Of a DNA stretch of 64,000 nucleotides, positions 1 to 64,000 are shown in pieces. A program made the position numbers and the translations under genes. Below the pieces are notes generated by a model. It did not search any database and had not been told where the DNA came from. It was given only the letters and a program-made list of their open reading frames with translations. Position 1 is the first letter of the stretch; the number at the start of each line of letters is the position of its first letter. Source of the DNA: Trichodelitschia bisporula (lineage: Eukaryota); contig ML996697.1 in assembly GCA_010356995.1 (NCBI GenBank), positions 244,153 through 308,152 of the forward strand, given 5' to 3'.

Positions 1-297
1 GCAGACCTCTCCATGACCGATGCGGCGCAGGCGGGTGCCGAGGAATCTTCTGATGAGGAATCCGAGGACGAGGAGGAGAAGCCCACTCCCAAGGCCAAGA
101 ACGGCGAGATCTCTGAGAAGGAGCAGAGGGCGATGCGCAAGGCTGCTAAGAAGGCCGAGAAGGCAGCGAAGAAGGCTGCTAAGGAGGCAAAGAAGGCCGC
201 TAAGGAGGCAAAGAAGGTGGGCGCCGGTGACAAGCGCAAGCGTGATGAGGATGCCACGACCCCAGAGAAGAAGAAGAAGAAGAAGAGCAAAGCGTGA
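1..297 (+). CDS. 3' end of a nucleolar protein with an acidic then Lys-rich tail (Nop56/Nop58-like), truncated by the window start
   Basis: Frame is open from base 1 to TGA at 295-297. EESSDEESEDEEE is followed by KAAKKAEK repeats, KRKR and KKKKKKSKA, typical of box C/D snoRNP protein tails. The tail alone does not identify the gene. Confidence 0.5.
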   Translation, partial: ADLSMTDAAQAGAEESSDEESEDEEEKPTPKAKNGEISEKEQRAMRKAAKKAEKAAKKAAKEAKKAAKEAKKVGAGDKRKRDEDATTPEKKKKKKSKA

Positions 298-963
298 GCT
301 TGCATCGCACTTGAGGGGTTCTATGGCGTTCGGGCATGGGCTTGTACACTGGGATTGTGGTATTACTGGCGTGAAGGCGTGACACTGGATGGTGGCCTTG
401 GTGTTTTCCAGCCAAGGGACAAGACTTGTCCATAGGAGTGGTCATAAATTTAGTAACTTCAGTATCCAAACGCATGTTCACTGTGCCTCGTTTAATGTGT
501 TTCGATTGCATAGCTTCCGAAGGGCACTGATTCCCTTAGATGGGCGTGTTCGCGGGCAGCCTGTCACCCGCAGTGTACCAAGAATAATGGCCCATGGTTG
601 GCGTAGGGACCAATAGGAGCGCTTCTCTCCATCACCTCAACACAGAATTCTTTCGAAGATTGACTCCGCGACGCCTTTTTCGATATCTTTGCTTTCCACA
701 TCGCTGACCGAACGGAAAGATGCTTACAGTAGTATGTGAATACTGAACCTTTCGTATTTATAGTCTGACTAGCTCGTAAAAGATTTTAATCATTGGCCCA
801 TGAACTCAAGCTCGGCCGAACACCACTTGAAAGTCCAAGTGTGATATTACGTTGTATATCACGGTCCCATTATCGCGTTGTGGGAGTGTCTCGAAGGACA
901 GCATCAACCCGCCAAAGACTTCCTACCTTTTCGTTTCAAGCCTCAACTAATCCGCCACCAACC

Positions 964-1550
964 ATGCTGGCACGCATCACCTACCACTCCTCCATCTCAT
1001 CTCTAACGCATCCAGATCCTCGACCCGGGCACCCAGCCCCTCAGCAACGCCGAAGTCCTCGCCCACATCCAGTCTCTGGATGCAAAGTACGCGCGTGATG
1101 GCCGGACCGAGACGATTCCAGACAACCTACGCAAAGTGATGCGTGACGTAAGTACCTTACCTACCCCCCTCCCCCTCACCTAACCCGCAACCGCTCCCTA
1201 ACGCGCCCCAGGTCAAGTCCATCCTCACGATCCCAACGCAGCCCACTTGCCCGGTGGACACGGCGCCGCTGGTGACGGAGGCACAGAAGGCCGCTGCGCC
1301 GACATTCCGCTCTGAGCGCGTGTTCGCCGCGCTGGCGAGGCGCCTCCGCGCGAAGCCGTTCTCGCTCCTGCCTGCAGAGATCTTGCAGGTGTTCAATCAT
1401 GTGCCGCGGTCGCGGACGGAGTTGACGATGATTGTGCAGGAGGGAGAGGAGCGGTTTGCGGAGGAGGTTTTGGATCAGTGTCTCGATGTCATCAGGGAGA
1501 TTATGGTTGAGGGGAGGGGGCTGGATGTCGTTAATGGCAATGGAGTATAG
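964..1550 (+). CDS. RPC17: RNA polymerase III subunit RPC17 (Rpb4 family); exons 964-969, 1016-1147, 1212-1550
   Basis: Spliced product ML-ILDPGTQPLSNAEVLAHI...LLPAEILQVFNHVPRSRTELTMIVQEGEERF matches the Rpb4/Rpc17 pattern (LSNxEV; LxxxExLQxxN; IVEE...RF). Both introns are phase 0 with CTAAC branch points. Confidence 0.8.
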
Positions 1551-3736
1551 GGTTAGGTGCTGGTAGCGGGTTGGACTTGTCGACGTCCTACTGCTACGTA
1601 CGTACGGATGTACTGACGATGGATAATGCCTATGTGTCCACAATGCCATTTCCCTAAAGCCATGTCTCCTCAGAGCAGCAAAAACCCCCGGTCTTAGATC
1701 TCAGTGCATAAACACAACCACACGAGCAACCTTAATCCCACCGATCACCAAACCCATCATTCCCTCTCCCCATCGGAGACGGCCCCAGCCCCGAACAATC
1801 GTAACCTTATAACCCGCAGCACCTCCGTAAAAAGTCAAAAAGCGCCGCAGTCCGGGATCCTGGATCTCAATCCATCGCCAATACCGCCTGTCGCCCAGCG
1901 CAACCCAGTCTCAGCTGCTCCCCGCGACTCAGTGGCTCAAGGAGGCAACCAAACCTTCTAGCGCGCTTCTCGAATCTCCTCCCGCCACGATGTAAGCACA
2001 GGACGCTTGTTGTCCCCCACGCTGGGGACCCGGGTCTTGAGCGCAGGAGCATGAAAAGGCGGTGTTTCACGCCTGCAACGATCGTTGCGCTGGCGAACGG
2101 GTGTTCGAATATGAAGATCGCGCATACAGCCACCCAGCTCGGATATCTCGCAAAGGGCCCCGCTATGCTACGAGCTTGTGCACAGAGATACGCAATACAC
2201 TGACTGCATGCGGTGGCCGCAAAGAAGCTTTAGGCTAACCGCTTGCGATGCGTGGGATATCGTGGCCAGCCATAGTGGGCGCCGCGATTCGAGGCACGTC
2301 TAGTTGAATGTGCGCCGAGCATTTTGGCTGGGATGGCCTGGATGGGTTGGGCTGGATGCATTTTTCTTGATTTGCGATGCTTGCGATACTGCGCGGGTTC
2401 AGGTGACGCGCTGTTCCGCTGTTCTGTCCTTCATGAGAGCGACGGAGGTCGGCGAGAGCCAAGCACGCGATTGGTGTTAGCCTCGACTTCGGGCCCGGGC
2501 GGGATGTGAGACTTATGTGAAGACGACGATGCGTGGGATTCGAAGCACGCTCTTTTCTGAGCTCGAAGGACTGCCAGCGCAGTTCCATCGTTGGCGGACT
2601 TTTCCCTCCCATGCCCAGGGACTGAGCCCGAACCACTGCGCAACTCCGTCCACAGCGAGCACGTCGTGAATATCGTCATCTCCATCCCACACCCGTCGGC
2701 CCGATCACACTCGGCATGTGCCCACGTGGCCCAGCCACGGAAGTACCTCCGGCACCGGCTCAACGCCATGAAGGGACCGCCACGATACCTGTTCATCGCC
2801 CAGCCGCACCACCACTACTCCATGAATCATGTAGGACTCAGTGCACAATTCATCGTCTTATAGGTGCAACACCCTCATCTCCCGGCGCACGTCATCCCCG
2901 GCCAATCCTCCCCTCCCCAGGGCAATCCCTAACATTCGCACAAGCGAAGCCCGCCCTCCAGCCATAACCATGCGAAACAAACCCATTGGGCCGGTAGGCA
3001 CAGTTGCGAAATCCGCCGGTGCAAAGCTACACCTGCCATGAGATCCCTGCCGGGCCATGCAGCCCTGGCTTAATCGCCTACATATAATACCACTGCCTCA
3101 TCTATCTTCCCCCTTTCTGTGCCCCCATCTCGCGCTCCCTCAAGATTCCCCACCTGCCGTTCATTAATTCTGGCCGTGCCGTTACCCGTCTTTCAGCTTT
3201 CATTCCCTTCCCGCAGGCTCGCTAGGGCCGTAAGTGCCCCTCTCCCCCTCACTAGCGTCAAGATTGGAATTGACGTCCCTCGGCCTGATCCAGCCGAGCC
3301 AAACGCCTCGATCGCGACCTATCACTCCCCGCGCTCTAAAGTGCTCGCCCCGACCCGCACCCCCCAAATGATACCCAAACCCGTCTCATAGTCCCTACAC
3401 AACAAAGGGTATCACGCTCCCTCCCCCAGCGCAATCTATGGCCTCCCTCATCTCATGTCCCGCACCATCCCCCTCACAACCCGGCTTTCGGATCTCTCTA
3501 TACGCGCGGTGACAACCCTAACACCCGGCAATCTAAGACTCCTCCCCCTCCCTCTCCTCCTCCGCCGCAAAACCAGTCCTCTCCTCCGGCTCCTCCACCG
3601 CAAAACAATCCGTCTCTACCGCGCTCTCCTGCTCCGCCTCCTCCGCGAACACCCCTATCTGCTCTACACGCAGAACCCATTCCTCAGCCTTATAACCACC
3701 AGCCGCACGAAGCACCTCCTCCGCCGCCTAGCAACC

Positions 3737-4769
3737 ATGCTCCAACGCCGCGCGTGGGTCCTCCTCCTAGCGGCCCTGAAGCCCATCTTCGCCCGGCCGC
3801 AGCCCGCTCCGGCACCCCAGGCCCCCGCACCAGCATGCTCGCCGCTCGAGCTCGTCATCGGTACGTGAACCGCCGTCCCCATCCGGGGCTCGCTTCGCCC
3901 GCTAACATGTTAGCCCGCGGCACGACCGAGCCATTGAACCCGTCTTACGGGCTCGTGGTCGGCGACCCGCTGTTCGACGCCGTGAAGGCGCTGATCCCGG
4001 ACGTCACGGGGTACAAGGTCGATTACCCGGCGAGCTTTGCCATCGAATCGCGCGACCTGGGCGCGGCGGATGTGGTCAAGCACCTTGCGACGCAGCTGGC
4101 CAAGTGCCCGCAGCAGAAGTATGTGCTGGTCGGATACTCGCAGGGCGGAGACTTGATGCATACGGCGGCTGTGAAGCTGGATCCTGCGGTTAAGCCGAAG
4201 ATCGTGGCGCTGGTTATGTTTGGCGATCCTGGTGCGTTGCGTTGAGGAAAGAGTAGGGATGAGGAGGTGCTAACGGGACCAGGAAATAAGGGCCCCAACG
4301 CGCTGTCACCACTCAACTGCGACAAAGTGCCCGTTTTCCCCGCTGATCTAGCAGCGAAGCTGAAGGAGAACTGCGAAAAGGGTGACCCGGTAAGCCTGCA
4401 AGGACAGATATTCAGCATAATCAGCGCTAATCTCACCAGGTGTGCACAAACGACGGCACAGACTCCGCCAGCCATCTGGTCTACTCAGACCCCGCAAAGG
4501 GGTATATCGCAGCCAGCGCCGCCTACATCCAGAAGCAGTTCACGAGCAACGGCAAAGCGGGCGCCTCGCCGAGCCCCAACGTCGGCACCGGCGACAACAC
4601 CCAGGCGCTTTTGGAGCTCGGGGAGGTTCTGGGCGCAGGCAAGAACGGCGGGCCAGGGTGCGCGGCGATGTTGAACGCGACGGGGACCGGGGGCGCGAAG
4701 GGCACGGGCAGTAGCTCCACAGCGACGACGTCAGCCTCGGCCACGGCGAAGACGTTGTCCGGTATGTAG
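3737..4769 (+). CDS. Secreted cutinase (CE5) with a Gly/Ser/Thr-rich C-terminal extension, 3 introns
   Basis: Signal peptide MLQRRAWVLLLAAL; motifs ARGTTE, YPAS, CPQQKYVLVGYSQG, FGDP, CEKGDP-C and HLVY (Ser-Asp-His triad). Confidence 0.9.
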
Positions 4770-6398
4770 ATAGATGCACCCTCGCTGGGGGGCCGTGTGT
4801 AGAAGCTTTGCTTGAAACCGGCGCCCGAGCCGATGAACACTTTGGCTGATGATCCGTGCAGTGTACACCGGTGCCGCGGCTAGACGCGCCCTATCGGCTT
4901 ATGCGCGGGACGACCCGGCGTGGTGGGGACGAGCGGCGTGGTACGTTGCGCAAGTGGTCGGTGTTGCGGGCGTAGCGGCGATGGTATGATACGACCTATC
5001 GGATGCGGACCACCGGCGGTTCGCTGTCTGCGATTAACGTCTTTTCCAATGATGGACTTCCGAGCTCTGCGCACGGATCAAATGGGGAACACCATACGGC
5101 CGCACCGGACGCCTTGGGGGACACCGATGAGAACAAAAGATTTCTCATAGTTCATGGGTGAGGACCGGCCGAATATGGCGCGGGTGTATTGACTAGAGGA
5201 GACGGGCCGGTTAGTCTTATTGAGGAAGGACCGAGCTTCTGGAAGCACGGCTAATGGGCTCGGCTGCAGATGATATTAGATACTGTTAGAAATGAAATGA
5301 TGAATACCTATTGAGGGAAAAAGTCCTGTGCGAACCTGATCTTCGCAGGGCTGTTAGACTTGAATGCCATGACTTGAGACTAACTAAGATGTGTGTTAGC
5401 TCTGAATGCTGAGCTGGGTGGCTATGTTGATAAGGCTAACGTGTCAACAGATACGGCATTCTGAGTGCTCCACAAGGCTGTCACCGAGGGTTCTCTGAAT
5501 GAAAAGATATAGTTCGTTGATTTTTTGGAATTCGCATCCATTGCTTGATGCCCGGCTGTGCAGCGAGAATCACGAATCATGCCCAAAGATCAGCCTGGCT
5601 TCTCTGACGTAGAGGGACCATAAACTGGGTGACCATATCTATTTTGAGGCACTGGAGTCCGATTGCAGGAATGGGCCATGCATAAGTGGTGCGGGGGAGT
5701 CCGTCGGGGATAGGTCTGATGTTATGAGCACTTCCGGGTTTGGACGTTTCTGGCGAGATGCGAATTCTGTTCCTGAAGGGATCGAGGGGCTGGGTTGAAC
5801 GGCCATGACCCACCTAGATCGGTAACTTCCATGATGCTGCAGGGCAAGACGAGGCCATGAACCTTGTAGCTTTCGCGAGGATCCAGCTTGAAAGCACGAT
5901 GTAAGGGTTGAGGTCAGAGGGAAAAGACACGTTGTTGACATATGGCATCCATGATCCGGCGAAACGTGAACGACACCGTAGTATAAACCGAGCATGTTAA
6001 CGTCAGTGCCTTGTGAGGAAAAGAGCGCGACTCAGGAGGACACAAAACAAGACAGCTTTGTTGAGGATATGGGCGATCATCAAAGGCTAGACAGCCTGAA
6101 TGGCGTACTCCTGTCCGAAGATGCCCAATCTGTTGAGAATGTGGGCGCTCGTTGGAGGCCGGATAAACGTAATAATGTTATCATGTCGGGCGTGTTCAAT
6201 TGTGAGGAAGAGAAGAGTAGGATAGTGGTTGTCGTCGGTCACCACCCGGTCATGTCTCACCAACCGGAGTATGGATTATCGTGAACTCCGGCGTCGAGAT
6301 ATGAGGTGCGGCAGCCTTAGGCATAATTTTATGCCTAATGCCGAGGGGCGCACAGGCATGCAGGCATCCAGATGTGCCTATCGCCTAACGCCGACTGT

Positions 6399-6433
6399 CA
6401 CACAGGCACACAGGCACACAGGCACACACACAG
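6399..6433. repeat. Short tandem repeat (CACAGGCA)n/CA
   Basis: cacaggcacacaggcacacaggcacacacacagg. Confidence 0.7.
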
Positions 6434-7243
6434 GCGTGAAACGGCACAGTCATGACGATGGCTGCACAAAGCACATGATGATAGTCGGAGCCCCCACCGA
6501 AGAGCACGCTCAAATCCCCCAACCACCCCCCCCCCTCCCCCCAGGCTAGCCTCCACTCCGCCAACTCTACTCCCAAGTTTCCCCCTCCTACTCACCCCAC
6601 CTACCGTAACTGCTATCCTACGCCTATTATAAAATCCACATCAAAGTCGCCTTGTTTCCCTTTCACCGTTGTTACCCGTTCCCCGCTGCCCAGTCTTTGA
6701 TCCTAACTGATCTTTCCACCGCTGCTTCTTTGCTGCATCATACAACCTACAAAAAACCCTTCACCTCATATCCCAACTGTTCCCCCACTCCCCGCAACAC
6801 CCACTCCCCCGCTTACCTGAACAAGTCAACGTCAAAATCCGCAGCTAGTCCTCTTGCCCTTCATTCTGTACCCTATCAATCTCTCGGCCCTACCCGCGGC
6901 AAAGCCCTGCCTTTATCCTCCCCCAAATAGTAAACTCTTTGAGCCGCTTCCCTCCGACAGCTCCAACACGGCTTTGCCTTCTCTACCCAAGCGCCTGACA
7001 GGGATTCTACCTCGCGATACGTTCAATTCCTCATCACCCTTGCACATTTGTCTGGTCGCGCTTCCTTATTCCGGCGCATCTGCCGCTTGTTTGCCGGAGC
7101 CGCGTCCGCCGAGCTTCATCGCAAACCGCAACAGGCACCTTTGAAGGCATACTGAGCTCAAGGTGAGCCTTTCCTCACTTGTCCATCCATATACCCCTTA
7201 GAAAGCCCTCATGGACTGGACGTGGTGATCGAAAGCATACTGA

Positions 7244-10030
<2,787 letters not shown>

Positions 10031-10559
10031 AAGACTTTGGGTGCATGACTTTCTTGGGGGTGCTTGTCGGACAGTTCATATGGCTCCTTTGGTGACTTGT
10101 CGAATTCGCTTGATTGTATCATCGGGATTTGTTCGCTTGGCTGAGCTTGGTCAGTATCACTTGCTTGGAGCATATCGGATGTGCGAATACCACTAGGGAT
10201 TATGAAACTTAGGAGCATTAGACCGGTTGTACCTATCTAGTACGGTTAATGGGCCACGGCATGTCATCCAGACTTATTTTGCGCATCGTGACTACATATC
10301 AAGTTTTAGCATAGCAAGAACACATGGTTGCAACAGGGCACGAATCAGCACAGGGCAAAATTTTGGTGGTCAAAGACCTTTCAGATTTCACGACTACGTA
10401 GGGCCTATTCTAAGTCTTTTCAAATCAGCCCGGCACCTTTAGGAAAGCCCATAGGAATACTCCTAGAAATCGAAATTCTGGAATGCGCCAAAGGGTCCCC
10501 ACATTCGCTTAGGCATATTTGAACTTCAAACCCGAGATACTTTGCAGGAAGTAGCTTTT

Positions 10560-12253
10560 CTACCACTCGTCGTCGGTGGCGGTGGCAGCGACGTTGGCAG
10601 CGACGTCCTCGCCGCCAGCTTCGGCAGCAGAAGCGGCATGGGCAACTTCGCTAGGATCGGCAGTGCACGCCCACTGGAAGTGGCCAGCTACAGTACGTTA
10701 GAGAACTATCATGAGTGAGGAGGCTTGGGATTGGGTTCAACTTACTTTTGCCACACTTGGAACAAGGGTTGGTGTTGGCGCCGCCTCCGCTAGGGCAAGA
10801 CTTGGAGAAGTGACCCATCTCACCGCAAGTGTTGCACTTGACGCGGTCTATGTCAAGCGGCAAGGGGCAAGTGCGAGCCGAGTGCCCCACCTGCTGGCAG
10901 TTATGGCAATACGGCTTCTTCGGCTCGCTGCAATCCCGCGAATTGTGGCCCTTCTCTCCGCAGTTGCGACAAGTGGGTTTGGGCTTGTCCGGGCAATCAC
11001 GCGAGAAATGACCCATGTTTCCGCAGGCCTTGCACTCAACGTTCTCCGCCGACTTCGGCTCCGGGCAGTCCGCTGCGACATGGCCAGGCTGCTTGCAGTT
11101 GCGGCATGCAAAGGGATCGTAGCGCTCCTTCGTGCAGTCGCGAGCACGATGGCCGATCTCGTCGCAGATCACACACTTGATCTCGATCCGATCGACGACC
11201 TCAGTCTGCTCTTGCGTGCAGCTCTTGCGAATGTGCCCCAACTCGCCGCAGTTCTCGCACAGGGCAATCTTGCGGTCCATAATGAAGCCGCAGCTCTTGA
11301 GACGCTCGATGTTTTTCTCTGGGGTCTCCGGCCAGCCCTGAGCATAGGCAATGCGCTTCGGCATCGATGAGAAGGTGAAGTTGAGAACGTACTTCTGGTC
11401 CTTGTGACCGCTCACGTTGACGATGGTGAAGTTTTTGGCAACATCCCGCTCCTATATCCAATATTAGAGATAGCGCCAGTCATTGGCAATGTAGTCATAC
11501 CTTGGCGATGAGGTAGACGTTCCGCTTTTCATCGCGGAATGTTCTCTCCATTTCCGAGAGGTCAAGGTCTGGGTTCGACGTATCATCGAGTATGGCCTTC
11601 GCGTACGCCTTGAAAGCCTATAGGGTTCAGTTATGGCTATGGACAGATGTTTGCTCTTACGATCTTGAAGTCCTCCAAGTCCTTTTCCTCATCTGCCTTC
11701 TTCATCGCCACCCAAGCGTCCTCGGCAGTCATGTGGACATCAAGATCATCGTAGATGTCGACACGAAGCTCAGTGCACTGAGCAGCCTTGTGGCCCTGCT
11801 GGTGGCAGATGCGGCAGTTGTCCGGAGGGCGAGTAGGACACTCACGAGAGGAATGGCCCTCTTGTTTGCAATGGTGGCAGGTTCCAGAGAAAGGCTTCGT
11901 GCAATCCGAACGACTGTGGCTGGCATTCTTAGCAGAAGAATCTATAATGGTGAAAGACGATCACTCACCCAACCTCGCCGCAGTTGAAGCACGCGCCCGT
12001 CATCTTCTTGGGCTGGGGGCACTCAGAAGACTTGTGGCCTTCTTCCTGGCAGCTTTGCATGTAAGTGTCCATTGCCTTCTATTTCGCAAGGGACTTACTT
12101 GAAGCACTTCGTGTCATGAGCACCGAAGTCGATCGGGTTGCCGTCCGCGGTGAGGCGCGCGGGACCTAGGTCTACTCGTCGTTTAGGATACCGCTGGAAT
12201 TGGAAGATGAGGAAACACTTACCAGCCTTCTCGTCAGTAATCTCGAAACCCAT
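10560..12253 (-). CDS. Multi-CCHC zinc-knuckle nucleic-acid-binding protein (CnjB-like), about 12 knuckles, multi-exon
   Basis: Repeated CxxCxxxGHxxxxC motifs: 4 N-terminal and 8 C-terminal, separated by a helical linker (AWVAMKKADEEKDLEDFK). ATG at 12253, TAG at 10560-10562. Confidence 0.85.
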
Positions 12254-12702
12254 CTTGTTTGGCGATTCAGGCGTTGGGTACGTGTGTCTGCAAAGGCCGC
12301 ACGTTGATGGTGTGGATGAAGGGTGGATTTTGGAGCGAGAGTAGCCTGGGCAGGATTTTGATAGGGGACGTGGTGTGATGGAGCGGAGGGGGAAGTAGCG
12401 GGGGAAGGAGCGACTTTCTCCTACAGTGTTGAAGGCAAACAATCATCGGGAAGGTGCGAGCAATCGAGCTGCTTCCAGCATTTGTCGATGAAAGGCACCT
12501 AGGTTCGATGTTCCGTCTCTTGGTAATAACGAGCAGCAGTGTAGGCAAATGGGAAAGATGGCATTTTCTAGCCAAAGCAAGTTACCTTGACGTTGTCCCT
12601 AGGCTAAGCAAATGTGATGTCGCGGCGGGCATAGTCTAGGACGGTGAGCTTGCACCTTCAGAGAAGGTTGCTATGCAAACATACCATCTGCAGCTTGCCA
12701 TC

Positions 12703-13494
12703 TCAAGCGCTCCGCTCCCCGTAGCAGAGCAAGAAGGGAAACGACATAGTTCCGCCCGCTACACCTTCGGTCGGCTTGTCCATTGTAAACGCAGTTTCAA
12801 TTCGGACATTTTCAAATCCTGCTTCTTTGAGTTGTGCCTCTACCAGATCTCGCTGAACGCCGTGCCGCTCAACGCCTTCCATCTTGCTTTCGGGGTGAAA
12901 TTTACGAGCTTCCGGTCCATAATCCTCAAAATCTGTCAAAGCAACCATGCCGCTTGGCTTTAGCGCCTGATACATTACCTTAAAAAGCATACCAAGGTCC
13001 GGAACATGATGGAGAACGAGGTGCGAGGTGATGATATCAAAGCGTTTCGGCGTGTCCGCTACATCTCGGATACGCGCATCGTCCGCATCTTCGAGCAGAG
13101 CGCAAACGGGCTTGACGTTGGTTCCGCCGGTTTGTACCGCCAGTTTTGACTGCAGCACCGAGATCATTCCTGGAGAGGGGTCGACCGCGGTAAGCGACTT
13201 CACATGCGGGGCGAGTAGGAGAGACAAAAGCCCTGTGCCGCAGCCAATTTCGAGTACTTCCAATTCTACGAGACGTTAGACGATGTCCAAAGGTACAACC
13301 AGATTAGACAGAATCAACATTGACCGAGAAATCGCCATAAGGGTTGCCGGGGAATTGGAATGCATACCACTTCCACGAGATTCGAGAGCTGCAACATGAG
13401 TCCGGAGTGCGTCAAATGCCTTCTTGCTGCTTGCAACTGTGAACGGTTTGCTATCCCATTCCGCTGCCTCCTCATCGAATCGTGATGGAGTCAT
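12703..13494 (-). CDS. Class I SAM-dependent methyltransferase; intron approx. 13266-13367
   Basis: RFDEEAAEWD N-terminus, LEIGCGTG motif I, FDIITSHLVLHHV, LKPSG. Confidence 0.9.
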
Positions 13495-15063
13495 TGCTAT
13501 GAGACGTTCAGATGCGAATACAGATGTATATGGCACGTTGTCAGTTATTGTCGATGAGAGGAGTGAATGTGAGGTGAGATGGTCGCGGCTACGCCAGCCC
13601 TAGTTCTAGTTTGGATGGAGCACCCTAAAAATAGAACTCTGTATTCCAATCAGAAGCCGACGTCATGTCGAGACACCTCCACTCTTGGGCATCTATAAAT
13701 GTTTGAGAAAATCAACTGTCGTCGGTATGAAAGCGCCCTCACTGCACAAGTACTAGAGTACAACATAAGATCAGAGCGAACTCCTATTCAAGTGGGCAAA
13801 ACAGCTGCAGCTCTGATTCCCTGCAGTCAGCTGAAAGAGCACTACTACGTACACGAGAGCCAGAGCTGAGATGTCTCTCACCCAGGACTCGGATGACAGC
13901 AAATTACTACAACAAAATCCCAAAGTGCATGTGTAACAGGAAGCCTGAAACATTGTCAGTGAATGCTTCTTAGGTCGGTGCAAGAGGTGGTTGCATGAAG
14001 AGTATAGATATGAAAATTCATCGTCGCTGCTCATAGGTTCACTCGGTCTGTAGGGTCGCTGTTAAGCGGATGGCCACGATGCTGTTGCAGGCGGCTTGGC
14101 CGCTGACGAGCTGAATGTTGGTGCAGCTTTGCGGTCTAGATCACCACATGCAGTGCCGACGAGGGCGAACTGGGTAAAGAGAGGGGATGCGGTACGCGAG
14201 CGTACCTAAGGCCTCAGGGAGTTTTACTCAGTACCACTGCAAGGCTAGGTGACCGTAGCGATAGGCGGTTATATGGACAAGTTTAGGGCCGCATCGTGAC
14301 AAAGAGTAGGAGCGAACGCAGCTGCATGCGTGTACAGACACAGGCCGCATATTTTCATATCTTGAAAGATCAGACCTTGCAAGCACATACGTACTAATAA
14401 AATATACTCCTAGATTATGGCAAGGATTTGAGGGATGCGTGCTAGAGTTGGCAAGCATCGATGAATGATGCAGTGCACCAGGGCAACGTGAAGTTTATCA
14501 ACAGCAACAAGGCCAGAGGTGAAACGAGGCCATATTGCCGGGATCTGCTTCAGCCCCACGAGGGATGTGGCTGTGCTACGTTGTTCTTATGGGGCGGGCA
14601 GTGCTAGGGCCATCTTGCGGCCAGGGGAGCGGTCGCAAGAGGAGGCGCTCCACCTCTGATTGGCTGTTGCAGGGGCAATACGCGTGCCAAACTGCGCCTG
14701 CGAGGAAGCGTTGTGCTTGCGGCGACGTCTGGCGTTGTTCACCCCCCATCTCCCCCCCGAAATCTCAGCCCTCGCAGCACTCACTTATTATCGCTATTTC
14801 TCCACAGTTATCTCAATTCCCATTACTCGCTTCTTCTCATCTTACCGTTCGCGTGATCACAATACTTGCGAATCCTCCCACCAGGTGGGAGATACGTCTA
14901 TCGGTGGCCCCTCTTAGCTGTCCCACTTCAACTTGAAACCCGCGACGGTCCTTTGGTTTAAGAAGTCCAACCAAACCAAGACGAAGCGCCGCTCAGATTC
15001 GCCAAATCCCCGGATTGCCTCCGTCACAGATTCTCAGGGCACTCCTGGAGGCTCGGATAGATC

Positions 15064-18000
15064 ATGTCCTACAACCGCCTTGGTACGTCCATCGTCTCCG
15101 TGCTTGTGTTGTTTTCCACCACCCAAGGAGGATCGGGGCGCTCAAGTCGCCACATCGTGCGCATTCCTGACAACCCCACATTCTTGGAGCATTGGCGCAT
15201 GCGACCTTGCTTGTTGTGAACGGGCCAGCTAACCATAAACCCCCTACAGACTCCGCGGGCGCGGGTCCGGATGACGGTGACGACTATTTTGCTTCAAATC
15301 GCTACCAGCAGAGGATGAATTCTCCCCACAGAAACGGCCGTACGCCGCAAGGACAACGGACACAAGGCATTCCGCTAGAAGACCGCCCATATGGGTCGCC
15401 GCTGGAGATCCCAATGGGGCCAGGAACTCCAGGCGACCGAATGCAAGCGCAGCCTACAGTAAGTAACTGTCGCGGCGCAAAGCGCGGGGCGCAGGCTGAC
15501 GGTCAATAGTATTCTGTAGAAAACGTGCATAATTCCTACGGTCACAGCGAGGCGTATGACAGCGCCTACCCCCCTCACCCCGCCGAGTACGCTGTAAACC
15601 CTCATGATCACCATGATGCCTACTATAACGCCCCGTATGAGCCCTCGCCCCACGGTGAGCAGCATTACTGGCAGGACGACGCGGATAACCAGCCCATGCT
15701 TGCCGCTCCCACGTCGTTTGGCCCGGATCCCCACAACATCCCGACTCCGGTGCAGCACGAATATGGCTATGACGAGCCGGCGGCACCAACACCGAGCCCA
15801 GCTCCAGTGTCACAGATCAAGCGGTGGAAGACGGTCAAAGAAGTACAGCTTTTCAATGGCAACCTTGTGCTTGACTGTCCTATCCCTCCGCGGCTGCTGA
15901 ATCAAGTTCCACACGCACAGCCTCCGGAGCGCGATGAATTCACCCATATGCGCTACTCCGCCGCTACATGCGACCCGTCCGAGTTCTTTGAACAGCGATT
16001 TACTCTCCGTCAAAAACTGTTTGCGAAACCCAGACACACTGAGCTATTCATCGTTGTCACCATGTACAACGAGGAGGACGAGCTGTTCGCGCGGACAATG
16101 ATGGGCGTCATCAAGAACATTGAGTTCATGAACTCGCGCACAAATAGCAAGACCTGGGGCAAGGACGCCTGGAAAAAGATTGTTGTCTGCGTGGTCAGCG
16201 ACGGACGTGGCAAAATCCATCCGAGAACGCGGGCAATTCTAGCCGCTATGGGTGTCTACCAGGACGGTATTGCAAAGCAATACGTCAACAAGAAAGAAGT
16301 CACGGCTCATATTTATGAGTACACGAGCCAGATGAATATTGAGCTGAAAAAGGGCGTTGTTAGCGTCAAGAAGGGGAACACGCCCGTACAGATGCTGTTC
16401 TGCCTGAAGGAAAAGAACCAGAAAAAGATCAACTCTCATAGATGGTTCTTCCAGGCCTTTGGTCAGGTTCTGGAGCCCAATGTCTGTGTTCTCATCGATG
16501 CTGGAACGCGGCCCGGGAAAGACTCTATCTACAAGCTGTGGAAGGCTTTCGATGTCGAGCCACAATGCGCCGGTGCTTGTGGTGAAATCAAGGCTATGTT
16601 GGCGCATGGCAAAAAGCTGCTAAACCCGCTTATCGCGACGCAAAACTTTGAGTACAAGATGAGCAACATTCTCGATAAGCCCCTGGAGTCGGCATTTGGT
16701 TTCATTTCCGTGTTGCCTGGCGCCTTCTCCGCGTACCGGTACATCGCTCTCCAGAACGACAAGACTGGAAATGGCCCGCTCGAGAAGTACTTTGCTGGTG
16801 AGAAGATGCACGGCGCTAACGCCGGCATTTTCACCGCCAACATGTATCTCGCTGAGGACCGTATCCTGTGCTTCGAATTGGTCTCGAAGAGGAATTGCGC
16901 TTGGATCCTGCAGTACGTGAAGGGCTCTACGGGTGAGACGGATGTGCCCGAGGAGATGGCCGATTTCATCCTGCAACGGCGTCGCTGGCTCAACGGCAGC
17001 TTCTTCGCCGCCGTTTACGCGCTTGCGCACTCATATCAAATCTTCCGCAGTGACCACTCGTTCATCAGGAAGTTCATGTTTCACATTGAATTTCTGTACC
17101 AGACCATCAGCATGATCTTCGCTTGGTTCGCACTGGTATGTCGATGACCATTGGGTGACAACCGCAGGCTGACCGCGCATAGGGCAATTTCTTCCTCGTT
17201 TTCCGCATCCTGACGAATTCCTTGAGTGCCCCTAACCTTCTGGGTCAGCCTGGAAATATCCTTGCCGTCGTATTCGAATGGGCATACCTCGCCACACTCA
17301 TGACATGTTTCGTCCTCGCGCTCGGCAATAGGCCGCAGGGGTCTAACAAGTTGTACATGACCATGGTCTACTTCTGGGTCTTGATCATGGGGTAGGAGAC
17401 TCGGTCCCAAAGACTAAGCAAAGGCAGTCGTTAACAATTTTAGGTATCTGATGTTCGCCTCCATCTTCATCACCGTCCGATCCGTTCAAGAGGAGACGAA
17501 AGACGGGTTCAAGCTGTCCGATCTCTTCACGAACACCATCTTCTCCACTTTGATCGTGTCCATGCTGTCGACCTACGTCCTGTACTTCCTGGTCTCCTTC
17601 CTGTTCTTTGATCCCTGGCACATGTTTACCTCCTTCATCCAGTATCTGCTCCTAACACCGACGTACATCAACATCCTGAACGTCTACGCCTTCTGCAACA
17701 CCCACGACATCACATGGGGTACCAAAGGCGACACCAAGCCGGAGAAGCTCGGTGCAGCTAGTGTTACCGCAGATGGCAAGATCAAGGTGGACGTTCCTAC
17801 CGAAGACGCTGATCTCAACACACAGTATGAGAAGGAGCTCCGGATGTTCGCTACCAAGTTTGAACCTCCGAAAAAGACCCCTTCCCCGGAAGATAAACAG
17901 GAAGACTACTACAAGGGCTTCCGTTCTGTGGTTGTGCTTGCGTGGATGTTCATGAATCTGGCCCTGTGTGCCGTTGTGCTGCAAACCGGTGGGCTACAGG

Positions 18001-18152
18001 TTCTTGTTGCGCCAGACCAGCAGCAGGACGCGCGGAACCAGCGCGCCAAGATCTACCTTTCCGTTGTTCTGTGGAGCGTTGCCGGGCTTAGTTTGTTCAG
18101 GTTCATTGGAGCTATGTGGTTTTTGGTCGTTCGCATGTTCCGTGGGATTTAA
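15064..18152 (+). CDS. Chitin synthase (division 1, probably class I), 4 introns
   Basis: MSYNRL first exon, [51 protein letters not shown], and C-terminal TM helices. Confidence 0.96.
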
Positions 18153-19261
18153 GGGGTGTGTGGTGGCGCAGGTTGGCCGGAAAGGGCTGGGGCGGTTTTG
18201 CAGCTTCCGATGTCTTATGTCCATTTCTTCTTGTCTGGCGGTACTTGTTACAGGGAGCGGGGGGTTCGGTCGGGTCAATTTTTCGCTTTCAGGCATCAAG
18301 AACTGTGTTCAATTGTGCCATGATGGATGGCGTACCGCTTTTCTCCCCGGGTGCTCAGTTATGGGGAGACCCGTTCGTGCATATGCTAAAACTAGGACAG
18401 CGCTCCGATTATTCATGGTGCCCATCGCGGACCCTTTTTTTCACTCCCGAGGATTGCGAAGCTTACCGTAGTACTCTGGTATTCAAAGCTTCGATTCAGC
18501 AATTCCTAAACCCACGATCTCCACCAACATTCAGGCGCGGGTCAAGATATTTAATTCGGGACTAATGGCAATTAGACTCTTTGAGACAATATCCCGACCC
18601 AAAGGCAGGGGCCAAAGATCGCCTAATGGGATATGGGGAAGGCATGTGCTCTTTGTCTGCATTTCGTTCGAATGAGTTACTGACACCAATAGCCCCATAG
18701 CCAACGCGTACCGCACTTGAATGAGCCCTCAGGATCAGCCAGGACACGTAGCCCCTGATGTTGTCTGGATGAACTTCGCCAGCCGGTCCCACGAATGCAC
18801 ATGCTACAAGAGCCTAAGGCATCATTATTTGCCACTGGCTGCCTTGATATCCTCAGTCTATCGCGGTCGATCGCAGCCCGCGCTGCCGCTTACCGAGATC
18901 CCGTCGCCTTAACTCCACGATACGATTACGCCTCCATCAGTCTTGCAACGACCTGGAACGCCCATTCCCTTATCGGACGTCGACTAGCCTCCACATGCAC
19001 CTCCGCCGCCACCCCCTCGTCGGTCCCAAATGGAGCGGAGGCCGGTGACAACGGTTTTGTTTATGTGTGTCTCTGAGCCCACTCCGTTGAGATGCTAGTA
19101 GCATTTCGTTCTGTTGTAGCCGCCCGTTCTCATCCCGCACGCCTTGCATTGCCTGCTGTCGTGAGGGCACCGTTACTTTCGCTTACCATCATCTACTGTC
19201 GCTTCCGCTTGACAAAGTTAGTTGCTCGATTTTCGCGAACGTTAGCATTTTCTCTAGCAGC

Positions 19262-22200
19262 ATGGCCGCACCTGTCCCCGCGGGGAGGTCCAACACCCCA
19301 ATCCAGGGTCTCGCAGGGCCGTCCACCCCGCCCCAAGCAAGACCCAGCACGCCGGTCGGCTCAGCAGTACAGTACAGCCCAATCCAAGCTCCAAGCGCCG
19401 GGACGGTCCCATCACCGCACACTCTCGAAGACCCCTTCATAACACCACCTCCCACGATTCCCCCTTACGACCCATCCACCAATGATTCCGACCGCTCGTC
19501 TTCGCACTATGACGAGCCTGGGCCCAGTCTTCACCCAACTCGGACTCTGCTGCATGGGCGCGCGTATGAACTCTCTTCTGCGGGTGCGTACACCGACCGA
19601 GGCGCACTGGGTACGGGGAGGGTTGATGATGAGATTGAGCCGGCGGCAAGGGGGGACGTCCGCCACAAGCCAGAAGTGAATCCTGGTGAGCCCTCCGCGG
19701 CGGCGGGGAGAAGCAATCGTGCCAGCTTCCCGTCCGTTGCTCCCACGACAGGCGCGATACGGAAAGCGCGGCACGCGTCGCACCCCTCAGTCGGGGGGCA
19801 AATTATCACCGACGAGGAGCGGTCCATCACGCCCGTGTCTGGGGATTCGCCGCTGGTAGTGGAGCGAGAGACAGTGGTAGACCGCAAGCATGAAGTTATG
19901 GCGGCGTGGTTGTCTACGCAGCAGGAGGAGAAGATGTGGACAGAGGGCGGCCCGGAGGAGGGAGTGGTGCTGAAGCGGGCCAAGGATCGTTTTGTGTGTG
20001 CACCTGCGCATTTGGCGGATGTGGAGCAGGGGCTTTATCAGGCGGTTAAGGAGCTGAACGTTCAGGTAAGTGTGATCTGAAGGCCATATTCGGAGTTGTT
20101 AACTGGGTAGGTTGCGATGACGGTAAATACCGCGGTTATCAAGCTGTTGCTGCAATTCAAGTCCGAGTCCTCCATTGAGGTTAGGCCGGGATTGTCGGTG
20201 CAGGTGCTTCCGGACATTACATACCTCCCTCGCTGCCAGAAGCATCAATTCGCCGCATTCATTGCCGACTGGGATAGACTCGTCGTCTGGGACGACAACC
20301 CGCGGACGATTCTCGACCGCATCTCGGGAATTGAAGCAGCCCTGGTGGACATGGTGTGGAGTTCCGGCGTCAAGACGTTGGGCGACGTCGGTAAAAATGG
20401 CGACAACTCCAGCGGGTGCGATATCGAGGCCGGTAAGGAGCAGGTGCGGAAGTTGGTGTTCTTCCAATCTTTCTCTACGGCCGCCACCCTCATGTTGGCC
20501 ATGGCTGCGCAAGGGTCAGGATGGCGGGAGCTGGCGCTCCAAAGTGCGGTTGACCACACTTATCTCAGACTCCTTCTTTTGCTAGTCGCGTTCCCTCAGT
20601 TTTGGGTGTCTCTCGTACGTATCATCCTGACGGGTTGGAGGTTTACTGACCTTCATTTAGTTCTTTTTCCAAGCTTTGGTTGGAAACCTGGCTCAATGCG
20701 CGGGTCCAATTGGTCAGGTACACAAAAACTCCAAATACTACTCGGCAATCCCTCCTCGTCGCCTCAGTAGAGCGCATGGGCAGCTGCCGTGCATCACGAT
20801 CCAGTGCCCGGTGTACAAAGAGGGCCTTAAGACGGTTCTGGAACCAACCATTCTCTCGATCAAGCAGGCAATTTCCACTTATGAAATGCAGGGCGGCACA
20901 GCCCATCTGTTCATCAATGACGACGGTATGCGTGTGATATCGGATGAGGATGCGCAGATGCGGAGGGACTACTACGAGGAGCATAACATCGGCTGGGTGG
21001 CTAGACCCCCTCACAATCCGGACGGCAAGGATGGCGGGATGACCTTCACTCGTCGCGGGAGGTTCAAGAAGGCGTCTAACATGAACTTTGCACTATGGGT
21101 CTCACAGCGGATTGAGGACAAGTTGCTGGCTGTTCAGAGATCGGAAACTTGGTCCCAAAACGACGAGATTGAGGCATACAAGAGAGCGATGGAGGAGGTC
21201 AAAGATGAAGAAGCCACTGTCATGGCCGCCGGGGATATCCGCATTGGAGACTATATTTTGCTACTCGATGCTGACACGCGTCTTCCAGCGGATTGCCTTT
21301 TGGATGCCGTCAGCGAGATGGAGCAGTCGCCAGAGGTTGCCATTCTCCAGTACACCTCTGGCGTCATGAACGTGACAGACACCTTCTTCGAGCGGGGCAT
21401 CACATACTTCACAAAGCTTATCTTTACGCAGATTCGCTTTGCCGTGGCCAATGGCGACGTCGCTCCCTTCATCGGCCACAATGCTGTGCTCCGCTGGCGG
21501 GCCTTGCAGGAAGTCGCCTACGACTGCCAGCTAGACAAGCGTGAGAAGTATTGGTCTGAGGAGACGGTGTCTGAGGACTTCGACATGGCCCTACGACTCC
21601 AGACGGACGGGTATATCACCCGGCTTGCCGCGTACGCTGGCGAGGGATTCAAAGAGGGCGTCTCGCTTACCGTCTATGACGAGCTCAACCGCTGGGAGAA
21701 ATATGCCTTCGGCTGCAGCGAGCTAGTTTTCCACCCTCTCTCACGCTGGCCATTCCGTGGTCCCTTTACCAAGCTCTTTTGGGGCTTTATCACATCCGGC
21801 ATTCCGCTCCACAGCAAATTCACCATCACGGCATACATCGGGACATACTACGCTATCGGAAGCGCCTGGATACTGAGTCTGATGAACTATTTCGTCACAG
21901 GGTGGTTCAACGGACACATCGACCATTTCTACCTCGACAGCTTCCGAACCTACTTCTCCATCATCATCGTCTTCTCCGCGCTGGGCAACATCGCCCTCTC
22001 GGCGCTGCGCTACCGTACTGGCGAGCGCCCGCTTCTCGATTCCCTAGTCGAGAACTTCAAGTGGGTGCCGCTGTTGGCGCTCTTCCTCGGCGGCGTGAGC
22101 TTGCACGTCAGTCAGGCGATCCTAGGGCACTTGTTCGGGGTGAACATGACGTGGGGCGCGACGATGAAGGAAGAGGAGCACATTACGTTCTTCGAGGAGA

Positions 22201-22403
22201 TCCCGCGTGTGCTCAAGAGGTTCAAGATGACGTTCACCTTTTGCATCTTCTTGACGGCCATGATGATCTTCATGGCGTTTTGGGCGCCGGAGTTTTGGCA
22301 GATCCGTCTGTTCATTGCTGTGTTCCCGCTTGGGATCGTGGTGCTTGGGCACATGATGCTTCCAATTGTGCTGAACCCCAATTTGATGCTGTTCACTTGG
22401 TAG
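19262..22403 (+). CDS. Uncharacterised processive-type GT2 glycosyltransferase with multiple TM helices; introns 20066-20110 and 20615-20660
   Basis: QCPVYKE, NDDG, KKASNMN, DAD (DxD), GHNA, SEDFD, ELNRW (QxxRW variant), followed by hydrophobic segments. Confidence 0.88.
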
Positions 22404-22729
22404 ATGGGTGCTTCTAAATTGGATAGGAGCTTCAGGAAGACTGGCGGAGTCTCTAGATTGGATGGGGGAATCAGGAAGACGGTGAGATCTTTAGACCTAG
22501 ACCATAAACTTTAATGGGTAGTGAGGCTTTGAGGGAGTCTTACAGTTTGCTTTCTGAGGGGTACGTTCCTCGCCGTTGAACTAAATTGGAAGAGTTTCAG
22601 ACCTAGTTGGGATACTTGGGCATGAAAAATCATCACATTCCTTAACATGGGAAGCGTCAAACTTCGTGATGGCTACCCAATGGCCGTCAAACTCCAAACC
22701 CTAACATACAACCTCCGACAAGACACCCC

Positions 22730-24569
22730 CTAACTCCCCCTCTTCACGACTCTCAAAGCCACCCCCGTCCCACCACGAAACTGTAACGTAAAAACCGGCC
22801 CCACATCCTCCCTCAACGCCCTCTCAGCCTCCAGTCTCGCCTTCTCCCACGCAGCTGCCTTCTCCTCCTCCCCCGCGCCCTCCGCCACCCCCGTCTCCAG
22901 CTCAACCTCATAGTCCCTCAAAAGCGCCACCAGCGCCGCCACCAACTCAACCAGCGCAAACCTGCGGCCAATACACGAGCGCTGGCCCTCACTGAAGGCG
23001 ATATACGCCCCCTTAGGCGGGGAAAACAGCTCCCCCTCCCGGCCCTCGATAAACCACCGCTCGGGCTTCCACTCCTCCAAATCCGTCTCCGGACTCGCGG
23101 GGTGCACTTCCCCACCCTCTCCCTCGCTGCGCGCAGGCCCATGCGGCCACGCGGCCGGGTTGCGGTGCGCGGCCACGGCGTTCAGCGACAGCGTCGCGCC
23201 GGCCGGTATTAGGACATCGCGGCCATCGATCGTGAGGGTGGCGGCCTGGGGTGCGGACTTGGGGATTCCGATGACAGGGGGGTAGATACGGAGGGTCTCT
23301 GCTATGACGGCGCCGGGCCAGGAGGCCGCGAAGACGGGGTACGTGTCGTAAGTGGGGTTCGGGGGGAGGGCGGCTATGGCGGCGTGGAGCGCGGATTGCA
23401 CGTCTGGGCGTAGGGCGAGGTGGATAAGCGCGTAGTGTAGCGTGTTGGCAGTGGTTTCGTGCCCGGCGAGGAACATGATGAAGCTGTTGCCAATGATTTC
23501 GTCCGGAGTCAGGCCGGCGGGTGGGGAGCCGGATTTGTCGTCCGAGGGGGGTGTGGTAGTGGAGGCACGGATCATGGAGCCCATGAGGTCGAGGCCGCCG
23601 GCGTCGTCGGAGGTGGAGGACTGGATTGAGGCGGTTTTTTCGGCGTAGATGGTTCGCATGTACTTGCCCCATTCTTCGTAAGCAATGCGGGGTTCGCTCG
23701 TCGTCTTGAAGGGGAGATAGCCTGCTCTGGTCAGCCTGGTGCAGGAACACGATACACTACTTACGCTGCAACCACATGGGCACCACCAGCACAACTATAA
23801 TCCGCTTTAACAGCGTCTCCAGACTATCCTGGTAGCTCATAGCATGCCCCTCAGGCACAGCACTCGAATCGAACCCCCCCTCATCACCACCAGCCTCCCC
23901 CCCAGGCCACAAACACCGAACACCGAATCCCGCACGGCTAATCACATGCAAGGAAAAGCGCATCACGTCCTTGCTCAGCGAGGGAATAGCGACAGACTCG
24001 CTGCGCCCGCCGTCAACCCAGGTACGCACCATCTCCCTGGCCTGGAACAAGCTCTCACTCCACACAAGCGCATTGTTCTTCTCGCTGAACGGGGGCGCCA
24101 CAATTCGGCGATGTCGGCGCCACGCGCTCCCTTCGACCGTCACGATATTGGAGCCGTAGATCTGAAGCAACTCGTACAATTCCGTTGGCTTGGGGAATTC
24201 GACGCGTCGCGTCGTGACCTGCGCGATGACGTCGGGGTCGCAGGTGAAGAGGGTGATTTTGAAGGGCGCGACCACGAGGTAGGTGTCGCTCTTTAGGGAG
24301 GCGAAGGGCAAGTGCCGCAGGCGCCAGGGGCTGTTGCTGTCGAGGAGGGGAAGCCATGGGTTGGTTATTGATTCGGGGAGCAGGGAGACGATGGGAGTCC
24401 AGATCTTCTCTGTCGCGATCCAGATGCGACTGAAAGGGTAAAGCGGGGAGATGACGTAGGGCAGGCCGGTGGTGCGGGCGAGGCCGATGTTACGGCGGAG
24501 GGAAAGAACGAGGCGGAGGAAGAACAGGGTGAGGGGCACGAGGAAGAGGAGGGGTATTGTTAGGGCCAT
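22730..24569 (-). CDS. Cytochrome P450, one intron near 23724-23763
   Basis: N-terminal TM anchor, AGHETTA (I-helix), ETLR, PERW, FSEGQRSCIG heme motif. Confidence 0.95.
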
Positions 24570-26257
24570 GGTGTCGGGCGGGGTGGATTGATGCCTGGAT
24601 TGACGAGCGATGGCATACACAGTGAGATGGTGGGGGGCCGCTGGGCTTTAAACGTCAAAAGGCTGGTGGCTCGAACAGTACAGGTGATGGTGCCGTGCTC
24701 CCTTGCAGTACGGGTACCTGTGAGGGGCGGAAATAACGATGCATGGTTGGTGGAGCAGGCGCATTCGGGCGGGAAGTGTGTTACAAAATGTTTCGACATT
24801 GAGCTGCCATGTAAGCGATCATGCAGGGCTATCTTGGGTAAGATCTTGCAGCCAGATAAGGAAACAGAGAGAAAAGGAAACGCTGGGAGAGCTGAGAGTG
24901 ATGACTTGAAGCATCAGAGCATGGTACGTTGGAACGTCGGCCTTAGATCCAGTTAATGAATGACGCGCAGATCTCCCGAGGCTGTCCTAGCTGTATGCAT
25001 CAGGCTGAACTACGACTACAGTTTCATGACGACCGGGAACCACAAGTTCGGAAGAATCGTCCAATTCAGTTGGCAGGTTTTCGAATCTAGACAAGTTTTG
25101 AGGTCTAGTCAGCCTGGGATCAGGATGACGACGCACTGGACGCATTTGCATTGATGTACCCGTACATCACACCCCAGGACAATCTTCTGACCGCACCAAT
25201 CAGTGCACTCCATGCGCAGTTAGGTATTTCAAGATACACACATTCTCCATGACTAGCGGCCAACCCACTCTGCCGAATGCTTCTATCTCTATCCGGCAAC
25301 TACATATGTACAGCAAAGCACCTCTCGCGCCTTTCCGTCGTCGCATATCCCCCCAAAGCGCCAGCCTCTCAGCTACTTCACACCCCGGGGTTGAACCACC
25401 GAGCCTCACAGAAGATGCAGCGAAGACGAAAAAGAGAGAGCCTCCCACCATCTGCGCATCCCCAGAGCAGCATACCTCCCCGATGTACAGGTAACGAACC
25501 CGAAATTCAGATATGCCCGAAAGAGTTGCTCGCCTTGCCGTCCTCATATCGCACCCCCGTTACCAAGTTCGCCTCCCCAGGCGCCGGCTTCACGCCTCGA
25601 AAACACCAAAAAGGCAAAAGACCGTCCTCACCAACCCCTATCCCGCCAGACGCGCACCAGTGGGCATTAGTATCGCACCCAAAGAAAATCCCGATGAAAG
25701 AAAAAGCGCCAAAAGACAAGCTTATGGATTCCTCGCGGATGAGCCGAGAGTGAAACCAGAGAAACGCGCAGCAGAGAGTCAGAAAACGCCTTCCCTCCGA
25801 CTCCACACATCACCGACCACCAAAACGAAAAACTCCGCTGACACTGTCCAAGTGCCGCTTGTTGAACCCTCCCGGCTTTTGTTTCCCTTTCCGGTCACTC
25901 CGTCCCCCAAAACATGCCATGCTGGAATGAAAATGTGTTCATGTGGTGTCAGTACGCCATGATGCATATATCTCCTCGACTGTGCCGTGAATATCTGCCG
26001 TTCGGCCGTGAAAGGGATTCCGGGAAGACGAGTTGTCGAGAGCGTGCGACGAGGCGTAGAGGCACATATGCCTCTTAGCCTAAACAACTCCAAACTCCAA
26101 TGAGTAGATCAAAGGACAGTCGTAGTCCAGGGAATGGCGATCCTGCGATTGTATCCCAGAGCGAGATTCGTGTCCTGTGCTTATCCAATGCTTCTGCAAC
26201 AACACCATCTCAACCACTCGTCTCCAAACCTGATGTCCGATGAGTAGCTTCCAAAGC

Positions 26258-29055
26258 TCACGATGTCACCCCATCCGTCTCTTCGCCAGCTCCATTACCG
26301 GCCCGCCACCTCCGCTTCCACAGCTTCCCGAAGCCAAACCGACTAGACCTGTTTCCTACCCCGCCAGGACCTCCGCTCGTGCGCCCGGAGGACACGGTCG
26401 AGGAGGGGGGAACGCTAGATCCATCTGTTGGCGACGTCGCACTCTCCAACAATGTCGAGTACTCTTTCTCTGGTACGCCACTCATACCTCCACCGTTCTG
26501 ATGGTGCTGATGACGGCCAAAAGCACTCCCTAGAGACCCGTTGAGCGAAAACGGCGCACGAATATCCGTCTGGGAGCGCGGTGACGGGAGAGAAACATTG
26601 GCCTTAGCGCTAGCAGAACCGTTGGAAGGTGACGTGCGTGGTCGAGATGGCTCATCATCGTCAGTCAGGCCCTTGGGAGACGCGGCGCGAGCGCGCGTTT
26701 TGGACTTGGACTTGGTACGGCGCGATGGTGACGAAGAGCGCAGGCGCGGACCGCATTTCTTGTCACTGCGTTTCTTCCTTTCTGATGTTGAAGGCGTGGG
26801 TGCCTCAATTGTCGGTATGGGGACAGGAGCAACCGGGGCCGGGTCACCTGTAAGCTGCGCGCTGGGACACGTTGTCGTTGCTGTGGTATTTGGCATTGGT
26901 GGTGGTAATTCCCTCTCTGTGGGAAGGTCGACGTGGCTACGCGTTAGCGGACTGGTTACGCCGTCGAAGCACGAGGCGCTTAGCTGCCCGGCGAGAGACT
27001 GCTTATCGGAGTCTTTATTCTCCTCAATCTTGCGCTCCCAAATGGTCTTGTTATTCACAAGCTCGCTCACGCTGAACTGCATCGCCGGTAGTATGTCCGT
27101 GACAGCCTCAAATAGCGGCCGAGCGAAAATGTTAATGAAGCCAATCTGCGACTCGCCCATCTTGACGATATTGTCCCGTACAGGTGGCCCACCGAAGAGC
27201 GTCGTCGGCATGTTAAGCTCGATTTCCATGTTGCCCTGGTTGGAAAACTCGTCGGTGAGGATGCTCGCCCATTGGGCAGCGACGTTGAACTTTCTCGCCT
27301 GCGCACGAATCAGCTTATATCCTGCCAATGTCATCTCAAAAACAACTCACCACATTGCTGATGTCGGCGCACTTGATGAGCAATCCGCAGGCCAGGTCGC
27401 GGTACTCTTCCTGCAGCTTTAAGTTCCACCCGTCCAGCGTATTATTATTATGATGCAGTTTCGTCTGCAAGTTGCCCAAGTCCGCCATGTACTTAAAATG
27501 GAGCCCCATATCCGTCGCCAGAATTGAATTGATCATCAGCTTCCGCATCTGACAATCTTCAAATGCCGCGGGCCAGTAGCGCCGCAAGATCTGCGAGTAG
27601 GCGGCGCAGTGGAACGACTCGAGCACCGACCGGTCATTGTAAAGCTGTGCGAGCGGAGCATTCAGCGCGACGAGAAATGCGTTGTTCACGCCGGGATGGC
27701 CGACATCGTGCCCAACAGCTGAAATGAGCAGCGTCAGTGCATCAACCGGCTTCAACAGTGTGGCGATTGCCGAACAGGGCTGAGCTTGCACCATTACGCT
27801 TCCGGGGTAGTGTGGCAAGATGCCGATCTGGACGAGGAAGAAAAAGGTAGCCTGCAGCACATCGACGACGTGGCGGAAGTTGTGGTAGAACACAAACTCA
27901 TTGTAGGCCTGGCGACTGGCCTGGAGAAAGCGGACAAGGTCATCTGCAACGCCGTCAGTACCACCTCGGGAAGTCGTTCATCCTTGCAGGAAACAAACCT
28001 CTGGGCATCCTCCACTTTTCCAGTGAGGGCATCTGCAGCGCGTGCTCCAGCATGATCAAAGCCGCGTGAAGCAGCTCCTCATCGGTGAAACTATGCGCAG
28101 AAAAGGACCACAAGCCCACAGCGTCCGCAATGGCCTGCTTCCGTTCGATGCGAATTTCGGTGCTGCTGATGTCGACCATCTCCACTGCTTGCTGTGGGTC
28201 ACAGATACCGCTCATCAGATTCGATACCATGGCCTCGCGAAGATATGCATAAGGCTTTGTCTCCTCGACGCCAACCCAAGACAGCTTCCGGTTGCGCTTG
28301 TGAGCCAAAAAATTCGCATCTTCGCGCCCAGCATCCTTAAAGGCCCGGTAGGCGTGCAAGGCCAAGCCCTGGACGTGGTGCGTTGAGAGCGGACTGGTAA
28401 GGACATCTACGGCTCCGGCATCCAAATAGCGCGTTAGCCGCACCGTATCCGAAAGCACCTGCGACCCATGAACGCTGGGGGACGGCAAATTCGGCGACGC
28501 CCATTCCCTTTCGAAGCCGCTAAGGACGACGACTGGAATGATAAGGCGAGATATGCTGCTGAGCTGAATTTCGGAAGATATGTGAGAGAGTAGGCGCATG
28601 CCATAGAGGTCACTGGCATCGAGCGATTCGCTGGTCAATCGCTTCAGCGAGCGAGTGGACGTGGGAGACGGTGTCCGAGATTCACGAGATAGCCGCTTCA
28701 TGCGCTGGTCCTCGTCGTACGGAATATCGATCAGGACGACAGTTGGCGTGTTGGCTTTGGACTCTTGCAGATCCGCAATCTTGGACAGACATGTTCCGCC
28801 AGAGCGACACACATGAACTAGTTTGTGAGTATGGTACAGCATGCTACAGGATCACTGCTCACCTTCATTGAAGATTCCAAGGATCGACTCGATGTTCGAC
28901 TGCACCTCAACAGGCAGATGAGAGGAGTCGAGCTTAAAATACTCAGGTGTATCGCTAGCATCGCTGGCCCGCGTCGCAAGCACGGCCTCTCTCCGCACCA
29001 GCTCGTCCTGCGCGCGGCGATCGATGTAAATTATGTTGCAAGCTCCATGGTCCAT
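26258..29055 (-). CDS. PDE2: High-affinity class I cAMP phosphodiesterase (PdeH/Pde2 type), 3 introns
   Basis: YHNFRHVVDVLQ, HDVGHPGVNN, LESFH, ILATDMGLHF, IKCADISNV, EFSNQG, SQIGFI. Confidence 0.95.
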
Positions 29056-30451
29056 CGTTTATGCCCCAGCCTCCACCCCTCGCGGAGGAGTTGTCCAACG
29101 GCCAGCAGTTTCAGTGCCCAGACGGACAGAAGAGTCGGAGAGTGTTAAAAATGAAGAGAACAAGAATCGATCCAGTTAGTGCGCGCGGCGCAGTCTGGTT
29201 GTATCAATGGCTGAGGAGCTTTCAGAACGGCGAAGAATCAGATCGTACCCCATCTAAAGGCTCAGAGGCGGTTCCAGCAAAGACGGCCCAGATGATGAGA
29301 CAAGATCCGCAAGACACACAGCCGGGGTGTTTCGAGGCCAGCCGCAGTCGATGGAGATCGCAAACTTAGATCCCCAACAATAACGGGCGCGATTTGTCGA
29401 GGGAGAAACAGCGAGTTCCTGGCAATTACGACGTTTGATATGACGCAAGAACCAATGGATCAACGGCGAAGGAAAAAAAAAAAAGGAAATCGCAACGCGC
29501 AGTTTCAAGCGCAAAGCGGGCGGGGATGAAGGGCACGCGATGCGCGCAGGCAGTTCCACCACGTCGCAGGTTGCCTCGTTCGCTTGCGGAAGGAGAAGTG
29601 CGAAGGTTTGCGACAATCCAGAGAAGACGCAGGAAGTTGCGCAGCCCACTTTCCCGTTGACAACTCTTTCTCTTCCTGCGTGTCTCGCCTCAAGGCTGGG
29701 TTCAAAGGGAAGGAATAACAAGCGTCGAGAAGACGGGAGGGGCCGCGTTGCGTGCTGCTGGAACAAAGGCCACCCGGTTCCTGGAGCGGAAGTCTTCTCT
29801 TTGACAATGAGACTTGCAGCGCTCGACGTGGCGAGTGTAGGATGGCGAACAATTGGAGCGCACGCGACACCGAGCACCGACTCCGCGATTTGCTTGCAAT
29901 TGGTCCTTTTAGACTTTTCAGACTCGGAGGATGGATGTGCGCGGCGGGAGAGACGGGGAGTTGAAGAGTGCGACGACGTTGTCTCCGAAACGTGCGGCGG
30001 GAGCAGCGGCAGGGGTCGAGTACGAAAGGGTTTTGTGGTGTTCTTGGGATTGGGAAAGGGCGGAGCGCATGCGCCAGTGCTCGAAGGTGATGAGGCGGGA
30101 CGAGGGGATAGAACTGATGGCGAGTGAGGGTTAGAGGGTGAGAAAGCGCACGGCGATGGGAGGAAGGTTTGGTGCGCAGTGGTGTTTTGGTGTGGAAGGA
30201 GGAAGTCTTGGTGGGCGAGAGAGAGTAGGAGCAGGCCAAAGGTGGTGGTGGTGCGGGCTGCGAAGGACCGAGTAGGTAGACTGCGGACGACTTGCAGGAG
30301 CCCCGGACTCAGGACAGGCCAGCTCGCGGGGCGGGTGCCAATAAGGTAGGTTTTTGGACTAGTGTCAAGAGCGGGAAGGGCGGGTGGGAAACTGGCGATG
30401 CTAGGGAGTTGCAGTTGGTAGCCAGCTAGGGGGTGGGTATATAGTTTGCGG

Positions 30452-30515
30452 AGAGAGAAGAGAGATACGAGAGACAAGAGAGAGTGAGTGTGTGAGACAG
30501 AGAGAGAGAGAGAGA
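30452..30515. repeat. (GA)n/(GT)n microsatellite; CT-rich on the PDE2 sense strand
   Basis: gagagagaagagagatacgagagacaagagagagtgagtgtgtgagacagagagagagagagagat. Confidence 0.75.
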
Positions 30516-33500
30516 TAGGTGCCTTGAGTGGAGGTGGGAGGGGGGGTGCGTGTATTGGTACCTGTACTTGCTGCAGGCGAGGATAAATGGCAGGTACACA
30601 GTACAGCACCAATGTACCTCATCTACCTAGCTGCAGTTGGAGCAGTGGGTGGATTGAAGCTAGGCAGGATATGTGCCATCCAGGAGAGAACTGGTGGGAG
30701 TTGACAATGAAAATATGCTCCGGCCTCTCGAGCTTCATAGTAATCCGCAATTGGGGTGACAATCATCTAAGGCGACTTAGGCTATGAAGCACTCGATCTC
30801 TCTTCACTTCCTTCGTACTGTAGTACGGTAGTCTTGTCCATAGAGCACGGGAAGGGAGGAAAGCCGGGGGAACTCTGGGGGAACTTTTTTGGGGGGAGGG
30901 GGTGATGGGCGTCGCCTGTGGAAGGTGTCAGGCGTGTGCAAGGCCCAAAGAATGAAGCCAGGTGGGTCGCGGGAGGCGGGGGGCGCACTAAGGAGCAGGG
31001 GACGATGCACTATAGCCGGGGTCTTTTTTGGGGGGCCTTTACTTCAGTACTGGGGAGAAACGCACTGGGCCTTTTTGGGGAGCGGAGCTGGGTTCATGAA
31101 GAACTGCTGAGGAAAGATGGCGACAGTACCTCCGTACTTTTTATCTCTTTGAGAATAATCAACTCTATCGCTCCCCTCCTACAGACTCCCGACAGAAAAA
31201 CACTATCCCTTGTTCGTCCCAATGAGAGCCGAAGGGAAGCGCAGAAGAAGAGCTAAACTGCACGACTCGACGAGCCCCAGGTGCGGGGACTTGGCCTGTC
31301 TGGTGGTGACTTGGCGGACATGGACTCCCCTTGAACATTACACTTTTCGGCGTGCACAGACGCCTGTTTCCAGGCGTCTTCTGGAATGCGTCCTTACCAC
31401 TTCGAGAATAGCGTATACTGGATTTCCTTCCTTACGCCGCTCGCTACGCGCGGGAATGGGCGCGCACGCGGGGAATGGACGAAAACAACGAAAAGAAGCT
31501 GCGAAGAAGACGCGGAAGAAGGCGATAGAAGTAGTCCTTGATCCACTTTATATTCCACTCTCCAACCCCTATCTCGCGCCCTATCTCTGCCCTCCCACTT
31601 TGCAGATGTGGAGTTTTGTGTGGAGAAAGGAGAAGAAAACCTACAAGCAAAAAAACCATCCTCAATCGTCATCGGCGCAGTAACTAATCGGCTTTTGAGG
31701 CGCTTTGCTCTCCTCTTGTCTCAAAGTACGTAGTACGGTACACACACGCCGCAATATCTTTTCTTTTTTCTCATTTATCCCATTTATCGCGCGCCTACCG
31801 CGCTCCACTTCCTTCGTGTGGGCGTTCCAATTCGCCTTCTAGACTCGCTTGTAATCACGATACTCATCGGCTTTGCCGACGGGCCACCATAACAACAGCA
31901 GCGCACCCCGCGAGTCAGCTAACGTTGTTGGCGCAAAAGCACAAGGCTTCCCGAGCGAAACCACCGTGGTGGCAGCCAGTGCAGAGCCCGTAAATGCGCC
32001 TGTTGAACGCCTGTGTACGCGACGCGTCAGTGAAGGGAAGGGCAGCAGCAGATTGTGAGTATTAAGACACCGTTCAGCGCTTGATCTGAGCATCAGCGAT
32101 CGGATATGGCGCAAGGCAGCAGGCAAGCATCTCCGGCTGTTTTACCGACTCATTCCTCTCTCTTTCATCAATATCGCCCTGTCCACGCGCAATGCTCGAC
32201 CAGCCCCGCAGGAGCGCGCGATTCTCTCTCCGCCCTGTGCCCCGCGGTGTTTAATCTCCACCAGACAAACGTCAGCGATTTGCGCTGCTCCTTACTTCGT
32301 ATGTTTAGTTCTAATCCCTGGATCCTTCGAGGCAGCATGACCCATGATCCTATGAAAAAGCTGCGTAAATTAATATGGTCGCGGGCCTATGAACACGATG
32401 GCTAGTTTGCCAGTCTCTGCCCGGATCGTCTTCTCCCTTCTCCCTTGTCCCTTACCTCACTCCCACCGGGCCTGAGAGGATTCCATTCCAGTACCTTCCC
32501 CGCCGCCCACTCGCATTCCCTCTCCCCAAACCGCCCCTTGGCCCTACCGTAGAGGCGGCCGCGTGGAGGGGCTCCAAGACAGATCGCAACGGTCTTCCCC
32601 ACCCCCTCCCTCCACCATCGACGCCCATCGGCCAAGGCGCAAAAGCATGGTATTGTCACGGCATCAGATTAAAAAAGCAAGCCTCTCCATCTATCTATCT
32701 CCCTCTCCCCCATATTCACTAGTAGCGCCTGCCAAACCAGCCAGACAAAACATCCAGATCTCAGAGCCAGTCCAACATCCCCACCATCACCATCACCCGC
32801 ACCCTTTTCCCCACCCCCCAACATGCCGCATCCAGCAACCTTCCAGAATTCGCCCAATCCCTGCTCACAACGTGCACTTGCAGTCCGTCTCACAGGCCAC
32901 AGCTCCGCTCCACATGCAGACGACCACACCCGCCCGGCTCCGCGCCGACCTCTTCAAGAAGCGAACGTGCTACCTTGCAATGCAGGCGAGCTGCAATACA
33001 CCGCCGCCAATGCTGCGCTCCTTCGGCTCCTGCTGCCCTCGATACAACGATGTGCCCCGCCGGACATGGACCCCGCGGTGGGCAAAGCTCGGCGTGGCGC
33101 GAGTTGACCTCGAGTCCTAGACACGACATATCCCAAGTACATGGTACAACTGCGACTTTGCGGAGTGCTGCCGTTGTACCTCCCGGCTTTGTCGCAGCTG
33201 TCTTACACCTCCGCACATTCCCGCCTCTAGCCATCGCAATCATGGTGGCATTCCTTTGCACGATACTCCAACCTCATGTTTCACGCACGTAGGCCGTGCC
33301 CGGCCTTGCCATACGAACAGCGGGGCAAGAATTGGTGCCCCCCCTACTTTGCGTCCTGCTGTGCGCGGGCTATGGTTAGTGACCGAGTGGAACAACCAGC
33401 GGCCGTTTGGCCGCAGCTGGAACATTAGTCTAAGGCTGTGAAAGAGCGACGGCTGCGGAAGGCGTTGGAATACTGAGGTCTTAGGTTTGAAACGGAAGCC

Positions 33501-34299
33501 TGCGTCGGAAGATGATGATCAAGGAGTTGGAGGTTGGATGAATAAGCTGGACGGTGAGATATGATGTAACTCTGTTCGTCCACTACAGTACGTATCCAGC
33601 TAATAGCGCCGTTAGGGCGTTTGCTCCGGAGTATGTCATATGCTGGCCTTTCCTCACATCCAAATGATTGATTTGTAACCTGTGACGTCTTGCTCCTATG
33701 GCTTGCCGTTGACCAAGTCTTCCGGTTGCCAAAACTACCATCGCCCATTACCGGATCTCTGCGCCTGATCCGTCAACATGCTATTCTGGCACAGAAGTGT
33801 GTTGGCATCAATGCTTCCTAAGGGCTAGCTGGCACAATGCCACCTAAGTTAAGCTCGCCAAACGCTTTTTCGCCCGCATCGATGGAACCGAGTTTAGAAA
33901 CAGAACATGACACCCACTGCCTAAGGGTTAGCTGGATCAATGCAGGATAGCAATTGAGCAACGCAGGTATTCATCAGTCCCTTTTAACCTAGATATGTGC
34001 TCACTGACACCCCAGTTTCACACCGTCCTCGCTGGTTCTCCACACCGAGCTCTCCCTGGCAGTTACCGGTCGCTGCGAGAAACAGCCAGATCATGGCACG
34101 GTAAAACAGTGAATGAGACTCCGCAAAGAAAGTTAGTCTCTTTAACGCAGAGGTACTATAAGGCCTCATATTCCCGGTGGACCATGGCCCCCCGATCACC
34201 AGCAAAACTCATTTTCGAAAATGGTTTCCCCATTCGAAACCCGCGGATACGAAGAGTCCGAACCAGACGGTATGGGCATCTATCCACGTCTCGCATCGT

Positions 34300-35079
34300 A
34301 TGGCTAACAGTTACCCAGAGGAGTCGAGGGAAATCGACTCTGGCGACTCAGACTCAGACTCAGTGAGAGACTCAGGCTCAGACTCAGCGAGATACTCAAA
34401 CTCAGACTCAGTGAGATACTCGGACTCGGACGAAGTGAGATACTCAGACTTGGACGAAGTGAGATACTCAGACTCGGACGAGCCCACGCGCTGTAATTTA
34501 CGCCGCACTTCGCGCCGTACTTCGCCAGCCCGCACTTCACGCGCTGCTCAGTCCTTGATGCCCGGGCTTAAAGCCACCAACAACGCGTACTACTCTCAGA
34601 AGTTCAAGAGTAGGGTGAAAGCTCATTGCACTCCTTGTGTGTAGCTGCAGGGAGTGCGATTGGTTGCTCACCCTACTCTTATCTCGCCCTCGATCTGTGA
34701 CTAACACCTTCATAGGAAGGCCGCCGAAGAGTCGGTTCTGCGGTCCGCCGGAGACCAGCCGTTCGTTTACTGGAACCCCCCTGACCGGCCCTGAGCAGTA
34801 GATGCGGCTTGCGTCAGCGCCGAAGCTCTCGCGAAGGTGACCCTTGATGCCAAGCGGCCTATGGCTCTGATAACAGATTTCGAGCGCGCTCGTGTTCTCG
34901 AGCTTCGTGCCCAGCAAATCGCGGATGGGGCTCGGGTCTTCGTTAGGGTTAACGGCTTGACAGATCCTCTCCAGATTTCCAGAATAGAAATGCTCGAGGG
35001 GAAGATTCCCGGGATGATTCGAAGCTACAAGTCGAACGGGTCGTACGAGGAGTGGCCTTGTGCAATGCATATATTTTGA
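34300..35079 (+). CDS. Divergent RNA polymerase subunit Rpb6 (RPABC2)-like protein; proposed exons 34300-34609, 34716-34760, 34799-35079
   Basis: C-terminal ITDFERARVLELRAQQIADGARVFVRVNGLTDPLQISRIEMLEGKIPGMIRSYKSNGSYEEW aligns colinearly with the Rpb6 consensus ([41 protein letters not shown]...KIPL..RRYLPDG..EDW). The upstream exons are less certain. Confidence 0.75.
34342..34482 (+). repeat. Coding tandem repeat of 24-nt units (GTGAGATACTCAGACTCGGACGAA, VRYSDSDE) plus GACTCA hexamers
   Basis: About 5 degenerate copies are visible directly in the sequence. Confidence 0.85.
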
Positions 35080-35510
35080 GGCCTTCATTGACCTACCTCA
35101 TATCCATTTGCCGCGTCCATTCAGTGAGGCGCATGGGGCGCTTGATACCTAACCTGGTGGCCATAGGCAAAGGGCTTTTCAAAGCATATAGGTGAATTGC
35201 AGTTCTGACTTCGGATCTCCTCGGTCGCCAATCTTTCAGGATACTTACGCAAATACGAAGGCGGTTCTTATTCTCATGGTTTGCTCCGATTCGTGTGTAT
35301 TCGTTCTCGTAGTGGAGCCTTCAACTGTACCAGCGTGATCTATTCGCTAGTTCTAATCCCGGAGCCGAGCTACTACGTAGTACGGTATCGAGCAGCTACC
35401 CCGCCGTGGCCGCTGACGCAACTCCCCTTGGCCTTTCCTTGTCTACCCCGCCGACCCCGCCGACCACAACAGTCTCAACCCTCGATCCCTAATTATATTC
35501 AGAACCCAGA

Positions 35511-36495
35511 ATGATTTTCGAAACGGTTGCCACTATCGCTTCTTTTGGGGGCAGGCTCCTCAAACTCAAGCATGCCGCCAAGTCGACGAACTGTGAGATG
35601 GCCTTGAATCTCTACCTCCCGCCGCAGGCTTCGAATGGCAAAGTGCCCGTACTCTTCTATCTCTCAGGCCTGACCTGCTCCGGCGACAATTGCGCCGAGA
35701 AAGGCTTTTTCCAACACAGCGCAAGCCGGGAAGGAATTGCCGTTGTGTACCCGGACACGAGCCCAAGTACGAAGTCGTCCCAGTACACATAGTCTGTCTG
35801 ACGGATCAGGGGGCTTGCAGATTGAGGGCGAGGACGATTCCTGGGACTTTGGCACCGGTGCCGGTTTCTATGTCAATGCCACAAAAGAGCCGTGGACTAA
35901 GGGCTACAACATGTACTCGTACATTGTCGACGAGCTTCCCGAGGCCCTGTTCTCGGAATTCCCTGTTCTCGATTCAAGCAGTTTAGGCATTACTGGCCAC
36001 AGTATGGGTGGTCATGGTGCACTAACCATTGTATGGACATCTAAACACCGAAGCTCGCGCTAACGCCCAAGTACCTCAAAAACCCTGACAAGTACAAGTC
36101 GTGCTCTGCCTTTGCCCCTATTTGCAACCCGATAAACTGCGCGTGGGGCCAGAAGGCGTTCAAGGGATACTTTGGCGAGGACCAGCAGGACAAGTGGAAG
36201 GAACATGATGCAACTGAGCTCGTGAAGAATTTCGGCAGACCTCTGGCGCTTCTCATCGATGTGGTACGTATCCACACTCCCCTGCACGGTCTATGGCTGA
36301 AGTTCAAAGGGAACTGGCGACAACTTTTACAAGCAGGGACAGTTACTGCCAGAGAACTTCGTCAAGGCAGCTGAAGAGGCTACCCACCTGAGCGGCGTGA
36401 CATTGCGCATGCAGCCCGACTACGACCACAGTTACTACTTCATCTCTACTTTTGCGGACGATCATGTCAAGTGGGCGGCAAAGTATTTGCTATAG
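35511..36495 (+). CDS. S-formylglutathione hydrolase (esterase D), 3 introns
   Basis: [56 protein letters not shown]. Stop TAG at 36493-36495. Confidence 0.95.
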
Positions 36496-37212
36496 CAACC
36501 AAGGTTCCAGGACGTCCGCCGTTCGAGGGCGGCCTTGTAGGCCGGAGTTGGTAGGACGTGTTGAGAGAATGCCTTGGTTCCAACTTGAACATACACGTAC
36601 CACAGTACATATTAGCTAGCTGCCAGTTATCAACCGCACTCAGCTAACCTTATACTTGCGCCCTCAAGGTTGTATGCCTAGCGACAGACGAATCGAAGAA
36701 TGCCCCTCATTGGGATTCGATACCAAGCCAAACACTTGCATGATGTATTCATGATAGGCAAGCCACGAGCATCAAAAATGCTTACTGAGTGTGCCTGAAT
36801 GCGGACCCATGCCTGATGCGGATGTGGCGCGTGGCGGGGCACTGTGGCTCAAAGAGCCGGGCCAAAATGCCCCTCCGCTGCTCGGTTTCTCTCTGCAAAC
36901 ACTCCACAATCACCAACTCACGCGACACTCTCCGTCTCCACCCGACGGCCCTTTTGAATCTCCGCAAACCGAAATCGACTTGTTCTGTGCAGACCCACTG
37001 TCTCCGCAGCATTTCATCATTCGTTTCGCGGCCCCAGCTTGACCGCAACCTCACACACTCCCTTGGTGCTGTCACCTCGCGATGGTCCAGTGGTAACGTC
37101 AGTGCCTCGGTGCGTTGTGCTATTGGATCCAGGTCCACCACCTTTCCTCGAGGCCTTGACGTAGCCTGTCATCGTCTTCACGCACAAAAGGCTTCTCACA
37201 AACAACATCAAA

Positions 37213-40200
37213 ATGGATCCCTCACAGGTAGGAGTCACATTGCTGTGCGGGACAAGCCCCACTAATGCATATACTAGGTGGAAAGCGCGATTGAGATATC
37301 CTACGATTATCAGCAAAACAACTACAATATTCGGGCGCAGGCCTTGGAATTCATTACCCAGCTTCGGACCGATCCGTCGGCGTGGCAGGTTTGCCTAACA
37401 CTGTTCACTCGCCAGCCGCCCGCCAAAGATACCGTCCGCCATTTCTGCCTCGACGTCATAAACATTCCTCTCCAGTCTCCCGGGTCCGATGAAGGGAGTT
37501 GCATCTACATCCGTGACACACTCTTGAGCCATATCCAGCAAACCTATGGCTCCGGAGCGAGCCCGGACAGGCTGGACAGCACTCACATTCAAAGCAAACT
37601 CACCCAAACCCTTACCTACATATTCATAAAACTGTACGGCTCCGTGTGGGATTCTTTTTTCAAGGACTTCCTGCAGCTCGCTGAGGTGGGCTCTCTGGGG
37701 ACTAACAATGTCCCGGCCACTGCGCTCTACCTCCGCCTGCTGTCGTCCATCCACGATGAGATTGCCGATGTCATAATTGCACGATCTCCGGAAGAGGCTG
37801 CGCGGAATGCGAACTTGAAGGACCTCATCCGTGTTCGGGATATGCAAATGATCGTGGCTTCGTGGCAGGAAATACTGGCAAAGTGGAGATCGCTCGACCT
37901 CACCATTGTGGAACTCTGCCTCAAGACCATCAGCCGGTGGGTCAGCTGGATTGATATTGCCCTGATCCTGAATCAGGTTGTCCTCCAGCCCCTGCTCGAA
38001 ATGGTTGGCCAGCCCATTCTCTCGACTTCAACTCATGATGAGATCAAGCTCCGGGATGCGGCCATTACGGCCTTCACCGAGATTGCCGGCAAGAAGATGA
38101 GGCCACCCGAGAAGGTTGAGTTGTTCAACTTTCTGAGCCTGGCAACCGTTGTTGGTCAGCTCGTTGCCAGCCCGCCGCTGGAAAAGAACCGTAACACCGC
38201 CGAATATGACACCGATCTTGCTGATGCAGTTGCAAAGCTTGTGAACAATGTCATCAGGGATCTTACAACGATCCTGGAGTCGAAAACGGTGGATAATCAG
38301 ACCCGACAGGGTGCGAACGAGCAGCTGCAACTTTTTGCTCCCTATCTCCTACGCTTCTTCTCGGACGAGTACGATGAAGTCTGCTCGTCCGTCATTGATG
38401 CAGTGAACGATCTCCTGAACGTATTCCGCAAGATCAAGAGAAATGGACCGCTTCCCGCTGAATACGCGCAGATGCTCCCTCCCATCCTCAATGTCATTAT
38501 TGCTAAGATGAAGTTTGATGAGACTGCTGAATGGGGCGAAGACGGCGACGAAATAGATGATGCGGAATTTCAAGACCTGAGGAAGAAGCTCTCCCTCGTT
38601 CAACAGTACGTGTCTGCCATCGATGAGCAGCTGTATATGGACACCTTGACGGCGCTTGTCGTGAACACATTCAACAGAATCACTTCCAACGCCCAGAAAA
38701 TCGTCTGGCAAGAGCTGGACGTCGCTCTACTGGAAATGTACCATTTTGGGGACTTGGCAACCAAGAATAGGGGGTTATATCAGAAGCGTGAGGCATCTTC
38801 AACAGCGGCGCAGCGGCTTATCGAAATGATGACGCGGATGATGCAATCAGGTACGAGCTTTGACAACGCGATATTATGTTCGCTAACGGGTCAGATATCG
38901 CCTCCTACGATCACCCGGCCATCCAGATTCAGTACATGGATCTCTGTGTACGCTACATCACCTTTTTCGAACAGAACCAGCACTTCATCCCTCAAGCCCT
39001 CGAAGCGTACATCCGATTCTGTCATGGCGGTAACTCGCGAGTTCGGCACCACGCGTGGACTACATTCCACCGGTTCGTCCGCGGCGTGCGTACCCGGCTT
39101 GGCGAGCTGTCGCAATCTGTCATCCAGGCACTCGGTGACTTGCTTACTATCAAGGCCAAGCTGCAATCCGACAGCGACGCTGAAGATTATAGTGAAGCTT
39201 CCGACGACCAGGAAGACTCCGTGTTTGCCGCTCAGCTGAACCTGTTCGAAGCTATCGCCTCGGTTGCCTCGATTCCCTCGTTGCCTCTTGAAACTAAGGT
39301 CATGATTGTTCAGTCGGTTCTCAACCCGATCTTCACCGATATGCAGCAGAACATCGGACTTGCGGAATCAAACAATGAACAAGGAATCCTCCAAATTCAT
39401 CACGACATAATGGCTCTGGGTACATTCACCCGTGGATACGTCGACTGGTCTCCGACGGCTGCGAAAACCGTCGCCCCCCCTCCGGACGAGATCTGTGTAG
39501 AGTTTGCCCGGGCGGCAGAAGCCATTCTCGTCGCCCTTGAAACCCTAAACGGGGCTCCTAAAATCCGTCAAGCTGCTCGTTACTCGTTTGCTCGTCTCCT
39601 GGGGGGCATGGGTTCGCGTGTGCTCCCACAGCTCCCCCGCTGGATTAGCGGTCTGCTAACCGAAACTTCAGCGCGCGAGGAGATGGGCTTCTTACTACGG
39701 CTTCTCGAGCAGCTTATCTTCACCTTCAAATCTGAGGTCCTCAGCATCCTGGACACGATCCTCGCGCCCCTCTTCCAGCACGTCTTCGCGCATCTTGAAT
39801 CTCCGGTGACCGGAACTGATGATGAAATCGAGCTTGGTGAACTGCGGCGGGAGTTTATGAACTTCATTCTCGTCATTCTGGGCCAGGATCTTGGATCCGT
39901 ATTCGTGAGTCCAAGTAAGTTACGATTCATGTCGTTTGAGCACTTGCTAATGCATTGCAGATAACCAGTTCATCTTCGAGAACGTCATCAGCGCTGTTGA
40001 GCACTTTGCTCGCAATGCTGAAGATATTCCAACCGCCCGCCTTGCCTTCTCCGTCCTTGTCCGTATGACGTCGGTCTGGGGCGGGCCGGATATCCCTCTG
40101 TCCGCTCAGGACCAAGCCCCGGCTCCCCTTCTGCCTGGGTTTGACGCATTTGCAATTCAACGCTTCTCGCCGCTCAGCTGGGCCATCCCGTCCTCTGCTA

Positions 40201-40427
40201 ATTTCAAAGTTCAAGATCCAGCGGTGCGGAACCTCGTGCATGAGATTGCCAACCTCCAGCAGGAGATCATGAAAAAGACGGGTTCTATGTACGCTGAAGC
40301 GCTGCGCACGGAGCTTCGTAGCATGGGTCTCGGCGACGCGGATATCGACGTGTATCTGCAGACGCTGAGGGGCGACCAGAAGGCGTTCAGAGAGTTCATG
40401 GTCAAATTCCTGGGTCGTACCGGCTAG
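37213..40427 (+). CDS. LOS1: Exportin-T (tRNA export receptor, Los1/Xpo-t), 3 introns
   Basis: Importin-beta-like HEAT protein: QALEFITQLR..W, SIHDEIAD, LKDLIR, WVSWIDI, FFSDEYDEV, LRKKL. Confidence 0.88.
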
Positions 40428-40994
40428 GAGCTGAAGACTGGAGAGGATGTTTGCTCGTTCTGCACGATACCCCGAAGGAAAGCCGCTGAGGAGCTTGAGC
40501 ATAATTGCATTCACTGCGGGCTAAAGGAGCGATAAAATCTCATGTATAGAATCAGGACCATGGGCGTACTGCCAGTTGCTCTTGAACTAGATCGCCGCGT
40601 GGCTAGGCAAGACTCGCTTTGACATGCAGCAATCAATGTTCCAGGACCCTCCCAGCTTTTCTCAGCCGTTGTGGATTGTGCAGCAACCGTGATATGAGGC
40701 TGAGCGACCTTTTTTTGATGTTGCTCCTGTCACTTCCAACAGCAAGCCATGCTGGTCAACCCATCCCAGCATAGCATCGTGTTGGATGGGCGATGCAAAT
40801 CACCACGTTACGCGTGCTGTATTTAGCATCTGTGGATTCTAAACGCGGAAGACTTACGAAATTTTTAGGCTATGCTTTGCTACTGCGGAGTACAACATGT
40901 TGGTCACGATTCGGTGGCAAGGAGAGCAACCGAGTCGCGAGCTCATAAAATGGAGAGCCAACCGCTGTGATCGAGGCATCCAAGTATTTCGTCT

Positions 40995-42697
40995 TTGTTT
41001 CTATTGTTATGTCTAACTATGTGCAGTAGCGTTGAGTCTTTGTCTCTTATTGTTCTGAACTCGACTTTGGCTTTGATTTCTTCCGGGGTTCTAGATATAT
41101 CTACAGCATCTAACAACGTCTCGTTCACTTCAATCGCATCTTGGACCAGCTTTCCAGACAGACAAACTAATACTCCCTCACTTTCATACTCCATAGTCCG
41201 GTATTGCACCTGCTCAGTTTGTATCCGACCAGTCACTCAAACCGCCGTCATCGCGACGCCATTAAGCATAAAGCTACTTGTAAACCTTCCCCAGCACAAG
41301 GGAAACTATGATAATAACGCGATCAGACATCCACCGCATCCGCCGTGCTCGGCCTCTCAAGCGCCGCACTAGCAACATCCGCCCCATCATCCACCGTCCA
41401 ATCCACCTCCCCAGGGCTATCAGCCATCCCAAGCGCGCAGACTAGCCCCTCAGCCTCGCTGATAAAGTGTGCCTCCGTCACCTTCTCGACATTCAACGAC
41501 ACACAGGCTGGACGCACCGCAACGGGACAGTATCTGTGCCTGCCGCAGGAAACTCATGCGGCTTGTGGCCCTGCGTCGGTGACATCTAACTTCACGTCTG
41601 CGACGGTTACCACCTCCACACCAAGCACTACTACTGACTTCCCGACCGACATCTTCCCGCCCGACGCCTTCCCGCCCGTCCCTAAACCTACGCTAGCCGG
41701 GGGGCTTTCCATAGGTACCATAGGGACGGCTGAATTCGCCAGCTTCTCGTTGTTGATCGGGAGTCAGATTTCCGCTGCAGAAAGCAACTACGCCAAAAGT
41801 ATGGCGTCTGTCCCGACTACTCTGGCCACAAAAACAGCCACTACGAAGTAGGTGCAGCTTCGGCTTTTATGTGGAAGTGGCTAAGCAGGACCGCAGGTCG
41901 ACAAGCACTGTCGTGCCGAATATGAGTACGACCGCAACCACTCCGAAGTAGGTGCAGCCCCTTCTATATTGAAGTGGCTAAGCAGTACTCGTAGCTCGGC
42001 TGGCACCGTTGTGCCGGATATCAATACGCCCTGCTCCACCAATTCTACGAGCACTTCTTCTGTGCAGACGGTTGTGTCGACTACTACGCTGTGTACCACG
42101 ACTTCTTTGAACGCCCCTTCTTCCCAGATCACCCCCTGATCTCAGATCACCCCCTCATCCCAGATTACCCCCTCAACCCAGATCACCCCCTCAACCCAGA
42201 TCACCCCCTCCTCCCAGATAGTCCCCTCGTCGCCGTCCGTCACATCATATTCTTCGCCCTGCACCACGTTATCTCACACTACCCCGTCTTCCCAGATCGT
42301 CCCCTCTTCCCTGATCATCCCCTCTAACCAGACCATCCCTCCGCCACAGCCAGCCGTATCCTCCCCTACCCTCTCCACCACGACTTCCCACACTATCCCT
42401 TCCACACCATCCGCCGCAGCTACTTCTTCGTCTTGCACCACTTCCACACCCATCGGTTATGTCTCACCGCCCATGCAATCATCTCATACCAAGCCCCATG
42501 GCGCTGCGCCTTCGCCAGGCTCTGGACGCCGTAGCGTCCAGGGCGGGCCTCCCATGAAGCAAGGGGGGCTAGGTAACAATACTCAGCCTACCGCCACGTC
42601 TGTTGCTGCTCCTCCGGATGCGGATGAAGAAGATGATGATTCAGGACCGACGCAGCGCCGGCGCAGGCGGAATGAGCGGCGTGGGCGGTTGGCGTGA
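40995..42697 (+). CDS. Ser/Thr-rich mucin-like hypothetical protein; 5' end uncertain, in-frame TGA at 42137 (possible pseudogene)
   Basis: S/T-rich frames can be joined by introns 41280-41326, 41848-41896 and 41948-41994. Contains SQITPS repeats. Confidence 0.45.
42122..42232 (+). repeat. 18-nt tandem repeat (TCCCAGATCACCCCCTCA), about 6 copies
   Basis: Directly visible. Encodes (S/T)QITPS in one frame and PDHPL(I/N) in another. Confidence 0.85.
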
Positions 42698-42895
42698 AAG
42701 CATTAGGGAACAGTTGAGGACATGGCCGGAAGAGTGGACTTCCTTTTCAGTACTAATGGAGTTCACTGTATAATAATAGAACCCTGTAATTCATTTCATT
42801 TGCATCATCATCATATGCTCTTAATGCAGAGTGCAGCCGCCAAATCAGTGTCCAACGCCAAATGTCAACTACCAAATGCTTGCGTCCAAACAACT

Positions 42896-44797
42896 TCAAA
42901 GCTTTGCATGTATTTCAACAGCAGCCTGCCGTGCCCTCCATACCTGTACTTCAGGTAGGTTGTGGTATCCGAGAGGAAAGTAATGGGGACCCAGCACTTT
43001 CTTCGCAACCTTCCCAGTCCCACTCTTCGGCAGCTCACCCTCAATAACCCTCAGCAACGTCGGCATCTTGTACCCAGCAAGCCGGCGTCTTAAATCGCGA
43101 CGCAAGCTGTCAATACTCAGCAAATGGTCATTGGCGCTGTGGTCCGCCTCAAACACCTCGTTGACCTCCTCTTTCAACAGGGAAATGACCGCGGCGACCC
43201 GCTGACCGAACTCGTCATCCGGGACGCCAACAACCATGGCTTCGGCAACGTAAGGCAAGGCTAGCAATTCACGCTCGATATCCAGTGATGAGATTTTGTA
43301 GCCGCCGGATTTGATGATGTCGATGGAGGCTCGGCCTACGATCCAGTAGTACTTGCCTTCTCGGCGGGCGACTAAAAAAGCGTGAGGCAGGTTCTTACGT
43401 ATTGCTCAGGGAGCACTTACTGTCGCCGGTTTTGAAGTACCCATTTGCGTCATGGGCGTTAGCCGTCGCTTCCGGGTCGCGGAGATACTTGGAGAACATG
43501 TGCTGGGGCACTTAGCACCACCCTGGGAGCGTAGTGAAATCTTACCGGACTCTTGACTAACACCTCGCCCTCATCGCCCTCAGATAGCTTCAAATCAATC
43601 CCTGGCACCCGCTCCCCCACCGAACCATCCGGCACCTGACCATCGCTCAACCGCGCCTTAAACACCGCACCGAACTCAGTCGCGCCATATCGCTGCGCGA
43701 TCCTCCGACCCACTAACTCCGTCCAAAAGTCACTAATAGTATGCGGCAACGCTGACGTTCCACATAGGAGCGCGCGGAACTGCCTAGCACCTGCTATGTA
43801 CTCAGCCAACTTGTCAGCCGGCAACTTCGACAGTACAAGCTGGTAGTGGCGCCGCATGCGCATGTAGATAGTTGGGACACCGGAGAAAAATGTCAGGCGC
43901 AAACCGGGGTTTGCAGCACCGGCACGCCACCGGTCCCAGAGCCAGACCTCGTCGAAGCCACCGCTGCGGAACTCGATTGTTGCGCCAGAGACGAGGAAGG
44001 GAAAGAAGTTGATCCCTACGCCTGTTGCATGGTGTACTGGGAGCACGTGCAGCATTGTGTCGTGTTCTGTCAGCTCGTAGTGCTCGGCGACGGAGAGGGC
44101 GCCGTCGTGCACGTAGGCGCGCCGCATGACGGCGGCTTTTGGAGGGCCTGTCGTACCGGAGGTAAAGATGACAACTCCCGGACCGTTATCGTCCAGGTAC
44201 CGGCCCGAGGAGACGAAAATGTTTGAGATGGGCATGAGAGGAGCTGAGAGGGATGGTTGGATAGGGATGCAGCTGAAATGCGGGTTGGTGGAGTTGACGA
44301 TGTTGGTCTGGAGTTCCTGACCAAAGGCTATAGAGGCCGAACATGATAGTAAGGCTGCTGCATCGCATTTTTGGACGAAGTACTCGGCTTCTTTCATAGG
44401 CACCTGAACGGAAAGCGGGACAACGGCGGCGCCCAAGGCCAGGACGGCCAGCACGGCTATAGTGTACTCATATCCGCCCGGGGCAAGTACGGCGATGTAA
44501 ACTTCTTCGCCATTTTGCAGAGCACCAACTCTGGCTTCGCCGAGGGCCGTTTTGATTACTTCGCGCAGTGCCAGGACGTCGGAGAGGAGCTCCCAATGGT
44601 TTCGCTCGATCTTCTCTCGGGCATCTCGAATTGCCAACTTTGGAGGCTGACGATGCGCTAGGCGGAGCAAACGGCTGAAGAGAGGCTATAGATACGTTAG
44701 TAGATAAAATCAAAAGGGATCACAGGCTCACAGAACAAGGGAGAATGTGGTGACCGTCGTGGCGTGGGACGAACATGACTCTGTCTCCGATTGCCAT
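42896..44797 (-). CDS. Peroxisomal AMP-dependent acyl-CoA synthetase (malonyl-CoA synthetase/ACSF3-like), 3 introns
   Basis: FTSGTTGPPK, HVLPVHH, RYGATE, YFKTGD, GRASIDIIKSGGYKIS, ELPKSGTGKV; C-terminal PTS1 AKL. Confidence 0.93.
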
Positions 44798-45131
44798 TTC
44801 CGGCTAGCGCGCCTCTTTCCAAACTCAAAATCGACTTCCTGCGCAAGTCACTGCACGTTGAGCCTCATGTCCCACCGTCAATGTTATATTCCTCATGATC
44901 GTTGGCCTCGCCTCTAGGCAGAACTTGGCAGCATCCGACCCCTCTTGAGCCGTGTTTTTAGCTTGGACTTGCTTATCCGGTACCCCCCGTGTTGAACGAA
45001 GCTCCAGCGCGGGGGTTGCTGCACGAAAGTCCGCATGATGGGATGTCGTCGACGCCCCGGCTAAGGCTTATTTCCATGACCAAATGCGGGGACGATGGTG
45101 AGACTAATAGGAATGCAATTGACTGTCGATT

Positions 45132-45377
45132 CCTCGGCCAGCACCTTCTAGCTCCACAGAATGGACCTGAGTCCCCCGTTCTGGCTGATGACAAAATTTG
45201 GCTTGTATCTTCACAAGCACCAAGCCGCCTCTCGGGTGTAAATCCGCCGACTTGGTAGTGGATCGGTCCGCCGCCATATGTGGGGTACGAGGCGAACTCT
45301 CTTTGATGCCATTTCCCCTGGTCACAGGTACCGGAAAGCGCCGAGAATCACCGGAGGGGAAATGAACACAACCGAGG
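45132..45377. promoter_or_regulatory. Two CCTCGG/CCGAGG hexamers (FarA/FarB-type sites) in the divergent ACS/ACOX promoter
   Basis: CCTCGG at 45132-45137 and CCGAGG at 45372-45377. The motif is short and can occur by chance. Confidence 0.4.
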
Positions 45378-45473
45378 GCCAGGTTGAATGACAACTGATG
45401 TTACTGGAGTACCAAGTCCCTGTATAAGATTCACGGGCCGGTGGATTACTCGGCAATCCATCCCCCATCCGTC

Positions 45474-47709
45474 ATGCCCGACTTCACGGACAACTTGAAG
45501 CCCAAGGACGACGGCTCCGCCATCCTTAAGGCTGAGCGCGACCGGTCGCCGATATCTACTGAGGAACTGTCCAGGCACCTTTTTTCCAAAAATGGCTTTC
45601 TCGAGCGTCAACAACGGGTATTGCGGGTGTTGGAGAAGGAGCCGCTCTTCCAGAAAAAGCAACAGTTAAACCTCGCCCGTCCTGATCGATATCACCTGGG
45701 CCTTGCACGCGCTAAAGCTTTGCGGCGATTTGTCGTTAGAGAGGGTTGGGATGTCGAAGACTACCGGATGGCTGAGTACCTGACGGACGAGATGTCGCCG
45801 TATCATCTCCACTTCTCCATGTTTGCGACCACCATCAAGGAGCAGGCGAGCCCGGAGCAAAAGGCATACTGGTGGCCCAAAGTTGAAAGCTTTGAGATCA
45901 TCGGAGCTTATGCGCAAACCGAGCTCGGCCATGGGAGCAATGTGCGAGGTTTGGAGTGTGAGGCGAGATACGACCCCAACTCGAAGGAGTTCATCCTCCA
46001 CAGTCCAACCCTCACTTCATCAAAGTGGTGGAACGGATCAATGGGACGTACGGCTACGCATGCCATTGTAATGGCTCAGCTCCTTCTGCCGCAGCCAAAC
46101 GGAAGCTACAAGTCTTTTGGCCCACAGCCCTTCATCGTTCAGATCCGGGAAAAGGTCACGCACGAGCCGGTGGACGGTGTCGTCGTTGGCGACATCGGCC
46201 CAAAGTATGGCTATACGTCCATGGACAACGGGTTCATGCTCTTCGACAAGCTCCGGGTTCCGCACACAGCACTCCTCTCCCGGTATGCGAAAGTCGACCC
46301 CGAAACCGGCGCGTTCAGAAAGGAGGGCCATCCGGGAGTCGTGTATGGGTCTCTTACCAACGTTCGTGCGAACATTGTTATGCATGCACGGCTCGTTCTC
46401 GCGCGGGCAGTTACCATCGCCATCCGGTACACTTCCATTCGGCGGCAATTCCGAGACAGGGACGCGGCTGACCAAAGCGGGCCGGAGATGGCCGTACTCG
46501 ACTACCCGACAGTTCAGATTCGGTTGTTGCCGCTGCTGGCGACCGCGTTTGCATTGCATTATACTGGCGAGGCGATGCATAACTTGTATAACAACACGCG
46601 GAATGCTATAGAGGAGGGAAACTTTGATTCAATTGCAGAGTTGCACAGCACTTCCTCGGGACTGAAGAGTCTGTGTACGACCTATGCTGCAGATGGGATC
46701 GGTACGTGTTGCGGGAACCTGGAGACACTGCTAATCCAGTAGAAACATGTCGACGCTCGATGGGAGGCCATGGATTTGGCGGAGGCAGTGGACTCATTGG
46801 AATTAATAACGAGTATGTTTGGGTTCAATTTTCCGTCTCCTGCCTGACACACCTAGCTATCTTTCAAAGCCCACCGTCGAAGGTGACAATTGGATGATCA
46901 CGCAACAAGTTGCAGCCTACCTGATCAAGATAATGACTGATGCTGTCTCAAACCCAAAGACAAAATCGGCAGACGCGACAGAGGCGCTCTTCAGAAGATA
47001 TCTTGCGGAAAGGGGCCGCCGGAGACCGGCAGAGGTGTTGAGAGGCCCGCAGATTGATAACGGAGCTATTGTGGATGCTTTCCAATGGCGGGCAGCTGAG
47101 ATGGTAAGTCCCTAGTCTGTGTTGTTGAAACTGACATTTACCCGGATACAGAGCTTCAGACTTTACGACGCTCGCATCGTTCAAAAGAAGAAGTGGAACT
47201 CCTTATTGATCCAGCTGCATCGGCTCAGCAACGGTAAGTTCTGGGCATGGCCGCTAGTTCATACTAACGTTACAGTGTACTCGCAAATGATCCTCGTGAA
47301 CAACTTCTATGCAGCTCTCCAGCCATCCCCCCTCTCCGCTCACGCCGCATCGGTTATGGAGAGCCTCTTCCAGCTCTACGCCCTCTACACAATGGATACT
47401 GACGCCCGCACCTTCTCCACCACCCTTTCTGCCACCCCATCATCTCTTGATGTCTTGCCAGATATTATACTTGACCTTATGATAAAGATCCGCCCGCACG
47501 CCGTGAAGCTGGTAGACGGCTGGGCGATTCCGGACTACGTACTGGATAGCGCTCTGGGTCGCTATGACGGACGGGTGTACGAAGATCTGTTTGACCGCGC
47601 CCATCGTCAAAATCCATTGAACAGGACCACTTTCAATGTGGATTGGCAGAGCGAGGAAATCGTTCTCGGAAGCGGAGATGCGGGAAAAAACATCCTGGCT
47701 AAATTGTAG
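45474..47709 (+). CDS. Peroxisomal acyl-CoA oxidase, 4 introns
   Basis: GAYAQTELGHGSNV, KWWNG, GDIGPK, DNGF, RYTSIRRQF, CRRSMGGHG, TVEGDNW, DSALGRYDG; PTS1 AKL. Confidence 0.96.
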
Positions 47710-48172
47710 TTCTAGCCTTCATCAGCATTAGCAGCGCGGCTGATTCCAGTGCGGAACTGGAAGCAAGTTGCCCTCTACGAGCATTTATGTGTACATAAAA
47801 GTCAAATTAATCATCTCAGATGTCACATTCCAGTGTTCAATAGCTTTCTTTGCAACCCCGTCGACGATGCTTGAAGCTGACTGATTGTCACGTGTCCCAT
47901 CCATGTCGCCGGTCGGCGATTCGCGATGGCGGCCCCGGACCTCAACGCGGTTTCCGTCCGACTTCACCTCTACGTCGTGAGATTATCAATATGCTCGGGA
48001 AGCTTTAGCTTGCAAAAGTTAGCTGGTGAGAGCTCATTTTAGTATATTAATCTCTTCGTTGCCTCTTCTGTCCTCGAGTGCACCCCGCGCCGCACTACTG
48101 ATCGACTGTTCACCCGAGCAAGTGACACGCAGCACTCCATCCTATCAATTGACTTGTTGACCGAAAGCTACC

Positions 48173-50399
48173 ATGGAAAATAGCACACCGCGTCCCCGAG
48201 CGAGCAAAGCGTGCGTCATATGTCACAAAAAGAAAATCAAATGCGATCTTGACACTGTGGATGGCATTCAATGTACTGCCTGCATCAAGGACAACTATGA
48301 ATGCCGACCTCGTGAGCGGAAACGCAAACGGACTTATACCCTCGACAGTGTCTCGCCTCCGCCACGCAATCGCCGAGGAACCCTTCTTTCACCAAACAGT
48401 GCTGGTTCGCAGCAAGTCGTTGTCCCCCCAGGCTTAGCCTCGGAGCCGGTCCTGGAACAACCAGTATATCCAGCAGCTGTCCAGCTTGATGGGCTCCAAT
48501 TTCCAACTCCCAGTCGCTCTCTTGAAGCAAAATGCGAAGAAACCCCGGCTCCTGTCTCCAGGCCTGCCTCTGTTCCTGCTCTTGTGACACAAAAGAGCAC
48601 CGAATACGCCCCCAACAACAGCTACCTCGGCCGCTCGGAGTACATCAGCAACGAAGTTCCCATCGATGACGAAGCGGATGCGGCCCAGCACCTTGCACGC
48701 ACACTATCCGAAAAGGACATGGAGATTCTGCAGCATCAGCGTGTGTTCGAACTACCAGAGCGCGCCATTCGCGAGAGCCTTATTGATGCATTCTGGAGCC
48801 GGTGCTGGCCATGGACACCGATGGTCGAACGTTCTTGGATTGAGGGCAAACCGCTGAGCGAGGTTTCCACGCTGCTACTGCAGGGCATGTTGTTGGCTGG
48901 GAGCCGTGTATCATCAACACCGATGGAATCTCGCTCGCCGGGAGACTTCTATTCCCGTGGGAAAACGCTGTTCTGGATGGGCGCGGAAAAGGATCCGCTC
49001 ATCATGGCGGTTTCGGCTTGTCTGCTCAACTGGTGGAACCCAGAGGGACCAGAGCACTTTTCTATCGACACCAGCGGGTTCTGGATTCGCATATGCGTTG
49101 GCTTAGCCTACCAGCTTGGTCTTCACCGAGATCCGGCGGGGAAGAAGGACGGGGGACTGAGAAGGAGAGTATGGTGGTCTCTTGTGGTGCGTGGCATGTG
49201 GAACGACGAGGCTTCGGCTAATAGCTTCAGACGAGAGATTGTCTTATCAATGCAGGCCATGGACGACCTCGCTCGATCAATTTGCAACTTACGGATGTTT
49301 CTTGGCCTACACTACACGACTTTGACGGGCATGTGGCCGCGGCGAATCTATTCTCAGCTTATGTGGGAATATCTGTCATCCTCGGTTTGTACAAATTCGA
49401 CTGTTTATTTGACACGGCTGACCAGAAAGGTGATCTGACACAATGCTTCCTGGAAGATGGGAAACTTGGTAGCAAGCAGCAGGCCCTCGCAGACCGTACT
49501 TTTCGCTGGTCGAGGACGCTCTCAGAGGATCTTCAAATATGCTTTGAGCGGCCTGGACGCCAGCTTCGTCCATACTGCTTTGAAGCCCGGCAATTGCATG
49601 CGCAGGTATAGGGTACGGTAACCAACTTCGACTTCTGCTGATGCTTAACTAGTACTTCACGGTCTTGACAATCATGAACAGAACAAACACGGTTGGAAGT
49701 GCGCCATCTACAGCATCTTTGCTTGCATCATCATATGTGGCAGGGATCTTCGAAGACTTTCTGGCGCGGGACGAACTGCGATATCTTGGACCGATGTGGG
49801 TGTGAAATATATCAATTGGCTTAGCTGACACACGCAGATTCACATTTTACCTACTGTCTGCTGGCCTCTGCCTGCTTTCATGCTACAGATATCCCGGCCT
49901 GTGGCACCTGGCGGAACAGGACCTCCGGATCATCTTCAGATCACAGGAGGAGCTGGGAAAACGGTGGCCTTCTGCGATTGGGTCGCTGAATAAACTGTAA
50001 GACGATTGACATGCGTAGAACACATGCTGATAAAATAGGACAATTGTCCGGGACAAAGTAACCAAGACACAGCGCTCAACATACTTTCCTGAAAACAATT
50101 TGACTCCGGAGCAAATCCAGTTCTTCGACAACTTTGGAACTGATCTCTGTCGATCATGGAGCGTCCTCTACGACACATCCTCCACCCAGCCGTCAGCTGC
50201 TCGCGATCTGATGACGGCCGGGATCCTACAAGACCTACGAACGCCTGGAGGGTTGTACTCGGAACCGATTGCCGGTTCCGCAGTTGAGGGCACAATGCCC
50301 CTTGAGGAGCACATGTTACACCCGCAGCTCTCAATGGACCAGTACAGTGGGATCGGCAATTGGCTCTTCAACGACGTTGACAGTGGGGCACTGTGGTGA
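48173..50399 (+). CDS. Zn(II)2Cys6 transcription factor with a fungal-specific middle homology domain, about 5 introns
   Basis: RASKACVICHKKKIKCD...CTACIKDNYEC; AYQLGLHR; RRRVWWSL. Confidence 0.93.
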
Positions 50400-50654
50400 A
50401 GGGGTGTTCTCCACATCGGGCGTCACGTGTGTCATCGCCTCCACTTCCCCACAATTCGCATTCGCGGGGAGCCGAGAAATGCCGGGAGGGGCTGGATGCG
50501 GAGATGGCGGGGCGGATCCCAGCAACCGGGAAGCTTGGCCTCGGGCAAGACGCCAGCTCCTCAGCAATCACAATGGGTGTGGTACTAGAAGAGGCTTACT
50601 GGCCACACTCATTGATACTTTGGACCTTAACCCTACTGTCCAATACGTCGCATC

Positions 50655-51426
50655 ATGGCCTATGAGAACCTGACTGTCGACCGTCACGGCAATGTTTTCG
50701 TTATCACGCTCCGCAAGGCGCCTGAGAACCGGCTCAATGTCCGCTTCGCGCAGGAGATAATCCGGGCGTTTCGCGACATTGAAAAAACGCTGGGACGCGA
50801 TGCGGACGGTGCCATCATCACCCGTGGCAGCGATGCAAAATTCTGGTGTACAGTACGCCGTCCATCCAACGGCGCAAACACAACCAAATAACCTCACACA
50901 GGGCCTCGAGCTGGACGAATCCGACACGAACCCTCATGCCAACTCCGACGGTTTCTACCCCCTCCTCGCTACAATCCTCGACTGTCCTTTCCCAACAATA
51001 GCCTTGCTCACCGGCCACACCTTCGGCGGCGCCTGCCCGCTTGCACTAGCGCATGATTACCGCGTCATGAACTCGAAGCGCGGGTTCCTGAGCATGCCGC
51101 CCGTTAACCTGGGTTTACACTTCGACGGCATCGGCACGCTACCAAGGTTGAAGCTAGCCCCGCAAATTGCGCGGAAGATGCTGCTTGAGGCGCATAAGTG
51201 GACAGGCGAGGAGGCGCTGCGCGATGGGATTGTGGATCGGATAGCGCCGCCGGAGAAGATGCTTGATGTTGCGCTTGAATTGGCGACGAGTGTGGCGCCG
51301 AGAGCGAAGATGGGTGTGTATGCATTGCTGAGGAACGAGCTTAACGGCGAGGCGGCGCAGGCGTTTAGGCGGATTAGTTATGTGCATGGGAGAGGGACGA
51401 GTTTGCCGCCGAAGGCGAAGATTTAG
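50655..51426 (+). CDS. Peroxisomal crotonase-fold enzyme (enoyl-CoA isomerase/hydratase-like), one intron
   Basis: PENRLN, KFWCT-GLELD, GHTFGG, LAHDYRVM, EEALRDGIVD; C-terminal AKI (PTS1-like). Confidence 0.9.
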
Positions 51427-51860
51427 GCGGATGTACGTAGAGGCATGAGCGTAATTGACTCCTGCTAACTCCCGCGTCCTCAATCACAGCCCTCTTTGTG
51501 CTCGCACGTCAGTGGCTTGAGTATGAACGAAGGTTGGGCCTAAGAGAAGCTAATGAAACGTGTAAATGACTGATCTGCAAGGTCGGTATCTGTACCATAC
51601 TCAGCATCGCAAGACGAAAGGGGAAGCGAGTAGTTCCCGCATCGGGGATCCCCATTCTGCCTCATGCCTCGCGTCCTTAGATACGTACTTGTAACTTGGA
51701 AACTCCTCGAGGTATGTGGCGTAGCGGCTTGACCTATAGGGCTGCAGCCACTCCCAGCCGCGATGAAGGCGCCGAGTGGAATAGTGCGAGGAAGGCCACA
51801 CGTCGGTTAGCCATAACTGACTGAAACATGACATCTCCAAATCTCTGCTTGGCCGATCAT

Positions 51861-52563
51861 CTAACCAACCGCAGCTTCCCTCCTCTTCTCCAACACCTTC
51901 GCTCTCAAATCTTCCGTAGCAACCTCAACCTCAACCACCCCCCGTATCCCCGTCCGCCATGCTTCCTCCAGCCCATTCATCTCCGCCCTAACATCTTCCT
52001 GCCTTGCTCTCCGCTCCTCTTCCATAGCATCAACCCCCTTCCGTGTATCCACAAGCTCTTTTTCCAAATCCTTCAGCACCTGCTCCAGCTGACTATTCCC
52101 AATCAACCATGCATTGCGCCCGTACGCCTCCAGCAGCGACAAATTCGCCACTCGCCCCGACACGTACGTAGATGACGTGTATGCGCGTTTGAGCGTCTCG
52201 CGCCATGCTGCGATTGTTTCTGGGTCTTTTTCGTCGCTGTCTGGGCGCGTTGGCGGCGCGTCTAGTGCTTCATAGCGGGCGAGATCGATGCCGGCGTCTG
52301 CGGGCTTGGGTGCGCCGGATGCGAGGCGCTCATGCTCGGCTTTGATCAGGGGACTGAATTTGGGGACATAGGCTTCGGGGAGAGAGGGGTGCGGTGTGGT
52401 TGTGTAGTCTAGGGGGAGTTCGGCGTGAACGAGAGCGATGAGCGAGTCGCGTGTGGCGGGTTGAAGGGGAGGATCAATGTCTGCGCGCGTTAGCGGTGGA
52501 ATATGGGGGACTTTTCGAGGTCGTACGCGAAAGGAAGTCTGTAGATTCGAGGTTGAGCGCCAT
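51861..52563 (-). CDS. SPF27: Pre-mRNA splicing factor SPF27/BCAS2, one intron
   Basis: GIDLARYE, NLSLLEAYGRNAWLIGNSQLE, coiled coil, LEEAWRTG..VEVEVA. Confidence 0.88.
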
Positions 52564-52842
52564 GGTTCCGGTATGTTGAATGAGACGAACGCAGAGGTGA
52601 GGCTCAGGGAACAATTGAGGAAGTCGAAGCCAAGGCGTGGGGCTTGACAACTGCCGCTTTCGGCCTGGCGGCGTTTTGACAGGGCCAACGTCATCCGCCG
52701 GCGCGGCGCGCGACGGATTGGACGAGAGGGTAGATGTTTTGCTTTTACACTACAGCATCGTCTCGCTTCATGTATTTGTTCCGTCTGCTCCTATGATAGG
52801 CATATCAGTTCCTTTGCGCCGACGTAAACCCCATCTACAGTC

Positions 52843-55186
52843 ATGTCGCGCCTGCGGACCCTTGCCATCGCGGTGCTTGTTACGTCCGCCTTGACATTCC
52901 TTATCATCCAGCAGTTCTACGCGGAAAGCCTGAGAGAGTTTGCGTATTCTTGGTTCAATGGCTTTGCCCAGGAAGATAGGATAGTAAAGGGGCGCGAGTA
53001 TCTCATCGGAGCAGGCAAAGCCGATATCACGGGGTTTGTTACCTTTCTGTTCAAGCCAGCTTGGAGCTCATGCATATAGACCGGTCGTCGAAATCAATCT
53101 GATGGGATATGCCGACCCGAATCAGACTGGTACTGGACTGCGGCAACGCCTTTACTCGCGTGCCTTCATCGTTGGTTCTCCAAAGAGCCCCGAGGACCGC
53201 TGGGTGTATCTCGTCCTGGACACGCAATCCGGCGATACTGCCATCCGACACGGCATCCTCGAAGGCCTACGTGACCTTGGCACGGAGTATGTTGTCTATA
53301 GACGCCACAATGTTGCCGTTACTGGCACGCATTCTCACTCTGGACCGGCTGCCTGGCTCAACTATCTCCTCCCTCAGATTACCAGTCGTGGCTTCGATAA
53401 GCAGAGCTACGATGCCATAGTGACAGGTGCCATTCGCTCCATTCAACGTGCTCATGAAAGCCTCGTTCCGGGGCGCTTGAGCATTGGGACGACGGACGTT
53501 GACGACGGGAGCATCAACCGCAGTCTGTATGCTTATCTTGCCAACCCCACCGAGGAGCGTGAGAAGTATTCAGACAGCGTCGACAGGGCTCTCACTCTTT
53601 TACGTCTCACTCGTGCTTCTGATGGCAAGGATATTGGCGTCCTTACTTGGTTTGCGGTCCACGGAACATCGCTCCACGGCAACAATACCCTTATTACTGG
53701 CGACAATAAAGGCGTCGCGGCCTATCTCCTCGAGAAAGCAGTCAAAGCCTCATCTTCCGCCGCTCCAGGCTTCGTCGCTGGGTTCTCGCAAGCCAACGTC
53801 GGCGATACCTCGCCTAACGTCCTTGGTGCCTTCTGCGAAGACGGTTCTGGCGACCAGTGCAAATTGGAAGACTCCACCTGTAATGGCCGCAATCAGGCAT
53901 GTCATGGCCGAGGGCCCCACTTTGGACTTGACGACAGCGGTACCAAGTCCTGCTTTGAAATCGGACGCCGTCAATTCCACTCCGCGAAGACACTATACGA
54001 CGCAATGACGGCGGAGGAGCCCGGTGCAGCCACCCCTGTTACAGGCCGCAGTATTCGCGCCCTGCACACGTTTGCCGATATCAGCAACTACTCTTTCTCA
54101 CATCCCAACGGTTCAATTGTACGCACATGCCCCGCCGCTTTGGGCTATTCTTTCGCCGCTGGCACATCGGACGGACCGGGAGCCTTTGACTTCACGCAGA
54201 ACAACCCAGGTGACCCATCCGCCAGCCCCATGTGGACCGTCGTGCGTGACTTGCTGCACAAGCCCTCAGAGGAGCAAATAGCCTGTCAGGCTCCGAAGCC
54301 CATCCTGCTCGATGCGGGTGAGAGCAAGAAGCCGTACGATTGGGCACCGAACATTGTCGATATCCAGCTGCTGCGTGTGGGCCAGGTTGTCATCATCGTC
54401 AGCCCGGGCGAGGCGACTACTATGGCTGGACGGCGGTGGCGAGACGCTGTACGGGTGGGCGCCTTGGACATGGGGCTCCTCGCTGATGCGGAGGATACGG
54501 CGCATGCGGATCCTGTGGTCTTGCTCGGCGGGCCAGCGAATAGTTACACGCACTATATCACGACGGAAGAGGAGTACGGTATCCAGCGTTATGAGGGCGC
54601 GTCGACGCTGTACGGGCCGCACACGTTGAATGCGTACATCAACCTTACTCTGTCGAACTTACATTTCCTGGCAGCGGGTGCTGGAAGCCCAGAACATGGG
54701 CCGGCTCCACCTGTTAACACGAACCGGAGCTTGAGCTTTATCCGGGGGGTGGTGGTTGACAACCCGGGATTTTTCAAGAGCTTCGGCGATGTGCTCGAGG
54801 ACGTGGAGCCGCAGTACGAAAGAGGCCATGTTGCCAGCGTCGTCTTTGTCGGCGCGAATCCGAGGAATAATCTGCGGCTGGAGGATACGTTTGCTTCTGT
54901 CGAGCGATGGACTGGTAATGATGATTATGATGACGAGCTTAGACTCCGCGAAAGAGGAGAGTATAAGGACTGGGAGAGGGTTCTTTCGGATGAGGACTGG
55001 GAACTCGTGTTCCACTGGGAGCGGACGAACACTGCACTGGGCATGAGCAGAGTGAAAATTGAGTGGGAAATTGGAGGGCATACGAAGCGTGGCCGGTATC
55101 GGTTGCGATATTTTGGAGACTCGAAGAGTTTGGGTGGCACGATTACCTCCTTTGAGGGAGTGAGTTCGGAGTTCTTGGTCATCTGA
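52843..55186 (+). CDS. Neutral/alkaline non-lysosomal ceramidase, one intron
   Basis: N-terminal TM, GKADITGP, GLRQRLYSRAF, THSHSGP, VHGTS, GDNKG, GDTSPN, GEATTMAGRR, YEGASTLYGP. Confidence 0.95.
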
Positions 55187-55724
55187 TTCGAGTGTCAGGA
55201 TTGGGATGATTAGATGGATAGAGGTACAAGGCGTTGGCGGATCCCTGTATTGAGTATGTCTGATATGCTATGGAAGGCATCTTAGGACTTAAACCCATCC
55301 TTCCGTGCTGGTTTCATATCCTTAGCTTCGTCCCTTTTGAGAGGTATCCCTCATCGTATGTCACAGCCGTAAGTATCTTGCCCGTATCTCAGTGGATATG
55401 GTTTGCTGACAACTTCACTCGCCACAGGTAGCATGATAGACTCTTCAGCGCAGCTCCGTCAAATCTAGCGAAGTACACGGCAGGCAAGATGGCCGTCAAC
55501 GGTCCTTCCTCCTAGATATGCTCTTTCCCGCTTTCCCAACAGACTCCAACCCGCTCCTGCCAACTGTTCGACCACGCAGCCTCGAGAACTGGCAATTACA
55601 CCGCTTGGCAGCCCCAGTCGCCTATTCAACTACTACGTAGCGTTCCAGTTGCTCACACAGACCCAATCCGCAAATCTCAATCCTTCGTCAACTGCCCGCC
55701 GGCCAAAAGGCTTCCTCTCCTTCA

Positions 55725-56884
55725 ATGCGTTCCAATCTGCTTGCCGCTGTCACCGGGCTTTTTGCTCTGGTCAGCGCTGTTGCTCTTCCCCAGCGAAGGC
55801 AAACCATCAACCCCGCCAACTTCCGGCAGATCCTGTGCCCATCGGCGAATGGATCCATCATAGAAGTGCGTCCCCGCTTCCGCATCATCCGCCCGTGCCC
55901 CTGGTCGGACTCCCTGCGTAAGCATGCGGTGGAAGTCGACTGTGGCGGAACTCCGGTCCCCACTCACGGCACCGACGGGACGATATTCACCCCTGTGGTG
56001 CCCGATTATGCGTGTGTCGGCTTCAATGGAACGGTGGTGGTCTGGTGTGGTGGCAAGTGGACGGAGGCGTGGTTGGTGCACAGCGGTGTTAAGCCGAAGA
56101 ACGGGGAGTGCGGTGCTGAAGTATTGGCTGTTTCCACGATTATCGCCAACAGCAGTGCTCACTCTGTCCCTGCGAACGTCTCTTACTCGTGGAACCGTCG
56201 GGCCCATAAAATAAACCACTCTACCATAGATCCTCACTCCAAATCGGCCCCGGGCCCGAAGACGGAGAACCCCGACTCCCCACCGCCTCCTAACCGGAGG
56301 GCCGATAACCTACCCTTCTCCGGTTCGGCTACCAACAACTACGCTGACCCTCCTCCCATGCCGACACAGTGCTTCATGGGCGATAAGCAAAACAACGACC
56401 CCAGCCTGTCTTCCTGTCCAGTTGTGTTTGATGAGTGGGGTTTCCCGCTCGGGACCTTTGAGGACGAGCCGTCGCCAGAGTTACTCGCGGACTCGCTGGC
56501 GGCGGGTGATATCACGCAGCAAGAGATCGATAACTCGAGGGCATGGGGCTTGATACCTCCCGCAACCAAGATTTACGAGCGCACGATTGTGGACGACGAC
56601 TGTGCGACGACCTGTGGCACGCGGTATACCGAATGCCTTGAGGTAAGTTAAACTCTAGAGCAATGTTGTAATGCTTATGGAGTAGGATCCTAAAAGCAAG
56701 CATGTCCAGCTTTGTGCGCAACGCGTCTGTCTGCCGAACAGCAAGGTAAGTTTGTTGTAAGGTTTTGCCGGCAGAGGCTAACAGGCCGTAGTATGACTCT
56801 TGCTACCCTCTGCGCCAGAAGTTGCCTATGAAGCGAAAGAACGGACACAGGAATGAAGACGCAGCTAGGGCTAAGGTAGAGTAG
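55725..56884 (+). CDS. Hypothetical secreted Cys-containing protein; exons 55725-56642, 56686-56745, 56792-56884
   Basis: Signal peptide MRSNLLAAVTGLFALVSAVAL followed by dibasic RR. Two phase-0 GTAAGT..AG introns extend the frame to TAG at 56884. Confidence 0.7.
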
Positions 56885-57497
56885 AAGTGTCTGGGTTGTA
56901 ACTAACTCTGGTCGGCGTTCTGTCTGGTTTTGGGGGTCTCGATTTTTCGCGGATGTCTACTGGACGTTGATGAGGATTGCAACCTAGAGGTGCGTTGTGA
57001 TTGCGGGCTTGTCTTCGGCTAAAATGGAATTCAGGTGGTGCTATTACTACCGGTAATGCTTTGATGCGGTGATGGGCTCTCTGATATACGTCCGGCCTGA
57101 ACCGATGTTCAGTTCACAATCGAACTGAATCACCACCACCCTTGGATCAGACACTTGATCAGAAAGCACAGCACGGAGCACGGTACAGTACGCAACCAGT
57201 CTGAAAGCATAGGCTACCAAACGCTCGCCCTCGTCGCCCAACCCACGACCAGCAAGTAGTTCTACCCACCAGCCCCAGCCAGAGCAAGCGCAGTAGAGCA
57301 GAGCAGAGCAGCAGGAGTAGTGTAGTAGTAATCATAGCCCTCAATCGAAGCGCTAGAAAACACCGGCCAAAAAATCACCCCTTTCTCTCGCCCGCATGAT
57401 CACACCCAATCTAACCATCTCGCAACCGGAGAATCGAGAAAAAAGCACTCGGCCCCTATCCGCCTATGCTACCATCCCCACCACCTCCCTGCAGCAC

Positions 57498-58886
57498 CTA
57501 GTGCGTAGACAGCGGATCCACACCGTCATCATGCCGCTGTTTGCTCGGATCGTTGCGCCGCATGATACTCTCCACCGGGCCCAGGAGGCGCTGGAAGCCG
57601 TCCTTGCCCAGGGTCGCAACCTTGATATCCGTCTTCGCGACGACAGATGCGGCGCGGGGCGCATCGTTGAGCAGGGCCAGCTCGCCAAAGTAATCGCCCT
57701 TGCCGTACTTGTGGACAGGGCCCGGTGTGCCCGTCTTGAACACCTCCGCCTCGCCAGACTCGAGGATATAAAAGTTCTCACCGGGGTCGCCTTCTTGAAT
57801 CACCGTCGCACCAGCCGGGAACTTGCGGGTTTCGAGAGCGTCGGCGATTTTGCTGCGCTCGTAGGCCGTGAGGGAGGAGAGCAGTTTGACTTCCTCCAGG
57901 AAAGACTCGTACATGCGGCGGCGCTGGAAGGCACTGTCCATCAGGATGCGGCGGAATGTGACGCGGTCGAGGGCCCACAGCATGCTCGACTCAGTGCTGA
58001 CGACTGTCGCGGCGCGCGGGGCGTTGTACATGAGCGCGAGTTCGCCGAACGAGCCGCCGGGACCGCAGGAAGCGACCTTGTTGCCCAAGCCATCTGGGCC
58101 GGCCTCCAGCTTGCCAGACGGGTTGACAAAGATGTCAAAGTTGCCACTCTCGACTACGTAAAAGTAGTCGCCCACGTCGCCCTGCTGGATGACCTTGATA
58201 CCCTTGGCGGGAATCGGCTTCTCCTGCAGCGCTCCGAGCACCTGCGACGACTGTTCATCGTCGAGATGAGTGAAGAGGAAGTTGGTAGCGACAGCCTTCC
58301 GCAGACGGGACTCCTGATCCGCCGTCTTAGGGTTATGTGGAGGGGTCCAGTTGTCCTGGATTGAGGTGGCGGGGTTGAGGGACTCGGCGGAAACGGAGGT
58401 ACGGCGGTTCAGGTTGTAGTTGGAGGGGAAGGAGGGAGAGTCCATGGTACCGGCGCTGAAGGCGGGGGGTCCGCCGCCGAGCTTGGAGCGGACACCAGCT
58501 CCGAAGCCGTCATAATTGCCAAAGGTGTCGGACGAGGAAGCGTCGGGAGCTTTGCCAGTGTCCATGGTTGACTGAGGAAAGTGTGCGGTGGTGGGCGATC
58601 CAATGGTGTCTCCTTCTTCCTCTTCGTCCAAACGGTGCATTCCAGCGCCGGATTGAGATGTGCCAAATGGATTGCTGCCCGGGAATGAGCTCTCAGCCAT
58701 CGGCGTGGCACGCGATGACGCAGCTACCGAACTTTGCTGGCTGCCTCGCAGGTGATTGGCGCGCTCAGCCTCAAGACGACGTAAGAAATAGTTTGCGCAG
58801 AACTGAAGGACGTCGGTAGGTTTGTTGCGGGCAATTTCGTGGTTGAGCTCTTCGATTTCTTTCGAGTATGCCGGTGGCAGCGACAT
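57498..58886 (-). CDS. BCY1: cAMP-dependent protein kinase regulatory subunit (Bcy1/PkaR), intronless
   Basis: D/D domain PTDVLQFCANYF, inhibitor site RRTSVSAE, and two CNB domains (FGELALMYNAPRAAT, FGELALLNDAPRAAS). Confidence 0.97.
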   Translation of the reverse strand: MSLPPAYSKEIEELNHEIARNKPTDVLQFCANYFLRRLEAERANHLRGSQQSSVAASSRATPMAESSFPGSNPFGTSQSGAGMHRLDEEEEGDTIGSPTTAHFPQSTMDTGKAPDASSSDTFGNYDGFGAGVRSKLGGGPPAFSAGTMDSPSFPSNYNLNRRTSVSAESLNPATSIQDNWTPPHNPKTADQESRLRKAVATNFLFTHLDDEQSSQVLGALQEKPIPAKGIKVIQQGDVGDYFYVVESGNFDIFVNPSGKLEAGPDGLGNKVASCGPGGSFGELALMYNAPRAATVVSTESSMLWALDRVTFRRILMDSAFQRRRMYESFLEEVKLLSSLTAYERSKIADALETRKFPAGATVIQEGDPGENFYILESGEAEVFKTGTPGPVHKYGKGDYFGELALLNDAPRAASVVAKTDIKVATLGKDGFQRLLGPVESIMRRNDPSKQRHDDGVDPLSTH

Positions 58887-59668
58887 TGAAGGAAGAAGGG
58901 AGGGGGAGGGGGGGAGGGGGAGGTTCGGAGTGGGCTGGCGGCCAGGTTTCGGTGTGTGGGTGAGGGGTGGGGGAGGGGGGGGGATTCTGTGTGTGGAGAG
59001 AGTGGAGGGGGGGTGGTTCGTGCGTCGCGGGTGCGGATGTGGGAGCTTGGTGCGCGGCGGTTGCGGGTGGTGGACGAGTGGATGAGTGAGAGGAGAGTAA
59101 TGGAGAGAGGGGTAGGTTCGGGGGGTTGCTGTTCCGCTAGAACACGCTTGCGCAGTATGAGCTGCTGGCAACGGAGAGAAGCGCTGGGGTGGGTGAGTGT
59201 GGGAGCACCAGGGCCCTTGACGCAACGATGTGCAGGGATGAAGTTAGCTGTACAAGGTGACCCAGAGAGGGGTAGGATGAGAGACGAAGAGAGGATCGAC
59301 GGGTGTGGTTTAGAGGCATTGAAGCCCGAAAGGTTTGGGATAAACAATGAGGTCGACGATGTGCGGGGTTGGTGGGGGAGGAGCGGGGATGGGATTGTAG
59401 GTAAGCTGGCGGAGTCGGAGATGCGGTGATTTGAGGAGGGACCAAGGTGGGGGGGTAGGAAGGTGTGGGGGGGTAGGAAGGTGTGGGAGGGGTGGAATGA
59501 GTAACCAGGGCGGACAGTGGCAGCAGCAGCAGCAGCAGGAGCGATGATGGGTGGGTGATACGACGTGCAGCAGTTAGATGCTCTCTGTTGGTAGGGGGGG
59601 GAGGTGGGAGGGGGATTGGGAGAGATGGGATAGATCAGCAGAGCAGGAGGATTTGAGGAGATGGGATT

Positions 59669-59843
59669 GAAGGAGAAGAAGCTGAAGAAGCTGAAGAAGC
59701 TGAAGAAGCCGAAGAAGCTGAAGAGGAAGAGGAAGAGGAAGAAGCTGAAGAAGCTGAAGAGGAAGAGGAAGAAGCTGGAGAAGCTGATGAGGAAGAGGAA
59801 GAGGAAGAAGAAGAATAAGGGCAAGGGACGAAGAAGAAGAGCT
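59669..59843. repeat. Purine-rich compound tandem repeat (GAAGAAGCT)n/(GAAGAG)n
   Basis: Directly visible, upstream of the PKA-R start codon. Confidence 0.9.
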
Positions 59844-61088
59844 TAGATAGTGGGTCGCTCCTCTCTCCTTTAGCTTTCTCTGTGCAGTCGGTGTGTCTTT
59901 GCTTCTCCGTATGGAGGGTGTGTACGGATGTGTGTCTTTGCTTGTCTCTGCTCCCTTCGCCCTCCTCAACTATTTTGTTGCACTCGAGTCTCGCAACAAA
60001 GACACTTTAGGCGCAAGGAAGAGGGTACGATTGGCGAAGCTGCAACAGCGAGGGGAAGGGAAAGCGGTGACAGTTGACCCGCGTGGCTTGGAACGTGAAG
60101 GTGCGTCACTAGATTTGAAGGAAAGCTTCGACCCTTTCTTCTCTTCTACTTTCCCGCTCTCTTCCACATACGGTACAAGTCCAGCCGCTAAGGGAAAGGA
60201 AGCAAGGACACCAAAAAAAGAGGCGGCGACAGGCGGAAGGTGGAAGTGCGTGAAATGCGGGGCGGCGACTTCTAGAAGCGGTCGAGAGGCCTTCGAGAAA
60301 GTGACCCGTGCGCAGCTTTCGGGAGTTGCGCTCCCGTCATCGGCCAATGATCTCCATCACCCAATCTTTCCTTCCCCTCCAAAAGCAGGGCCGGCCAACA
60401 GCCAAACAGGGTCAACAGGTCCGTGCGCCTTACCTCGCAGATCTGCTTGCCGTCATTGCGAAGGGCTGATGACAAAAGTCCTGTCACCCCCCGGCGACTA
60501 GACCTCTGCCAAAATTTGGAGGAGGGAGGGCATGACTTTTTCAGGTAGCCTTTAGCCCTTGATACCTCTCATCCCACCCCACTCTACCCTACCGCCCAAG
60601 GGCTAGGTAAAAAATAAGTCGTGTCACCGCCTACCTGGCTGTTGTTAGAGGCCACCGACGCATGGGCGACACGACTTTTTACTTCGCCCTGCGCAGCTGT
60701 TTGCCCATGCATAGGCACCAGGCACCGGACGAGTACGGGAATGCGAATTGAGACACACAGGAACACTGGCACGCAAGCATACATAGACACACATAGTACA
60801 TCACAAGAAATTGGAAGAATTATCTATGTTGGCTTCTCCAGTGTCTGTAGGTACATGCAATCCATCAGAGCAGGTTGCCCCCCCAGGTGTATGTCGCATC
60901 CCCGGTCCACCAGACGCCCGTATTCTAGCACCCGGGTATACAACTAGAAGTACCCCCCGAACGCCAGACCCGCAATCAACTAAAACCCTGCCATGTCATA
61001 CATTCCCATCGTTCGGAAATAGCCCACGAATTGCGCCGTATGTCAAAGAACAGATGCAACCTCCAGCGCGTTCAGAAAAGCAAACAAA

Positions 61089-64000
61089 CTACTCGTAACC
61101 ATCCATCTCCATCCAGTCCGGCGTCATGTCAGCCAGAACCTGTTCCAGGCGCTCTCTAATATCTCCAATCAGCCGGTTCCGATCCCACACTCCACGACCC
61201 TTCCAGATGGCGTTCATCAAACCAGCGTGGAGGCGCTCTAGCTGCTCCACGGTGAATTCGTCGGTACGCGAGACCAACTCAGCACGGAGCTCGGCAAGAG
61301 CAAGGTCGTCAACAATGAACGGCGGAGGCTCGACAACTGTCTGCGGCTCAACCGGAGCAGGCGGCCCCAGTCCCGCAGCAGAGGGAGCTGGGTTCAGAAT
61401 TGCGTCTATGTTCGAAACGTGGCCAGGCGGAGGCCCAACGGCAGGCGCAGTCGATGTAGGAGGTGCAAATGCCGTGATGCCCGGAGGCAGGTGCGAGGTG
61501 CGAGCGTGAGGCGGAAGCGCGGGCACCGAGAACGCCTGCTGAGAGTTGCCAGGCTGCGACTGCGAAGACGTGTGCTGAGTCGAGGGGATTTCTGTTTCGC
61601 GGTAATTAGCATTCTTGCAGGAATGTATCAAAGACCTGTGACATACCGTATCCGTCACCGGCACTACCGCTACCAGCACTATCACCGAGTGTCTCACGAC
61701 GGAAGCGGCTATCTGCAGAATCTTGCTGCGTGTCTGGCAACTGGCTGCCGCTGCCACGCGACAATTTCCCAAGCACAGAGAAGTCAGGGAACTCGCGGCC
61801 CTGCGTGCCATTCGTGCTCGTCTTCTGGGCTGAATTGCTCGTCGTCGTGCTCGCACTGTTGAGGTAATCGCCGGCATTGGTGCCCGGGGCCATCTTCTCC
61901 AGAGCGCTGCGCTGGCTCAAGCCGAAGCCGCCTGGATGTTCAGGCTGCGATGGGTAATGCACCCCGTTGCTGCCGTTGGATAAGCGAGGAGGTGTGGTAA
62001 GGTCGTGTTGTGCGGTGGGGGCCGCCTGAGTCGAAGGTCCAGCTGCGCCATCCGCCGTGTCAACCGCTGTGCCTAAGACAGCCTGCATCTGTTTCTCTGC
62101 CTTGCTCTGGTCCGACTTAGCCTTGCGACGCTCCTGCTCGCGGGCCCACATCTCCTCGCAGTCGGCGAAGAAGCCTGGGTTCTGAGTGTCAAGAAGATGA
62201 AGATCGAGTTCCACAGCACTCAACAGTTCTTCGCCTTTGTAAAAACGATCGGCATCCCCTATCGTCTGTGCATCTTTGACCATTTGCTTGATCTCTGTGA
62301 AGAAATCCTGCGGGCGCAAGTAGTGGCCGACGGCAATACGGCGTTCAATTAACGTGAGGTCGATGTTGTAAAACTTCTTCCCACTCTCCACGTGTCTAAC
62401 CATTGGGGTATTGTGCTTGTCAACATCATGCTCCCAAGGGCGATGTATGTTCTGCTCCGCGCGCTGGGTCGAATCAAGGTCAGTGGAGAGCTGGGCTGGA
62501 TCACTCTCCGCATAAAGGTATTCAAATTCCTTGTTGTCGATGACCGTGGTGCGGAACTTTTTGAATCGATTCTTCAGATGGTCCAGAAGTGGAGCGAGCG
62601 AGACCTTGAGGCGGATCATCGTCTTCCGGTCCTTCGCCTTGAATGCCCTAGTGTCTTCCTTGGAGGGACCCTCAGCGACAACGGGCTCAGGAGCGAACGG
62701 AAGAACATCTAGTTTGCGCTTCTTGCGGCTGTTCTCGTCGGGGAAGTCTGACGGACGCTTCCGAATGTACTCGACAACGGTTTCGAAAAACTCTTGGCGG
62801 CAGTGCTCGTCCGGTTTCTCGATATGGAAGACGTTCTGCTTCGCAAAGCCGAAAAGATCGCGCATCATTTGCCGGTTGATAGGCTCATCTGCATCAGCTT
62901 CCATAAGACCCAAGAGCATGACCGGATCGTTGGGCTTGAGGCTAGCAAGAAGTGACCTGAAGATTTTGATGACGTTTGGCGGCAGAGCCTCATACCACAC
63001 ATTGACGTCGGGAATGAAGATGACGCTCGGCTTCTGACGGCGAACTTCCTTGAAGAGCTGGACGACGGCAGCTTCCGGATTGAGAGACGCATCTTCCATG
63101 ATGGTCGGCAGTGCAAAGCTTTGTACGAAGATATGCTCGAATTGATGTAGTAGAGCCGCCGCAATGTGTTGCTGTCCCATACCCCGAGCACCCTTGATGA
63201 GCATGCGAGGACGGAAGATGCGAGCCCGGTCGAACTTGCTCTGGATCATGTGTTTCTCAAAGCGGCCAGTTTCACTCCGATCATCGTACATGGCATTTTC
63301 GAGAGCTGTACGGGGGGCCTTTGTCGGCAGCATGTCCTCGAGAATGGTACACAGCTGTTTGAAGGGGTAGCGAAGAAGAGGTTGTACGGCCTCCGGAAGG
63401 GGCTCGGCTGAGCTGATTGCAGCACGAGCTGAAGATGGAACGATCTTGTTCACCGAAGTCATGAAGTCCGTGGCCAGAACTTTGATCTTGGAAGGATCGA
63501 TCAGGAGCTTCTTGTTCGAAGTGTAAATCTGAGGGAATGTCCCCTGAACGGCGTTGAGAGCTGCTTCAGTGCATAGAGCACGCAGGTCAGCGCCTCCATA
63601 GCCCTTGGTCATCTCGGCTAGCTGATCCTTCAGTTCTGGCTTGAGCGGAGGGTCCCAGTGTTTCGTGTTGATCTCAATGATAGAGCGTCGAGCAACCGTG
63701 TCAGGGAGCGGGAAGTAAAACTCACGGTCGAAACGACCGGGGCGACGCAGAGCCGGATCGACGGAGTCGGGGCGATTGGTGGCGCCGATAACAATGACCT
63801 GGCCACGGCCATCAAGACCATCCATGAGAGCGAGAAGAGTGGCGACGATCGATGCATGCGTCTGGTCTGACTTGGACGAGCGTGTCGGGGCGATGCCGTC
63901 TATTTCATCAAAGAAGATGATGCTCGGCTGAGTACGGCGCGCTTCCTCGAAGAGCATCTTGAGTTGTCGCTCTGCTTCGCCGACCCACTTGCTGAGCGTA
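61089..64000 (-). CDS. YTA7: Yta7/ATAD2-like AAA+ ATPase with a divergent bromodomain; 5' part lies outside the window; intron 61592-61646
   Basis: LSKWVGEAERQL, IIFFDEIDG, LLALMDGLDGRG, ATNRPD, RRPGRFDREF, a degenerate second AAA domain (RPRMLI..GMGQ), NIDL..IERRI, and the C-terminal TVEQLERL. Confidence 0.93.

Follow-up and report, generated by a model that had tools for sequence, protein, structure and literature searches.

The window analysed here is a stretch of 64,000 nucleotides from Trichodelitschia bisporula, a dung fungus of the Dothideomycetes (order Phaeotrichales), and all positions are counted from its first letter. On its forward strand lies a split gene, the last exon of which carries a frame resembling the RNA polymerase subunit Rpb6 at 34795..35079 (+); this frame is open for 94 codons, has its stop at 35077–35079 and begins directly behind an in-frame TGA. 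By its look, the window from 7833 to 63957 is an ordinary fungal chromosome, with exons of chitin synthase, a GT2 glycosyltransferase, a cyclic-nucleotide phosphodiesterase, exportin-T, acyl-CoA oxidase, a Zn2Cys6 factor, a neutral ceramidase, an AAA ATPase and a SNF1-type kinase. No obvious gene was seen in the stretch 29000–34200. At 35491–36400 (+) lies a neighbouring PF00756 esterase, which we take to resemble esterase D / S-formylglutathione hydrolase and which has contig-confirmed introns of 43, 41 and 46 nt.

The gene model was built on assembled contigs from two public runs of one sample (X1 and X2), the RNA nature of which is a guess. These contigs span seven GT..AG gaps in 3 kb, and we took them as spliced RNA because three of the joints coincide with the short introns of the neighbouring esterase gene. 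Assembled contigs drop rare isoforms and do not show transcript starts, and their depth (42.9 at the locus versus 1504 at the neighbouring gene) is unsuitable as a measure of expression. One X1 contig of 2189 nt defines introns at 33967–34015, 34270–34318 and 34587–34715 and then covers 34716–35207 in one piece, identical to the genome. The X2 contigs contain the joints of the first two introns, end at 34587 and restart at 34716; the X2 contig over 34716–35041 likewise shows 0 differences from the genome. Together with translation and searches for repeats and open reading frames, they give the following features:

33400..34220 (+), spliced leader in the same RNA contig, containing the intron 33967–34015 (joint 33963>34013)
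33616–33630 (+), micro-exon of ~15 nt in the leader, between two introns of ~50 nt (joint 33566>33683)
34221..34269 (+), first coding exon with the probable ancestral start ATG, MVSPFETRGYEESEPD (contigs and translation; AUG context aaaATGg)
34270..34318 (+), intron of 49 nt, GT..AG (joint 34268>34318, cut +1, in X1 and X2)
34319..34586 (+), exon encoding an acidic Ser/Asp-rich tail and then a basic stretch (contigs and translation)
34346..34479 (+), in-frame tandem repeat with a unit of 24 nt (8 codons), 5.6 copies, 87% matches (repeat search)
34587..34715 (+), intron of 129 nt, GT..AG (joint 34586>34716 in X1)
34716..34791 (+), last-exon codons ahead of the stop (..AKAAEESVLRSAGDQPFVYWNPPDRP), in the frame of the Rpb6 core (translation)
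34792..34794 (+), in-frame TGA between the 131-aa tail ORF and the core, kept in the X1 and X2 contigs
34861..35079 (+), ORF of 72 aa from an internal ATG, equal to the public database form P0001 (ORF and database match)
35080..35207 (+), 3′ untranslated stretch, ending where the RNA contig ends (contigs)

When the exons are joined as observed, an ORF of 131 codons (MVSPFETRGYEESEPD-EESREIDSGDSDSDS...) runs from the ATG at 34221 to the TGA at 34792–34794, and the 94 Rpb6 codons follow directly in the same frame. A preliminary description of this DNA had proposed a start ATG at 34300 and two introns, 34610–34715 and 34761–34798, the second of which would have spliced out the TGA. For the first intron it had the correct acceptor and the wrong donor; the second, of 38 nt, does not appear in the contigs, and its removal in combination with the actual donor at 34587 would shift the frame. 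Because this intron is missing from the contigs, the TGA is retained in the RNA. The likely start lies instead at 34221, in an upstream exon. The acidic repeat exon of the same description is genuine, as its 24-nt tandem array attests. A minor productive splice form or a short transcript that yields the core is possible. In NCBI and UniRef the locus is represented by P0001, a 72-aa protein that forms a cluster of one.

The leader is long and complex. Its RNA contig reaches ~710 nt further upstream than 33400, so that this plus-strand contig has a leader, itself spliced, that covers window positions 32690–34220 and is at least 1.5 kb long. At the micro-exon, the contigs replace 116 nt within 33566–33683 by 14 letters that equal window positions 33617–33630; the second of the two flanking introns begins with GTATGT at 33631 and ends in ..CTG, not AG, at 33682. 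The single transcript form observed has at least 16 AUGs ahead of 34221 and a further 3 ahead of the internal AUG at 34861. One of the upstream AUGs, at 34184, stands in a good context (accATGg) and opens an out-of-frame ORF of 87 aa (34184–34496) that translates the 24-nt repeat as an Arg/Leu-rich peptide. We rejected the idea that the leader is a mosaic of gene fragments: no Pfam family was found in its 12 ORFs, and the sole repeat is the 24-nt array.

The Rpb6-like domain at 34795–35079 (+) is genuine. Among PDB chains searched with phmmer, the best match of the core was 5x4z_F (E = 8.5 × 10−15; query 21–90 against chain residues 80–149, ungapped), and 3h0g_F (2.3 × 10−14) and 1i3q_F (5.9 × 10−14) also matched. 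About 14 eukaryotic Rpb6 sequences in the PDB match at E ≤ 3 × 10−12; identity to the solved Rpb6 chains is 45–50% without gaps, and archaeal Rpo6/K, at ~1 × 10−4, falls behind eukaryotic Rpb6/RPABC2. The number of library proteins that match the query at E ≤ 1 × 10−3 is 757. The blocks described earlier as diagnostic (FERARVL, RA.QI, TDPLQI, KIP and GSYEEW) do appear in the phmmer alignments, colinear and free of indels, as do the odd replacements of LGTRALQ by LELRAQQ and of RRYLPDG by RSYKSNG. Against PF01192 (RNA_pol_Rpb6), the 94-aa frame scores 24.0 bits and the 72-aa ORF 24.8 bits; the core thus falls under the gathering score of 26 bits, and canonical Pezizomycotina Rpb6 proteins (n = 3) score about twice as high, at 46.6–51.4 bits.

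Structure prediction agrees with this assignment. The AlphaFold2 model of the core has a mean pLDDT of 81.4, with values above 90 at residues ~30–90 and a confidently modelled core at 28–88, all of which is spanned by the 72-aa ORF. Its secondary structure (helices at 28–43 and 58–67, strands at 74–78 and 84–88) consists of two helices and a β-hairpin, which is the fold of the Rpb6 assembly domain. The top 39 Foldseek matches of the model were all Rpb6 chains (chain F of Pol I, II and III), with TMq ~0.7 and an r.m.s.d. of 0.8–1.1 over 69 columns (0.8 for 5x4z_F). We acknowledge that this fold match is expected and is no independent evidence, because the input alignment of 61 rows was composed of canonical Rpb6 proteins. 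The model that the ESM Atlas holds for the 72-aa form has a TM of 0.71 to an Ascomycota Rpb6 cluster. At the 15 columns conserved at ≥90% in the 61-sequence alignment, the core keeps 8 residues (T27, R33, Q41, V50, D57, I61, R76 and W87) and replaces 7 (K28D, G36E, A62S, L66M, R77S, P80S and D86E), and G36E, A62S, R77S and P80S hit columns that are 97–100% conserved. Either a new function or relaxed constraint could account for the seven replaced near-invariant residues.

We compared the core with a consensus built from five Pezizomycotina Rpb6 sequences of named source, P0019 (Trizodia sp.), P0029 (Sclerophora amabilis), P0032 (Ascosphaera atra), P0025 (Chrysothrix sp.) and P0114 (Teloschistes), and took the variability of each column from 149 library homologs. 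The core differs from the consensus at 41 of 74 sites and is identical at 33, and in a tree of 150 rows and 74 columns its terminal branch is 1.18 changes per site long, against a median of 0.15 (a ratio of ~8); the earlier wording, ‘highly divergent Rpb6-like’, is therefore apt. The changed sites concentrate at variable columns (P = 2.6 × 10−4, Mann–Whitney test, 149 homologs; P = 5 × 10−4 on the 60 sites where the five consensus proteins agree), and columns conserved at ≥95% are changed less often (4 of 15) than the others (37 of 59; P = 0.019, Fisher test). Repeat-induced point mutation (RIP) does not explain the divergence, because 11 of the 32 securely replaced sites require 2–3 nucleotide changes and only 6 of the 21 one-step replacements are G>A or C>T. 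Taken by itself, an open core frame is weak evidence of constraint, because 11% of neutral, substitution-only simulations run to 45% identity kept the 94 codons open; it is the site pattern and the absence of indels that argue for past constraint.

The same evidence bears on the history of the copy. Because its changes avoid conserved columns, its core is free of indels and only one internal stop is present, the copy was probably protein-coding through most of its long divergence. The observations do not match neutral evolution since duplication (P = 2.6 × 10−4 for the site pattern; no indel in the core; 1 internal stop in 226 codons), and the locus does not appear to be a fresh copy that has decayed neutrally from duplication onward. 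Any neutral phase would have to be recent, because replacements avoid conserved columns, indels are absent and there is a single stop.

Tail and core seem once to have formed a single frame. In the spliced region, frame 0 contains 2 stops in 227 codons and the other frames contain 12 and 6; the probability of at most 1 stop in 226 random codons of the same composition is 0.0012. Residues ahead of the internal Met (K14, V15, D18 and K20) still resemble canonical Rpb6, and an N-terminal Y-E..EP motif aligns with the N termini of canonical Pezizomycotina Rpb6. The first 70 residues of the tail are acidic (23 D+E versus 7 K+R), and the tail–linker–core layout is that of fungal Rpb6, down to a Cys two residues past the conserved Trp and an equal C-terminal length. 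Given this upstream similarity, the shared layout and the low stop count, we conclude that the ancestral full-length gene probably had ~226 codons and is now broken by a single stop. Canonical Pezizomycotina RPB6 / RPABC2 (yeast Rpo26) has the same order of parts, the same fold and the same blocks (ERARVL, RA.QI, TDPLQI, KIP and GSYE.W); the locus differs from it in a tail rebuilt from the 24-nt repeat and in a frame interrupted by a TGA in the RNA. An uninterrupted tail-plus-core polypeptide, as in Rpb6, is thus not encoded, with the TGA at 34792 present both in the genome and in the RNA contigs.

Searches for an ortholog returned little besides the product of the locus itself. This product was the only match among the 4 candidates of a word-indexed search at similar lengths; in a longer-length class, 1 of 661 candidates matched (P0006, unrelated, 46%), and an exhaustive search of representatives gave 757 hits with nothing above 55% identity except the own product. 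A metagenome scan found 70 loci, all at 27–40% identity. These metagenome Rpb6-like loci (L001–L070), many of them from lake samples according to their record names, may be of protist or giant-virus origin. Ten further long-branch hits came from metagenomes or protists, with no named fungus among them. The best single hit besides the own product was a red-algal RPABC2 (P0002, 50% identity). Such an absence of orthologs says little about how old or how widespread the gene is, because the nearest database relative of the ceramidase in the window is itself only 68% identical. The locus is very likely an RPB6 paralog, and we infer that a canonical RPB6 lies elsewhere in the genome.

The explanation that we favour, with roughly even confidence, is that the locus is a long-lived RPB6 paralog that was recently interrupted by a stop and is still transcribed: a disabled and dispensable gene at the start of pseudogenization. 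It would have arisen as a whole-gene, intron-bearing duplicate of RPB6 (RPABC2) that included the acidic tail as well as the core assembly domain; this copy would then have diverged very fast, yet would have remained protein-coding for most of its history in this fungal lineage. In the sequenced strain, a single TGA would now split the ancestral 226-codon frame between tail and core, and the locus, still transcribed and correctly spliced, would produce a message that mainly yields at most the 131-aa tail peptide and very little core. The disabling lesion of a duplicated pseudogene is present in genome and RNA alike, as one in-frame TGA ahead of the conserved core. A disabled duplicate is likelier than a working specialized subunit because the message keeps the stop between tail and core, and the decay looks recent because the substitution pattern reflects long-term constraint; the stop at 34792 is accordingly placed by us late in this history, as a probably recent change. 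The preliminary description had offered three options, a polymerase- or stage-specific subunit, a dominant-negative regulator and a decaying duplicate; the last fits best, provided that the decay is recent, and a working spliced subunit loses its footing with the predicted introns, which are absent from the contigs. Transcribed duplicated pseudogenes provide a parallel, in that a homolog of a functional gene carries a single disabling stop and is still transcribed and spliced; the locus differs from them in a very large divergence from its parent family, patterned by constraint.

The main competitor to a disabled duplicate is a working, lineage-specific Rpb6 variant, which we regard as possible and rather unlikely. 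Its core would be made from the AUG at 34861 (72 aa), from a shorter transcript or by low-level UGA readthrough (226 aa), and it would either replace Rpb6 as an alternative subunit or compete for the site that Rpb6 occupies on the largest polymerase subunits. Long-term constraint on key family residues speaks for such a variant, as do the two halves open in one frame, the coverage of the confidently modelled residues 28–88 by the 72-aa ORF, and transcription and splicing of the locus. GC3 is 0.585 in the core and 0.656 in the tail, against a GC content of 0.49–0.52 in flanking non-coding sequence, and two open halves with GC3 above the flanks also fit a gene still in use.

The difficulty for a working variant lies in the translation of its core. 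Known leaky stop motifs are UGA-CUA and stop-CAA-UUA, and the context here, UGA-GCA-GUA, is without them; a 90-nt segment that spans the stop and the sequence behind it folds with z = −0.95, and 34 of 200 shuffled sequences fold equally well. A motif check and the 90-nt fold thus detected neither a leaky context nor a stimulatory 3′ structure at the TGA at 34792. The stop is kept in the RNA contigs, and the single transcript form observed has at least 19 AUGs ahead of the one at 34861. We infer that core translation is poor, because at least 16 + 3 upstream AUGs are combined with the lack of a leaky stop context and of a downstream structure. The replacement of the family-invariant R77, P80 and G36 and the failure of database and metagenome searches to find an ortholog also count against a working product. 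A more specific version, in which a long-kept and strongly remodelled Rpb6 is still made, either as a tail-less core of 72–94 aa (through internal initiation or a short transcript) or as a 226-aa UGA-readthrough protein, and serves as a condition-specific subunit or as a decoy for the Rpb6 docking site on Rpb1/Rpa190/Rpc160, seems unlikely to us.

Precedents for a working variant exist. RPB6z of Trypanosoma brucei is a paralog, specific to Pol I, of a subunit that the polymerases normally share (PMC8311968); as there, the locus is very probably a divergent second Rpb6-type gene where the subunit is usually single-copy and shared. RPB6z, however, is an intact gene with a product found biochemically in Pol I, whereas the frame of our locus is broken and its product is not known to associate with a polymerase. 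Plants also have isoforms of subunit 6, described for olive in PMC8721170, and the plant NRPB6A of Pol II/IV/V (PDB 7eu0_F) was among the phmmer matches. Like the locus, these are duplicated genes for a shared subunit; unlike it, they are intact and near canonical, and 7eu0_F matches the query no better than do the yeast chains.

An alternative that we consider improbable is that only the 131-aa acidic/basic tail protein, or else the RNA as spliced, is functional and that the core is a relic in the 3′ UTR. The tail frame is open between 34221 and the TGA at 34792, its GC3 (0.656) lies within the range of the neighbouring genes (0.625–0.745), its AUG context is good and its in-frame 24-nt repeat has expanded. 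The core past the stop, however, is open for 94 codons and has kept conserved residues, as a long-abandoned relic would not; the out-of-frame AUG at 34184, in a good context, and 15 other upstream AUGs precede the start, and the tail belongs to no recognizable Pfam family.

Horizontal acquisition from a giant virus or a distant eukaryote is highly improbable. The placement of the locus in the 150-row tree is unsupported, with a long-branch join to P0130; the best single hit is the red-algal P0002, and the feature search of the Atlas ranks viral and archaeal clusters first. The AU test nevertheless kept a grouping with the five Pezizomycotina sequences (p = 0.365), a result that neither rejects nor proves such an origin, and the N-terminal motif, the Cys after the Trp and the C-terminal length are shared with fungal proteins. 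Viral Rpb6 proteins (African swine fever virus, ASFV, C147L; PDB 8q3b_F and 8xx4_E) are similarly short and divergent with an Rpb6 fold, but they match at only E ~5 × 10−3 to 1 × 10−2 and with 25% identity in Foldseek (C147L at E ~5 × 10−3), and the metagenome loci reach only 27–40%; the locus is a spliced fungal nuclear gene, with three short introns sized like those of its neighbour. That it is instead the sole RPB6 of this fungus, a fast-evolving housekeeping subunit, is scarcely credible: no second Rpb6-like copy was found in the 64-kb window, the only stretch searched (next tblastn matches at E ≥ 0.075), but an in-frame stop precedes the core in the RNA, 7 of the 15 near-invariant residues are changed, the PF01192 score is half that of canonical fungal proteins, another protein of the contig diverges from its relatives to an ordinary degree (68%), and common subunits are strongly conserved across eukaryotes (PMC1540719).

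The locus is of interest for both the annotation and the evolution of shared polymerase subunits. The public 72-aa model and the earlier two-intron model both conceal the in-frame stop, which is a warning for annotation. The five shared subunits are mostly single-copy and strongly conserved (PMC1540719), and a fungal RPB6 duplicate with more than half of its core changed is for this reason uncommon. Among the literature matches listed, titles and abstract openings contained no fungal RPB6 paralog. As a duplicate that has kept the key residues of its family, the locus reveals which Rpb6 positions tolerate change. If the core is no longer made, the locus is a clear example of a transcribed and correctly spliced gene just after its inactivation. 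Should production of the core continue, the locus would be a rare fungal case of subunit specialization or of interference with polymerase assembly, and the former would be the first RPB6z-like specialization reported in fungi.
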